Assembly (NCBI RefSeq): GCF_021869535.1
Contig: NW_026262690.1
Span: 38,688,001 to 38,752,000, forward strand
Reading direction: 5' to 3'
Length of the DNA: 64,000 nt
Origin: Mytilus californianus
Lineage: Eukaryota
A program made the position numbers and the translations under genes. Positions 1 to 64,000 of the stretch are shown in pieces (the first letter of the stretch is position 1; every line of letters starts with the position of its first letter). The notes under the pieces were generated by a model, which had not been told where the DNA came from, did no database searches, and saw only the letters and a program-made list of their open reading frames with translations.

Positions 1-180
1 AATATTTTATTTCTTCTTTCAAACTGGCCGTTTTTTTTAATTTTATTAAAGTTAGTAAATCTCTGGTTGAAGTTTGCTCACAAGTATGGCAGTGGTTTGT
101 ATCTCTATATTACAATACCCTCATCAGTGAGTACTATTCACAGTTAAAATCTCCAATTTCTGACATGTCAGAGATATCAC

Positions 181-319
181 CTCTAATATGCAGTTGAAGG
201 AAGTACTTGCTTTTGGTTAATACTGCTTCAAACAAGCATGTATGTTTTATAACATATTGCCTCATGAAAGCAAATGTGTGTAACTTAACCAGAAACAGTC
301 TTATGGTGTCAAAAACTTC
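181..319 (-). CDS. RFX: Probable RFX exon (B-domain-like); donor uncertain (207 or 181)
   Basis: Acceptor tttcattgtag at 320-321; phase-0 open frame EVFDTIRLFLVKLHTFAFMRQYVIKHTCLFEAVLTKSK resembles the RFX4 B domain [21 protein letters not shown]. Confidence 0.45.
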
Positions 320-3300
320 CTACAATGAAATGTGATTTTCTATTCAAATTTGACATGTCTTGTTCTTTAAAGTGTGGTTATCCTGTGTTTCTGAATATTT
401 GTCATTTCATTGAAATTCAAAATTCTCTATTTTTTATATATAAAATTACATACATGCAATATATCCATTTTCGTGTAATTATACAAAATTTGTATCTACA
501 TACCAGAATCTTATGTTTACATTTAACAGCCACGGTTTCTATAGTTGGAAAATCTGCCAAAAATAGCTCTACATCATGATATCCATTAGGTCTCACTCTG
601 TCTGGACATTGTAGCACCTACAAATAAAATACGCTAAAGCTGGATCAAATAAATGGAGAATGTGTCGAAGGGCCACAAATGCCCCTGCTTGTAAATATGC
701 AGGAGTCAACTTCCACATACAGATGCAGGATTCACGTAAATAAGACTGTTTTGTGATTATAAGCATAAGTTTCATAACATTTGGTTGAGGCAAACTAAAG
801 TTAGAGAAGGGAAACGAAAAATTCAGCAATTTTTATATTTATAAAGGGGCATAACTCATGAACAGTAAAAGTGACACCACCCAATTTCGAACTTGATCTG
901 TGTTTTGTGGTAATAAGCATTATGTATAAGTTTTATAAGATTTGGTTGAGGCAAACTTAAAGTTAGAGAATGGAAACATAATTTGGGGACGGGACAGACA
1001 AGGGTAACACTAAAAGCCCCCTCCACTACGGCCGGGAAATAAAAAACCTATATGGCTCATCTTAGAGTCTATAAATTGAGAATGGAAACGGGGAATGTGT
1101 CAAAGAGACAACAACCCGACCAAAGAGCAGAAAACAGCCCAAGGCCACCAATGGATCTTCAACACAGCGAGAAAATCCCACCCCCAAAAGCAGGCTTCAG
1201 CTGGCCCCTAAATAATAATTAAAATAATATGTACACTACTGACTGAATCTGAGTACTAATTATGAAAATTTATAAATCTCAGTGAAAAGCTGACAAGTTG
1301 GACACCTTTATAGAGGTTCATTATCCTACTTTGATCAAAATCGGCAAACTTGTTTAAGAGAATTTTTTTATACATTTTCTTCCATTTTTTTTAATAAAAT
1401 TTCCTTGCAAGCTTCACTTTTTAGCTTATAGCTTAATATGAGCATCTGGTTGTTAGGAATATTTGCTTTGAAATGATACAATCTCAATACGTATGGGTAG
1501 AATCCTAAGTACATGTATCTGATAAAACCTTTTGGCCTGATTAAACACAATATACTTTCCGCCATTGCTTAAACATACCACTGCCGGGCTGTGATCTATG
1601 TCTTCATGTCTAAAGTACGATCTGAAATTAAATAACTGTATATCAAATTTCACACATATGCAAATATTTACTTTATCAAACATATTTCAGATATTTACCT
1701 GCAACATCAATTTGCCAAATGTGAATATTATGAGGCAACCATGACTTATTGATAAAGGATATAATTGAATTGCATCAGACAAGTTTTAGGTATGAAGATC
1801 TATTTGTTGTATACAATTTAATTTAAGCTTAAAGTAAGACCAAAATGTTTCTTTTGTTTTTCTGCATTTCTGTACAGGTTTGTTCTGGGCATTGAACAAG
1901 ATCACTTCTTAATGTACTGCAGCTGTATGTAATCCGCTTTATAACTCTATTTTAAATCTATTATTAAAGTTTGGGTCAAGCTCAATTTTTTTGACTCAAA
2001 AAAACCCAGGATATTAGATTTTACCAAGTGCTGAGAAGCGTGATACAGACCAATAATTTACAATTACAAAATGAAGAAAACCTGATAATATCTAACAAAA
2101 CTATAGAGTGGTTATATTTAGACCAATTCTATATATATATGTATTATGGGGGTCTAGGGCAATGGACAAGGTGCAGGCGGTGTTGCCATGATGTCACAGA
2201 AGCAAGGGTTTGAATCCAGCTGAGGGAAGAACAAATATTTGCTAACGCAAATTTGAAGATCTAACATTGTTGAGCTAAATTTGAGACGAGTTAATTATAT
2301 ATATATTATGGTGTTAGCCCTATATAACCATGTGTTATCTGATGGAGAATGTCTGTCATAAAATTGTCACATGTTTAGATATGTACATGTATAATAAAAT
2401 TAATATTTGATGTGGCAGCATGGTAATTAACATTATTATACCTTACATATATTTCAAACAATTCTATTGGGCAAAACGTTATCACGTGACATGGAATAAT
2501 TCAGTTAATTTTCATTCAATTGCAAGGAAGAACGAATAACCCTAAAAATTTACACCAGCGTTGAATAACCCTATTATTCACAGGCGAATAACCTTTTTAG
2601 TTTGTTGATTTGTACTCATGAAAATGACGTCACAGACGTAAATAAACAAAACGGCAACGTTCAAGTTACAGGAAGCCCATTGATCGAAAGAAGAGGAAAT
2701 AAGGCTTTTGACGTGCATCTTGTGCCAATGATATCTCTAACGGTCCTTTTCAGGGCCATCAATATTTTACAAAAAGAATCTACCTTTGTTGTACATACGA
2801 GAATTGCAACTCAGCTTGTCTTTAGTGGTCCAAAACATTCTATTAAAATTTCAATCAAATTGTAAACAGTAAAGGATATAACTCTATAGGGTTATTAGAG
2901 AAAAATAACATACATTTGTTATTGAGGACTAAAAAATCAAAGAACTGTGATAACATATGTATGTTACATGTTTCAAAGGGACAATATACATCATTAGTTT
3001 TGTTAAAATGTATACAAGTTCTATTGATACTACTATTGTCTTTACATATTCTAAACTATAGAAAAATATAACAGTTCATAGTTTGTCAATCATGCATAGT
3101 AAACCTATGTTATTACAGAAAAAATATGCCTATAATAACTAAAGGGTGTTATTACAGCTTCTCTACATCACTCCAAAGCATTTGCTCAGACATACATCAT
3201 GCTTAATTACAATGTATTTTAATTCATTGTAAGAAATCATGATCAGAGCATGTAATGAGGTTCTGCGCAAGTTTCCTTGTAATTCCCAAGTGTCTCATAT

Positions 3301-6300
3301 AATAAGTTACATGCCTTTAATAACTAAGCCTTGTTATTACAGCTGAGTTCATCCCTTAAAAGCCTTGCCTCATTGATTTCCCATGGTAAATGAAAAATGT
3401 ATTAATCTAATTAAAAAATTAGTTATCAAGGCTATGCATTTAGTTTCTGCGCAAAGTTTCAAGAGTTCCCTAGAGCCCACTAAAAATTAAAACATTTATG
3501 ATTTATTTTACAAATAACAAACATGTGTTATTACAGATTTTAAAAATTTAAGGATTAAAGAGTAGACAACTCATCAAAGTATCTGTAATAACACATGCAA
3601 GATATTTTCTTTAATAACCCTATAGAGTTATATCTCTAACTGGTAAAAGGGGTTCTCCATTTATTATTCCGAAAACCAAAAGTTAAAAATTTTTCCAACA
3701 ATCAAGTACAAATGTACCATAACTCTGGAATGGTAAAAGTGAAACGACATAAATCGAACTTAACCTGTCTTTAGTGGTTCATACATTAATTTTCAAAAAG
3801 CAGTTTTCTATTTTTTATCTGGAACCCAAAAGTGTGACAGAAGGACAGAGGGACATGTGGATTGCTATGTACCCCAACAGTTTTCCTTATAAAAAAAATG
3901 CATATCACCACAATCATGGCATTCATAGCGTTTGCTGACATGGATAGAAAAAAGCATTTTTTTCAGCACCATTGCAGAAGTATTCAATTATTTTTACATC
4001 ATTGATTTGTTTTGAAATTTGATATATAATACCACAAAAAGCAACTGAAAAGACAGTTACAAAAATACAAGACACTGAATTTGTTTTACAAAAAGTACAG
4101 CAAATGTGGAGGAATTGTTTAACAGTGTTCTCTCCAGGCCGATATGATGCTGCGGTCCTGCAGCACCTTAATTGCCGCTGCCCCTTAATACTTGATCCCG
4201 CAGCATGTTAACTTTCATATTTAATTATGAACTGTTCGATAACTTTTGTAAAATTAAAGATCGCCCCTGAGATGAAAATCAATACTACACCAAATTAAGC
4301 AATTATTGACTCCAGTCTATCCTTTACCTGTATTTGTTATCTGATCGCGTAATTGCATATAGATTATCATCAAATAGATAAATGTTTTTCTTGGATACTT
4401 TTTTTCAGTGTTTCAGGGTTTGAATTGAGGGAAAAGATCGAAATACAAATACAAAACTTTTTGACGAGTGGCTTTCCTTATAATAATGCTGAATTAAATA
4501 TCAAATTTTCTCATTGGTCAATAGTAAAAATCTATTCTAATACAACCAATGAACATGATGATAACACGTGCTAACTTTGTAATACACAACTACAAATATA
4601 TTTATGAATGGAAGTCGTTTTACATGAAAAAAAAGTAACACAAACTAATATTTATGATCCTCTGGCCTTTGTTAGTCTTGTATGTTTTATTAATTTTAGT
4701 TCATTTATATGTTTTGGAGTTTAGTGTGACGTCCATTTTCACTAAACTAGCACACAATTTTATTTAGGGGCAGCTGAGGACCACCTCCAGGTGCAGAATT
4801 TTCTCGCTGCATTGAAGACCCATTGGTGGCCTTCGGCTGTTGTCTGCTCTTTGGTCGGGTTGTTGTCTCTTTGAAATATTCCCCATTTCCATTCTCAGTT
4901 TTATGAATCGATAGTTTGGTCCTTGCACCGGAAAACTATGACAATACACAACTTGATGTCAATAGTTGGGAACGGAAAAGCAGAAGCATATGTAAATAAT
5001 TTTGTTGGACTTAACTTTGAAGAATTTGCCAGGTTTCTACCTGCCAAAGAAAAGAGTGTGACAAATACACATGGAAGCAATCTCGAATGTCAAACTTCAA
5101 AATTGATCAGCTGTTCATTTTATCTTTTCTTTTAAAAAGTTGTATTCCAAAAATTACAAACTGCTAATAATACAATATTTTTAGAAAGAGCAGATGCACC
5201 AGTTATGGAAAAATTTAAAGCTATTCAGCACTTAAAGGCTCAAAGGACCAGAAGAATATTCTCTTGAAATTACTCAATGTGTTTTATATGTGTGTAAATT
5301 GATTATATTTTATAAAAAGTGTACATAATTAAACACTTAAGACTGTCATAAAGCTTATAAATTCATTTTTTACTTCTGAAGGATTGTTTCTCGTCATGAT
5401 AGTACATTCCAAAAAAAGGGTTACATGCTACAAATTTTGCGCCTTAAAAAATTTCTGGGGAGAACACTGTGTTACATAACAATTTAGTCCAGTTCTATTA
5501 CAATGCACAAGGAAGCAAATGTTAATTCATTCTGACAAATCTTCAACATTATACCTTTAAAAAAAATGACAATAATGGTGTATAATAGGTTTCAACTCCT
5601 ACGAAACTGGTAAATAATACAGGTTCAGGTAGCCAAAATGGCATCATTTTAATAAACTTTATTACTATATCTCCTTCTGCAATATTTTATATCTGTTCTT
5701 AAAATATTTTAAGTTGAATGTTTACACTTTAAACTAAACTTATTCCTGAAGTGCTTATTTTTCTTACCTGTGTGGTAAAGATGGAGTGAATTTTCCCCTG
5801 TTATTGACTGGTCCTATACCAAAATAATGGTACCTATGTTTTAAGAGATAAAAATAAAAATACCATCTTTAAATGTCCAATTAATGCTTACTGTTATAAA
5901 CTAAAAGTTACAAAAATATTACAATTCTTTCTCATTATTATTTTAATTCTATTGTTACCATCATCAACAAACAATTCATAACCATTGATAGAAAGGGATG
6001 AAAAACAAAATATAGCTCAAAAGGCATTTAATATTAATCCTTAATGCGGTAAGAAAAAAAACAGTAACTGCATTTGAATTTGTGTGTCAGAAAAATCTCA
6101 AATCTTATTTGAAATTTCTACAATACTTAGCATTATGGGATTATCATATTTCAAATTTCAAAATGTTTCTTGAAACTATCCCAGGAAGGATGTGGTAAAA
6201 GATACACATTCATTTACCTGGAATGACCTCTGATCCCTATTCTTCTTGTCTTTATTCCAGGAAAGACAACTCTGACAACCTTTCCAAATGTAGCCTGATT

Positions 6301-9300
6301 ACAAGGTGTTTCTCTGTGAAACTTACAACATTCACAGTAGTAGTTGTACATTTCTCTTCTGGCAACATTCTTATCTTCATGCTCTATAAAATTCTCAGAC
6401 AACCTAAAAATAGATATATAGCAATCACTGAATTATTGTTTTTAGTCTCTTAACCAGCTTAATCATGTTGATAGTAAGTGATCACAAATTAATGACTGGT
6501 GACATCATATAAAGGTTTTGAGATGTCTAAATAACAGACATAAATTCAGTCTACATACGTGTGAATTTAACTTTGAACAAGATGTGTGTTAATAATAAGA
6601 TTGTAATTTTTTTCAGAAATAATGTCCCAGGATAGTAAAAACATATGGATATAAAAGTTCTTGTGAAGGAAAAATAACTGAAACAATAGAGAGATGATTT
6701 TAACCTATAAACATGTAAACCAGAATTTTTTTTAGAATTAATGATAGGCAACATATGAATTACATAATGACATCATTTTTGTATATGTATTTATATTCAA
6801 CTGCAGATTACCATCATTAAAGAATAACAAGTACTTTAACAATGTATTCATGATCATTTTACTTTCAAGTCAGGTCAATGAAAAAGTTGCAGGCAGTGTC
6901 TTACAAAGTATACATCACTTGTTATCTAGACAGTGACATAAAAATTCCATGCTCAGGGAGTATAACAAATTTTTTAAGTGTTGTCAAACAAGATTTTGCT
7001 CCCCCGCAAATGTAAAAAGCCCTTCCAGTGTACACCTCAACATTAAATTGCTCCAGACCTAAGGTAGCAATACACATTTACGAATGCAGTTTCACATTTT
7101 GGCTTGATGAATTTTTCAATTTATATGAAAGTTATTTAAGGAATGACTGTAATATTTTTTCTGTCTATGAAGAAATAACATCAAAAATGTGGTGCACACT
7201 GAATAACGCACATTGCGGGTTATTTAACAGTGTGCACCACATTTTTCTGTTATTTCGAATAGACAGAAAAAATATTACAATCATTCCTTATAATTTAATT
7301 CTAAATTCCATTTTTAAGGAGTAAATCATGAAAAAAACGTTGATAATGTCACGGTCACATGACAAAATTATGTCTATGAGCTGATAAACAAAATTCTCTC
7401 AGCCAATCAGAAGACGTGTTACATCCAAAATTAAATTATTGTGCAATAAAATTAATTTTCAGATAGCTGAAGAATAATTAAGCCTTCAAACTGGGTCTTT
7501 CTATGTTGTGACATTACACAATTGTTTCAGATAAGGGTGGAGGTTTGGTACCATTAAAACGTTTAAACCCGCTGCAATTGTTTGCACCTGTCCTAAGTCA
7601 GGAATCTGATGTTCAGTAGCTGTCGTTTGTTTATGTGGTTCATAAGTGTTTCTCGTTTTTTATATAGATTAGACCGTTGGTTTTCCCGTTTGAATGGTTT
7701 TACACTAGTATTTTTGGGGCCCTTTATAGCTTGCTGTTCGGTGTGAGCCAAGGCTCCGTGTTGAAGACCGTACTTTGACCTTTAATGGTTTACTTTTATA
7801 AATTTTGACTTGGATGGAGAGTTGTCTCATTGGCACTCATACCACATCTTCTTATATCATTTTACATGAACATACATGTACATATTCAAGATTGTTATTT
7901 GCATGTTTATAGAACATTTTCTGTTTGACAGTCCATATTATCATATCCATACGGGCCATAGATCCAGAAATTATTGTAATGTTTACTCACCATTTTTTTA
8001 TACTTGAACTTTCGATGCAATTTTACAAATATATGAGGTGAAATGCATATGTTTTTTTTATTCTATTTCTTTACAGATAAATGTCAATGGTTTCAGTAAA
8101 AGTATCACTCAAATGGATTGAAATTCTAATTTGGACCAAGTTTTGGGGCCTCTTTTTGCAATATTTTGTATCAAATAAATGCAGATTGTTGCCATGGTTA
8201 AACCAAAATGAGATTATATTTCACCATTTCAACTATTGGAAACTTAATCTATGGAAGATGCTCTTTCAATACATATGCACAAATATGATAAAACACTAAG
8301 CTTAATTTGTTAGAAACCAAGGGAAAGAGGGTGATTAAAATTATGAGTGTCAGTTTCAACTTTTAACTGTGTATTGCTACCTTATTGGCTTATAACAAAT
8401 CATTCCTTTAAACAGTTGCTGATTACTATATATGTAATAATAATAAGATAGACAGACATATAAAACCGACAGACAAATGATACACATGTAGATATTAAGG
8501 TCATTGCAGTATGCCTCCCAATCATTGTCTCATGTAATATGGTGCATAATGGTGAGCCATAGAGATGATAGTGACAGCAACTGTAGGTTATATACAGCAG
8601 CATCTTGTCTTTAATACATTTAGTATATCATACTGTTTGGTAGGCAGAACACTCTCCAAGCACAAGTTCTGAAAAAAGCAATGCAGGTGAGAATGAAACA
8701 TTTTCAGTGCCTTTCCTTGATTCAAAATCAGTTTTAGTCCTTATTCAATACTTGCATTTGGGGGAATCACAATATAGAATTTTGTCTTGAACCCACACTC
8801 CCCCTTTCTATAATGCACATACAACAATAGTGTGATTTGTCCCAGACCTAATGTGAGTGTCTTATTTAGGAATCATTATATAAATCAGTTCATCATGACT
8901 TCTGTCAAGAGATTTGGGAAAGTCTAAATATTTGTGGTGAGAAATTTTGTAAATAAGTTGAAAACAAGATTCACTGTGAGCTATTGCCCATAATTTATTC
9001 CCCTACTCAATATTGTTGTCTAAATGTGATTAAAATTTCATGTTTGTGCATTATAAGTTAAAAGTTTAAGCAGGATGTAAAACCAGAAAAAACTAAAATG
9101 TGTACAAAGTATGGCATAACTAGATGAAAGTCAGTGCCATCAAGAACTTCAAGAAGCTACATATATGACTAGCAGTTCCTAAGAAAAATTCAATATATGT
9201 GCATGATATTTTGATGATAGTAATTTCCGGCAAACAGGAAACCGAACCTTAGAGGATCTGAAAAAGAGTTAAACTGTAGTTTTTAAGTTAAATGGGATAG

Positions 9301-9742
9301 AAATGCGTTATGGACAGACAGACAAATGTACAGAGATAAACCAGTATACTCCCTTCCTTTGGAGAGGGGGTATTACGATTAAGGAGATAGGCAATTAACA
9401 TTTCAAGTTTATCTATTTTTTTAAATTACCAGTACATATTTAAGTAAATATCACTATAAAGGGAAAAAATATCATTTAAGTATCAATCCTTACAATTCTT
9501 TCTAATTTTATATTCTTATCCTACCATTGTTCTATTTTAGGGGACTGAATTTTACCAGAACCCGAAAAAGTACTATAATATATACTATCCGCCAGATTTT
9601 TAACAGCATCTTCAAATTTCCCACTCTGACTGGCTGTTTCAATGGGACAAAAGTCTGGTAGCTCCAACTGGTGGCACTGAACATCCATCAGTTCTTCTAT
9701 TTCACAATCTAAAAAATATTTGTTTTCTGTTTCTAAGTTCAT
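181..9742 (-). CDS. RFX: RFX-family winged-helix transcription factor (RFX8/RFX4/6-like), spliced; 3' part lies beyond window start
   Basis: Phase-consistent exons 9742-9525, 6403-6218, 5833-5768, 1621-1579, 617-504 and probably 319-~181 give ...SPKIEQWLSENFIEHEDKNVARREMYNYYCECCKFHRETPCNQATFGKVVRVVFPGIKTRRIGIRGHSRYHYFGIGP..., a recognisable RFX DNA-binding domain. The start codon at 9742 is tentative. Confidence 0.85.
504..617 (-). CDS. RFX: RFX exon (VLQCPDRV...LADFPTIETVAVKCKHKIL)
   Basis: tttatttgtag acceptor, gtatgt donor, 114 nt, phase 0/0; LADFP resembles RFX LPEFP. Confidence 0.75.
628..1027 (-). mobile_element. HINE-like (Helentron-associated) non-autonomous element
   Basis: Two ~130-bp tandem units (ataagcat...tttggttgaggcaaact), GGAC microsatellite remnant, ccc...ggg subterminal hairpin and T-rich end. 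Confidence 0.5.
1579..1621 (-). CDS. RFX: RFX small exon (SYFRHEDIDHSPAV)
   Basis: ttaatttcag acceptor, gtatgt donor, 43 nt; bridges phase 2 to phase 0 exactly as required. Confidence 0.7.
2145..2290 (+). mobile_element. Short tRNA-derived SINE-like insertion in a (TA)n tract
   Basis: B-box-like GGTTTGAATCC; flanked on both sides by tatatata...tattatgg. Confidence 0.35.
2875..3634. mobile_element. MITE with 23-bp perfect TIR
   Basis: GATATAACTCTATAGGGTTATTA at 2875 and its reverse complement ending 3634; internal repeated GTTATTACAG motifs. Confidence 0.7.
4123..5469 (+). mobile_element. hAT-like non-autonomous element with transposase C-terminal relic and nested dispersed repeat
   Basis: 15-bp TIR CAGTGTTCTC(T/C)CCAG (14/15); internal frame TIHNLMSIVGNG resembles the hAT dimerisation-domain end; no clean 8-bp TSD. 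Confidence 0.55.
5768..5833 (-). CDS. RFX: RFX exon (YHYFGIGPVNNRGKFTPSLPH)
   Basis: AG/GTAAG sites, 66 nt, completes the R-YHY-x-GI motif of the DNA-binding domain. Confidence 0.9.
6218..6403 (-). CDS. RFX: RFX DNA-binding-domain exon
   Basis: 186 nt between tttttag and gtaaat; ATFGKVVRVVFPGIKTRRIGIRG. Confidence 0.93.
7060..7440. mobile_element. Dispersed repeat with long internal hairpin
   Basis: aaaaatgtggtgcacact...agtgtgcaccacattttt stem-loop at 7183-7246; ends in ccaatcagaagacgtgttacatccaaaattaaattatt. Confidence 0.45.
7530..7855 (-). repeat. Abundant dispersed repeat family A (tgtggtatgattgccaatgagacaact...)
   Basis: Related copies at ~11690, 13215-13620, 29925-30230, 34465, 41810, 45685-45850, 48540-48660, 58115-58350, 63445-63680. 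Confidence 0.75.
9525..9742 (-). CDS. RFX: RFX first coding exon (MNLETENKYF...SPKIEQW)
   Basis: Open frame ending TG|gtagga, phase-matched to the DBD exon (QWL motif); candidate acceptor at 9884-9885. Confidence 0.65.
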
Positions 9743-10149
9743 TTTTAAAAAAGTAAAAGTCAAACAATGGGTTCTTTTTGAAGCATTTCAAAGGGATTTT
9801 GGTATACATGTAAATTCCTAACAATTATAGGACAAAAATGACACAATTGACTATGCATGTTGCTTGGACTTTTATGCAGAACTCTGAAATTCAAAAAACA
9901 GGAAATCAATAAACAGTATATCAGAAAATCATTGTCATCATCTAAATCTGAGTAACCTTTTAAAAAAACAAAAAAATTTAAATGAAAAATTGAAACTAAG
10001 AGAAGTACATGGTATGGGTCTGTTGTCATTTTCTTAATCTGTGAAAACTTTTGTGCTTGATAGGAAATATATTTTTAATATACCAGCATGAATTTTAATG
10101 CGAGGATCTCTGGTTTTGATTATCTAGAGTAAATCAAATATTTTGATAC

Positions 10150-11125
10150 AAATAAACTGTTATAACAGAGATATGTCTCGCCTTTTTGTAATTTTGATAA
10201 TGCAAATGTTGAAATTAAAATAGCAATACTTTAACATGTAAGTTATGCAAATATTCAAAGTCCATGAACCATGACTGAAGGTACATGGCTAAACAATCTC
10301 CATGGAATGAGATGTGCCAATGCTAATACAACTGCATACCAAATACCATTGACTTATTATAAGTCATTCCCTTTAAACAAACCTAAACACAAACATTAAC
10401 TTGTAAACTATGTAAGAGTTTCAAAGTCAATGAACCATGATCAGGGGTGGGGCTATATAATCTCCATGGAAACGATACTTGCAAATGCCAATAAATTTGC
10501 ATACCAAATATCATTGACTTAACATTAGCAGTTCATCTTAAACTGATCTAATCACAAACTAATACATGTAAACTAAGCAAAAGTTTCAAAGTAAATAGAC
10601 CATGACTGAGAGGGCGGGGCCAAATATTCTCCATGGAAATGAGATGTGCTAATGCTTATACAACTGAACACCAATTAACATTGGCCTACCACTAATGGTT
10701 CCCCTTGAACTGACCTAATCACAAACTAAAACATGTTAACTTAGCAAAATTTTCAGTCTATAGACCATGACTAAGGGGGCGGAGCCAAAATAATCTCCAT
10801 GGAAATGAGATATGCCAATGCTTATACAACTGCATACTAAATATCACTGACCTACCACTAGTGGTTCGCCATAAATTGACCTAACCACAAACTAATACAT
10901 GTAAACTATGAAAAGTTTCAAAGTCAATAGACCTTGACTGAGGGGGCGGGGCCAAATAATCTCCATGGAAATGAGATGTGCCAATGCTAATACAACTGCA
11001 TACCAAATATCATTGACCTACATGTACCACTAGTGGTTCACCATGAACAAGACCTAATCACAAACTAATACATTGTTGACGCCGCCGCCGACACCGGAAA
11101 CAGCATACCTATGTCTCACTTTTTT
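10150..11125 (-). mobile_element. HINE-like element with ~165-bp tandem core
   Basis: About 5 units of gaccatgactgagggggcggggccaaataatctccatggaaatgagat; GCC/GAC microsatellite at 11079; same family at 51520-53045. Confidence 0.7.
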
Positions 11126-12269
11126 TTAAAAAGCTGTAACATCATAAAAAATACTTCAATGTACTCACCTTTACTTATCCTTGCAAATGAGAAATATTAT
11201 TCAGAGTTCATAATAAAGTTGGAAATTGAAACTATATTTGACCATTGTAAAAAATGTGCAGGATGTAAATATGCAGTCTAGATAAGAAATTCATCATACA
11301 ACAAACCTGATTGTGTTTCACATGCTACTGATGAGAAAACAGGGTCAGTAAAATTTTTCAGGCACATGGAACAATCCTCCAATGTCATACGTAAATACTG
11401 TGGTCTCTCCACACAATATTTTAAATCCTTCATCATGGCAGTGAATAGGTATGGTAAGAACTGTAAAGAATATAATTTACTGATTATATGTGTTAACAAA
11501 CATGTAGAATGTGTCCCCGTGCTTGTAGTGTATGCCCTTATACTTTACAGTTATGGGTTTTTTGCTTGTGAGAGAGCTGTCTACTAATAGTTTTTATTAT
11601 TATATTTTTTCTATTTCTTGTTTATAGTTTTTATTATTACATTTTTTCTATTTCTTTAAATTTAAATTTACGTTCATTTGAACTTTGGTGGATAGTTGTT
11701 TCATTGGCAATCATACCACATCTCCTTATTTTTATATGTAGACAAACTTAATCCTTTTTCCAATCATCTGAAAAAAAAATTTCTATGTGACATCAAAGAA
11801 GCAAATTTAGAGGAAAGCAAAAAATTTAACATCATAATTGAATTTTAACCAATGAAGAACTGAGATCAAACAAACCACATGTTGATTAAAAAAAATAATC
11901 AACAGGTTAGGAATAAGAAATTTATCGGCTGAAAATTATAGAAATTATTTTATTACATTGACTGCAATGAAAAACTTTGATTTCCCAGTCATGCCAGTGA
12001 AATAAAAACCGATAATTTCACTTTTGAGGCTTCTCTGAAGTCATAAAACAATGGGTGTTGTCAAGTCACTGTCTATGAAATTGCATCAAAACAAATAGGG
12101 AAGGCATAGAAATACCGGTAGATTTGGTTCCTTGTACTTTATACTTTATTTCCATTAAAAAGACCATGGTCAATGTAATAAAAGAATATAACTAAATGAA
12201 GATTTCAAATATTCAAAAATATTCAACTTATGAACAAACAACATTGATATTAACTCATGAATTAATGTG

Positions 12270-12716
12270 TTATTCAGTCACTTCACTTCTTGAATATTTT
12301 TCTATATCTGAATTCTTTAATCTTGGATTAGTTTTTCTATAAATATTAGCTACATGTAAAGCATTGTCTATTTTACACTGTCTCAAAACGTAAGCACTGG
12401 TCTTGGAACACTGAGAAAGGTAAGAAGTACAAGACAACTTGGCTACCTTTACTGGTAAGGGTCTGTGTATACATGTATGTAGATGATTAACCTTTACACT
12501 GAGAAGGTTTTGAATTATCTTTAAAGTCAAGGTTATCGCTGTTGTCAGTTTGGATCTTCTTTAGCGTATGCTGAAGGTCCTCTCAGTGTCAGCACTAAAA
12601 AGTGTGGAAAAGTGCTTCTTCTCCAGACTTCGTTTAAACAATAAATGTTTTTTCCAGCATCAAAACCTTTCGATCGATGTTTTGACTACAACACTCCTCT
12701 TTTCTATCAATGCTGG
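12270..12716 (-). pseudogene. Decayed hAT transposase C-terminal dimerisation domain
   Basis: One frame of ~149 codons with two stops (12660-12662 TGA, 12561-12563 TAA): SIERF*CW...STLFSADTERTFSIR*RRSKLTTAITLTLKIIQNLLSVKVN, matching the hAT FW...SNAxxERxFS...LLxVKVN pattern. Confidence 0.5.
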
Positions 12717-14772
12717 TATATATTTATATATATAATTACCTTTAGTCATCTTTGGCCTGTGACATAAATGGAAGCCAGCAATTAATATCCTATCATTTGT
12801 TGATAGTTCATTCAACATATCATCTGATCATCTCTTGTTAATATGCCTCAGGGTCAAAATCTCCAAGTTGCATAATGTCAGATACAATATACACCAGAAA
12901 TCGATTATTTAATAACGTTCGATAAACTCTGAATTTATACCACTTACAATAGTAATAAAAGTAAAAAAAAACGTAATTTTCATTCATGTCATTTTTGAAG
13001 CACAGGATTTTGATCTCTTCAACGGGGGACATAGGAGACCCCTGAAAACGAGATTATTGTCCTCCCAATGGAAGGTTCACATGTATGTATAAAAGGCCTC
13101 GAACTAATAATAACAGATGTAAAACAATTCAAACGAGAAAAATAACGACCTGATTTATGTACATGTACAAAACAATAAACAACAAGAGTGTATACGCTGA
13201 AATGACTTTATAAAAATAAGGAGATGTGGTATGATTGCCAACGAGACAACTATCCACCAAAGTTCAAATAAAGTGGATGTAAGCAATTATAGGCATCCGT
13301 ACAGCCTTCCACAATGAGAAATACCCATACCGTAAAGTCGGCTATAAAAGGCCCAGACATGAAAATATGAAACAATTCATCTGAGAAAACAAATGGCCTA
13401 ATTTATAACTAAACAATTTACGAAAAAAACAAATATGACAGACATCAACCAACGACAACCACTGAACTACAAGCTCCTAACTTGGGACAGGAACATAAAG
13501 AATGTGGTGGGGTTAAACATGTTTTTAAGTGTTCAACCCCCCCATCCTAATCTGGGACAGTGGTGTAACAACACAACATAAGAACAAGCTGTAAAAATTA
13601 GTTGAAAAAGGCTTAACTCATCAGATCGATACAAAGAAAAACATCAAACTGCTTTACTTATGATTGAATTTATGTTGAAAGTCTGTAATATTAAGCTTCT
13701 ACAACAAGTATAGGGAAGAGAAACTTAACTTTATCAATGTTGGTCAAGGTCATTTGAACCATACCAGACAGACATGAACACCTTACAATCATTCCATACA
13801 TGTACACCAAATATAGTGGTCCTATCGTTTATAGTTTCTAGTAAACAGATCAAACCACAAAATCTTAATATTGAACAATAAACCACGAAAATTAGGTCAA
13901 GGTAATATGAACCCTGCAAGACTAACATGTACACCTTACAATCATTCCATACACCTAATATAATTGACCTATTGCTTATAGTATCTTAGAAATAGATCAA
14001 GCTACAAAAACTAAATATTGTCCACTGAACCATAAAAATGAGGTCAAGGTCAGATGAAACCTGCCAGTCAAACCTGTACACCTAAAAATCATTCCAAACA
14101 CCATGCTTATAGTATCTTAGGTGGCACTCCACAGTTAGAAAATAAAATTAAAATTGAAACCACAAAATGTTTAATCGTCTTCTATTCCTGGCTTTCTTAT
14201 ACATTAAGCCACTGTTTGTGTCATACATGTGCATATGTTTGTAATCAGTATCTTCCATAGGATAATTATTTTTTTGTGTATCCATGACAACATTCTGCAT
14301 TTATTCACCTTAAAATATTGAAAAAAAGGGGGATGTAAATGTCACATATTCCCCCAAAACTTGGTTCAAACTAGAATTTCAATCCCTTTGAGTGATACAT
14401 TTTCTGAAACTATTGACATTAATCTACCAAATGATCAAATGAAAATTGGGTGTCTTTCGCCTCATTTTTTCGTAAAATTTAATCACAAAGTTCATGTGAC
14501 AAAAAGTTGGAAAAAAACATTACAATAATAACCGGACCAATGTCTGGTATGGATATGAAAATACGGACTATCATACAGAAAACAGCCCATAAAACATATG
14601 TTACAGAATCTTGATGTTCCTATAAACCCACTATAAAGGCTATATTAATCTTCAGCTATCCAAAAATGAATTTTATTGCACACTATCTTTCATCTTTGAA
14701 AAATCCACAGCGGCCAAAATGCACACCTACATGTAACTGTGGAGTGCTACCTTAGAAAAAGACCAAACCACA

Positions 14773-15842
14773 ACAAGAGTGCACACGCTGAAATGTCTCG
14801 CCTTCTTTACTAACCATTGATATTATGTTGATAGTCCTAAATATAAAGCTTTTCAACAACTATCACATCAATTTAACATGATCCAAGAAAATGAGGTCAA
14901 GGTCAGATAAACCAAACTGGAAATACATGTACACCTTACATTTTGCCTTACAATCATTCCATACACCAAATATGCTTTAAATATAGTTGACCTATTGCAC
15001 ATCTAAGAAACAAACTTAACCAGGAAAACTTAACATTGATCAATGAACCATGAAAATGAGGCCAAGGTCAGATAAACCCTGCCAGACAGACATGTACACC
15101 TTACAATCATTATATACTTTAAATATAGTTGACCTTTTGCATATACATTGTAGTATCTAAGAAACAAACTAAACCAGGAAAACTTAAGATTGACCAATGA
15201 ACCATGAAAATGAGGTCATGGTCAAATAAAACATGCCAGACTGACATGTACATCGTTAAATATTCTCAAACACCAAATATAGTTGACCTATTGCATACAG
15301 TATTAGAACAACAGACCAAAACACAAAAACTTAACTATAACCACTGAACCATGAAAATGAGGTCAAGGTCAGATGACACCTGCCAGTTGGACATGTACAC
15401 AATACAATCATTCCATACACCAAATATAGTAGACCTATTGCTAATAGTATCTGAGATATGGACTTAACCTTGTTCACTGATCCATGAAATGACGTCAAGG
15501 TCATGATCAAGTGAAAACTGTCTGACGGGCATTAGGACCTTCCAAGGTACGCACATACCAAATATAGTTATCTTATTACTAATAATAAGAGAGAAATTAA
15601 GAATACTAAAAATCTTAACTTTTTTTTCAAGTAGTCACTGAACCATGAAAATGAGGTCAAGGACAATGGACATATGACAGACAGAAACTTCATAACATAA
15701 GGCTTCTATATATAAAGTATGAAGGATCCAGGTCTTCTACCTTCTGAAATATAAAGCTTTTAAGAGTTTAGCTAAAGCTGCCGTCGGATCACTATCCCTA
15801 TGTCAAGCTTTTTGCAACAGAAGTCGCAGGCTCGACAAAAAC
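14773..15842 (-). mobile_element. HINE-like element with aaccatgaaaatgaggtcaagg tandem core
   Basis: Multiple ~150-190-bp units; terminal acaagagtgcacacgctgaaatgtctcgcc and gtcgcaggctcgacaaaa; related fragment 13680-14110. Confidence 0.6.
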
Positions 15843-17689
15843 TAAATATTGTCCAATGAACCATGAAATTGAGGTTAAGGACAGACCCAGCCAAACTTAA
15901 ATTGTTTTAACAGGTCAGGAGGTCAAGTAACAAATATTTATTACTGGACCTTTATTGCTGTGACAGGACCTACTTATTATCACCGGTGATCAGGGCGAAG
16001 CGCTGCGAACTTGCTAGGTGGGTCTGGGGGCATGCCCCCCCCCATAAAATTTTTGAAAAATTAGATGCAAAATCCTGCATTCTGAGTGCTTTGACTATGA
16101 TAAATGAAGTAACCAAAACTACTATCTCGTACTAATTTTTTGCATGTTTAATCACATTGAATAAAACTTCATTTTTTAAGACTTTATCTTAATTTATTCC
16201 TCTTTGGCATAATCTAGTATTTTATTTGAGTTCATGGATTCATCCTGTACTTTCATCATCGGCCTTCCGTTTTTGACAAGGCACGTCCCCATCATAAAAA
16301 CGGAGGAAACTCATGTTATTGTTTACATGCGTAATGAACCGGGGAAAAAAGAAATGCCGTAAACTGACGCAGCAGACATGACAATCGAGATACAAAATCT
16401 TCAAAATATTCAAATTGAAAGGGTTTTAGCAGTAGGGGACAAGCCAGTGAGCCTTAAAATCGTCTTATATTATAAAAAAAGAAGTCACATTAGAAATGCT
16501 GATTTTCAGGGAATGCATAAAAATAGTTGACCAGAAAATCTCGCAGCGTGTCAATGGAAGCGTGATTTCATTGGCTGCTTTTTATATTATTGCATTCTGA
16601 TTGGGTTACTATTTGTGTTGCCCATATATCTCTATAAATATGACTAGGGTATTTCCCCGATCCTGAATGATACAAGGACAATTGTTTTTTATTGATGTCG
16701 GGAGGAAAACAATATTTTGTGTTTGAAATACATGTAGCAGCACATTTTTCCCAATTTTAATACTGCATGCTACAAAAAATGTACAGGACAGGAGGTCCTG
16801 TAGTTCACAGGATGGTGGCGCACCTTCAAGTTTTTTACAGGTCATGACCTGCGGTCCGACGATGTTTGGGTTGGTCTGTAAGGACAGATGAAACTTGCCA
16901 CAATGATTTTGCCTCCAATTCTGAAAATATTTCCTCTTCTTCCAAAACTTACTGAAAACACTGCCAAACTTTTAATAAGGCTGCAAACATGATTTTGGAC
17001 GAACGTAAATGGGAGCGAAAGTAATTTTTGGTGAACAGACCCAGATTCAAATATCTTGATAACATTAAGAGCAAGTAGATATATCACATATATACAACAT
17101 GATATATGCTAATTTTAGACTTTAGCAGAGCGTTTCATGTAGTACCACACATGCACCACTTACGGAAACTAGAGCATTACGGAATAATAGGCAAAATACC
17201 TGAAAGGATCAAGGGTTGGTTCAAGCAACGTCAACAGCATGTAGAGCTGTGAGGTCGCCAATGCGATTATCGTAACGTAATGATTTCCTTGCGACGGCAA
17301 AAATATCGGATTTTACCCAAGTTCAATTGCTTTGAAAAAGGTGAAAAATATATTGTATGAGCAAACAATTGATATGTAATTAAAGTTCAGACATTTATCT
17401 TTCTAAATATATAAGTTTTATGGGTATTGCAGTGATTTGGTTCGATAAAAAAAATGTTTGAAGTGGAGTTGTTTTGAAAAAAATGGCCGCCGGAAAAACT
17501 ATGTGTCAAAGGTACTACTGATTTTGAAATTCATTCCGCAAGCTATTACTCGTCAGATTTTCTTCATTGATGGCTTAAAATTTTGGAAATATATTCAAGT
17601 TTTATGATCCGGTTGTCAGTCATACTTAACGGTCGATTTTCAGTATAGATATGAAAAATCTTTGAAATAGATGTGAAAAAAAAATCGTT

Positions 17690-18014
17690 TACGACTTTGT
17701 AAACACCACTGACACTCGGATTCATAAATTCCAGAACTCTCTCCTTCCACACGTATCCATGGTTTCACATGGAAAACAATAGCGGCTTGCGGAATTGATT
17801 GGATATTTGTATGAGCAGGGCGTGGTTTTCACGCAAAAAATCTGCGAAAAGAGTTATCTGTTCTTGACTTCCGGAAGTGACGTATCCGCCATTGTGTCTA
17901 ACATGAAACATGAAACTTGTAACAAAATGACTTTTACCGACTATTTTTTGGACGGACTGCTTACTGAGAGGACAGACAACGTTGGAAATAGGCCACGGAG
18001 GCCAATCACGTAAG
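17690..18014. promoter_or_regulatory. Putative bidirectional promoter and non-coding first exon of PPOX
   Basis: CpG-richer island; ATTGG 17798, palindromic double ETS ACTTCCGGAAGT 17867-17878, TGACGTA, YY1-like CCGCCATT 17886; strong donor AAG|GTAAGT at 18014/18015; matching acceptor before the PPOX ATG exon at 22778-22779. Confidence 0.6.
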
Positions 18015-20148
18015 GTAAGTACCTTTATTATATCTTATATTAGCAAATTTGCCATATTTCAGGGAGGGGAATTCCTTGTTTCATAAAAGTCAACAAAAAT
18101 AACTTTAAATTATTTCCAGGATGTATTTTTTTGTTTAAATACATTAAACTTATAAATTGAAAGGGACTTTCTACCAGCAATTTTTTTTAAACGCTCCCCA
18201 TGGCCTTTTTATCAAGCTATGAATATGTAATGAGGTAAATTCTCCTAACGTTGGAATGTGATCCATTCGGAATTTCTCGGGTTTTATTCATTGATAATAC
18301 TCGGATTTTTCGGTGCTTTACATTGCAGTTGATTATAGTTGGTATAATTTGAACACATTACATTTGTTTTTTTCATTTTGAGACAGGAATATGTTGTTTA
18401 AACCATAGATTAGTATATTACCAACTATATATTTATTCTAAACTTATGGATTAGGCATAATGAACTAAAATTTTCTTTTTCAAAAATGCTTTCTGTCAAA
18501 AATGTATACATATGACAGTTTGGAAGAATAATTTGCACACTTTTATACATTACATTAAAAATTTATATTTATGATTTTTCAACAGTAGCATGAGTATGTT
18601 ATTTTAACTAATTGGTCATAATAAACAATATTGTAGATGTTTTCTTAAATATGCACACTGTTTATAAAGAATTTTAGTTGATATTTGCATCTTTCATTTA
18701 TATTTATATTCAAACTTTTGATTTTATTCCTTGACTTTTGAATTTAATAATTGTCACTTTTACTTTATTATGTAATTTAATATTGATGCCTATTAACTGA
18801 CAGTTAAGTTATTAACAGAATTGCAGATGCTGTGGTTACTTATAACACATGTACCTTATGACTATCTACAAATATGATCAGGATTAAAAATCTGTTTTCC
18901 TCTGAACAATTTTTGTATTAAAATAATAAAAATTCAGATTATTTGAAATTTGATTGAATTTGTTAGTCTATTATACAATAAAGTTTTGTTGTGTTTATAG
19001 GAATGATACTGTCTGTCCATCCATCTGCCTGAAAGGATCTTCTCCCAGTTAGACAGTCTCATCAGAGTCATGTGGAGAGTCACTATACCAACGCCCTGGA
19101 GGGAAATACCAATATTGGACTCAAAACCCATACAGTGAATTGGTTAGAAAGAATGGATGAAGCACATCCTGAACATGTATGTGTATGTGTATGATTTGAA
19201 TTTAATATTATATAATTCTACAGCTCAGCTAAATAAATTTCTTCTGCACAATGTTTTAAATTTTAAAAAAAATAATTTATACAATGCTTAAAGATAGTGC
19301 TATAATACCACCAGTCAAACCATTTAATAGAAGTAAAATAAAGGGTTCTCTATAGGGAATCACAGTTAAAAAGCATCTTAATATGTTCCTGATGAAGGTA
19401 AATCCAGAAAAGCACTTTGGACGCACAAAATTTATAACATGTTGTTTTCATTTTTTTCCAAACTACAAAAAATAAGAAATTTTTTGAAGAAGCATAGTGA
19501 ACAGATTCAGAAATATAATATGATACGGGAAAAAAAGAATTAAATACAGTGTAAAAATGAGCAACGATATCTCCACAAACAAAGTTATTACTGGGACACA
19601 CATGTATATGAGTTGACCTTAATAAATTTCTTCATTCTGTTTAAGATTTAGAACTTACTTTTAACAGTCTAGATTTATTTTGATTAACTTAAGGTTTTCC
19701 ACTAGGACAGGGCACACTCTAGGGAACAACGACATGGAGAGGCGCCCCTGGATCCAGCTTTTATTGTGGTAAGACGAGTAGACCACAGATTTTGTCGAGA
19801 GGCTGATGTGAAGGAGTTTTAGTACACAGGGCATGATGCAGATACAGGGTTGTCATATATTGCATACGACTTTGAGAAGGGGGTGATGTCAATGACAGCA
19901 ACAGCAATGTTTTCAAGAAGCCTACTATATATAGAGGAATACCAGAATGGAGATGTGTAGATTTTATTATAGACAAACTATTTTTCAGCAAGATTAATTA
20001 TTGTTTTCTTGTCTTTCAGCACTAATTCTTTTAGTTTTCTTTTAGTTTCTTAACCTATTTTTCTTCTTTTGTAGAAATTTATCCAGGGTACTAATTATCA
20101 TATTGTAATGATTTATTTGTAGAATGGTTGCAGCAAATTGATTTGACC

Positions 20149-20634
20149 TTTATTAGGGCCCCGCCGAATGGTGGACGCCATATAGTGATTAGTCCGTCCG
20201 TCTGTCCGTCCGTCCTTAACAAATTGTGTCCGCTCTATATCCAGAGAACTGTTATGATTTCAAAGTTTATACTTGACATGTATATTAACCAACACCAGAG
20301 GGTGTGTCATAATGTATGTACATCTCTCTAGGTCAAAGGTCAAGGTCAAAACTTTGGTTTTAGTTGACAACCCCATGTCCTATGGTAAAGATCGTGTCCG
20401 CTCTATATCTTGAGAACCATTATGATTTCAAAGTTTATACTTGATATGTGTATAAAAAACAACACCAGAGGGTGTGTCATAATTTATGTACAACTTCTTA
20501 GGTCAAAGGTCAAGGTCAAAAACTTTGGTTTCAGTTGACAACCCCATGTCCAATGATAAAGATACAAATTTTTTACCACACATTATTCACAGCGGGGCCC
20601 ACAGAGATGGCTCCCATCTCAATGATATCTAGTT
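20149..20634 (+). mobile_element. HINE-like (Helentron-associated) element, complete
   Basis: T-rich start, subTIR gggccccgc/gcggggccc (20156, 20592), (GTCC)n, ~168-bp tandem units, 3' hairpin GAGATGG-ctc-CCATCTC (20604-20620), ends ctagtt. Confidence 0.75.
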
Positions 20635-22869
20635 GAGTTTTATTTGTTTATTTTGACATGGAGCATCTCTGATGACGGTAAATCCAGAAAAACCACTTTG
20701 TCAGCAGCCAATCTCAAAAATAAAAAGTCTTTTTTTTTCAGATTGCATGTAAACCGGATTTTATATGAATTGTAAGAAACTGCAGGTACTCTCAAGTTAA
20801 TTGAACAAATACAAAATATTTAATTTGTATAATGTACATATTGTCTATTGTAGATATGGTAAATTCTGGTGAAGAAACAGCTCGGACCTGAAAATATATA
20901 CTTTAGAACATTCAATAAACTTAGTCAAATGATGAATAGTTAATGTATCATTATTATAATGAATACCAAAACAGTTCAGATAGTCACTATTGCAAATCCC
21001 AATGGATTATTAGACTTAAAGACTGCATTGATCTTGGTCTTTATATATAATAAGTTCTCGACATATCCATTTTTTATAGGAATAACAGGTTTTTCGCAAA
21101 ATATTTACCAATTTTTTTGAATAATGAGAATATTTTAGTGTAAATAATACATTTTCCAAGAGAAAACATCATTATAGCAATGTCTGACTAAACAATGACT
21201 TAACTCTTAGAGTTTAAATGGATTATTTTTATTTTCTCGGTCAAAATTTGGGATTTTTCAAAATTACAGTTTTTTTTCATGCAGGTATAGGGCTAACCAA
21301 ATTCCATCTAGAATAAATATCAATCAGTCAAATACAATGAAATTAGGTTCATCTGAAAGCTAAGATTGTAAGCTTTAGTATGATACCAAACATGTGTAAA
21401 AATCTTCAATTTTCCGTTAAATTTTTGCATAACTGCGCAAATATTTGAAAAAATCCGTGATTTTCAAAATTGTCAAAACATTTCTTATTTTTGACCATTT
21501 TTTAAATTTGTATTGCATTAAATTCTATTTATATATGACAAAAAGGTGCTTTTACATGTAAAGTCACAGTAACAGTCACTAACTTCTGTGAAAAATTACT
21601 GTCAAATTATGAAATTAAGTTTTTGTGTAAATTTTAGTGTGTTTTTGGCGAAAAATAGCTCAAAAATTTACGTCAAAATGCTGATTTTCTAATTCAATTT
21701 TTTTTTATTAGCTTACAGAGCTTATTTTATTTGTGAAACAACTTAATACCAATACAAAACAAGTAGTAGAAAAAATTAGGGATTTTTTTCCAGCATTGTC
21801 TGACCAAAAATGTATTTTTTTCCCAAAAAAAACTACCTAAAAAAAGGGGGGCCTGCCGGCATGATTTTGAGTCGGCTAAAAAAAAATTCAGATATGTTGG
21901 CAATACAACTGTTAAAATATTTCTGTTGACTGTTTAGGTCTTTACATAACTGCAAACAACCAGACCTCTGCCTGCTTTCCATTTCAAGATATCAATGTCT
22001 TAACATAGCAGTTTATTCAAAGATGCCCTTGACACATAGCAAAAAAAAACTAAGTCGAAAGTTTTTTTTTACAAAGTTTGAGATATTGTAGTTTTCTTAA
22101 TATTGATGTTACAAAGGACTATAGTGGCTTAAATCAAAGCATAAAAGAGTCTTATTGCAATAATGCATATAGATTGCTTGCAGTTCCTAACCCATTTGAT
22201 ATATTTGGCCTGAAAAATAGCCCAAAATATGATATTTTTGCCTTCGCAAGGAAAACGGCCAAAATTTTGAAATCTAAATGGTCATAACTTTTGAACCGCT
22301 TGACCGATTCCCAAAATTTTGGCACCAATGAATTTCTTTTTTTATGCTCTTCCATAATAATGTAATTTTATGCACTTTCTCTATACTTCATATTTTGGCT
22401 GACCTCCTGAGTGAGTGAAAAGTGAGTGAGTGTAAGGTGCAACATCTAGAAAATATGCCTTTTAGAAATCAGGAGTACCTAAAGGAACATTTTAATGTTC
22501 ATTCGAGAAAAAGCCAGAATTGGTATCTTCGGCGAATACATTTTTTTTTGTACATACAGATTGATATTCCTTTTGTACATCAACGATATTACTATTATTA
22601 GAAACCCCATCCATGATCCAGACTCTCTAGCTCCCTTTTTCTCTTCTTCTGCAAAAGTTCAGCTATAAATTAAATAATAAATACCTATTGTTTCAACTTT
22701 CATATAATTGGAAAATAGACAATGTATCTGTATTCATATTACCACACACAGCTATATTTGAGATTGTTTTCATTCCAAGGAGACAGACAGTATCATATCT
22801 CCCGCCATACGTCAATAAACAGGAACATTGAAAGGGGAGATAACTTGAAATTCGACACATGTGAGAGGA

Positions 22870-22953
22870 ATGACTGCTGTTATTTTAGGTGGTGGTGTCA
22901 GTGGTTTAGCCTCGGCTTACTATCTTGTCAGAAACTCTAGTCCATTCCAAAGG
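22870..22953 (+). CDS. PPOX: PPOX coding exon 1
   Basis: [28 protein letters not shown]|gtttgt. Confidence 0.9.
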
Positions 22954-25900
22954 GTTTGTACAACTACATCTAACAAGATGCTTTGAATTTTTATCGCTTT
23001 ATCAGGTTCTTTAAACTTTTATTTGCAGTTGAGCCGAAAGATTTATATAATGAGGGTCCTGATGGGTTATTTTCGTTCTTCGTGATCGGCGCATTCTTCT
23101 TCTTCTTCTTCTTCCATATACTGCCCACATTCAACTTTCTGAATATACTGGCAAATTGGTTCTGCATGGTTAAAAACAGGATAAAAACAAATGTTCATCT
23201 TATTTTGTAAGGTTGGTCATTTGAGATTTGAATGTCTCAAATGACTGTGCTGTGGCGATCTCCGGGGGAAGCTTGTTCCAGTCTTTGGTGGTGTTCACAA
23301 AGAAGGACCATTTCCTGCAGTCTTTGGTTGCTGTTTGTACCATGTATCCATGCTGTTGTGTATGTCTGGATACTCTGGTTGGTCTCTGGAGGTACATGTC
23401 TTTGTTGATGGCTACTTTGTCGTTGACGATCTTGTACATCATTGCGAGCCTGGCCTCTCTGCGTCGTTCTTGGAGACTTTTCCAACCCAATTCATTAATC
23501 ATGTCCGTGACACTTGATCTGTTTCTGTGGCGCTTGGTGACGTATCGCGCAGCCCTCCTTTGAACTTTTTCAATTTGGTCAATATGTTTCTGATGATATG
23601 GGTCCCATACTGTTGTGGCATATTCTAGTTGGGGCCTTACTAGGGTTTTGTAAGCTTGCTCTTTGATGCTTTTAGAGCCGATGTGTAGATTTCTGTGGAG
23701 GAAACCAAGGCTTCTGCTGGCTTTGCTGGTAATGTTGTTGATGTGTTCTCCCCAGTCTAGTTCGCTTGTGATGGTGCAGCCCAGGTACTTAATTGATGTT
23801 TCATGTTTTAGTACATGATCATGTAATACATAGTCCCATTTGATTGGTTTTTTCTTTCTGGAGACAGTCAGTACGCTACACTTTTCTGGGTGAAACTCCA
23901 TCTTCCACTTTTCCTCCCATAGTGCCAGTTTATCAAGGTCTGACTGTAGGTGTCGGCAATCAGTATCTGAGGCGATGGTTAAGTAGACTACTGTGTCATC
24001 AGCAAAGAGACGAACTGTTGATTTTAGGTCATTCGCTAGGTCATTTATGTAAAACAAAAATAGACTAGGGTCTAGGACTGAACCTTGTGGAACTCCAGAT
24101 TCTACCTTTGCTCTGTCTGACTGTTCACCCTCAACTACTACTACTTGGGTTCTATTTGTCAGGAACGCTTCTATCCAGCTGTTGGTCTTTCCCCTGATTC
24201 CATAGTGATTGAGTTTATGTAGGAGCAGGCTATGGGATACCTTATCGAATGCTTTTGAGAAGTCTAGTATCAGTAGGTCAGACTGTTTTCCCAATTCAAG
24301 GTACTTCGTTAAGTCATCAATGCATTCTAAGAGTTGCGTCTCGCAGGATCGCTTACTTCGAAATCCATGTTGTAGTGGATAAAGGATGTTGTTTGCCTCT
24401 GCGTGTTTCATAATATGGCTGGTAACAATATGTTCGATGATCTTGCAGCAAATACATGTAAGAGATATTGGTCTGTAATTTGCTGGGATGTACTTTTGAC
24501 CCTTTTTATATGCTGGTGTGACTGTAGCTGTCCGCCAGTCATCTGGAACTTTGCCTGTCTCCATTGAAACATTAAATATGATGGTAAGTATGGGAGCGAT
24601 TTCGCTGGCAAGTTCTTTGAGTATCATTGGTCTGATGTTATCCGGTCCAGCGGCTTTGTGTGGGTTAAGGTTTCTCAATTGTTTTTCTACTCCGTTGATT
24701 GTGATAAGGATGTCTCTACAGTCAGGGTAATTTTCTGGTGAGTCGGACATATGATTTTGATTGTAGAATTCACTGTTGCTGATGTTGTTTGCTGTGGAAA
24801 ATACAGATTGAAATTGTTCATTTAATATGTTTGCTTTGTTGATTGGATCTGTTTCTAAGCTACCATTTTTTCTTAGAGGTGCCACTCCACTTTTATCACT
24901 TTTTCTGTGCTTGATGTATGTCCAAAATCTTTTAGAAGGGGCATGTGTTTCTTCAGGATTCTCTGGGGTGATGATACTTTCAATATACTTCCAATATGCT
25001 TGTCTTAGGCTTTTCTGTGCTGTCTTTTTTAGTTCTTTAAATCTTGCACAATCGTCAGGATGGTTTGATTTCTTTTTCTTTTTATATGCTCGGTCTTTTC
25101 GCCTTATGAGTGATTTTATTTCCCGTGTAATCCATGGGTTCTTATCTTTGGTCTTACAGGTTTTTGCTGGTATATGTTTGTTTGTACTTGTTTCAAGACC
25201 GTCTTTAAACATTTTCCATAGCATATTTATGTCTGGTCTATCCGTATTGCTTTCTTGTTGAATAGCGTTGTGTAGATGTTTCATATCTTCCTTCATGCTG
25301 TCCCATTTCGCCCTCTTGTAGAGAGGGATTTTTCGTTGTTTCTGTTTGTTTGTTACTGGGTTGATGTTCATTTCAGCATATACAATGTCATGGTCTGATA
25401 TTCCTGGTATGATATCTATTCTCATTATTTTGCATGGACGGTTAGTGATCAAGAGGTCCAGAGTGTTCTTGTTTCTTGTAGGCTCTTGCACTAGCTGTGT
25501 TAGTCCGTTGTCGTCAAGGATTTCTGCAAAATGGTAATGTTGTTCTGTGTGCTGTGTTCCTTGGTATAGACATTTGTTTGCCCAGTTCCATCCTGGCAAA
25601 TTGAAGTCCCCTCCGATCAATTGGCATGCATTTATTGCGTTGGTTCTTCTGACTGATGTTTCAAATGCTTGAAGACTTTCAACATCCGATGTTTTTGGGT
25701 TATAGTAGGCGCATATGTATAGATCTTTTGTGCCTTTCTGCTGTATCCGTGCCCAAATTATCTCGCAATCTGTGTCCAGTTCTGGTACCTCAGAGCTTAA
25801 ATATTTGTTGTTTATGGCTATTAGGACGCCTCCTCCGGTTTTATTTCCTTTCCTGTCTTTGCGATATATATTATATTCTTGTGGAAATATTTGGCTGTTC

Positions 25901-28900
25901 GTAATTGATTGATCTAGCCATGTTTCTGTTGCTATTATAACATCAGGTTTGGTACTATCTATGATGTTTTCAACTTGGTGTTGTTTGTTTCTAATAGACT
26001 GACAGTTGACATTCAAAATTCGCAATGGTGTAAAGGGCTTATGTTTTTCCTTTACATTATTTCGTTTTGGTGTTGACGAATGTAGTGGCTTTCTGTTCTG
26101 TGTTTCAGTACTGTTGTTAAGAGTATTTTCCAGTGGGCTGAAGCTGTTTTCTGTTTGGATGGATGTTGAGCCGTAACACAATGAGTTGTAGTTTGGGCTG
26201 TCGCAAACAATGCAGTCCCATCTTAAAGCAGTGTTTTCGTCTGCTGTGAGGTAACTATATGTGCCACTATGAATGTCCTGACAATTGATGTGAAACCACT
26301 GGTCGCATGTGTCACATCTGACAGCTCTGTGGTCCCAGGTGACAGGTTGGTCACATGTGCCGCAGGGGTATATTGTGCTGTTGTTGTGTTGTGTTGGTCC
26401 TGGATTTGGGTTGACATCATTTGCATTTGCTAATAGTATTAATATTAAGTATGATGATATCGAGTTGCATCTGTATGGTCTTGATTTTGGTGATTTGCGC
26501 TGTTTTATCACAGTTAGCAAGCTGTTTGCTGTTATATACTGTTTGATCTGGGTTTCATCATCACTGAGTATTTGTAGTTGGTCTACTTCTGCTTTTTCTA
26601 CAGCTATGTACTTTACAATTGTGATTATGATGATGATTAAGCTGGTGCTGAAACGCATTTTATTTATACAGTATAGTGATGTTAATTTGTTCTTGGTGTA
26701 TTGTCTGTTAGTTACTTATTCTTGAGTTCTTGAATTGTATGAGGATGTGGATACTTCTGATCGTTGAGTGCATGTAGTAAAGACTGATAAGATAAACTCA
26801 CCTAAACCCTTTACTACAGCTTCTGTCTTCAGTATTCTTTTCCTCAGTTTCTTTGCTACTAGAATAGTGACAACAGCTCTTCTTCTGAGACTTGGAGTTG
26901 TATTTCTTCAGCCTCTGTTGCAATATGATAGCACTCTCTGTATGTATCAAGGAGTAGTTGTTTTGTGATGACTAAGCTAAGTAGGGGTCCTGGATGTACA
27001 CCGTCTGCTTTGTTGAGTGAGATGTTCACAGATTTTCTATAACCTCCTCTTTTTACTTTCCTTGCTCGAAAGAAGTATTTGCTGGTTTTGACTGTGTTCT
27101 TTCTTAGGCCTTGGTTAAGTTCAGATATTTTGGTGTTCAAATTTTGAATCTGTCTGGTGACAAGGAAATCTTCTACTTTGAAGATTGCTGGGTTGGTATG
27201 TCCTTTGTGTTAGTTGTAGTTAACAATTGAAAGAATGGGACAGTCTACAAATTTTATTTCAGCGTTAGGATATTTTTCCACGATTGTAATTGCTCTTTTA
27301 TATTCAGTAAGTATACTGTTAACTGTTTTATGCTCTTGATTGTGTCTTAGCTTGATGAATTTTCCCTATCGTGATCAGTTTTTCGCTATCGTGATCCGTT
27401 TTTCTACAGATTTATTTTCTTTTTATATTTTCGTGATCCGTGATCATGGATATTTTTTTCTGTGAATCGTGATTGACAAAAAAATCAACTCGTGAATCGT
27501 GATGAGACCCCCCCATCAGGCCCCTCTATAATGACAAGAAAATTGAAGAATGTTGCAGTACTGAGTACTCAAAATAATATTATCGAAAAATCATACAATG
27601 GAACTTGCACCTTCAGACCATCATTGAAACCACTTCTGTTGACAGCTTCAGAGATCAGCTAACTACACAGCTGTCAGTTTCAAATAAACACACCAAAACA
27701 TGTATACAAAAGTTATTTTTTAATTTTAATCACAATATTAAACTGCATATACAAACATTTAAATTGTTATTGAATTATTATGAATTTGTATAAATTTTTG
27801 CTCATCATGCATGTGCAACAACATATAGTCTTCAGTATTGAAGCCTTGTTGACCCAAAAAAGAAACAGATTATAATATTGATATCATTTAAATATTTAGT
27901 CCAAATAATTATGATGTCTTGAAAGGCTATTTTAATTTTTTTCTGTGACGCCTTCCTACGACATTATAACGCTGAAGCCATTTTTTCCGTCTGGACTTTG
28001 AGAGCAAATTTTGGGGGGAACTTTGAGACCCAATTTTGGCATGAAATTTTCATTGCCAGCTAGAAATATTTGCATAGTTACAAAGTCCTACCTTTTTTGT
28101 GCTTATTGATGCAAAATATTTCCAGAAATATCCAAAAGATATGATAAAATAAGATATGATTCCATTTGAGGTGAGCAAATATTTACTTTAATTTCAAAAT
28201 GGTTTCCCAGAATTTCCAAAATACGTCACTTCCGGAGAGTATAAAATATCAGGCATGGTAAAATTGGCAGACCCGAATTTGCGGATAATATAAATAGAAC
28301 GTTCTGGAAATTCTGGTCCATCAAATTTTACCGAGTTTACCAAAGTCCAGACGGAAAAAATGGCGTTATGACGTCGTAGGAAGGCGTCACAGAAAAAAAA
28401 TAGCCTTTCAAGACGTCATAATTATTTGGACTATTAACATGATTAAATATTCTGCTCAGAAAAGATAATAAATATATTGAATTAACATGTAGGACGCCTC
28501 CCCTCAAAGGAAGCCACAAGAACTAGGTTGCCATGTTACAATTCGCCAACAATTATTGGTATTGGTTATTTATTTCTATCATTCAAAATGGTGCAATTTC
28601 TTAAAAATTAATGCTCTATATTCATGATATTATAATGTTATTTTTAGATTATATTATTAGAGGCCAGTGATAGACTTGGGGGTTGGATACAGACATCCAG
28701 ACTTGATAATGGTGCTATATTTGAGCATGGTCCAAGAAGTCTGCGTCCAGCAGGAAAAGGAGGAAAAAACACTTTGTCATTGGTTTGCATATTACAGAAA
28801 TTGTTTGCTGAAGCTTTCCTTGATAAACTTGAGTTTGAAACCATTTAATTTTGTACATTTCGCAAGAAATTATATGATATTGATGTATATGGATCATTTC

Positions 28901-31900
28901 ATATTAAATGAACTATTTAGAAATAGCCAATAAATGAAAGAATCAACAGATTTATAACTATTATTTATATTAACAGCTGCTTGAAGTTCTTCATCTGCTT
29001 ATATCTCACAGCAAGATTAAAATAGCTCCAAGTATTTTTTTCAGCAATACATGATCATGATGCTTCATGAAAATTTGTTTAAAACTGAATTGTTACTTGA
29101 AAAAACAAAAGTATAAATCGTAAAGTATGTCCATTCATTATTATGAATTTCTATAAAAAAGCACAAAATAAATTTCTTCTGAATACAAAATTTACATCAC
29201 TTAGTGAAGCTCCAATGAAGCTTCAAATCTAAGAAATGTTCAGCCAAGAAAAAAAAACCCAAAAGTTCTGACCATGAATAGAATCAGGTTGATTTAATTC
29301 AGAATAGCACTTTTGTTATGAGAAAATAACCAATTGACCATTTTTGTTTACCAGGCAACAGAACTTGGATTATCAAATGACATCATTGCAGTAACTAGAA
29401 ATCACCCATCAACGAGAAACAGATATATCTATATGAACAAAAAATTAAACAGGCTTGCAATGGGTGGTGGTAAGTGGCTGAAATAGATTTATATTTAAAT
29501 GTACAAATGGAGTTGCTTCCTTCATGCACTTACTGTAGTACATGGGCTTACTAATGGCTTAAATCCCCTTCATTTGGACTCTCTGGCAATCATACATAAA
29601 TAAATTTTATTATTTAGTATTCTATGGGATTGTTGTCGTATATCCATCTCATATTTTTATTTATCCAACAATAAATGTATATAGTAGATCATTATAAAAA
29701 TAGGAAGATCATTGCCATCTATTTAATTAAACCTCAAATCAGGAAATGGAACCTTATAAATGATTTATTTAACTGCTATATTGGAAGATATAACCAGGGA
29801 GCATTTTTATAGTGAAAGACCAATTCATACTTAATCTAAAATATTAATACAGCCAACAAATAAATGTACAAGCTTCATCATGAAACTACTACTTGGAAAA
29901 AAAATATGTCTTTTTAACAAAAATAAGGATGTAGGGTATGATTGCCAGTGACGCAACTATCATCCAAAGACAAGAGACAATGATGTAAATGTATGTATTA
30001 CCATATAAAGGTCTTCTACAATGAGCAAAACCCATACCATATAGTAAGTTATAAATGGCCTTGCCTTAACAAAATGAAACAATTCAAAATAGAAAACCAA
30101 TGGCCTGATTTAAGCTAATTACATTAAATATAATATGGCAGATAGCAACGAAAGACAACCATGCAGTGAAATATAGCTTTGGACAGGCACAAATGTGATA
30201 TAATTGTTAGTGTTCAACCCTCAATCTCAGTTCTATGTCTATACTATTAAACCTCTTTTTATTTTATATTAGCAAATAATTGCCTGAAAGATTGAAAAAA
30301 GCTGTTAGTGTTATCCTAGAAATGACTGAAAATTTATCTCACAGAGTTAAACACAGTATTCTGTTTGTAGCTGTTCTGTCACCCACTAGATGTAGACCAT
30401 TCATTTTTATTTTTATCTACTTGCATCATCATTACTTTATTTAGGCTTCTCATCAGTAGAATTTATTTATTGTTATTACAGCTAGAATAAATCTTTTTCT
30501 CAACAGGTTTTAAAAATACATTCTTCAAGCAGCCCCCATTTTCAGAGTCTGTATTCAGTATGGTTATAAATGAGTTACGAGCACCAGTACCTGTAAATGA
30601 TATAGAGGATGAATCTATTCACAGTTTCTTCTCCAGAAGAATAGGGCAGGAGGTAATTTTAATCTTAAAAATAATTCTTTCATGCCATGGCATGATAAAA
30701 TTATTTTGGTTCTTATAGGAAATTTTAAAAACTGTTGTACAAAAGTACTTCTAAGCGTACCTTTAAAACACATGCGAAAGGGAGCCATTTTGATTTAAAG
30801 AAGCCCACACATTCTAAAAAAACAATTGTTTCAAGATAAAAAATTAATTGAAACATGTAGACTTACTTTGAGAATGATTTTATTTAATTTCCTAGCAAGC
30901 AACACCCACAAAAATGTCCATCTTGATCTCCAGCGTTGTTCAAAATACAACTGATGTTGCAATTTTCATTGTGACGTCACATGCCCCATGTTTTTGAATT
31001 TTTATTGGAATTAGAACATGGCTTTGTTCACAAAGCGAAAGAAGATCATCATATTAAAACATTGAACTCTATTTTTAGATAAGGTCATCACAAACTGATG
31101 ACCAATTGGAAGTATAGATGTTCAGATGCTAAGAAATGGTTTAAGACACCGGGGAAGTGTTTGATTCTGAATGTCCAATGGGATAATCACATTTTCATCA
31201 TTTGCACTGGAACAACTTTGACAAATTTTAACCAAACTTGGCAAGAATGTTGTATAAAAGATCATTAACAAACATTTCTCATTTGGTTCTGATCTGAAAA
31301 CCTGGTTGCTAGCAATAACCTTTGTTTCTGATTGGCCAACTTTTAAAAATTTCTTCAATGAAACTACAAGGTGTTATGTTTTGACATTTATATGGACTTA
31401 TGGTTTGGAGGCCCCTATAAACAACTTTTGTAAAATGCTGATCTGATGGAAATCATAACAGCTTTGGTGGCATACATTTCTCTTAAAAACTCTGAAAATT
31501 CAACTGTTTTGATCTTTTTCTCTGTAATTACTATGCCAAATTGAACCAAACTTATTATTAATGATGTACAGAAGGTTTTTATGAAGGATTTTCATGTGGG
31601 CCAATGAGAAGAAAAAGTGTCTGCCAGAGGCATTCTTGGTTACTGATTGAACAACTTTAATAAACATTTTACAGAAATTTTGATGTTATACTTTATTATT
31701 GGATGCATACGTTTTAGTAGGCTATGTCCATATCATGGTGGGTTAACCAGAGAAATCTGTAGGCTATGTCCATATCATGGTGGGTTAACCAGAGAAATCC
31801 GTAGGCTATGTCCATATCATGGTGGGTTAACCAGAGAAATCTGTAGGCTATGTCCATATCATGGTGGGTTAACCAGAGAAATCTGTAGGCTATGTCCATA

Positions 31901-34900
31901 TCATGGTGGGTTAACCAGAGAAATCTGTAGGCTATGTCCATATCATGGTGGGTTAACCAGAGAAATCTGTAGGCTATGTCCATATCATGGTGGGTTAACC
32001 AGAGAAATCTGTAGACTGTCCATATCATGGTGGGTTAACCAGAGAAATCTGTTAAAACAGAGTTATATATAATTCCTTAGGTTGCAGACTATCTTCTTGA
32101 CCCAGTGTTTCGTGGGATATTTGCTGGTGATATATCTAAACTAAGTGTCAAATCATGCCTGCCTATGGATGTTCTAAAGCTTGAAAAAGAATACAAATCA
32201 TTAATAAAAGGAGCACTCAGAGGCAAAGACAAAGGTACTACATGTAGTTTATATTTAAGAAAAATTCTTTCATTCTTTTGCTCTACACTCATTTTATCAT
32301 GTTTCAGCATTATATTTGCCAATATCCTTTTACCTAGCTTTATCATTGATAGTATATATAAAGGGTACTTGCTGTTATTTAAGGGACATACTCTCTTAAT
32401 CAAACAAAAGTTCAAACTTTTTCTTATAAAATACTCATGGTTGTTTTTACCTTAAATTACACTTAGTAAATCTAAACTCAAAAATGATTGATGTACCTTT
32501 CAGGAAATAGACTTTAGAATTTCTCACAGATTATAAATAACAAGGCATGTAGGATATACATCAACGGGACAGCAATTTTAAATCAAAATAGATAGGTTTC
32601 TATGCAATATATCAAGCTCTTAATTGTGAATACATAAGACAGTGACTATTAAATGTCAGCTTTATCAACACCAAACTCACCTTATGACAAAAACATTAAG
32701 ATATAACTGAAAACAACCACTGTAGAGGTTTCTGACATGGAAATGACAAACATAGATCTTGATGGATTTAATTACCTGTATTGTTTTGTGATCTCAGCAA
32801 CCTTTTAAGGTTTATCAGTTGATAATAAAAGATACATAAAGGAACTTAAGAAAGAAAATTCAGTACATAAAAGCACTTAACTCTATTATACCCATATAAA
32901 GGACAACAAAAACACAAGTATAGACCAGAACAATAATAAACCACACTGAATTCAGTTGCTAAAACTAGCTCAATGTACACCTCCTGATTCGAAATCCTTC
33001 ACAGTAATATTATCCTCATTACTTTGGTTAGATTTATAGACTTATCAATAAAGGTTTTTATGTTATATACTGTGGATTCATATATTTTCGTGGATACCAG
33101 TTTTCATGGATTAAGGAAAATTAGATTTCATTGGTATTTGAATTTGGTTTTATCCCAAATATTGCATACAGGCCTATAGAAAATTTAAAATTCGTTGAAT
33201 ATTTCAAATCATGGCTGACTTATACACATGAAATGAATTAAAATTGGTATTCCATGAATAATGATGAATTTAAAGTACATGCATTTTTTTTATTATACCC
33301 CCGCTTTAAAAAAGTGGGGGTATACTGTTTTACCTCTGTCTGTCCGTCAGTCCGTCCGTCCCATGAATATTTTACGTCGCATCTTTCTCAGGAACTACAT
33401 CATAAGAATTTCTGAAATTTGGTTTCAGGGTTTATATAAGTCAGCTATATCCGGTGATGCGTTTTCAGATTCATCACTCAACAACTTCCTGTTTACCGAA
33501 ATATTTGGGCGGGGTATCATCAGTTATCAGTAGCTCGCAGTTTCACTTGTTTACTCTTTTCTTGTATCAATATTGATTCACTTATTTTTAGTTTGAGACA
33601 CAACTATAAAAATGTATGTTTCATTAATGATTTACTATTAACACAAAATTCTTTTTAATGGATAAAAACAGAGATTTAAATTATGAAAGCCATGATGAGA
33701 TTTCTGACAGTTTCCATTAGGTTTGGAGAAATCCTAGTAGCCATATTGTATCTTGATTATCCTTATGTTAGATTAAGTTATGACATTGTACTCTCATTTT
33801 TTACAGTAAAGGTTGACATTCTTTTAATCTTATAAGGATAATTTTTGTAGATGATGAAGAAGTATATGCAATGAATGATATAATGAGAGCAACAAAGGAA
33901 AAATGGTCTACCTGGTCATTTCAGAAAGGAATGTCACAGCTATCAGAAAGATTAGAAGATGTAATAATAAGACGAGGAAATGTAGAAATTAGAAAATCTA
34001 CACCTTGTAGAGGCCTAGAATTTGATGGTGATAAAGTGAAGGTAATCAATACCACTGAACAATTATTTGTAAAATATTTAGGGAATAAAATCAAAGCTGA
34101 AGTGTGTCAAATTTGCTAATCAGGAAATCTTCTATTGCCTTAAATGAAATTTAAAGTTTAAGAATTTTCCTTTGGTTTCATGTTTTTTTTAACATAATAA
34201 AAAAATTTACCAACTCAAATATAATTAAAATTTTCTACACAGTCTACAAATTATGCCAATGTGTATGCTGAATTAAAGCAAATTTTAGGTGACCGTGCAA
34301 TTACATGAAATCGTTTGAAATTTTAATAAAACAACGTATAAATTCCAAAATATGTAAAATAGAAATGGCAAAATTGGTCAAGTAGGTGAACTACAAAATG
34401 TTTATGACATTACAGTGACATCACAAATGATATTTCTGCACTTTATTTACCTTTAATTTTTGTGTAGCTGGTTGTTGTCTCATTGACCTACTGTGGGTTC
34501 ATTATTATTCGTGGGATACCAATTTTCGTTGATTTCGTGGGTAGAAGTGAACCACGAATTTAAATGTTCAACGAATAACGAATTCTCTATAGGTTTGTAT
34601 GCAGACTTTGACAAACCATGAAATCAAATATCCACAAAAAACCAAGTTTTCCTCAATCCACGAAAATTGGTACCAACGAAAATAAATGAATCCACAGTAT
34701 TCCTTACATCTCAATTTACTTACACTTACTATAACTTACAGCTCATAAATAGTAGAGTGGTTGATATGGGTTTATACCACAATATGTAGAATTGAAAACC
34801 TGTTAACAATATGGCACAGATAAATTTCCTTTCACATGACCTCGTTTGAGAATGCAAGAAAGGTTAGCATTCTTCTCAGGATTTTTCATAAAACATAAAT

Positions 34901-37900
34901 GAACATTGGCTATTTCTGGCAATTTTCATTTGAGCTACATACGATTTTCCCTCAATTTTTTAAATGATTCCTGAAAAGCATGATGATAAGTACAACAAAC
35001 ATGCACCAATATCCTTGGTTAGCTCTTCAGATAGCACCTGTATTATTTTTCACTCCTGAAGGTAGCATCAATGCTTTGTAGGGTCTTTTGGGGTCTACTC
35101 ACTATGATACAGAAAATCTTTCAACAACATGGAGGTGATAAAAGGTTTTTAGGTTTTCGTTCTTTTGGGGATTTTTGAATAAGGAGCATACTATTTCCCA
35201 CAAATTTGTATCTGCTGAGCGCAAGATTTCCTGCAAGTTTTCATATCCAAATGCTAAAAAAGCATTTTGATAAGTAAATCAAACATGTACCAAAGAGCTC
35301 ATCAGGTAGCACCTGCCTCATATTAAATAAATTCACAGTTATAGATCGACTGACGAATTTCTAACACCTGTAACTTAAGATGCCAAGTAATGGCTTTTAT
35401 CATACCTCTCTGTTTGATGTTACCTTTCAATAACTTATGCCAAGTTCAACAAGATGAAATAATTAAAAAAAACAGTTGCAAGGAACCAACTTTTGACATT
35501 TACTCCTCCATTGATCATCTTCGCTAGCCAAGGGTTACGATCCACTTCCCTCCTCTCCACCCTTGGCAGATTGAGATAGAATTATGGAGACACAAGGTAA
35601 TGATTTTCATTGGTTGCAGTCGAAACTCGCTGCATCCAATCAAAAAGCGCCTATAACATGATCACGTGTAAATGTAGAAAGTGTATGTAAACAATTGCCA
35701 CGTGCTTATTGTGCAACAAGTCTTTACATCCCTAAACATACGACTATATTTAGTGACAATTTGAATGTTTTTAATCAACTAATAGAAGTTCCTGTGTATG
35801 TTTCTTGCACAAATGCATGAATAGCAACATATATTTTCGTTTCCTGCTTTACCAAGTGTGTAGAATCTAGACGCTACCGTGTTTTTATTTCCAAATTGAA
35901 GAGTTCAAGTGCTACCATTGGTCAAGAATAATGTATTCGGAATGGGCGTGACTTTAATCTACCGATAGTTGGCGCAACATTGTTATCACAAATGTTGGCT
36001 TAATCTGCCAAGGGTGGAGAGGAGGGAAGTGGATCGTAACCCTTGGCTAGCGATGATGTCCATTGATATGTCCATTTATAATATAAAAAACATAACAATT
36101 GGTCATTCCTGCTCCATTTAAATAATTTTATTAAAATTGAGTAAAATCAAACCTCTTGAGGTGTAATTTTCTCAATTTTATATAACCCTTTCCAAGGTTT
36201 CTTTGCTTTATGTTGTGGCAAAATTCACAAATTTTAGGTTTCATTATTTGAATAAATAGCACATGATGGAAATAACTTAACATATTGGTCAAGTTCAAAT
36301 TTGATATATTTTAATGGTTTCTAATTTATGCTCTTAATACTTGGGAAAAGAGACAAGTTCAATGATTTTGCAGTTGATTAGAGTTGCTGTCTCTTCTACA
36401 TATATTCCACATTCCCTTTTATTCATATCAATTAATGCATTTGATGTAGCAACACAATATGCAGGATTGTATGATACATGTAACCTGAAACTGTTCTGTT
36501 TCAAAACTGAAAAGAAACTGGTATAAATGTATTTTATGGCATATAATTATAAAAGAAACAGAATAGAAGCAACTGTACAATTTTTTGTTGTTTTATACAG
36601 GTGATTACAGACACAGAATCTATTACAGCTGATCATGTTGTATCCTCCATATTTTCTCAAGGTAAATAAAGAAAGGAGTATTTTGCAATTGTTCATTTAA
36701 TATTGTAGGATTAGACAAAAAAAGACTTTAAAAAATACAAACTAAAAGCAAGTGGGCATGTTTCTATTAAAAACTGAACTGTCCTTGTTTAAATTATATA
36801 CTGTGGATTCATTTAATTTTTACGTGGATACCAATTTTCGTCAGTTGAGGAAAAATTGTGTTTTCATGGACTTACTTTTGATTTCTAGGTTTTGACAAAG
36901 TCTGCATACAAGCCTATAAACAATATATTCTTTATTGAATATTTGAATTCATTGTTTATCTTTAACCATGAAATCCACACAAATGGGTATCCATCAAATA
37001 ATAATGAATCCACAGTTCTTTACATATAAAGTTACTTAAAAATAATAATATATAGTTTCATAAAATACAATACCAATCTCAGATGGCATGTTTCTTCAAT
37101 AACCTTTATCAGGTATGTTGGAGATTGGCCTTGCGGTCATAAAAATTTTGGATAAAAAAACTGGGTTTGATGTTTCGAGCACAAATTTTGTACTCCCAAG
37201 TACGCAGTAATGTTTAATGACTGAGGGCCCAGACGTTATGGAAGTTAATTAACAATTCAAAAATAGAGGGCCAATACAAAGCTGCCAGAACTATTGTAGG
37301 TCAGCTTTGTTTGAGTAATTTGCCAACTTAACTCTGGTGTAATTTTGTAATTATTCAGCTGAAAGTTAACAGTAAACATGCATCATTTAATTCATGCTAC
37401 TTCAGAAACATTGGCTTCATGTCAGATGGAGACTGACAGACCCTTATCAGATAACTGACCTTGTTGTAGTTATGTATCATAACCATATCAGTGAGCACAT
37501 TTCATATTCTGTAAGCACCTTTGTCATGGTCACCTTGGACAAAAAAATTATGATTATGAAAGCCAAATATGTAAGAAACCAAGTGGTACCTAAACAAGAA
37601 GGTCGTTAAAAGAGGAGCCATTTGTAAACTTTTGTGTTATTCCTACAATTGAAATGCTATGAACATTTTTGATTCTTTGTAGATCTTTCAAAATTGCTTG
37701 GCAGTCCACAAGAAGAACTAGCTAACTTGCTTAATCAGATAACAGCTGTTTCATGTATAGTTGTAAATGTAGAATATAAAGATTATGTATCCCAGATAGA
37801 GGTACTAATATTTCAATATGGCAATACCAGTCTCAAAGCTATTTAAGGGTGCCTGGAAAAATTTGGTTGATTATTTAGGGAATCACTGAAGCATGAATGG

Positions 37901-40900
37901 AGCAGCCCCCCTCTATGGCAGTCAGCCCCCCCCCCCCCCCCCCCTCATGAAAATTTCTGGATCTGCCACTGATTTCAACAGATATGGTAAAGAACTAATG
38001 GTCAGTTTGTCCGCAAAATAGGCTCAACTATAATTTTGAATGACAAAATGAATGATAAAAAACCTAGAGAAAGCCCTCAGTGGTTTATGGAACAATTTTG
38101 TTTTGATTATTCTCCATCACCTACTTTTTATCCATATTTTCAATATTTATTTTTATTCAACAGACAAAAACAACAGAATAAGTGTTTCTTAGTTCTGAAA
38201 AAAAGTTTGTTTTTTCTATTTTCAACAGTAAGTATTCTTGTGAGTGAAGCCTTTTGGAGTGGTACGTAATGTCCTGTGAGGTGTTGTCCAATTTGGAAAA
38301 GATACTGACAATTCATTATTAACTTTTACTTTCACTTTCATTTTAACGTCGCCAAACCTATTATTGTGATGTAACGTCTTGTTAACCTTTGTAACCCCAT
38401 ATGCACAGCATTTTATGTACTTCAGTTTTTGTTTCCTATCATTAAATTGTCCTGAAGACGCCACCGTAAGTGGCGAAACATGTAGACCAGAATAAAGAAT
38501 TTCCTTGCAGTAATCTAGGATGTTGTTGTCTTTGTGTATCATTATTTTCCCAAGGTTTTAAGACAACCGCATCATACTTCCGGGTATCCATGCTGATTAC
38601 TCTACCAGCTTGTACCGTCAGAAGGTGTTGGTTCACTCGATGCATCAGTAAGTATTCTTGTTTAAAAAAAATTTCAAATCATCACACTCTTTGTGGAGAA
38701 TTTTATTTTCAGTAGCCACCCTTCTATTTACTTTAAAAGAAATCCATCCAAGAAACTTATTTAGCATGACCTCAGTTTATGTAACCACATAGATAAGTCA
38801 TCTTTATTTTTATTTGTTTTTTTTATATCTACTAACAAATTGTGATGTTTACAGGGATTTGGACATTTACTACCATCTTCTGAGGATCCATGTGTGTTAG
38901 GTGTTATATACGATTCTTCTACTTTCAAACAACATGATGCTGCAAAATATGTATCTAGTAGATATACAGTAAGTCCTCAGTTACGGTAATAATGTACAAG
39001 GGCTGATTTTAATTGTTTTTCATTAATTAGTTCAATGATAAAAATTTTACATTCTAACATAATTAACACTGTCATGTTGCCAGTGCATAACATTTGCGCA
39101 CATTACCATTACATTTGAGCGTAAAAATCATTATGTTTGCATGCAGCTTTTGATTACATTTGCTCACATTAATTTTACAGGTAAACACAGGTAAATCTTA
39201 ATAGGTAAACACATGTAAATTGTAAGGAGGAAGTTGGATTTTGAGCAGGATAAGTCCATTTTATTTTGTACATTCACCAAGGCCTGGAAATGCAAATCTA
39301 TTGAGTAAAAGTCTTAGAACAGATTTAACATGTTGGTATGTTCTGAATATTTGAAGCCCACTGCTTAAAGAAAATGAATTAGGCCAACTCCTCCATTATT
39401 ATATTTTAGGAATTGCTCCATCAGATACTCTGTTTTCTCTTTCACACTTTTACATGCAATTGCTAGTGTAAATGTTAAAATACTGTCAAGAGATACTAAA
39501 ATACATTGATGTGCTGAATAAAATTGCTCATTGTACTGAGCATGGAATGATTCAGGGCCATATGTAGAAATTCAATATGAAAAATATATAATTTAAAATT
39601 ATGAATATGTTCAAAATTAATAACCATCAACATATTCATTATGAATCATCTTTATAATTACCTGTTTTACCTGTAAAATGAATGCACACAAATGTTATCA
39701 AAAGCTGCGCGCAAATGTAATGCACCCCATGTTGCCTAATAGATGTTAAACAGAATATTTTTTTCATAACATTCTAAATACATTTTTTTTATATGCAATA
39801 TCTGAGTAAGCCTACTTTCATATTCATATTTGTAGGACTGAACGCAATGATCCTCCAAATAGCGATGGTCTCGCTAAAGTGCAATGGATGCATTGTGACA
39901 CTATCTTGTTGATATTTAGCCAAAGTGCGATGGGCTACATAAACTATATTTTCAATGCTTTTCATGTCGATGTAGAAGTCCATTGGTTTGTTTGAAGCAG
40001 TTTTTGGTTTTTTAAGTTAATAAGGGGCTTATACACTTTTAATACTACGGGAAATGGGGTGTGAATGGTGGAGAGTGGAAAGTTTACCTTCTGTAGTGTA
40101 TTTTTTTTTCTCGAAATCTACAAAAGGTTCTTTTTAGCTCACTGGGGCCCGAAGGGCCCCATGTGAGCTTATGCCATCACTTGGCGGCCGTCGTTGTCCG
40201 TTGTCTGTCGTCGTCGTCTGTCGTCGTAAACTATTTAAAAAATCTTCTCCTCTAAAACTATTGGGCCAAATACCTTCAAACGTTAACTAAATGTTCCTTA
40301 GGGTATCTAGTTTATAAAATGTATCCGAAGTTTTGATCCATCGACAAACATGGCCGCCATGGCTAAAAATAGAACATAGGGGTCAAATGCAATTTTTGGC
40401 TTATATCTCAAAAACTAAAGCTTTTAGAGCAAATCTGACACGGGGTAAAATTGTATATAAACTGTAAGCAGCAATAATGTTCAGCAAAGTAAGATCTACA
40501 AAAAAGTTAATATGACCATAATTGTCAATTGACCCCTTAAAGACAATTTTACACAATTTGTTCATCAAGTTTGCTAACATTTAAAAATCTTCTCCTCTGA
40601 AACTACTGGGCCAATTACCCTCAACTTTTAATTAAATGTTCCTTAGGTTATCTTGTTTAAAAATTGTATCCGAAGTTTGTATCCATCGACAAACATGGCC
40701 GCCATGGCTAAAAATAGAACATAAGGGTCAAATCCAGTTTTTGGCTTATATCTCAAAAACTAAATCTTTTAGAGCAAATGTGACATGGGGTAAAATTGTT
40801 CAGTTGGTCAAGATCTATCAGCTCTGAAATTTTCAGACGAATCAAACAACCCATTGTTGGGTTGCTGCCACCGAATTTGTAGTTTTAACAAAATTTTGCA

Positions 40901-42813
40901 GTTTTTTGTTATTATTTTGAATGTTATTATAGATATATATAAACTGTAAGCAGCAATAATGTTCAGCAAAGTAAGATCTACAAAAAAGTTTATATGACCA
41001 AAATTGTCAATTGACCCCTTAAGGAGTTATTGCCCTTTAAAGACAATTTTACACAATTTGTTCATCAAGTTTGCTAACATTTAAAAATCTTCTCCTCTGA
41101 AATGCAGGTGAGCGATTCAGGCTCTTGAGAGCCTCTTGTTTTACGTATGATGGAGCGTAGCATTTTCTAAATACATACAGGTCTGCAGACTCTTCTTATT
41201 ATAATACAACAGTAAATGAGGATCTCATGAGAGGAACAAATTAAAGATAAAAGTAAACACAGGATTATATGTCCACATGCAGAAAATCAAAGAGGCAATC
41301 TCTCATTTTGTATGCAACTTCAACTAATGACATACATAGACGATAATGAATGCAAATTTATATACTAACTATGAATAAAAAATACTTCTCATATTACTTG
41401 CACATCTGTAAATTTTTAACTAGCCATCACACGTCATATAGACCAGCAAACGGACCATCACATTTCGGCAAAGACCATTGCATTTCGGCAAAGACCATCA
41501 CACTTCAGCGTCCCTATTGCACCTCCGAGTCCTACATATTTACTTTATATTTTCAGATTGTCAAAATTCAGTCTCTTTAAAGGTTTGCTTTTGATACATG
41601 CTTTCTGGGGAAAAAATTGCATAACAACTCATAAAGGGCAATGTTAATATAAGAATACCTGAAATAGCAATAACTTTGAATGAAAAGTATTAATTTTATG
41701 CAGCTTATGCATGAACATTTAGACAGCCCTTGTTTTATGTGATAAAGATATGTGCTGTTAACAAATATCCTCCGAGTAAAATTAAGATTGTCCATAAAGC
41801 TTATCCATGGTAGAGATCTTGTCTCATTGGCACTCATACCACATCTTCTTATATCTACATACTACAAGTAGCTATTTTTGGAGTTAAATGCCATGAAAGC
41901 TCATGAATAGGTAGAAGAGTAAAAAATTGACTCAAATAATGTTCATATAAGAATGATATTTGGTAGTATTTACTTCTAAAACAGGAATAAGATTTAACAT
42001 AGGTCAATAAAAGAATTGAAATTGTCATATCAACTTAAATTAACAAATGAATAACTAGTTGTTTTGCTTTAAGGTCTAGATTTTATCAACTAAAATTCAT
42101 AGAGGAGTAAAAATTTGTCTCTATACCAAAATTGTAGTCACAGAAAACATTTTTAAGCTAGACTAAGGAAGGCTGTAGAAAAGTATATTAAAGGCAATAT
42201 TTATGAAACAAACAGCTTCCTATAGCTAATTAGTCCCCTACCGACGAAGTCGAAGGGGACTTTAGGTTTGCACTCCTGTTTGCGTCTGTCCATCCGTCAG
42301 TCTGGCAAATCAGTTTTCCACACTTTTTTTCTTCATGTTGATTTGATTTTTGGTGTATTATTTTATCATGACAAGTAACAGATCAATTTCGAATTTTGTT
42401 TCGGTCTGATGATTTTGTGCAGAGTTATGGTCCTTGGACTTAGAAAATTCACTCAAATAATAAGTTTTCCGCACCTTTTTTCGTCATGCTTGAAGATTTT
42501 GATTTGAAAATTGGTATATAGTTTTATCATGACAGATCAAGTTCGAATTTTGTTCCAGTCTGATGATTTTTTACAGAGTTATGGTCCTTGGACTTAAAAA
42601 TTCACTTAAATAATCAGTTTTCAACACTTTTTTTCGTCATGCTTGAAGATATTGAATTGATATTTGATATATAGTTTACACCATGACAAGTTATAGATGA
42701 AGTTAGAATTTTGTTCCAATGCAATGAATTTTTAACCGGTTGGGGACTTTGTAATGCCATGCAATACTCACAGAATGCTTGTTATGTTTAACATATGAGA
42801 GTTTCAAGGGTAA

Positions 42814-42848
<35 letters not shown>

Positions 42849-45475
42849 TCAATAATACATACAAAATTTTGAATGTGATATAAATATTATAGAGGTTTAA
42901 AAAGATGTCATAATTCTTTTAAGCTTTTATTGCAATTATATAATAATTTGTAATTCTAATATTGAACTTCAGTCTATGCCATACCCATGAGTAAACAAGA
43001 ATTATATAAAGTATGCATTTAATGAGAATTGGAAAATTATTATAAGTTTATATTTGTAGATGATGTTAGGAGGTGCTTGGTATGATGAACTTGTGGACAG
43101 ATTAGGTAACTTGCAGGAATCAACCATCCAGGATTACGCCTGCAAAGTTTTAAGCGAACAATTAGATATAAAGATTGAGCCATCTGCTGTGGTAGTGACC
43201 ATACAAAAGGTACGATTTATCTCAGGAGATAGTATTCAAGTATTGATTTTGAGTAACAATACTTAAAAGTTTGAAGTAGTTATCCTATTCACAGTAAATG
43301 TTTATGATATAGTGCTTGTTTTTGAAATTACAAACAAATACTAGGTATGTCAAAATACAAAGAAACAACGAAGCTATGGCTGTGCCAAGTTAAAAAAAAT
43401 AGATGTTAACTTTTTAATATGCAATTACTCCAGATTATCTTCAAAGGTCTTTTTGAAGTGAGAAAAAATAACTGATCATGTACAAAGTAGCTATTTCATA
43501 CTTGACAAATAGATATTTAGAATTTTTCTTGTTTATCTATTTCTTGCTCTAGCAAGTACAGGATAGTACACATACATGAGACAAACTGATTCAAATACCA
43601 TTAGTTTTAACACATGTATATACCCTTTCTCTACTGATGTCATTTTATTAAAGCAGAATACTTCGGTTACTTTTATAAACTATTACTATATACTTACATA
43701 AACAAGTATGAACAGAAATAGATGAAAACTATGCCACATCTAGTGAACAAAAATAGATGAGATACATTTACTTTAAACATATTCTATTGTCAATAAAATG
43801 TTTCGCTGAGCGCAGCCTGATACGTCCGCAGAGGTCAAACCCTGAACAGTTGGGGCAAATTTGGACACAATATTCAAGCTTGATACTGTCTGAATTTGGA
43901 TTGTGATCAAATTTTTGACAAAATATAGGTTTCTGACACAAAATAAATGTGGTCAAAGATCTTACAAATCTATTGCACAATACTGTGCAGTTAAAGATTT
44001 CTTCTTGAAACTTTTCAAAAATTCGAAATTTGAAAAATTTTGAAAAAAAATATGAATCCCTTAAAAAAATTGTAAACAAAAAATCCCCCCCCCCCCCCCC
44101 TTCAACTTATTGAAACCCCCCTTGGAGCAATAACCCCAAAACTCAATCGCAGCCTTTCCTTTTTAGTATGGAACCTTGTAGTACAATTTCAGAGAGATCC
44201 ATACACTTAAACACAATTTATTGTCTGGAAACTAGAAAAATGCTTCTTTTTGGTCCTTTTTTGGCCCCTAATTCCTACATGTTTGGGGCAATTAACCCCA
44301 AACTCAATCCCAGCCATCCCTTTGTTATATGGAACCTTGTGGTACAATGTCAGAGAGATCCATACACTTACACACAAGTTATTGTCTGGAAACTAGAAAA
44401 ATACTTGTTTTTGGCCCCTTTTTGGCCCTTTATTCCTAAACTATTGGCCCCATAACCTCTTAAATGAATCCCAACCTTCTACTTGTGGTATTAAACATTG
44501 TGGTACAATTTCAGAGCAATCAAAATACTTATACACAAGTTATTATCCTGAAACTAGAAAAATCTTTGTTTTGGGCCCCTTATTCCTAAACGGTTGGGAC
44601 CATCATCCCCAAAATCAATCCCTACCTTCCTTTTGTGGTATTGAACCTTCTTTAAAAATTTCATAGAGATCCATTCACTCTAACTAAAGTTATTGTCCGG
44701 AAACCAATGTGTCTTCGGACGATGACGCAGACGACACCAACATCATACGATCCCAAAAAATTGTTTGCGGTTGTAAAAAAATTGAAAAATGACAATCTAT
44801 AGGACACAAAAGAAACAACCAATCAATCAAACTAATGAGGTCTTCTGGAATAAATTAGATGAACATTAAGACTGATAGGGTATTTTGTATTATTTATTTA
44901 TGATCTATATATACTGTAAATTCAGAAATTATTGCGTGCATTTATTATTGCGATTTTGTCTTTTTAGACTAAAATGCGATTTTTAATTTTGGCGATATTG
45001 AGAAAAATCCTGTTAAATTCATATCAAAAATTTCAAAATGCGAGTTTAAGTTATTGCGATTATAACCCTGTCGCATTTTTCGCAATAATAAAAACATTGC
45101 AATAATTTCTGAATTTACAGTAGCTTGATATATTACATAGAAACCTGTCTATTGTTGAACTTTATGTTCACCTTCAGATTAGGTGTTATTTTTTGTGTCA
45201 TTGGGTTGCTGTCTCATATATTGTATACCCAAGATCTCCTTTAATTCATATGTTTAAATTTATTTATTTATTTGTAGAACTGCATACCACAGTACTTCGT
45301 AGGACATAGTAAACTTGTGGAATCAATAGACAAATGTGTAGCAGACAGTGGTTTACCTTTAAGTCTTGTTGGAAGTTCTTATAAAGGAGTTAGTGTCAAT
45401 GATTGTATTAATAATGCAAAACTGACATTGAAACAATTTGATCATGGAATTAAAAAAGTTGAACTTCCTGATTAA
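22870..45475 (+). CDS. PPOX: Protoporphyrinogen oxidase, 11 coding exons, 488 aa
   Basis: Exons sum to 1467 nt with all phases consistent; motifs [72 protein letters not shown]. Confidence 0.97.
23200..26658 (-). CDS. LINE ORF2: hydrophobic N-terminus, 2A-like motif, PHD finger, AP endonuclease, reverse transcriptase (1152 aa)
   Basis: DVNPNPGP; C4HC3 PHD; APE motifs [25 protein letters not shown]; RT motifs [34 protein letters not shown]. Confidence 0.95.
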   Translation of the reverse strand: MRFSTSLIIIIITIVKYIAVEKAEVDQLQILSDDETQIKQYITANSLLTVIKQRKSPKSRPYRCNSISSYLILILLANANDVNPNPGPTQHNNSTIYPCGTCDQPVTWDHRAVRCDTCDQWFHINCQDIHSGTYSYLTADENTALRWDCIVCDSPNYNSLCYGSTSIQTENSFSPLENTLNNSTETQNRKPLHSSTPKRNNVKEKHKPFTPLRILNVNCQSIRNKQHQVENIIDSTKPDVIIATETWLDQSITNSQIFPQEYNIYRKDRKGNKTGGGVLIAINNKYLSSEVPELDTDCEIIWARIQQKGTKDLYICAYYNPKTSDVESLQAFETSVRRTNAINACQLIGGDFNLPGWNWANKCLYQGTQHTEQHYHFAEILDDNGLTQLVQEPTRNKNTLDLLITNRPCKIMRIDIIPGISDHDIVYAEMNINPVTNKQKQRKIPLYKRAKWDSMKEDMKHLHNAIQQESNTDRPDINMLWKMFKDGLETSTNKHIPAKTCKTKDKNPWITREIKSLIRRKDRAYKKKKKSNHPDDCARFKELKKTAQKSLRQAYWKYIESIITPENPEETHAPSKRFWTYIKHRKSDKSGVAPLRKNGSLETDPINKANILNEQFQSVFSTANNISNSEFYNQNHMSDSPENYPDCRDILITINGVEKQLRNLNPHKAAGPDNIRPMILKELASEIAPILTIIFNVSMETGKVPDDWRTATVTPAYKKGQKYIPANYRPISLTCICCKIIEHIVTSHIMKHAEANNILYPLQHGFRSKRSCETQLLECIDDLTKYLELGKQSDLLILDFSKAFDKVSHSLLLHKLNHYGIRGKTNSWIEAFLTNRTQVVVVEGEQSDRAKVESGVPQGSVLDPSLFLFYINDLANDLKSTVRLFADDTVVYLTIASDTDCRHLQSDLDKLALWEEKWKMEFHPEKCSVLTVSRKKKPIKWDYVLHDHVLKHETSIKYLGCTITSELDWGEHINNITSKASRSLGFLHRNLHIGSKSIKEQAYKTLVRPQLEYATTVWDPYHQKHIDQIEKVQRRAARYVTKRHRNRSSVTDMINELGWKSLQERRREARLAMMYKIVNDKVAINKDMYLQRPTRVSRHTQQHGYMVQTATKDCRKWSFFVNTTKDWNKLPPEIATAQSFETFKSQMTNLTK
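26859..27359 (-). pseudogene. LINE ORF1 remnant, SGNH/GDSL esterase-like
   Basis: 167-codon frame with one stop (27210-27212): [14 protein letters not shown]...[13 protein letters not shown]...DGVHP (block V DxxH). Confidence 0.65.
27590..27690 (+). mobile_element. Short decayed LINE ORF2 3'-end fragment
   Basis: [17 protein letters not shown], typical C-terminus of CR1/L2/RTE ORF2. Confidence 0.45.
27897..28433. mobile_element. MITE with ~100-bp TIRs
   Basis: tagtccaaataattatga...gtctggactttg versus caaagtccagac...attatttggacta. Confidence 0.75.
28648..28782 (+). CDS. PPOX: PPOX coding exon 2
   Basis: [16 protein letters not shown]...[21 protein letters not shown], 135 nt. Confidence 0.95.
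29355..29469 (+). CDS. PPOX: PPOX coding exon 3
   Basis: [11 protein letters not shown]...[17 protein letters not shown], donor gtaagt. Confidence 0.92.
30507..30652 (+). CDS. PPOX: PPOX coding exon 4
   Basis: ...[15 protein letters not shown]|gtaatt. Confidence 0.93.
31717..32052. repeat. 42-bp tandem repeat, 8 copies
   Basis: Unit gtaggctatgtccatatcatggtgggttaaccagagaaatct, near-identical copies. Confidence 0.97.
32081..32234 (+). CDS. PPOX: PPOX coding exon 5
   Basis: [28 protein letters not shown]... Confidence 0.95.
33285..33552 (+). mobile_element. HINE-like element
   Basis: tttttattatacccccgc...gcggggtat subTIR, (GTCC/GTCT)n, ends cttgttt. Confidence 0.65.
33851..34041 (+). CDS. 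PPOX: PPOX coding exon 6
   Basis: ...[19 protein letters not shown]..., 191 nt. Confidence 0.95.
34491..34697. mobile_element. Tc1/mariner-type MITE (CTGTGGATTCATT TIR, TA TSD)
   Basis: TA|ctgtgggttcatt...aatgaatccacag|TA; sister copies 33070-33275 and 36801-37015. Confidence 0.75.
35516..36058. mobile_element. Mutator(MULE)-type MITE
   Basis: ~57-bp TIR with 1 mismatch; perfect 9-bp TSD TCCATTGAT (35507-35515, 36059-36067). Confidence 0.85.
36601..36661 (+). CDS. PPOX: PPOX coding exon 7
   Basis: [20 protein letters not shown], 61 nt. Confidence 0.92.
37683..37801 (+). CDS. PPOX: PPOX coding exon 8
   Basis: [31 protein letters not shown]..., 119 nt. Confidence 0.93.
37848..37971. mobile_element. 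Fragment of CAGTGGCGGATCCAG-terminated MITE family with poly-C tract
   Basis: ctggatctgccactg end; shared gaatcactgaagcatga core with copies at 49507-49595 and 59856-60025. Confidence 0.6.
38226..38661 (+). mobile_element. Retrozyme/Penelope-pLTR-like non-coding element bounded by a 16-bp direct repeat
   Basis: CAGTAAGTATTCTTGT at 38226 and 38646 (420-bp spacing); internal hammerhead core followed by AATAAA; no convincing ORF. Confidence 0.65.
38449..38487 (+). ncRNA. Minimal type I hammerhead ribozyme
   Basis: GTC-CTGAAGA-C-GCCAC-cgtaa-GTGGC-GAAA-C-at-GT-A^-GAC: both conserved boxes, 5-bp stem II, palindromic ACATGT stem III, GUA cleavage triplet, short stem I. Confidence 0.75.
38855..38968 (+). 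CDS. PPOX: PPOX coding exon 9
   Basis: [28 protein letters not shown]... Confidence 0.95.
40131..41140 (+). mobile_element. HINE-like element with internal duplications
   Basis: tttttagctcac...gtgagc subTIR, ggggccc-gaa-gggcccc hairpin, (GTC)n microsatellite, 3' aggctc-ttga-gagcct hairpin, ends cttgtttt. Confidence 0.75.
42232..42784 (+). mobile_element. HINE-like element
   Basis: agtcccctaccg...ccggttggggact subTIR, ~120-bp tandem units, ends cttgtt. Confidence 0.65.
42818..42845. repeat. (TA)n microsatellite
   Basis: Direct reading. Confidence 0.9.
43060..43209 (+). CDS. PPOX: PPOX coding exon 10
   Basis: [11 protein letters not shown]...VVVTIQK, 150 nt. Confidence 0.95.
43790..44780 (-). 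mobile_element. HINE-like element with ~140-bp tandem core
   Basis: Repeated aaccccaaactcaatc...ggaaactagaaaaa units; GAC microsatellite; reverse-oriented fragment at 60090-60190. Confidence 0.6.
44914..45120. mobile_element. Tc1/mariner-type MITE
   Basis: TA|CTGTAAATTCAGAAATTATTGC...GCAATAATTTCTGAATTTACAG|TA perfect TIR. Confidence 0.8.
45278..45475 (+). CDS. PPOX: PPOX terminal coding exon
   Basis: [10 protein letters not shown]...[19 protein letters not shown]...ELPD*. Confidence 0.95.
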   Translation, partial: NCIPQYFVGHSKLVESIDKCVADSGLPLSLVGSSYKGVSVNDCINNAKLTLKQFDHGIKKVELPD

Positions 45476-47900
45476 GAAAATATTGATAAAAATAGTAACA
45501 GAAAAAATTTTGTTGTTTTTCTTTATATTTTCTTTTTTTTAATTCTTTATTTTAGAATATTTTGATCAAAAAAATATGAATGCTTGTTCTGTCTTTTGGC
45601 TTGGTACAGCTTGGTACACATCTGAACAGTACGTTTCCTTTAAGATGAAATAGCCTCTACTTAATCTCATAGTTATATAAAAATAAAGAGATGTGATACG
45701 ATTGCCAATGAGGCAACTATCCACCAGAGACCCAAACATGTGGATGTACACAGCTACAGGTCACAGTATGGTCTACGACAATGAGCAATACCATAAAGTA
45801 AAATAAGCTTTAAAAGGCCCTATCATGACAATATGTTAAACAATTCAAACTTGATAAGAAAAAGGCATGAATCATGATACATTGTAATTCAATAAAAGAA
45901 AAACATGTGCAGTGGGGTAGCAAGGTTATGTGTGAAGTGCACGCATAATCTGTTGTCTAAGGCCCGCCTGGAAGCTCAGAGGATTAAGCAAATGCAAAGA
46001 ACAATTTTGATTTTGGAAATTTATCTGGTCTGTCTCATTTTCTTTAGAATTATATGTGATGACAGGGTTCAGTTATACCTAGATAAAAGGATAAGTGTGT
46101 TGGACTGATTCATTGACGACAATTTAATTATAAACCAGTATAATGGGACTCAGTAAATTGTCTATTGAGTATGCTAGAGAACTCAACAGAGACAATTGAC
46201 ATTCAAGTTGTGACGCAAACATTACGAAACCTTGTAATATGTAATTGTAACATAATGTTACAAATTAGATTATATCATTGACTTAGTCATAGGCCTGAGC
46301 ATTGCTGGTTTTGGCCTGTATAATGAGACCAAAGCAGTATGTTGATGACGAAAAAAATCAATACAAAGAAGGAACACCAATAAAGCCAATAGTTGTACAT
46401 ATTCAAGATTGATTCGTACTATAAAAAAGGAGTCTGGACAACAAATCATACAGACTCATAACAATACAATTATTCCAGTTTGCTTAACATACCGAGTATT
46501 AAAGGAAATGGTTATACAAATGCGAGACAGCATTCTATCGTTGTAGATAAAAAAGGTCAAACGACACACCTAAATATCAACAAACATCCTACAACAATTG
46601 ACACAGATCTGAGAGTACTTGCAGTTACTGACAGCAAGTTCAAATCCAATAACAACTAATAAAAAAATCAAGCATCTAAGACTAAAATATCAATCAGTAC
46701 ACATCCAATGGATTTAGTGTAAAGATTAATTACCTTCAAAGGCAATAACTCTAATAAGGAGTCAACTAACAATTTAAGCCTTGACCTATTTGTAGATCGT
46801 GTCCTGCTGATTAATTTTGCTAAATTTTATTATTGACTATTTATTTTCATTTGTTGCTATGCATGTTTATTTTTTTCGGCTCCTTAGCCGCACAAAATTT
46901 ATTAGCATATTTGCACACAATTGTTTCCTGCATTTTGTCTTGCAGAATATTCATTTTGATCCAGCCAAAATTACCAGCCGGACAAGATACAAATGTAGTG
47001 ACATCCAAAGTTTCCATACAACACAAATAGTTTATCATATTGTATCATTTTATGCAAAAAAGCCAGTTGAGCGACACATGATTCTTGTAGCCTCTACTTT
47101 TCTATTCCAATATTCAACTGATGTGTGACAAACACTGACAGATAGCAGCTAAATTGCAATCACACAACAAAGTGTGATTCCTGGAATTTCTTATAATATA
47201 ATCGAAGAAGGCTTGACCCCAAAAACATATAGAACTATTGCATGAATGGTACTTTGAACTAAAATGCACTAATGTTAATTCCATTTCTCTGTTAACACAT
47301 CTTTAACCAGGCCCCAATCAATCAATAACAATTCATTAAACTTTTTTTTTAATTTTTATTTTCGTTTTATAAATGCATACATAGTAAATAAGTATATAGA
47401 AAACATAGGAATCATGAACAAACAACCATACATCATACACAACAATATGACAAAAACCATACATTCTAATCACTGATTTTGCACAATAATAATCTTTCAT
47501 TAGTATCCAAGATTTTTTTAAGATAACCAATAATGATAATACAACTTTAATAAGATGGAATTAATCTTTTCTACACTACTTACACAAAGATTTCTATTTT
47601 GCCTGTGTAGTATGATTGGTCATAAGTGCTTATTGTGTTAGTCTGAGGAGGAGCTGCATATCAGCTATCCATACATCAATAACAGACATAAAATAGTAAA
47701 GTTATCTTAACTTTTCATAACCAGAAAATGGTAAAACTTGCAAAGCATTCTAATAAGTGGCAGTTTTCAACATATTTTAAACCAAATTACAGATACTAAT
47801 AATGTAAATATTTGAGGTACAGATTGTTTGATGAGGAGTTGCATCATTTATTGATCAATTAGTAAGTTCGTGCTGAATGTTGTCTAAATTCACCAATACA

Positions 47901-48059
47901 TCATTTCTTGCCTTCAACCATTATTATATGGTATCCAAATTTAGTTTTGACAGGTGGGTCTGTGTAATTAGGATTTCCCAGAGAGCTTATAGGGAGAGCA
48001 AAAGCTGCATCTTGAAAGGGACCAACCATACTTCCTCTGATCATCCAACCTAAATCACC
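47901..48059 (-). CDS. PIN4: PIN4 exon 3
   Basis: GDLGWMIRG...VEGKK*. Confidence 0.96.
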
Positions 48060-51000
48060 CTGCAAATAATCAGAAAAGAAACAATGAAAACATTGAAAAT
48101 ATCATGAACGGCTTTTTGTACAAAATATTGTGAATAATTGAATAATATAACTCCTACGCCATTTTTTCTCATTTTACCTGTCAATCAATGTAAGAGTAAA
48201 AGATCTGATTTAATCAGATTGGTCAAAGTCAGGCCAACATGATGTGTACTCAATGCTGGAGGAAGAATTCATACTGCAGGGGGTATGGCCTGGGGTAAAT
48301 GGTGCAAAATCTGCATTCTGGCAATTTCCTTGGACTTAAAATGACCTCACAGAAATCTTATTTTCATAAGTAACACATCTACTTTTGAAAAAAAAATATT
48401 TGAGAAAAACAAACAGGTACTTCTGAAAAATCAAGGATCATTTCCTTTTCTTTCTTTTTTGGAAGATGTCCAAAACCGTGTCTGCTGAAATTTGTTTTTC
48501 ACGGTATATGTTTAATAGACCAAGCCCAGATGAACCAAAATAAAAAAAAACATACAAGACTAACAAATGCCAGAAGTTCCTGACTTGGGACAGGCACAAA
48601 AATGCGGCGGATTAAACATGTTTTTATGAGATCTCAACCATCCCCTATACCTCTAGCCAATGTTGCCATCGAGACCGGCATACATGCAAATACGTTAAGT
48701 ATATTAAAGATTCCCGGGTATAAATCCTTGTTTATCATTTAATGTTTCTTGTAAGTTGTTAGGAATGTCATCAAAATCTCTCGTCCACTTTGCTAACCAT
48801 CTCCGAATTTTCCGATTGAAATTCTTCTTTTGTAACATGGGCATCATCTACATTGTACATTTTCATCAAAGATTATGTCTCCAACAGCTATAGTAAGTTG
48901 AGCAATGTTTACTTTTTAATTACTTTATTACTTTAGTTTTATTCTTACTAGATTTACCATATTTTTATTTTTGTCAAATGTACGATGTGTAGGCATATGC
49001 ATTTTTGCGTACGAGTTGCTACGTGCCTGAAAGTTCAAGGTGCTTATAAAATTAAATAGACTAATTTTTTGGTGAAAGTTTGGTTTCCAATTAATATCTT
49101 TTGATATCTTTTATAATATATATCAGACATTAACCAATCTTGGAAGATAATATTCCTTGGAGTGAAAAAGACTATTGATTTTGAGGTGAATTTGTCAAAA
49201 GTTTAGATCACAGCAGCAATTAATAGACTGAAATATGGGCAAAATTTTGGTTTTTCATCATTTGACATTAATTGATAAAAGACTATACAGTCTTCATCCC
49301 AAATACCATTATAAAAAAGCAGTACAAGTACCAAACACAAATTGCTTCTTCTAGTACAAATCTATAAGATTGCTTATGCACCACGGTGCTCCTGTATTTT
49401 TGTGACTTGAAACAAGAAATTATTTTACTAATGACAAGATTGGCATAAAACTGGTGTAGAAAAATCAATGAGATATATTTGATATTGCCTTCAGTACAGT
49501 AGTAGTCTGTGGCGGATCCAGAAATTTTCATAATGAGGGGCCCACTGACTGCCCTAAGAGGGGGCCCACTCCAGTCATGCTTCAGTGATTCCTTCATATT
49601 TGCCAGTCATGACCTAAACTGAAAGCTATTTGTCCTAAATGGAAGATTGGGATTTAGGACAAATTTATTTTTTTGACAGAAGTAATTTCGGTCATCTCAT
49701 TGAGATCGGGTTTCATAATCGCCATTTTGCACTTGCTTTTGTTCTGTGATCCCTTTCCTGTAATAAAACTGCCACTCCAGTATTGTTTGATAATCCTGAG
49801 GGCCCTCCTAATAACTATATTAATGCCTCAGGGAAATATTGGCTAATGATCGCTAATCACTTTTTACCTGTGTTTTTAATTCAAACCTGACATTGATCAC
49901 AACCCCAGAACTAACATCATAAAGAAATTAAAATTCCATGATAAGTGTCTTCAATATTTAATTGCTTTTCAGCAAAGACAATCGTCAATTCTGATTTAAA
50001 AATTAAAACTTAATTTAATTATGTTTTCACGAGTTACATGTGTGCTTTATTTACTATGTAATATCATTATGCATGCGTGAAATTGTCTTCAGTAGATTAG
50101 ACACTTAATCGTAAAATGCAAAATGATTTCATGCTAAATTAAACAAGTAACAATAACATTGCCAAATCAAAAATGAGAAAAAAACAAGTCCACATAAAAC
50201 TACAAAGAAAACTAAAGATGAATAAGGATTGAAATTTGGGTGTCCAAAAAAACTATCCAACCAAGTAGACATTTTCATTTTTTTTTTTTAATTTTTGTCT
50301 AGTTTTACAATTTTTAACCACAGCTATAAAAGTATCTACTCTTGGTGCAATATGAAATAAGGCATCTGCTGGTTATTTGGAGTAAAAGCACTCACATGTC
50401 ATATTATCTTCAATGAAAAAAGGAGTGACTTTCATAGTAAATCACCATGTGATACTGTGAGGAAACACCAGCACTCAACTTAATCCTGATGTGTGTAAAA
50501 TATTGTTTAATTTACCCCAGATCTTGCTTTGTCTTCACTATATGTAGCTGCAACTTCATTGAACTTCATCCCTCCCTTTAACTTTTCCATAGCTTCTAAA
50601 CATTTTGACTGTTTCTCACAAAGAATGTGTCTAACCTAAAACAAAACAAAAAATCTAATTTTTACCACAATAAAGCTGTGTTTTATTTTACGATGTATCA
50701 TTAGCACTCCGATTACTCCAAACATATATCTAATATACATCCCCTGCTTTATTAAGTGTATGTTTTGTGATGTATTAGATGTTATGTTTTTACCATTTTC
50801 AGTTTACTCAAGAAATCACAAAAAATGCACAGACATACATTTAAATTTTCTGAGATTTCTTATTTAAATACATCCACTTTGAGTAATACAAACAGATAAG
50901 AAACAGGATTGCATCTGGGTGTTTTCACCCTTATTATCAATGATAATATCTTTTAGAATTATCTAAATTTTTGCAGATAATCTAAATTGTTAGAAGTGAA

Positions 51001-54000
51001 AATCTTCATAGTATAATATATTTGAGATCATATGGGACTATTATCATGATTATACAAGTTTTTTCTAATGAAAATTTAAAGATCTACATTTAACTGCAAT
51101 TTGTATAGTTTTCCTTTGATCCTACTGCCTAACATTTGTTTAGAGCACAGATAGGACTTGATACTCTAAAATATTAGGCAATGAAATCACATATCAGTGC
51201 AGTAACGTTGCATGTTCATGTCCATTTGCATCAATTTATCAATAAAATGCAGTGGTCTAAGTAGTTGAACTACTGTATCACTAGCCAGTCAACACTGAGG
51301 TTGTGAGTTCGAATCCCATATGTGGCAGGTGCGCTCGACTCCAATCTTAATTTACTAGGATTGCCACTTTTCCTGCTGAAGGTCGGTGGTTCTCTCCGGG
51401 CACGACAGTTCTTCCACCAATAAAAACTGAAATAGCACAATAGTGTTGAAAGTGGTGTTAAAAACCAACCAATCAATCAATATTAAATCATGTGGTCATA
51501 TACATTTTTTTTGTACATATGGAAATGAGATGTGCCAATGCTAATACAACTGCTACCAAATACCATTGACTTTTCATAAGTCGTTCCCTTTAAAAAAACC
51601 TAAACACAAACATTAACTTGTAAACTAAGCAAAAGTTTCAAAGTCAATAGACCATGACTGAAGGGGCGGGACCAAATAATCTACATGGAAATGAGATATG
51701 CCAATGTTTATACAACTGCATACCAAATATCATTGACCTACCACTAGTGGTTTACCATAAACTGATCTAATCACAAACTAATACATGTACATGAAAACTA
51801 AGCAAAATTTTCAAAGTCCATAGACCATGACTGAAGGGGCGGGGCCAAATAATCTCCATGGAAATGAGATATGCCAATGCTTATACAAGTGCATACCAAA
51901 TATCATTGACCTACCACTAGTGGTTCCCCATAAACTGACCTAATCACAAACTAATGCATGAAAACAAAGCAAAGTTTCAAAGTCAAAAATTCGTAAGGGT
52001 TCCATGGAACCCAGTGTCTAGCCTACTTTTGCTGTTAATTGCAGGCTCAACAAAAATGAGGAAAAAAATCAATAAAAATATTCCTTTAGATACTATCTTT
52101 TGATTGTAAGAAGCTTCTGTCAAAGTTTGGTATAAATCCAGGATAGTTTATGAATCTAATAAATGTTTTAAAAACTTTAACTGCAGACTGTATTTAATGT
52201 TAACTGGAAGAAAAACTAAGTCCATTTATAAGTAAAATACGGATAAACAGGTACAAATTTTAACGAAATTTCCTTCTAGATACTAGCTTTTGATCATAAA
52301 CAAGCTTCTGTTCAAAATTTGGTACAAATCCAGGATAGTTTAAGAAAGTTATTAAAATTTTAAAAACTTTAACCACAGAGTGAATGTATTGTTTCCTGGC
52401 AGAAAAACTAAGTCCATTTATAAGTAAAATATGGAAAAAAAGAAATTTTTTTTTTAACAAATTTACTTCTGGATACTATCTTATGATCATAAACAAGCTT
52501 CTGTCCAAGTTAGGTACAAATCCAGGATAGTTTAAGAAAGTTATTAAAATTTTAAAAACTTTAACCACAGAGTGAATGTCATGTTTCCTGGCAGAAAAAC
52601 TAAGTCCATTTACAAGTAAAATATGGAAAAACAGGAATTTTTTTTTTTTAAATTTACTTCTGGATACTATCTTATGATCATAAACAAGCTTCTGTCCAAG
52701 TTTGGTAGAAATCCAGGATAGTTTAAGAAAGTTATTAAAATTTCAAAAACTTTAACCACAGAGTGATATTTGTGGACGCCGCCGACGACGACGGAATGTA
52801 GGATCGCTATGTCTCGCTTTTTCAACTAAAGTCGAAGGCTCGACAATAAACCATGACTGAGGGGGCGGGGCCAAATAATCTCCATGGTAATGAGATGTGC
52901 CAATGCTAATTCAACTGCATACCAAATATCATTGACTTACCACTAGCTAGTTAAATCACACACTAATACATCGTTGACGATGCGGCCACCACCGGAAACA
53001 GCATACCTATGTCTTGCTTTTTGACTCCGTCAAGGCGAGACAAAAATAACTGACGCCACTGCCAAATCAGTTCCACTAATGAAAAGGAGTTTAATTCAGC
53101 TGAATTTTGGCCTGCCAACTCATCCAACTATTTGAAAAGGAGTTTCATCCAGATGAATGAAAGTCTGCCAACTCACCCCACTTATAAAAAGGAGTTTAAT
53201 CTCAATGTATAAAAAGCCAGCCAACTCGCCCCACTAATGCAAAGGAAAGTTGGTTCTGGTCTGAATTCAGCAGGATTAAACTCCTTTTATTATGCTTAAA
53301 TAATGAGGGAGTTTGCTTGCTTTTATAACAGTGGGATACAACTTCTTTTAGTTAGTGGGCTAGTTGCAGCTTCATGTAGGTCTTACATGTAATTCAGCAG
53401 GATTTAAACCCTTTTTAATATACACCTTATCGCTATTTGGAAATCTGCGTCAGTTGACCCGAAAATCTGCACCGCTTGAACTTTTGACGTCATACAACAA
53501 TCAATTTTCCATTGTGGCATCAGATATTTTCTATTGTGACGTCATAATTTTTCGGGTACCTTTGTGATGTTCAGTAATGGTGGACAAATAGCGATAAGGT
53601 GTATTACTGGGTCGAGTTGGTTCAGGACAATTTGGCAATGGGGCAAGTTGTCATGGATTCAGGTTCATGGATGTCGCATTAAAATAAATAACTTTTATAT
53701 GAAACAACTGCATGTCAACTTAAAATTCTTTTGTATCTGGGACATTAATATATAATCTATTGGTCCCAGCATTGCAGCAAGGAAATTGTACTAAAACATT
53801 TAGATAACAGAGCTTGGAAGATTTCCTATCTATTTTACTATTATTTTATCAATGTTAAAATATTGTCATAGACTGGAATGTTTGAAAGAAGGATTATTGC
53901 ACGGCCCCAACTTGTCTGGCAAAACAGCCGTTGGACGTCAGAGTAATCTCGGACTATACAATCCCTAGGTCCCAGGTTGTACATTGTATATACTTTGACA

Positions 54001-54104
54001 GCGTTTCCTCCTTTTGCTTGTTTTCCTTCATCTCCACCACCTTCTGCTCCTTTTCCTCCTTTTCCACCACCCTTCCCTCCTCCGCCACCTTTATTTTTAG
54101 GCAT
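47901..54104 (-). CDS. PIN4: Parvulin-14 peptidyl-prolyl cis-trans isomerase NIMA-interacting 4, 129 aa
   Basis: Exons 54104-53994, 50635-50516, 48059-47901; GGNAVK|VRHILCEK...SEDKARSG|[20 protein letters not shown]...[15 protein letters not shown]. Confidence 0.97.
50516..50635 (-). CDS. PIN4: PIN4 exon 2
   Basis: [19 protein letters not shown]..., 120 nt. Confidence 0.96.
51250..51480 (+). mobile_element. tRNA-derived SINE
   Basis: A-box-like AGTGGTCTAAG, B box GTTCGAATCC, 3' gttgaaagtggtgttaaa and (CAAT)n tail. Confidence 0.7.
51520..53045 (-). mobile_element. HINE-like element (same family as 10150-11125) interrupted by a second HINE-like element (~51985-52850, ~192-bp tandem core)
   Basis: First family's units resume at 52850; the inserted element has aaatccaggatagttt units at 52135, 52328, 52519, 52711. 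Confidence 0.65.
53423..53601. mobile_element. Tc1/mariner-type MITE (CACCTTATCGCTATTTG TIR)
   Basis: Perfect 17-bp TIR with TA TSD; related copy 56158-56518. Confidence 0.75.
53994..54104 (-). CDS. PIN4: PIN4 exon 1
   Basis: Gly/Lys-rich N-terminus [11 protein letters not shown]...GGNAVK|gtatac. Confidence 0.95.
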
Positions 54105-54305
54105 ATTTGTTTGTTTACAGTTTCCAAAAACACGTGTGTTAAATCAAAACAGGAAGTCTATTTCACATGTAAGATGAAATATGATTGGATAAATGTTTTC
54201 AATTGACCAATCAATTATTGTGACTTAAAGAAAACTTGGTACGATTTACAAGATGGATGCAAAGTGAAACTAGACCAGAGATTATCCTATCACAATTTAA
54301 AAGAA
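54105..54305. promoter_or_regulatory. Compact bidirectional promoter PIN4/GPALPP1
   Basis: 201 bp between divergent ATGs; CACGTG 54131, CAGGAAGT 54150, opposed CCAAT boxes at 54184 and 54207. Confidence 0.75.
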
Positions 54306-54342
54306 ATGTCAGGCGGTGAATATGGTCCAGCTTTACCACCAG
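54306..54342 (+). CDS. GPALPP1: GPALPP1 exon 1 (GC donor)
   Basis: MSGGEYGPALPP-G|gcaagt. Confidence 0.85.
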
Positions 54343-57300
54343 GCAAGTACCTAAAATAAAACAATAAAGGTTAAACCAATGTTTGATGGTCTGGATTTAC
54401 AGAAAAGGGAATAATAATACTATTACAACAGAAAAATGGGCCAAAATTTGGCAAAAAGATAAAGAATAGAGAAAAATGGGCACCAAAAAAATAAGAATAA
54501 AGAATACGGAGGTGCTTTAATATGAAGAATAGTGATTAATAGGCCAAAAATACAAATAAGAAAGAAAAATGAGTTGTCCAAAAAGATAATGTCTGTACTG
54601 TTGGGTAAATGCAATATGCCTAAAAGTTCTTCTCAGTACTTAAAGCATGTACAGTGATCAGACCAGTCTGCACCAAGATCTTTTACAACTACTAGTCCGA
54701 AATCCAATTTTCCAACATTTTTCTTATGCGTCTAAACAAAGTTTTGCAAAAGCTTACTATTCTGATGTGTCTAAACAAAGTTTTGCAAAAGCTTACTATT
54801 CTGATGCGTCTAAACAAAGTTTTGCAAAAGCTTACTATTCTGATGCGTCTAAACAAAGTTTTGCAAAAGCTTACTATTCTGATGCGTCTAAACAAAGTTT
54901 TGCAAAAGCTTACTATTCTGATGCGTCTAAACAAAGTTTTGCAAAAGCTTACTATTCTGATGCATCTAAACAAAGTTTTGCAAAAGCTTACTATTCTGAT
55001 GTGTCTAAACAAAGTTTTGCAAAAGCTTCCTATTCTGATGCGTCTAAACAAAGTTTCGCAAAAGCTTACTATTCTGAATAATATTTTACTAGTCTGGGGC
55101 ATCCGACTAGTGGCTAATGGTGCAAACTGACAGACAAAAGTAGCTTATATATAATGAATTGCAAACCCTAATGTTTTCTCTTCTCCATCTTGCACTTGAC
55201 AAAGTTCAGCTCCTATGGTGTCATTAGAAGCATCTGTATCCAGTATGTATGTAACATGTGATCTAGGGTAGCTGTAATATGACTGCCTCAATCAAACTGT
55301 ACTTCAATGTATCAAATACTCGTTGGTGTCGTTCTTGCCAAATAAAAGGTTCTTTAAGTCTTACAATGTCATTGAGAGGTACTGCTACACTGAAATATTT
55401 TGGTATGTGGTCCTGATGGTAATTCATCAACCTATAACATTTGTAAAAAGGACTGTATGTTTTTTTACTCTTTGGAATGGGCCAATTTCTAACAGCTTAG
55501 ACATTTCCTTGATTGTCAGACTTTAAACCCTTCAACACTGACAATCTTTCCTAGGAATTTAACTTTTTGCTGAAATAAACTGCACTTTTTTGGTTTCAAT
55601 TTCAAGTTGTACTTCCTGAATCTGTCCCATACATGCTTTTAAGTTTTCCAAATGATTGTCAAAACTGACGCCTAGTACACAAACATCATCGAGATAGGCA
55701 TGGCACTCTTTCCCTGTCAGTTCTTGCAAGACTAGCTGTATCATGGTACAGACAAGACACCGTGATAATACGCTATGCATGCTCTATTGTTATCAGAACA
55801 AGCTGATAGACATCAACAAGAGTACTTACCTCAAAGGTTGTGACAGTAGAACTTGTGGTGGACACAACTTTTACCAACAGAGGTTCACCAGTGATGTCTA
55901 CAGGAACTCATTCTTTCTAAGAACAATCATGGAATGGGATACATTACCTGCCAAGGTTGCTGAATCGGAATCCTTTGAAGATTTCAGCTCAGGGCTACAG
56001 ACTACACATTAATACTGGAGTACACATTGTAAATAATTTAAACCGTAACACATCTGATTTGATTGCAAATTACTGTATATAGCCTTTGGGGACTAGATTT
56101 GTAATGTCACCATGCGTAGTCGCCGCAGAGTTTAAAAGTTCCTTTTAATGTATAATACACCTTATCACTATTTATTCCTGTCCCCATGCATAAGTTCTGA
56201 AATTTCACAGCTTTTTCATGACTTCAGAATCCAGTTGTTGATATCTGGGGCCCTGTTTAAACAATGTATTGTGCATAAACTTGTCAAAGAGACATGTTTA
56301 AACCACTGTAAACACTTCAAACAAAGCATTTTTATTACTTAAGTTTGTGTTTAAAAAAATTAGATCATAAACTATCAAAATTTTAAAATGTTCACTTTCT
56401 GAATGTTTTTTTCCCTCAGCTCATTACTGGTGACCTTTGTTTTTGCATTACTTGACCCAAACACACAGTTGTCTGAGTGACTGTTTTTTTCTGGATTGGA
56501 CTAAATAGCTGTAAGGTGTATATACCTTAGTATACTCAATCTTCAATCTTGAGGCACAAATTGTCATGATGTGCAGGTTTACTCCTTCATGCTTTATGCT
56601 CAAATGATATACATGTACATAGAATAATGGCATTTTTGTTTTTGATACTGACTTTATCAGCAAGAATATCAAGCGAGCCTGTTTGTCCAAGCTGATATTC
56701 GAGCTGATGAAGTCAATATAAAAAAATAAAATGCCATTATTCTTTTTATTGGCAGTTTGTATTAACTGTATGTTTTTTTGGTTGAGAATATGAAGTGAAA
56801 TGAAATAGTTAGTAAAACTACTTTTATGCGTACAAAACGTTGGGATACATGTAGTTGTTCTTTTGTATGAATGAAGTCGCATGCATTTCATTGATAAATT
56901 GACGTGGATGAACTTGATCAGGTGACGTTGCTGCACTGATACATGATGTCATTGCCTAATATTTTCGAGTATCAAGTCCTGTCCATGATCTTAAAAATAT
57001 TAGGCAGTAAGATCAAAGGGAAAATGTACAAGTTTCTGATAAAATGTATTAACCTGAATATTCAAGCCATCCCTGTGATCGACCCTCCCACTAGCAAGGA
57101 CCTGAACTCTTAACGATAAAAACATGTCACAAATCCAGGACTTTGATTGGTGCTCCCTGGATGAGAGAGCCAATCAGCTGGTAGCTTATTGTTATCGAGA
57201 TAGGTAAATCCTAAGCTAATTCCTAATAATTAATTGCCTATTTTTTATTGACTAGGCCTTTAGCTATCTTCGATCAGCGAATTATAAAGACTGAATCATT

Positions 57301-60300
57301 CAAATCGGATATGTAAAGAGAAACTTATTGGGGTTGATATAACGAAAGTGATTGCAATAAAGATGAAAATAAATAGCACAATGGCATATTTTTGCGTTGC
57401 CAGGTGAGCACTTCAGACTCTTGCTTTTGGTGGTTTTCAGATATTAATTGATATTGTTGAATTTTTTTTCAGGATTACAAAAGACTGAAGACAGTGAGAG
57501 AGTAGCTGGACCTGAGCTGCCACCACATCTGAGAAGAACTTCCAAAAATGAAATTGAACCTAGCTTACCACCAACAGTGGCAGGTCCTATTGGACCTTCT
57601 TTACCGCCTCATTTGATGAAAGACCTTCATAATGTGGATGATATAATTGGACCAGCAATGCCCCCACAGATTGATAATCCTGAAAGTGACTCTTCGGATG
57701 AAGAATCAATAGGTCCAAAACTGCCTTTTCAACTAAAAAATAAAGGAAATACTTCAAATAAATCATCAGTAATTGGGCCTTGCTTGCCACCTCATTTAAC
57801 AGCTAATAAATTACAAAGTACTGGTCCTCAACTCATTTTAAAGGGAAATAACTCTGATAATGAAGATGATACTGATGTGATAGGACCAATGCCATCTGAA
57901 ATGTTAAGAGGAGATGCCAGTAGAAGTACAGCAGCAGAAATAGAATCAAGAGCAAGACAAATGAGGGACAGACTGGAAGGAAAGGTTAGAATTTTCTGTA
58001 TTGACTTATTTTCATGGTGATTTTTACATAAATTGTAAGAAGTAATATTAAAACTTAAAGTTTGCGTAATTGGCATGAGTCAAGCCTCTTTTTAACTAAT
58101 TTTGCATATAAAAATAAGAAGATGTGGTATGATTTCCAATGAGACTGCCAATTATCCAGATTATGTGGATGTGAGCGACTATCGGTCAAAACCCATACTG
58201 TATAGTCAGCTATAAAAGGCACTGACATGACAAAATTTGAAACACTTCAAACCAAACAAGAAAATGAATCTAGATGACAAAACAATTCAAGAAAAACATA
58301 TAGTACAGACAGCAACCAATGGCAACCACCGAATTACAGGCTTCTGACAGTCTGTTCTAAATTTGTGTGGTTGGGAGGGTTGAACTCTCACAAGTATTCT
58401 TTAGTTTATGTGGCTTTCCCAAGCCAGGAGGAGCCTGTAGTCCAGTGGTTGTTTTTGTTTGTGGTCTGTCATAATTGTTTTTTGGAAGTTTGGAACTAGT
58501 ATTCAAATTCTTTCCTAAGGCACCACCTTATACACATGGAAGTTTATCAAACTAGAACAGAAGCTTCTTTATGATCAAAAGATAAAAAAAAATTACACAG
58601 ACCAAAAAAAAAATATTGCATTTGACTTTTAGATACAGTCTAAGTTAAAGTTTTTGGGACAATAACCTTGTCAGATGTCAAGGATTTTTAGGAAACTTGG
58701 ACAAAAGCTTCTTCATGAGCCAAAGACAGTATCTACATTAAAATTTTGAAAAAAATATTTTTTCTTCATTTTCAGTATTTGACTGTTTTTCAGACACAAT
58801 AGCTTTGTCAAATGTTCATAGAATTTTTATGAAACATGGACATAAGATTCTTCACGGTCCATAGACTATATTCAGATCAATATTTGGAAACATTTTTTTT
58901 CATTCTTAGGTATGTTAACTGATAAATGAACTTTTAATTTTTATTTGCAGGTAATATTTAGATTCAATCTTAGATTAAAGACTTTCAGACATTTTAAATA
59001 ACTTAATTTTTTTTCAAACCTTAATTGAATTTGTTCAATATTTAACAGAAGCTTCATCCTGAACAAAAAATAGCATCTGATGACAAAAGATTGATTTTTT
59101 ATACGCCTGTTTACGGGATGTATTATGATATACCGTTGTCCGTTGCCAACATGTCGGACATTAACTCAAAAACGAATTTAACCAATTTGCATAAAACTTT
59201 GGTGAATTGTTTATATCTATTGACGTGAGCTCCCTTTCGTTTTTTATAAATTTTAGATTTTACGTTTACGAGTTATGTGGTTTTTATTCATTAAAAAAAG
59301 GGGGATTTTCCAGTTTTCGGACAATAACTCAAGAATGCTTTCACCAACTTGCAAGAAATTTTGGTTAATTGTTTATATTTATTGACATGAGCTCCCTTTT
59401 GATTTTTATAAATTTTAGATTTTATGTTTCCAAGTTACAGGGTTTTATTCATAAAAAAAGGGGGATTTTCCAATTTTCGGACAATAACTCAAAAATGCTT
59501 TCAGCAGTTCTCATGAAACTTTGATGAATACTTGATATCGGTTGATGTAAGCTCCCTTTAGAATTTTATAAATTTTTTATTTTATATTTCCGAGTTATGG
59601 GGTTTTATTCATTAAAAAAGGGGGGATTTTCCAGTTTTCAGACAATAACTCAAAAATGCTTTCAGCAATTCTTATGAAACTTTGGTGAATTGTTTATATC
59701 TATTGATGTAAGCTCCCTTTAGAATTTTATAAATTTTATTTGCTTATAGTCTTACAACAGATTAACTAAGTATTGCACAACAGCATAGTGTATTGCACAA
59801 CAGCAAGAAATCTTTAATTGAATATAAATTCAATTCATATAACCAATTTCAAGCATAGGATGATCCAGGGGGCCCTGAGGGCCCGCCCCCCCCCCCCCCC
59901 CCCCCCCCCTTTTGTGGGAAAAATGTGGTTGATTATATAGAGAATCACTGAAGCATGACTGGAGAGTGCCCCCCCTTAGGTCAGTCAGCGGGCCCCCCTT
60001 ATGAAAAGTTCTGGATCATCCACTGTCAAATTCTTTGACTACATTTATTCAGAAACCTATAATATGTCAAAAATTTAATTACAATCCAAATTCAGACCTG
60101 TATCAAGCTTGAATATTGTGTCCATTTTTGCCCCAACTGTTCAGGGTTGGACCTCTGAGGGCGTATCCAGCTGCGCTCAGCGAAGCAGTTTATTCAATTT
60201 TTCGGTATTTTGCTGAAAAATGGACTTAGTTTTTGGCAGTCAATATTACACTTTGTGAGACACGTGGTGCCGTTGAACCCATTATAATTTTTTCACATCG

Positions 60301-63300
60301 ATACTATCCAGCAAAAAATTGTAAAAATGCTAAAAAATACTTATTGGAAAAGGTTTTCTTTTTTTTATTGTTTTAAACTAAATACTGACATTTCATATGA
60401 TATTGTTAATTTAGAATAATAAAGAAGAAAAAATAACTCGAGAATCCTGGATGATGGAGCTACCTTCTGCTGAGCTAAATCAGAGTTTAGGTTTACAGGC
60501 TCGCACCTTCCGAGCAAAAGCTGGCCCAGATATGTCAGATAGATCAGGATGGACTGATACTCCAGCAGACAGGGAAAAGAAAGCAAAAGTAAAAAAGATA
60601 TCTGAAACATTATTTATTTGAAAGTAGTATACATATATATAATATATAAGTCTAAATTGAAAACAACGTTCAAACCTATGATATATATATGTCTCTGCCA
60701 TATTTTACAACTAAAGAGTAAATTTTATGGTGGTGCTTTGTTCCAAATTAATATCATAAATGTCCTTTGATTGAAATTGTCGCTTATAGTTCATCATATT
60801 TGCCCATATTTCCAACACAGCTAAAGCATTTATTTTATTACTAAATATTAACTATTGAAATTTTACGAAATTGATTTTATAATATTCTTCTATCACAAGC
60901 TTTATTAATAGTGATGTACAAATGTATATAGTAAAATACTTTGCAGTGACATTACTTAAAGTAAGCATCATTTAACATTTATAACTCATTGATTTTTTTC
61001 TCACTTCCTACAAAGTCAGTGGAAACATTTTATGATAATTAATAACTACATGTACATTTCCAGGAAGAAGCAAGCAGAAAACGTCCACATGATGATGTTA
61101 GACAGTCAGAAAGTGATAAACAGAGGTCTAAAGAAATAAAAAAATATAATGTAAGCTGTATAAACAAACCCCCATCTCTCTTGATAACAGCAGGTTAGAA
61201 GAAAAAAAGTTCTGGTATATTTGACAATCCTTTCATTCATTGATGTGACTGATTCAGAGATGTTTAAAATTTTACTACAGGTACATTTATTTTATGAGGT
61301 CCTACATAAACCATGGATTTTGAAGTGATCATCTACACATGAATATACTTTTAAATATATGCATGAAAGAACAATTTTTTATATATCATAGAGACTTTAA
61401 TTTCCATATATGAAAATTGCATTACCAGGCATAATAATATTAAATACTGAAAAAACAAACATTTTGGAAAATTGGTTTTCGGTTGGTAGCTTGACTTTCC
61501 CTTTCTTGATTGAATTAAAACTTATACAGATGGAAGATATATGTACATAAATATATCAGAGATGTGCGTATAATACTGATTCAGTATCGTGAAATTAAAC
61601 AATGTATGATCAAAATTACAAGCTGTTGAACTGATATGAATTGTCCCAAATCTCTTTGCAGTTTGTAAATACAACTTTTCATACTGTAACTTGCAACCTA
61701 GAACTTTTTGTATTGCTTGTTATCTGTACACATACCAAAGGTAGGCGTATTAGAGAAAAACACACATTTTATTTTTAACTCAAGTAATTGGGGCCAATTA
61801 TTTGATTCACTATGATATTCAAATATTATAATTGTTTATGATATTTTAAAAGTTCTTTTTAATTTTAGATTTATGATAATTATTTATTATGTGTAAATCA
61901 TATTTCTGTAGTTATTAGCTGATTTATACATTTCTGAAGAGTTGATTAATTTTTTTCAAGTTCACTTGATCTCAGTGCTTAATTGTTCGAAACTAATAAT
62001 GACATCAAAGTTTCTTAATTTTATCTGATTTCACTTTTGAATTCACTAAAAAAAGTTGACCATGATGAAAGAAATACAATTTTTTGGAAGACGTTTGCCG
62101 TCCCATTGTCTTAAAACCATTAGAGCTCAGGCAATACGATAATTTCTTTTGCTAGTCTATATTTATCATATGTCATTAATATTATTTATATATCTTAAAT
62201 AGTTTTATTATATCAAAATTGTTGATTATTTTTAAAATAATTTGCATATAATGATTTTATTATTATGATCATACAATGATGATTATAATATTCTTTTTTT
62301 ATTTAATAAAGAATATTTATTGCATATTAAAAATACTATATTACTATTCTCATATGACTCTCTTTAAACACTTAGAGTCTGCACTGGTGGTAAAATACGA
62401 ATATATTGTATAATTGGGCTGTTCCAATCATACCCCCATGTCTTAGGCTTTAATGAATGAGTTACACCAGTTGATCTGAGTCAAAGCGGTGTTAATGTCA
62501 TCATTAAACGTAGCTATTGCTTGACGTAAAAGATTTGGCATAAAGGGCCAACCAGTGGTAAAATCAGTATAAATTTAAGCTCCCAGGAATTATTTCTTAA
62601 TACTGGTAATGTGTCAAATCCTGAATTATGACATGGATTGATGATACAACATAAGAATGTACAAATATTATTTTAATTTACAGAAGTCAAATAGGCCAGA
62701 GTCATTGTTAGAAATGCATCAAAAAGAACTAAAGAAGAACAAGGTATACTTGACTTTTAATGTAAGACCAGTTTTATAAAACCTGTCCTTTATTACCAAT
62801 AGCTGATTACTGTTTACAGCTCTTTTCTTAATGCTAGCAAGACAAAGGTTTGTTTGACTTGCTTGATTTGTTTGTAAAAATGTTTGCTCAAGTATTGTAA
62901 TTAAGATTGACATTTGCAAACAATATAAGTAGGTGGAGTTAAACCTGTGTATAGGTAAATTTGACTATTTGATAATGTCCAATCAAATTTAAATATAATG
63001 TATACAAGTTTAAATCCACCTTTTTATGTTGTTTTCAGATGTCAATCTTAATTACAATGCTTGAGCAAACATTGATACAAACAAAGCAAGCAAGCCAAAC
63101 AAACCTTTGTCTTGCTAGCATTATGAAAAGAGCTGTAATGATGCCCAAGAGTCTAGCTACATTTTGCCACTATTTAGTTTTTATATCTGATGATTATTAC
63201 ATTTTGAGGTTCAATTTTAAATATCACATTAACTTCAGATTCTTTAAAAATGTATACCATTTATACCATATAATGAAAAAAGCAATATTATCAGTTTAAT

Positions 63301-63902
63301 GTTTACCCAAACATTAAATTATGGTATGTGAGTCCAGTTTAAAGAAAAAAATTGTTATCTATTGAATATTAATGTAAAATGAAGAAGAATGAAAATATTG
63401 GATGATAGCTTGAAGATTAGAGATAATTTTTACTATATATAAATAAGGTCATGTGGTATGATTGTTAATGAGACAACTATCCTCCAAAAACCAAAGGACT
63501 CAATGTAAACAACTGAATGCAAACAACTGCAGGTCACCATATGGACCTTGACTATGAGCATAACTTATACCATATAGTAAGTTATATAAGACCCAAGGAT
63601 GGTAACATGTGAAACAAACCAAAAGGGAAAACTAATGGCCTGGTTTAAACTAATAACATTAAACAAGCAGAGGGCAACTACATGTATTAAAGTTATCTGT
63701 AAGTTTCAAGTTCCTTTTCTATAACATTTATCTTATTTCTTTCTAGAAAAAGACTGAGGACAAACCAGCAGAAAGAAGACCATTTGACAGGGAATTGGAT
63801 CTACAAGTGAATAAATTTGATGATGCACAGAGAAAAGCTATAATTAAAAAATCACAGAAATTAGACAGTAGATTTTCTCAAGGTGGCTCACAATTTTTAT
63901 AA
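54306..63902 (+). CDS. GPALPP1: GPALPP motifs-containing protein 1 (DUF3752), 6 exons, 341 aa
   Basis: Exons 54306-54342, 57473-57984, 60415-60588, 61064-61150, 62684-62743, 63747-63902 (1026 nt); GPxLPP repeats, RESWMMELP, WTDTPADREKKAK, RPFDRELDLQVNKFDDAQRKAIIKKSQKLDSRFS. Confidence 0.96.
54726..55077. repeat. 39-bp tandem repeat, 9 copies
   Basis: Unit tgatgcgtctaaacaaagttttgcaaaagcttactattc. Confidence 0.97.
55145..55745 (-). pseudogene. Decayed Ty3/Gypsy pol fragment (RT to RNase H)
   Basis: Frameshifted CHAYLDDVCVLG, VWDRFRKYNLKLKPKKCSLFQQKVKFLG, YILDTDASNDTIGAELCQVQDG. Confidence 0.85.
55750..56140 (+). mobile_element. 3'-end fragment of a LINE (ORF2 C-terminus and 3' UTR)
   Basis: DVYRNSFFLRTIMEWDTLPAKVAESESFEDF, typical SFFPRT..WN.LP terminus. 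Confidence 0.7.
57473..57984 (+). CDS. GPALPP1: GPALPP1 exon 2
   Basis: Multiple GPxLPP motifs, IGPMP, EIESRARQMRDRL. Confidence 0.95.
59095..59745 (+). mobile_element. HINE-like element with ~161-bp tandem core
   Basis: tttttatacgcc start, gtcc remnant, ggggattttccagttttcggacaataactc units at ~59300, 59460, 59622. Confidence 0.6.
60415..60588 (+). CDS. GPALPP1: GPALPP1 exon 3
   Basis: RESWMMELP...WTDTPADREKKAK. Confidence 0.95.
61064..61150 (+). CDS. GPALPP1: GPALPP1 exon 4
   Basis: EEASRKRPHDD...IKKYN|gtaagc. Confidence 0.9.
62684..62743 (+). CDS. GPALPP1: GPALPP1 exon 5
   Basis: KSNRPESLLEMHQKELKKNK. Confidence 0.92.
62814..63138. repeat. ~325-bp imperfect palindrome (foldback)
   Basis: ~105-bp outer arms plus inner arms 62931-62953/63001-63021 around a ~47-nt loop. 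Confidence 0.85.
63747..63902 (+). CDS. GPALPP1: GPALPP1 terminal exon
   Basis: RRPFDRELDLQVNKFDD...GSQFL*. Confidence 0.96.
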   Translation, partial: KKTEDKPAERRPFDRELDLQVNKFDDAQRKAIIKKSQKLDSRFSQGGSQFL

Positions 63903-64000
63903 AAACTTTCACAGAAAAAAACTTTCATTGTATAAGGACATTGAATACATATTAAATTATTTATAAATATGATTGATATATTTATAGCTTTTTTGTACAG

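What the first reader, a model, noticed from the sequence alone, without database searches (positions are those of the whole stretch)
38226..38661. Hammerhead-ribozyme element (retrozyme-like) in sense orientation inside PPOX intron 8
Seen: a complete minimal type I hammerhead at 38449-38487 (CTGAAGA, one inserted C, stem II GCCAC/GTGGC, GAAA, palindromic ACATGT stem III, GUA cleavage site after 38484, 3-bp stem I GTC/GAC), followed by AATAAA. It sits in a non-coding segment bounded by a perfect 16-bp direct repeat 420 bp apart. Known: minimal type I hammerheads with palindromic stem III occur in Penelope-like pLTRs and in metazoan non-LTR retrozymes (described from mussels), act as dimers and can yield circular RNAs of a few hundred nt. 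Inference: this is a single non-autonomous monomer. It is co-transcribed with PPOX pre-mRNA and probably tolerated because a lone minimal motif cleaves poorly, but dimerisation in trans could cut the intron. The 16-mer may be a TSD or a terminal redundancy, and it contains a CA|GTAAGT donor-like motif.
Basis: partly seen in the sequence, partly recalled or inferred. Interest (0 to 1): 0.78.

Follow-up and report, generated by a model that had tools for sequence, protein, structure and literature searches.

The report
Truncated Penelope-type hammerhead element in PPOX intron
The flagged stretch is a front-truncated, dead-on-arrival copy of a 750-base non-coding mussel jumping element that borrows its ends and its small "hammerhead" self-cutting RNA motif from Penelope-like retrotransposons; it is a real but ordinary passenger inside an intron of the PPOX gene.

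Summary

The bare core pattern is expected about once per 64 kb by chance, so the case rests on comparison with other copies:
- 38242-38645 is positions 349-750 of a ~750-bp non-coding repeat with at least 452 genomic candidates.
- Solo copies share one 3' end, have variable 5' ends, and carry their own 9-16-bp target-site duplications.
- The family also forms 750/753-bp tandem and head-to-head arrays.

About 285 nt of the window copy is 81% identical to the terminal region of an intact RT + GIY-YIG Penelope-like element (PLE) in the same genome.

Hammerheads from 22 diverged elements covary in helix II (6 of 6 pairs) and helix I. A model built without this family finds the window motif at E = 8e-16.

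The motif has the published hallmarks of the PLE "minimal" hammerhead. It lies in sense orientation in a 1,053-nt PPOX intron; the intron number was not checked.

It is a truncated piece, not a complete ~420-nt monomer. RNA reads show low expression and no cleavage ends.

The scan had already noted other hammerhead repeat families (537-544 bp) in this genome. Verdict: a new member of a known kind.

The parts
38226..38241 (.). Left copy of the 16-bp target-site duplication
   Evidence: Perfect repeat of 38646-38661. It abuts the first base of family homology. 0 of 300 shuffles give a shared string this long.
38242..38645 (+). 5'-truncated solo copy (unit positions 349-750) of a ~750-bp non-coding, Penelope-derived repeat family
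   Evidence: 91.6% identical to the reference unit L011:1153-1902 and 94% to L002. At least 452 genomic candidates. It shares the family's canonical 3' end, while its 5' end is one of many different truncation points.
38314..38639 (+). Part homologous to the terminal region of autonomous Penelope-like elements
   Evidence: 80.7% identity over 285 ungapped columns to L065:570-862 (score 241; shuffles 29 +/- 4.4). 70.8% to L021:2513-2827. Both loci encode RVT_1 + GIY-YIG ORFs.
38449..38487 (+). Minimal type I hammerhead motif. Helix I 38449-51/38485-87; core CUGAAGA 38452-58; unpaired C 38459; helix II 38460-64/38470-74; GAAA 38475-78; palindromic helix III ACAUGU 38478-83; predicted cut after A38484.
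   Evidence: Direct reading. Covariance model built from 21 other elements: 60.1 bits, E = 8.2e-16. Covariation in helices I and II across 22 elements. None of the copy's 31 differences from the family majority falls in the motif.
38491..38496 (+). AATAAA polyadenylation-signal-like hexamer just after the predicted cut site
   Evidence: Direct reading. An AATAAA-like box follows the hammerhead in most of the diverged families and in the autonomous elements.
38544..38645 (+). 3' 'tail' module (unit ~648-750)
   Evidence: In arrays, this ~100-nt piece is the one found inverted at the left end and missing from the right end. The autonomous element L021 shows the same layout. In L065 the terminal repeat ends at the equivalent of unit ~649.
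38646..38661 (.). Right copy of the 16-bp target-site duplication
   Evidence: It starts right after the family's canonical 3' terminus.
37683..37801 (+). Upstream PPOX exon (acceptor AG before 37683, donor GT at 37802)
   Evidence: Open frame ending ...[21 protein letters not shown]. It joins in frame to the next exon. The PDB search of this piece alone gave no PPOX hit, so its assignment rests on reading frame, splice sites and my own recollection of PPOX.
38855..38968 (+). Downstream PPOX exon (acceptor AG at 38853-54, donor GT at 38969)
   Evidence: [24 protein letters not shown] aligns to human protoporphyrinogen oxidase 3NKS residues 328-359, E = 1.3e-8.

Best explanation
38242-38645 is a retroposed, 5'-truncated copy of a ~750-nt non-coding element that is a non-autonomous derivative of endonuclease-bearing Penelope-like elements (PLEs). 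It carries the PLE-type minimal hammerhead.

Shown:
- Family membership and the sharp 3' end.
- The truncation point and the 16-bp target-site duplication.
- Homology of the hammerhead-plus-tail region to intact RT + GIY-YIG PLEs of the same genome.
- Covariation supporting the hammerhead fold across diverged families.

Inferred:
- A master copy or array was transcribed.
- Its PLE-like 3' tail was recognised in trans by the RT-endonuclease of an L065-like PLE.
- Reverse transcription was primed at a nick in the PPOX intron and started at the element's 3' end, possibly helped by CA(A) microhomology.
- Synthesis stopped at unit position 349.
- A second nick 16 bp away produced the duplication.

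The hammerhead is built to work as a dimer, with two ACAUGU palindromes forming helix III. Its presumed role is to process multimeric transcripts of tandem copies.

The window copy has only one motif within 64 kb. It is therefore most likely an inert passenger that is transcribed in sense with PPOX pre-mRNA and removed with the intron.
For: Family and ends:
- At least 452 candidates, with full-length hits at 88-95% identity.
- Homology is bounded at 38242 and 38644/5 in every locus.
- The other copies continue 5' into conserved sequence, so the window copy is truncated.
- Solo copies end at unit 750 and start at positions 1, 5, 9, 18, 98, 321, 349 and 351; copies with an inverted partner start at 263 and 235.
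- Target-site duplications of 16, 14, 10, 9 and 9 bp in different copies.

PLE link:
- L021 and L065 have 749/746-aa ORFs with RVT_1 + GIY-YIG.
- These are flanked by 972/640-bp direct repeats that carry the same hammerhead architecture followed by AATAAA.
- Unit 509-745 is 78% identical and unit 6-72 is 83% identical to L065.
- A ~490-nt alignment scores 337.
- The window aligns directly to L065 at 80.7%.
- Family arrays show the PLE-type layout of tandem plus inverted copies with a displaced ~100-nt tail, as described for PLEs in PMC8557442.

Hammerhead:
- 91.7% of cells are paired, against 77.4 +/- 1.7 in shuffles and 21-42% in slid registers.
- 44 double-change cells against 15 +/- 3.3; 6 of 6 helix II pairs covary; one helix I pair is GC in 14 sequences and AU in 6.
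- De novo RNAalifold finds helix II and no competing fold.
- The independent model gives E = 8.2e-16.
- The predicted dimer forms the 6-bp ACAUGU helix: -27.4 kcal/mol against 2 x -9.9.

Non-coding: the longest stop-free stretch is 50 aa on the + strand.
Against: - No self-cleavage is shown. RNA reads are few (69, 114 and 35 per ~1.5 Gb sampled), and no molecule ends accumulate at the predicted cut, L011 1739/1740.
- Copy ends never coincide with the cut site.
- Minimal PLE hammerheads cleave poorly in vitro even as dimers (PMC4209133).
- Rfam models do not recognise the motif, although they also miss the one in a true PLE.
- The closest autonomous element found is only ~80% identical at the shared ends, and the middle of the unit (80-430) matches no PLE. 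The actual helper is therefore not identified.
- The 22 hammerheads used for covariation were picked by eye from the first 100 of 742 hits, so some selection bias is possible.
- No empty-site allele was available.
Confidence: 0.8

Rival explanations
1. The family is a true animal retrozyme. Tandem arrays are transcribed, hammerhead dimers cut out 750-nt monomers, a tRNA ligase circularises them, and the circles are the templates for rolling reverse transcription that makes new arrays. The window copy would be an aborted product of that cycle.
For: - Tandem arrays of 750/753-bp units, up to at least 14 units long, each with an intact hammerhead.
- The unit is non-coding.
- Target-site duplications are longer than 4 bp.
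- 'Full-length' solo copies are about one unit long, and one has 1.07 units, which fits one turn on a circle.
- A 750->9 'goes back' joint occurs in an RNA-library contig and in 2 reads.
- PLEs are the proposed helpers of retrozymes (PMC7229834).
Against: - The unit is about twice the described size (150-450 bp), and the hammerhead is the minimal PLE type rather than the canonical one.
- RNA is scarce, with no ends at the cut site. However, three of the four libraries are oligo-dT or of unknown selection, and those lose circles.
- The predicted circular fold is weaker than shuffles (-139.6 against -154 +/- 6.3 kcal/mol, 55% paired), unlike the highly self-paired retrozyme circles.
- Fixed 3' ends at unit 750 or ~648, equal to those of the autonomous PLE, fit a linear template as well.
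- The back-joint cannot tell a circle from a tandem transcript.
Confidence: 0.2
2. The stretch is simply a 5'-truncated copy of an autonomous Penelope-like element (a remnant of its terminal repeat), not of a separate non-autonomous family.
For: The hammerhead-plus-tail region is homologous to autonomous PLEs, and PLEs are typically heavily 5'-truncated (PMC8557442).
Against: - The window copy is 92-95% identical to the 750-bp family across its whole length, including 38242-38313, which has no counterpart in the PLEs. It is only 71-81% identical to the PLEs sampled.
- None of the 30 PLE loci fetched carries this family's helix II sequence.
Confidence: 0.07
3. The hammerhead-like letters are a chance resemblance inside an ordinary repeat or satellite, and the RNA adopts another fold.
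For: - The loose core pattern is expected ~0.9 times per window.
- Rfam gives no hit.
- The single-sequence fold is not exceptional (z = -1.57).
- In longer context, an upstream CUUCAG can pair with the CUGAAG of the core.
- An earlier scan note described a hammerhead look-alike in another family of this genome.
Against: - Covariation in both helices across families with different helix II sequences.
- 25-fold genomic excess over the reversed control.
- Presence of the motif in the terminal repeats of intact PLEs.
- E = 8e-16 with an independent model.
- The consensus fold shows no conserved alternative, and the upstream box does not covary with core position 7.
Confidence: 0.02

Closest known systems
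Minimal type I hammerheads of metazoan Penelope-like elements (Cervera & de la Pena 2014, PMC4209133)
   Same: - Core CUGANGA...GAAA...UH.
- One unpaired nucleotide between A9 and G10.1.
- The G10.1-C11.1 pair.
- A 5-6-bp helix II and a 3-bp helix I.
- A tiny palindromic helix III that can only form properly in a dimer.
- Location in the terminal repeat region of RT + GIY-YIG elements; many copies scattered as single truncated elements.
   Different: - This is a mussel lineage not described there.
- The cleavage triplet here is GUA, while most sister families in this genome have GUC.
- Activity is untested.
Non-LTR retrozymes of animals, including Mytilus galloprovincialis (Cervera & de la Pena 2020, PMC7229834)
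   Same: - Non-coding and non-autonomous.
- The family forms tandem arrays with one type I hammerhead per unit.
- Low GC (41%).
- Target-site duplications longer than 4 bp.
- PLEs are suspected as helpers.
   Different: - The unit is 750 bp rather than 150-450 bp (350-390 bp in mussel).
- The hammerhead is minimal, not canonical.
- RNA is scarce in the runs examined rather than very abundant.
- The predicted circle is not highly self-paired.
- The ends are directly homologous to an autonomous PLE.
- The window holds a solo truncated piece, not an array.
Canonical EN+ Penelope-like elements (Penelope/Poseidon, Neptune, Nematis; Craig et al. 2021, PMC8557442)
   Same: - 5' truncation and partial tandems (pseudo-LTRs).
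- An adjacent inverted 5'-truncated copy.
- A displaced terminal 'tail'.
- A hammerhead in the repeat.
- ~80% sequence identity of the terminal ~300 nt to L065.
   Different: - No RT or GIY-YIG ORF.
- Arrays of many units rather than one and a half.
- The tail here is ~100 nt, against the 30-40 bp described.
- Clade assignment of the helper was not done.

Membership tests
Hammerhead ribozyme, PLE-type minimal type I | Conserved catalytic core CUGANGA / GAAA / UH in the right order and spacing | tested here: met
   Direct reading at 38452-38484. Full-length match to model R1, built from 21 other elements: 60.1 bits, E = 8.2e-16.
Hammerhead ribozyme, PLE-type minimal type I | Helix II closed by G10.1-C11.1 and supported by compensatory changes | tested here: met
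   All 6 helix II pairs change on both sides across 22 elements. The closing pair is GC in 17, GU in 4 and AU in 1. RNAalifold recovers the helix de novo.
Hammerhead ribozyme, PLE-type minimal type I | [quoted passage not shown] | tested here: met
   C38459. One such nucleotide is present in all 22 aligned motifs. Listed as a hallmark in PMC4209133.
Hammerhead ribozyme, PLE-type minimal type I | Short palindromic helix III allowing a dimeric active form | tested here: met
   ACAUGU at 38478-83. The predicted homodimer forms the 6-bp intermolecular helix, -27.4 against 2 x -9.9 kcal/mol. The palindrome was fixed by my search pattern, so its conservation across families was not tested independently.
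Hammerhead ribozyme, PLE-type minimal type I | Helix I flanking the cut site | tested here: met
   GUC/GAC, 3 bp. The outer pair covaries (GC in 14, AU in 6), and this helix lay outside the search pattern.
Hammerhead ribozyme, PLE-type minimal type I | Site-specific self-cleavage | tested here: inconclusive
   No accumulation of read ends at the predicted site, but depth there is only ~3-10.
Hammerhead ribozyme (Rfam models) | Match to a curated hammerhead covariance model | tested here: not met
   No hit at gathering score or at E <= 10. The same models also miss the hammerhead in the terminal repeat of the RT + GIY-YIG element L021, so the test does not discriminate for this variant.
Penelope-like element (autonomous) | ORF with reverse transcriptase and GIY-YIG endonuclease | tested here: not met
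   The unit has no stop-free stretch over 50 aa on the + strand or 102 aa on the - strand. The window piece is 404 nt. The element is therefore non-autonomous.
Penelope-like element (derivative / mobilised by) | Terminal sequences shared with an autonomous PLE | tested here: met
   78-83% identity of unit 509-745 and 6-72 to L065. The window aligns to L065 at 80.7% over 285 columns. L065 encodes RVT_1 + GIY-YIG.
Penelope-like element (derivative / mobilised by) | Insertion architecture: 5' truncation, partial tandems, adjacent inverted copy, displaced tail, variable target-site duplication | tested here: met
   Family level. The same layout is seen in L021. The window copy shows only the truncation and the duplication.
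Animal non-LTR retrozymes | Short tandem repeats (150-450 bp), each with a canonical type I hammerhead | tested here: not met
   The unit is 750/753 bp with a minimal hammerhead. The window holds one truncated solo copy and no second motif in 64 kb.
Animal non-LTR retrozymes | Abundant linear and circular RNAs cut at the hammerhead site | tested here: inconclusive
   35-114 reads per ~1.3-1.6 Gb sampled and no ends at the site. One back-joint was seen that a tandem transcript would also give. The libraries are mostly oligo-dT.
Animal non-LTR retrozymes | Highly self-paired circular RNA | tested here: not met
   Circular MFE is -139.6 kcal/mol against -154.0 +/- 6.3 for shuffles, with 55% paired.

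The most novel reading that the evidence does not exclude
The 750-nt family would be a living intermediate between autonomous Penelope-like elements and retrozymes: a PLE stripped of its ORF that keeps the PLE 5' start, hammerhead and 3' tail. On this reading its long tandem and head-to-head arrays arise by rolling reverse transcription of hammerhead-processed circular RNA by the PLE enzyme. That would give the first sequence-level proof of which helper moves animal retrozymes.
Probability: 0.2. Interest if true: 0.6.

Novelty: new member of a known kind. Interest (0 to 1): 0.35.

Why it matters
For the window itself, little. It is one more truncated retroelement in an intron, probably harmless to PPOX because a lone minimal hammerhead is reported not to cut.

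At family level it is more useful. This non-coding, array-forming element shares its 5' start, its hammerhead and its 3' tail with intact RT + GIY-YIG Penelope-like elements of the same genome. That is direct sequence support for the published but unproven idea that PLE enzymes mobilise hammerhead-bearing non-autonomous repeats in animals.

The several sister families with compensatory helix changes also give a clean comparative data set for the poorly understood minimal hammerhead, which curated RNA models currently miss.

Tried and rejected
- **Rfam:** whole window at gathering score, and the region at E <= 10. No hammerhead was found. Rejected as evidence because the models also miss the motif in a true PLE.
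- **Alternative fold:** in single-sequence folds an upstream CUUCAG pairs with the CUGAAG of the core. It is not recovered as a consensus and does not covary.
- **Second model hit:** 53608-53631(-), E = 0.06. The sequence shows no related element, so it is chance.
- **Empty site or haplotig in the assembly:** the downstream flank is unique. The upstream flank only hits an unrelated ~120-bp repeat.
- **Copies starting at the predicted cut** (a lead from an earlier scan note): none among the sampled 5' ends.
- **Small 42-aa ORF of the unit against the zinc-finger ORF downstream of the PLE RT:** no similarity.
- **Closer relative at C1:26323615:** only a truncated inverted/direct fragment with no ORF.
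- **PDB search of the upstream exon:** only a spurious designed-repeat protein hit.
- **Larger sample of solo copies:** The statistics on 5' ends and duplications therefore rest on about 11 copies.
Full report
**1. Observation**

- helix I: GTC 38449-51 / GAC 38485-87
- CTGAAGA: 38452-58
- an extra C: 38459
- helix II: GCCAC / GTGGC around the loop CGTAA
- GAAA: 38475-78
- the palindrome ACATGT: 38478-83
- GTA with the predicted cut after 38484
- AATAAA: 38491-96

The 16-mer CAGTAAGTATTCTTGT occurs exactly twice in the window, at 38226-41 and 38646-61. Chance expectation is 0.06.

Taken alone, the motif is weak evidence:
- A loose core pattern is expected 0.92 times per window, and 61 of 100 shuffles contain one.
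- The single-sequence fold is unremarkable (z = -1.57).
- Rfam reports no hammerhead at gathering score or at E <= 10.
- However, Rfam also misses the hammerhead in the terminal repeat of an intact Penelope-like element of this genome, so its silence says nothing about this variant.

**2. What the stretch is**

A search of the window's own 1.65-Gb assembly with 38242-38645 gave at least 452 candidates. All 40 scored were strong, and most were full-length hits at 88-95% identity.

In every locus the homology to the window stops at 38242 and at 38644/5, exactly between the two 16-mers. Nearly all other copies continue 5' into a shared sequence that the window lacks. The window copy is therefore 5'-truncated.

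The reference unit is 750 bp (L011:1153-1902), and the window holds its positions 349-750 at 91.6% identity.

Simple solo copies all end at unit 750 plus a few bases. They start at positions 1, 5, 9, 18, 98, 321, 349 and 351; copies with an inverted partner start at 263 and 235. One fixed 3' end with scattered 5' ends is the signature of target-primed reverse transcription.

Five copies carry their own flanking duplications of 16, 14, 10, 9 and 9 bp, and three show none. The 16-mer is therefore a target-site duplication.

No empty site could be examined. The downstream flank is unique in the assembly.

The unit is non-coding: no stop-free stretch exceeds 50 aa on the + strand. Its GC content is 41%.

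**3. Family architecture**

The family also forms tandem arrays with periods of 750 or 753 bp at about 99.5% identity between units. It forms head-to-head double arrays too, for example 14 units on one strand followed by 12 on the other on contig C13.

Arrays typically read: inverted piece of unit 648-750, then a 5'-truncated unit, then n full units, then a last unit ending near 645-650. In other insertions the inverted partner ends near 653-655 and the direct copy ends at 750.

**4. Link to Penelope-like elements**

A genome-wide pattern for the same architecture (CTGANGA, 12-24 nt, GAAACATGTH) gave 742 matches against 29 for the reversed control. The exact family motif gave 162 against 0.

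Two matches 3,927 bp apart led to locus L021. [quoted passage not shown] The ORF is flanked by 972-bp direct repeats at 99.9% identity, with the hammerhead and an AATAAA near the end of each repeat. A 94-nt tail lies inverted at the left end. This is the same layout as in the 750-bp arrays, and it matches published descriptions of PLE insertions (PMC8557442).

Searching the genome with that protein found at least 11 copies at 99-100% identity with open frames, plus more distant PLE families.

One of these, L065, has a 746-aa RVT_1 + GIY-YIG ORF and 640-bp terminal repeats. It matches the 750-bp unit at 78% over positions 509-745 and at 83% over positions 6-72, in the same order across the unit junction. 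The window copy itself aligns to L065:570-862 at 80.7% over 285 ungapped columns (score 241; shuffles 29 +/- 4.4).

The middle of the unit (80-430) has no PLE counterpart. Its 42-aa ORF is unrelated to the PLE's downstream zinc-finger ORF.

The family therefore keeps a PLE's 5' start, hammerhead and 3' tail around unrelated non-coding filler. That is the usual anatomy of a non-autonomous derivative that borrows the parent's enzyme.

**5. Is the hammerhead real?**

The motif shows all the traits that Cervera and de la Pena (PMC4209133) list as distinguishing PLE minimal hammerheads from random hits:
- the G10.1-C11.1 pair
- palindromic positions 15.2-16.2 with a 2-nt palindromic insert
- a long helix II and a very short helix I

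I aligned the window motif with 21 motifs from other elements that have different helix II sequences, including the autonomous L021. On the hammerhead structure:
- 91.7% of cells pair, against 77.4 +/- 1.7 in column shuffles and 21-42% when partners are slid.
- 44 cells carry changes on both sides, against 15 +/- 3.3 (0 of 500 shuffles reach it).
- All six helix II pairs covary.
- The outer helix I pair, which lay outside the search pattern, is GC in 14 sequences and AU in 6.

RNAalifold on longer flanks recovers helix II and no competing consensus fold.

A covariance model built without the window and its family, but including both autonomous PLEs, finds 38446-38490 full length at 60.1 bits, E = 8.2e-16. 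The next hit (E = 0.06) proved to be chance.

One caveat applies: I chose the 20 extra motifs by eye from the first 100 listed, for diversity.

None of the window copy's 31 differences from the family majority falls in the 39-nt motif. About 3 would be expected, so this is only marginal evidence.

**6. Does it cut, and is there a circle?**

This could not be shown.

Reads from three raw RNA runs and contigs from one RNA library were laid on the family unit. The raw runs gave only 69, 114 and 35 reads per ~1.3-1.6 Gb sampled. In the stranded-looking run the reads were mostly sense.

No molecule ends accumulated anywhere, including the predicted cut at L011 1739/1740. Only one unit-end-to-unit-start joint was seen, and a tandem transcript would give the same joint.

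Three of the libraries are oligo-dT or of unknown selection, so circles could have been lost.

The predicted circular fold of the unit is weaker than shuffles: -139.6 against -154 +/- 6.3 kcal/mol. This is unlike the highly self-paired retrozyme circles (PMC7229834).

Copy ends never fall at the cut site.

The predicted homodimer does form the 6-bp ACAUGU helix. That fits the dimer model. In the literature, single minimal motifs did not cleave detectably, and dimers cleaved only weakly.

**7. Gene context**

The element lies in a 1,053-nt intron (37802-38854) on the + strand.
- The upstream exon (37683-37801) ends ...[11 protein letters not shown], with a GT donor.
- The downstream exon (38855-38968) begins [12 protein letters not shown]. 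It matches human protoporphyrinogen oxidase residues 328-359 at E = 1.3e-8.
- The upstream exon alone gave no PPOX hit in the structure database.

The hammerhead strand is the gene's sense strand. The element plus one duplication copy makes up 40% of the intron.

I did not count exons, so 'intron 8' is unverified.

There is no second hammerhead within the 64-kb window. No cis dimer, and hence no circle, can form from this locus.

**8. Mechanism, with its status**

Shown:
- membership of the family
- the truncation and the duplication
- the PLE-homologous ends
- the covarying hammerhead fold

Inferred:
- transcription of a master copy
- recognition of its PLE-like tail by an L065-like RT-endonuclease
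- priming at a nick in the PPOX intron, starting at the element's 3' end; the target reads CAAC and the family terminus reads GCAAC, a possible microhomology
- abortive synthesis at unit 349
- a second nick 16 bp away

The hammerhead's role, processing of multimeric transcripts as a dimer, is taken from the literature and is not shown here. The window copy is most likely inert.

**9. Comparison and novelty**

The element works like, and passes the sequence tests for, a PLE-type minimal hammerhead element. It fails the defining test of an autonomous PLE because it has no ORF.

It also fails several tests of the described animal retrozymes: unit size, canonical ribozyme, self-paired circle and abundant RNA.

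Scattered single minimal hammerheads 'probably related to truncated PLEs' were already reported in 2014. PLEs were already proposed as retrozyme helpers in 2020.

Earlier notes of this scan describe other hammerhead repeat families (537-544-bp units) and PLE fragments in this same genome, which they take to be a Mytilus mussel. None of the notes I saw concerned this 750-bp family.

I rate it a new member of a known kind. The window-level finding is ordinary. The family-level homology between a non-coding array-former and an intact PLE is the part worth keeping.

Noticed in passing
window 37855-37975: The same PPOX intron also holds a ~120-bp piece of a very abundant repeat: at least 1,393 genomic candidates, with 40 scored hits at 84-91% identity. 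Its type was not determined.
   Followed up: no
L021 (G000:C1:54233500-54242500); L050-L060: A Penelope-like family that looks recently active. At least 11 copies are 99-100% identical at protein level with open 755-aa frames, including a 3,927-bp-period tandem/inverted array at C110:55838728-55861135. Besides the RT + GIY-YIG ORF there is a 178-182-aa upstream ORF with no Pfam hit and a 219-227-aa downstream ORF with C2H2 zinc-finger hits, lying partly inside the terminal repeat.
   Followed up: partly
G000:C13:30174943-30194511; centre in L022:1336-1634: A ~20-kb head-to-head double array of the 753-bp subfamily, with 14 units on the - strand followed by 12 on the + strand. Its centre is made of several ~40-58-nt pieces of the unit's tail (688-745) in alternating orientation.
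   Followed up: partly
L009, L011, L014, L015, L017 (array right ends); L003, L004 (inverted partners); L065:771 and 4639: A recurrent second '3' end' at unit ~645-655. Arrays stop there while an inverted tail (648-750) sits at the other side. The same point is the end of the terminal repeat in the autonomous element L065. This suggests two priming sites on opposite target strands, like twin priming.
   Followed up: partly
window 38417-38425; equivalent position in L024-L042: A conserved box GTACTTCAG lies ~25-30 nt upstream of the hammerhead in almost all diverged families and in the autonomous elements, without covariation to the core. It looks like a 3' splice site. In Drosophila virilis Penelope an intron ends at the 5' edge of helix I. 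Its function here is unknown.
   Followed up: no
L011:1553-1652 (unit ~400-500): The two oligo-dT RNA runs show a sharp ~100-nt coverage peak with shared loose ends and fixed differences. The likely source is a diverged copy embedded in a polyadenylated host transcript, not expression of the family.
   Followed up: no
L072-L079 and further places listed: A far more abundant PLE group (about 16,900 first-look candidates for the RT-EN query overall) has 929-aa open frames at 41-42% identity to L021. None of the 8 fetched loci (L072-L079) contains the ACATGT-type hammerhead pattern.
   Followed up: no
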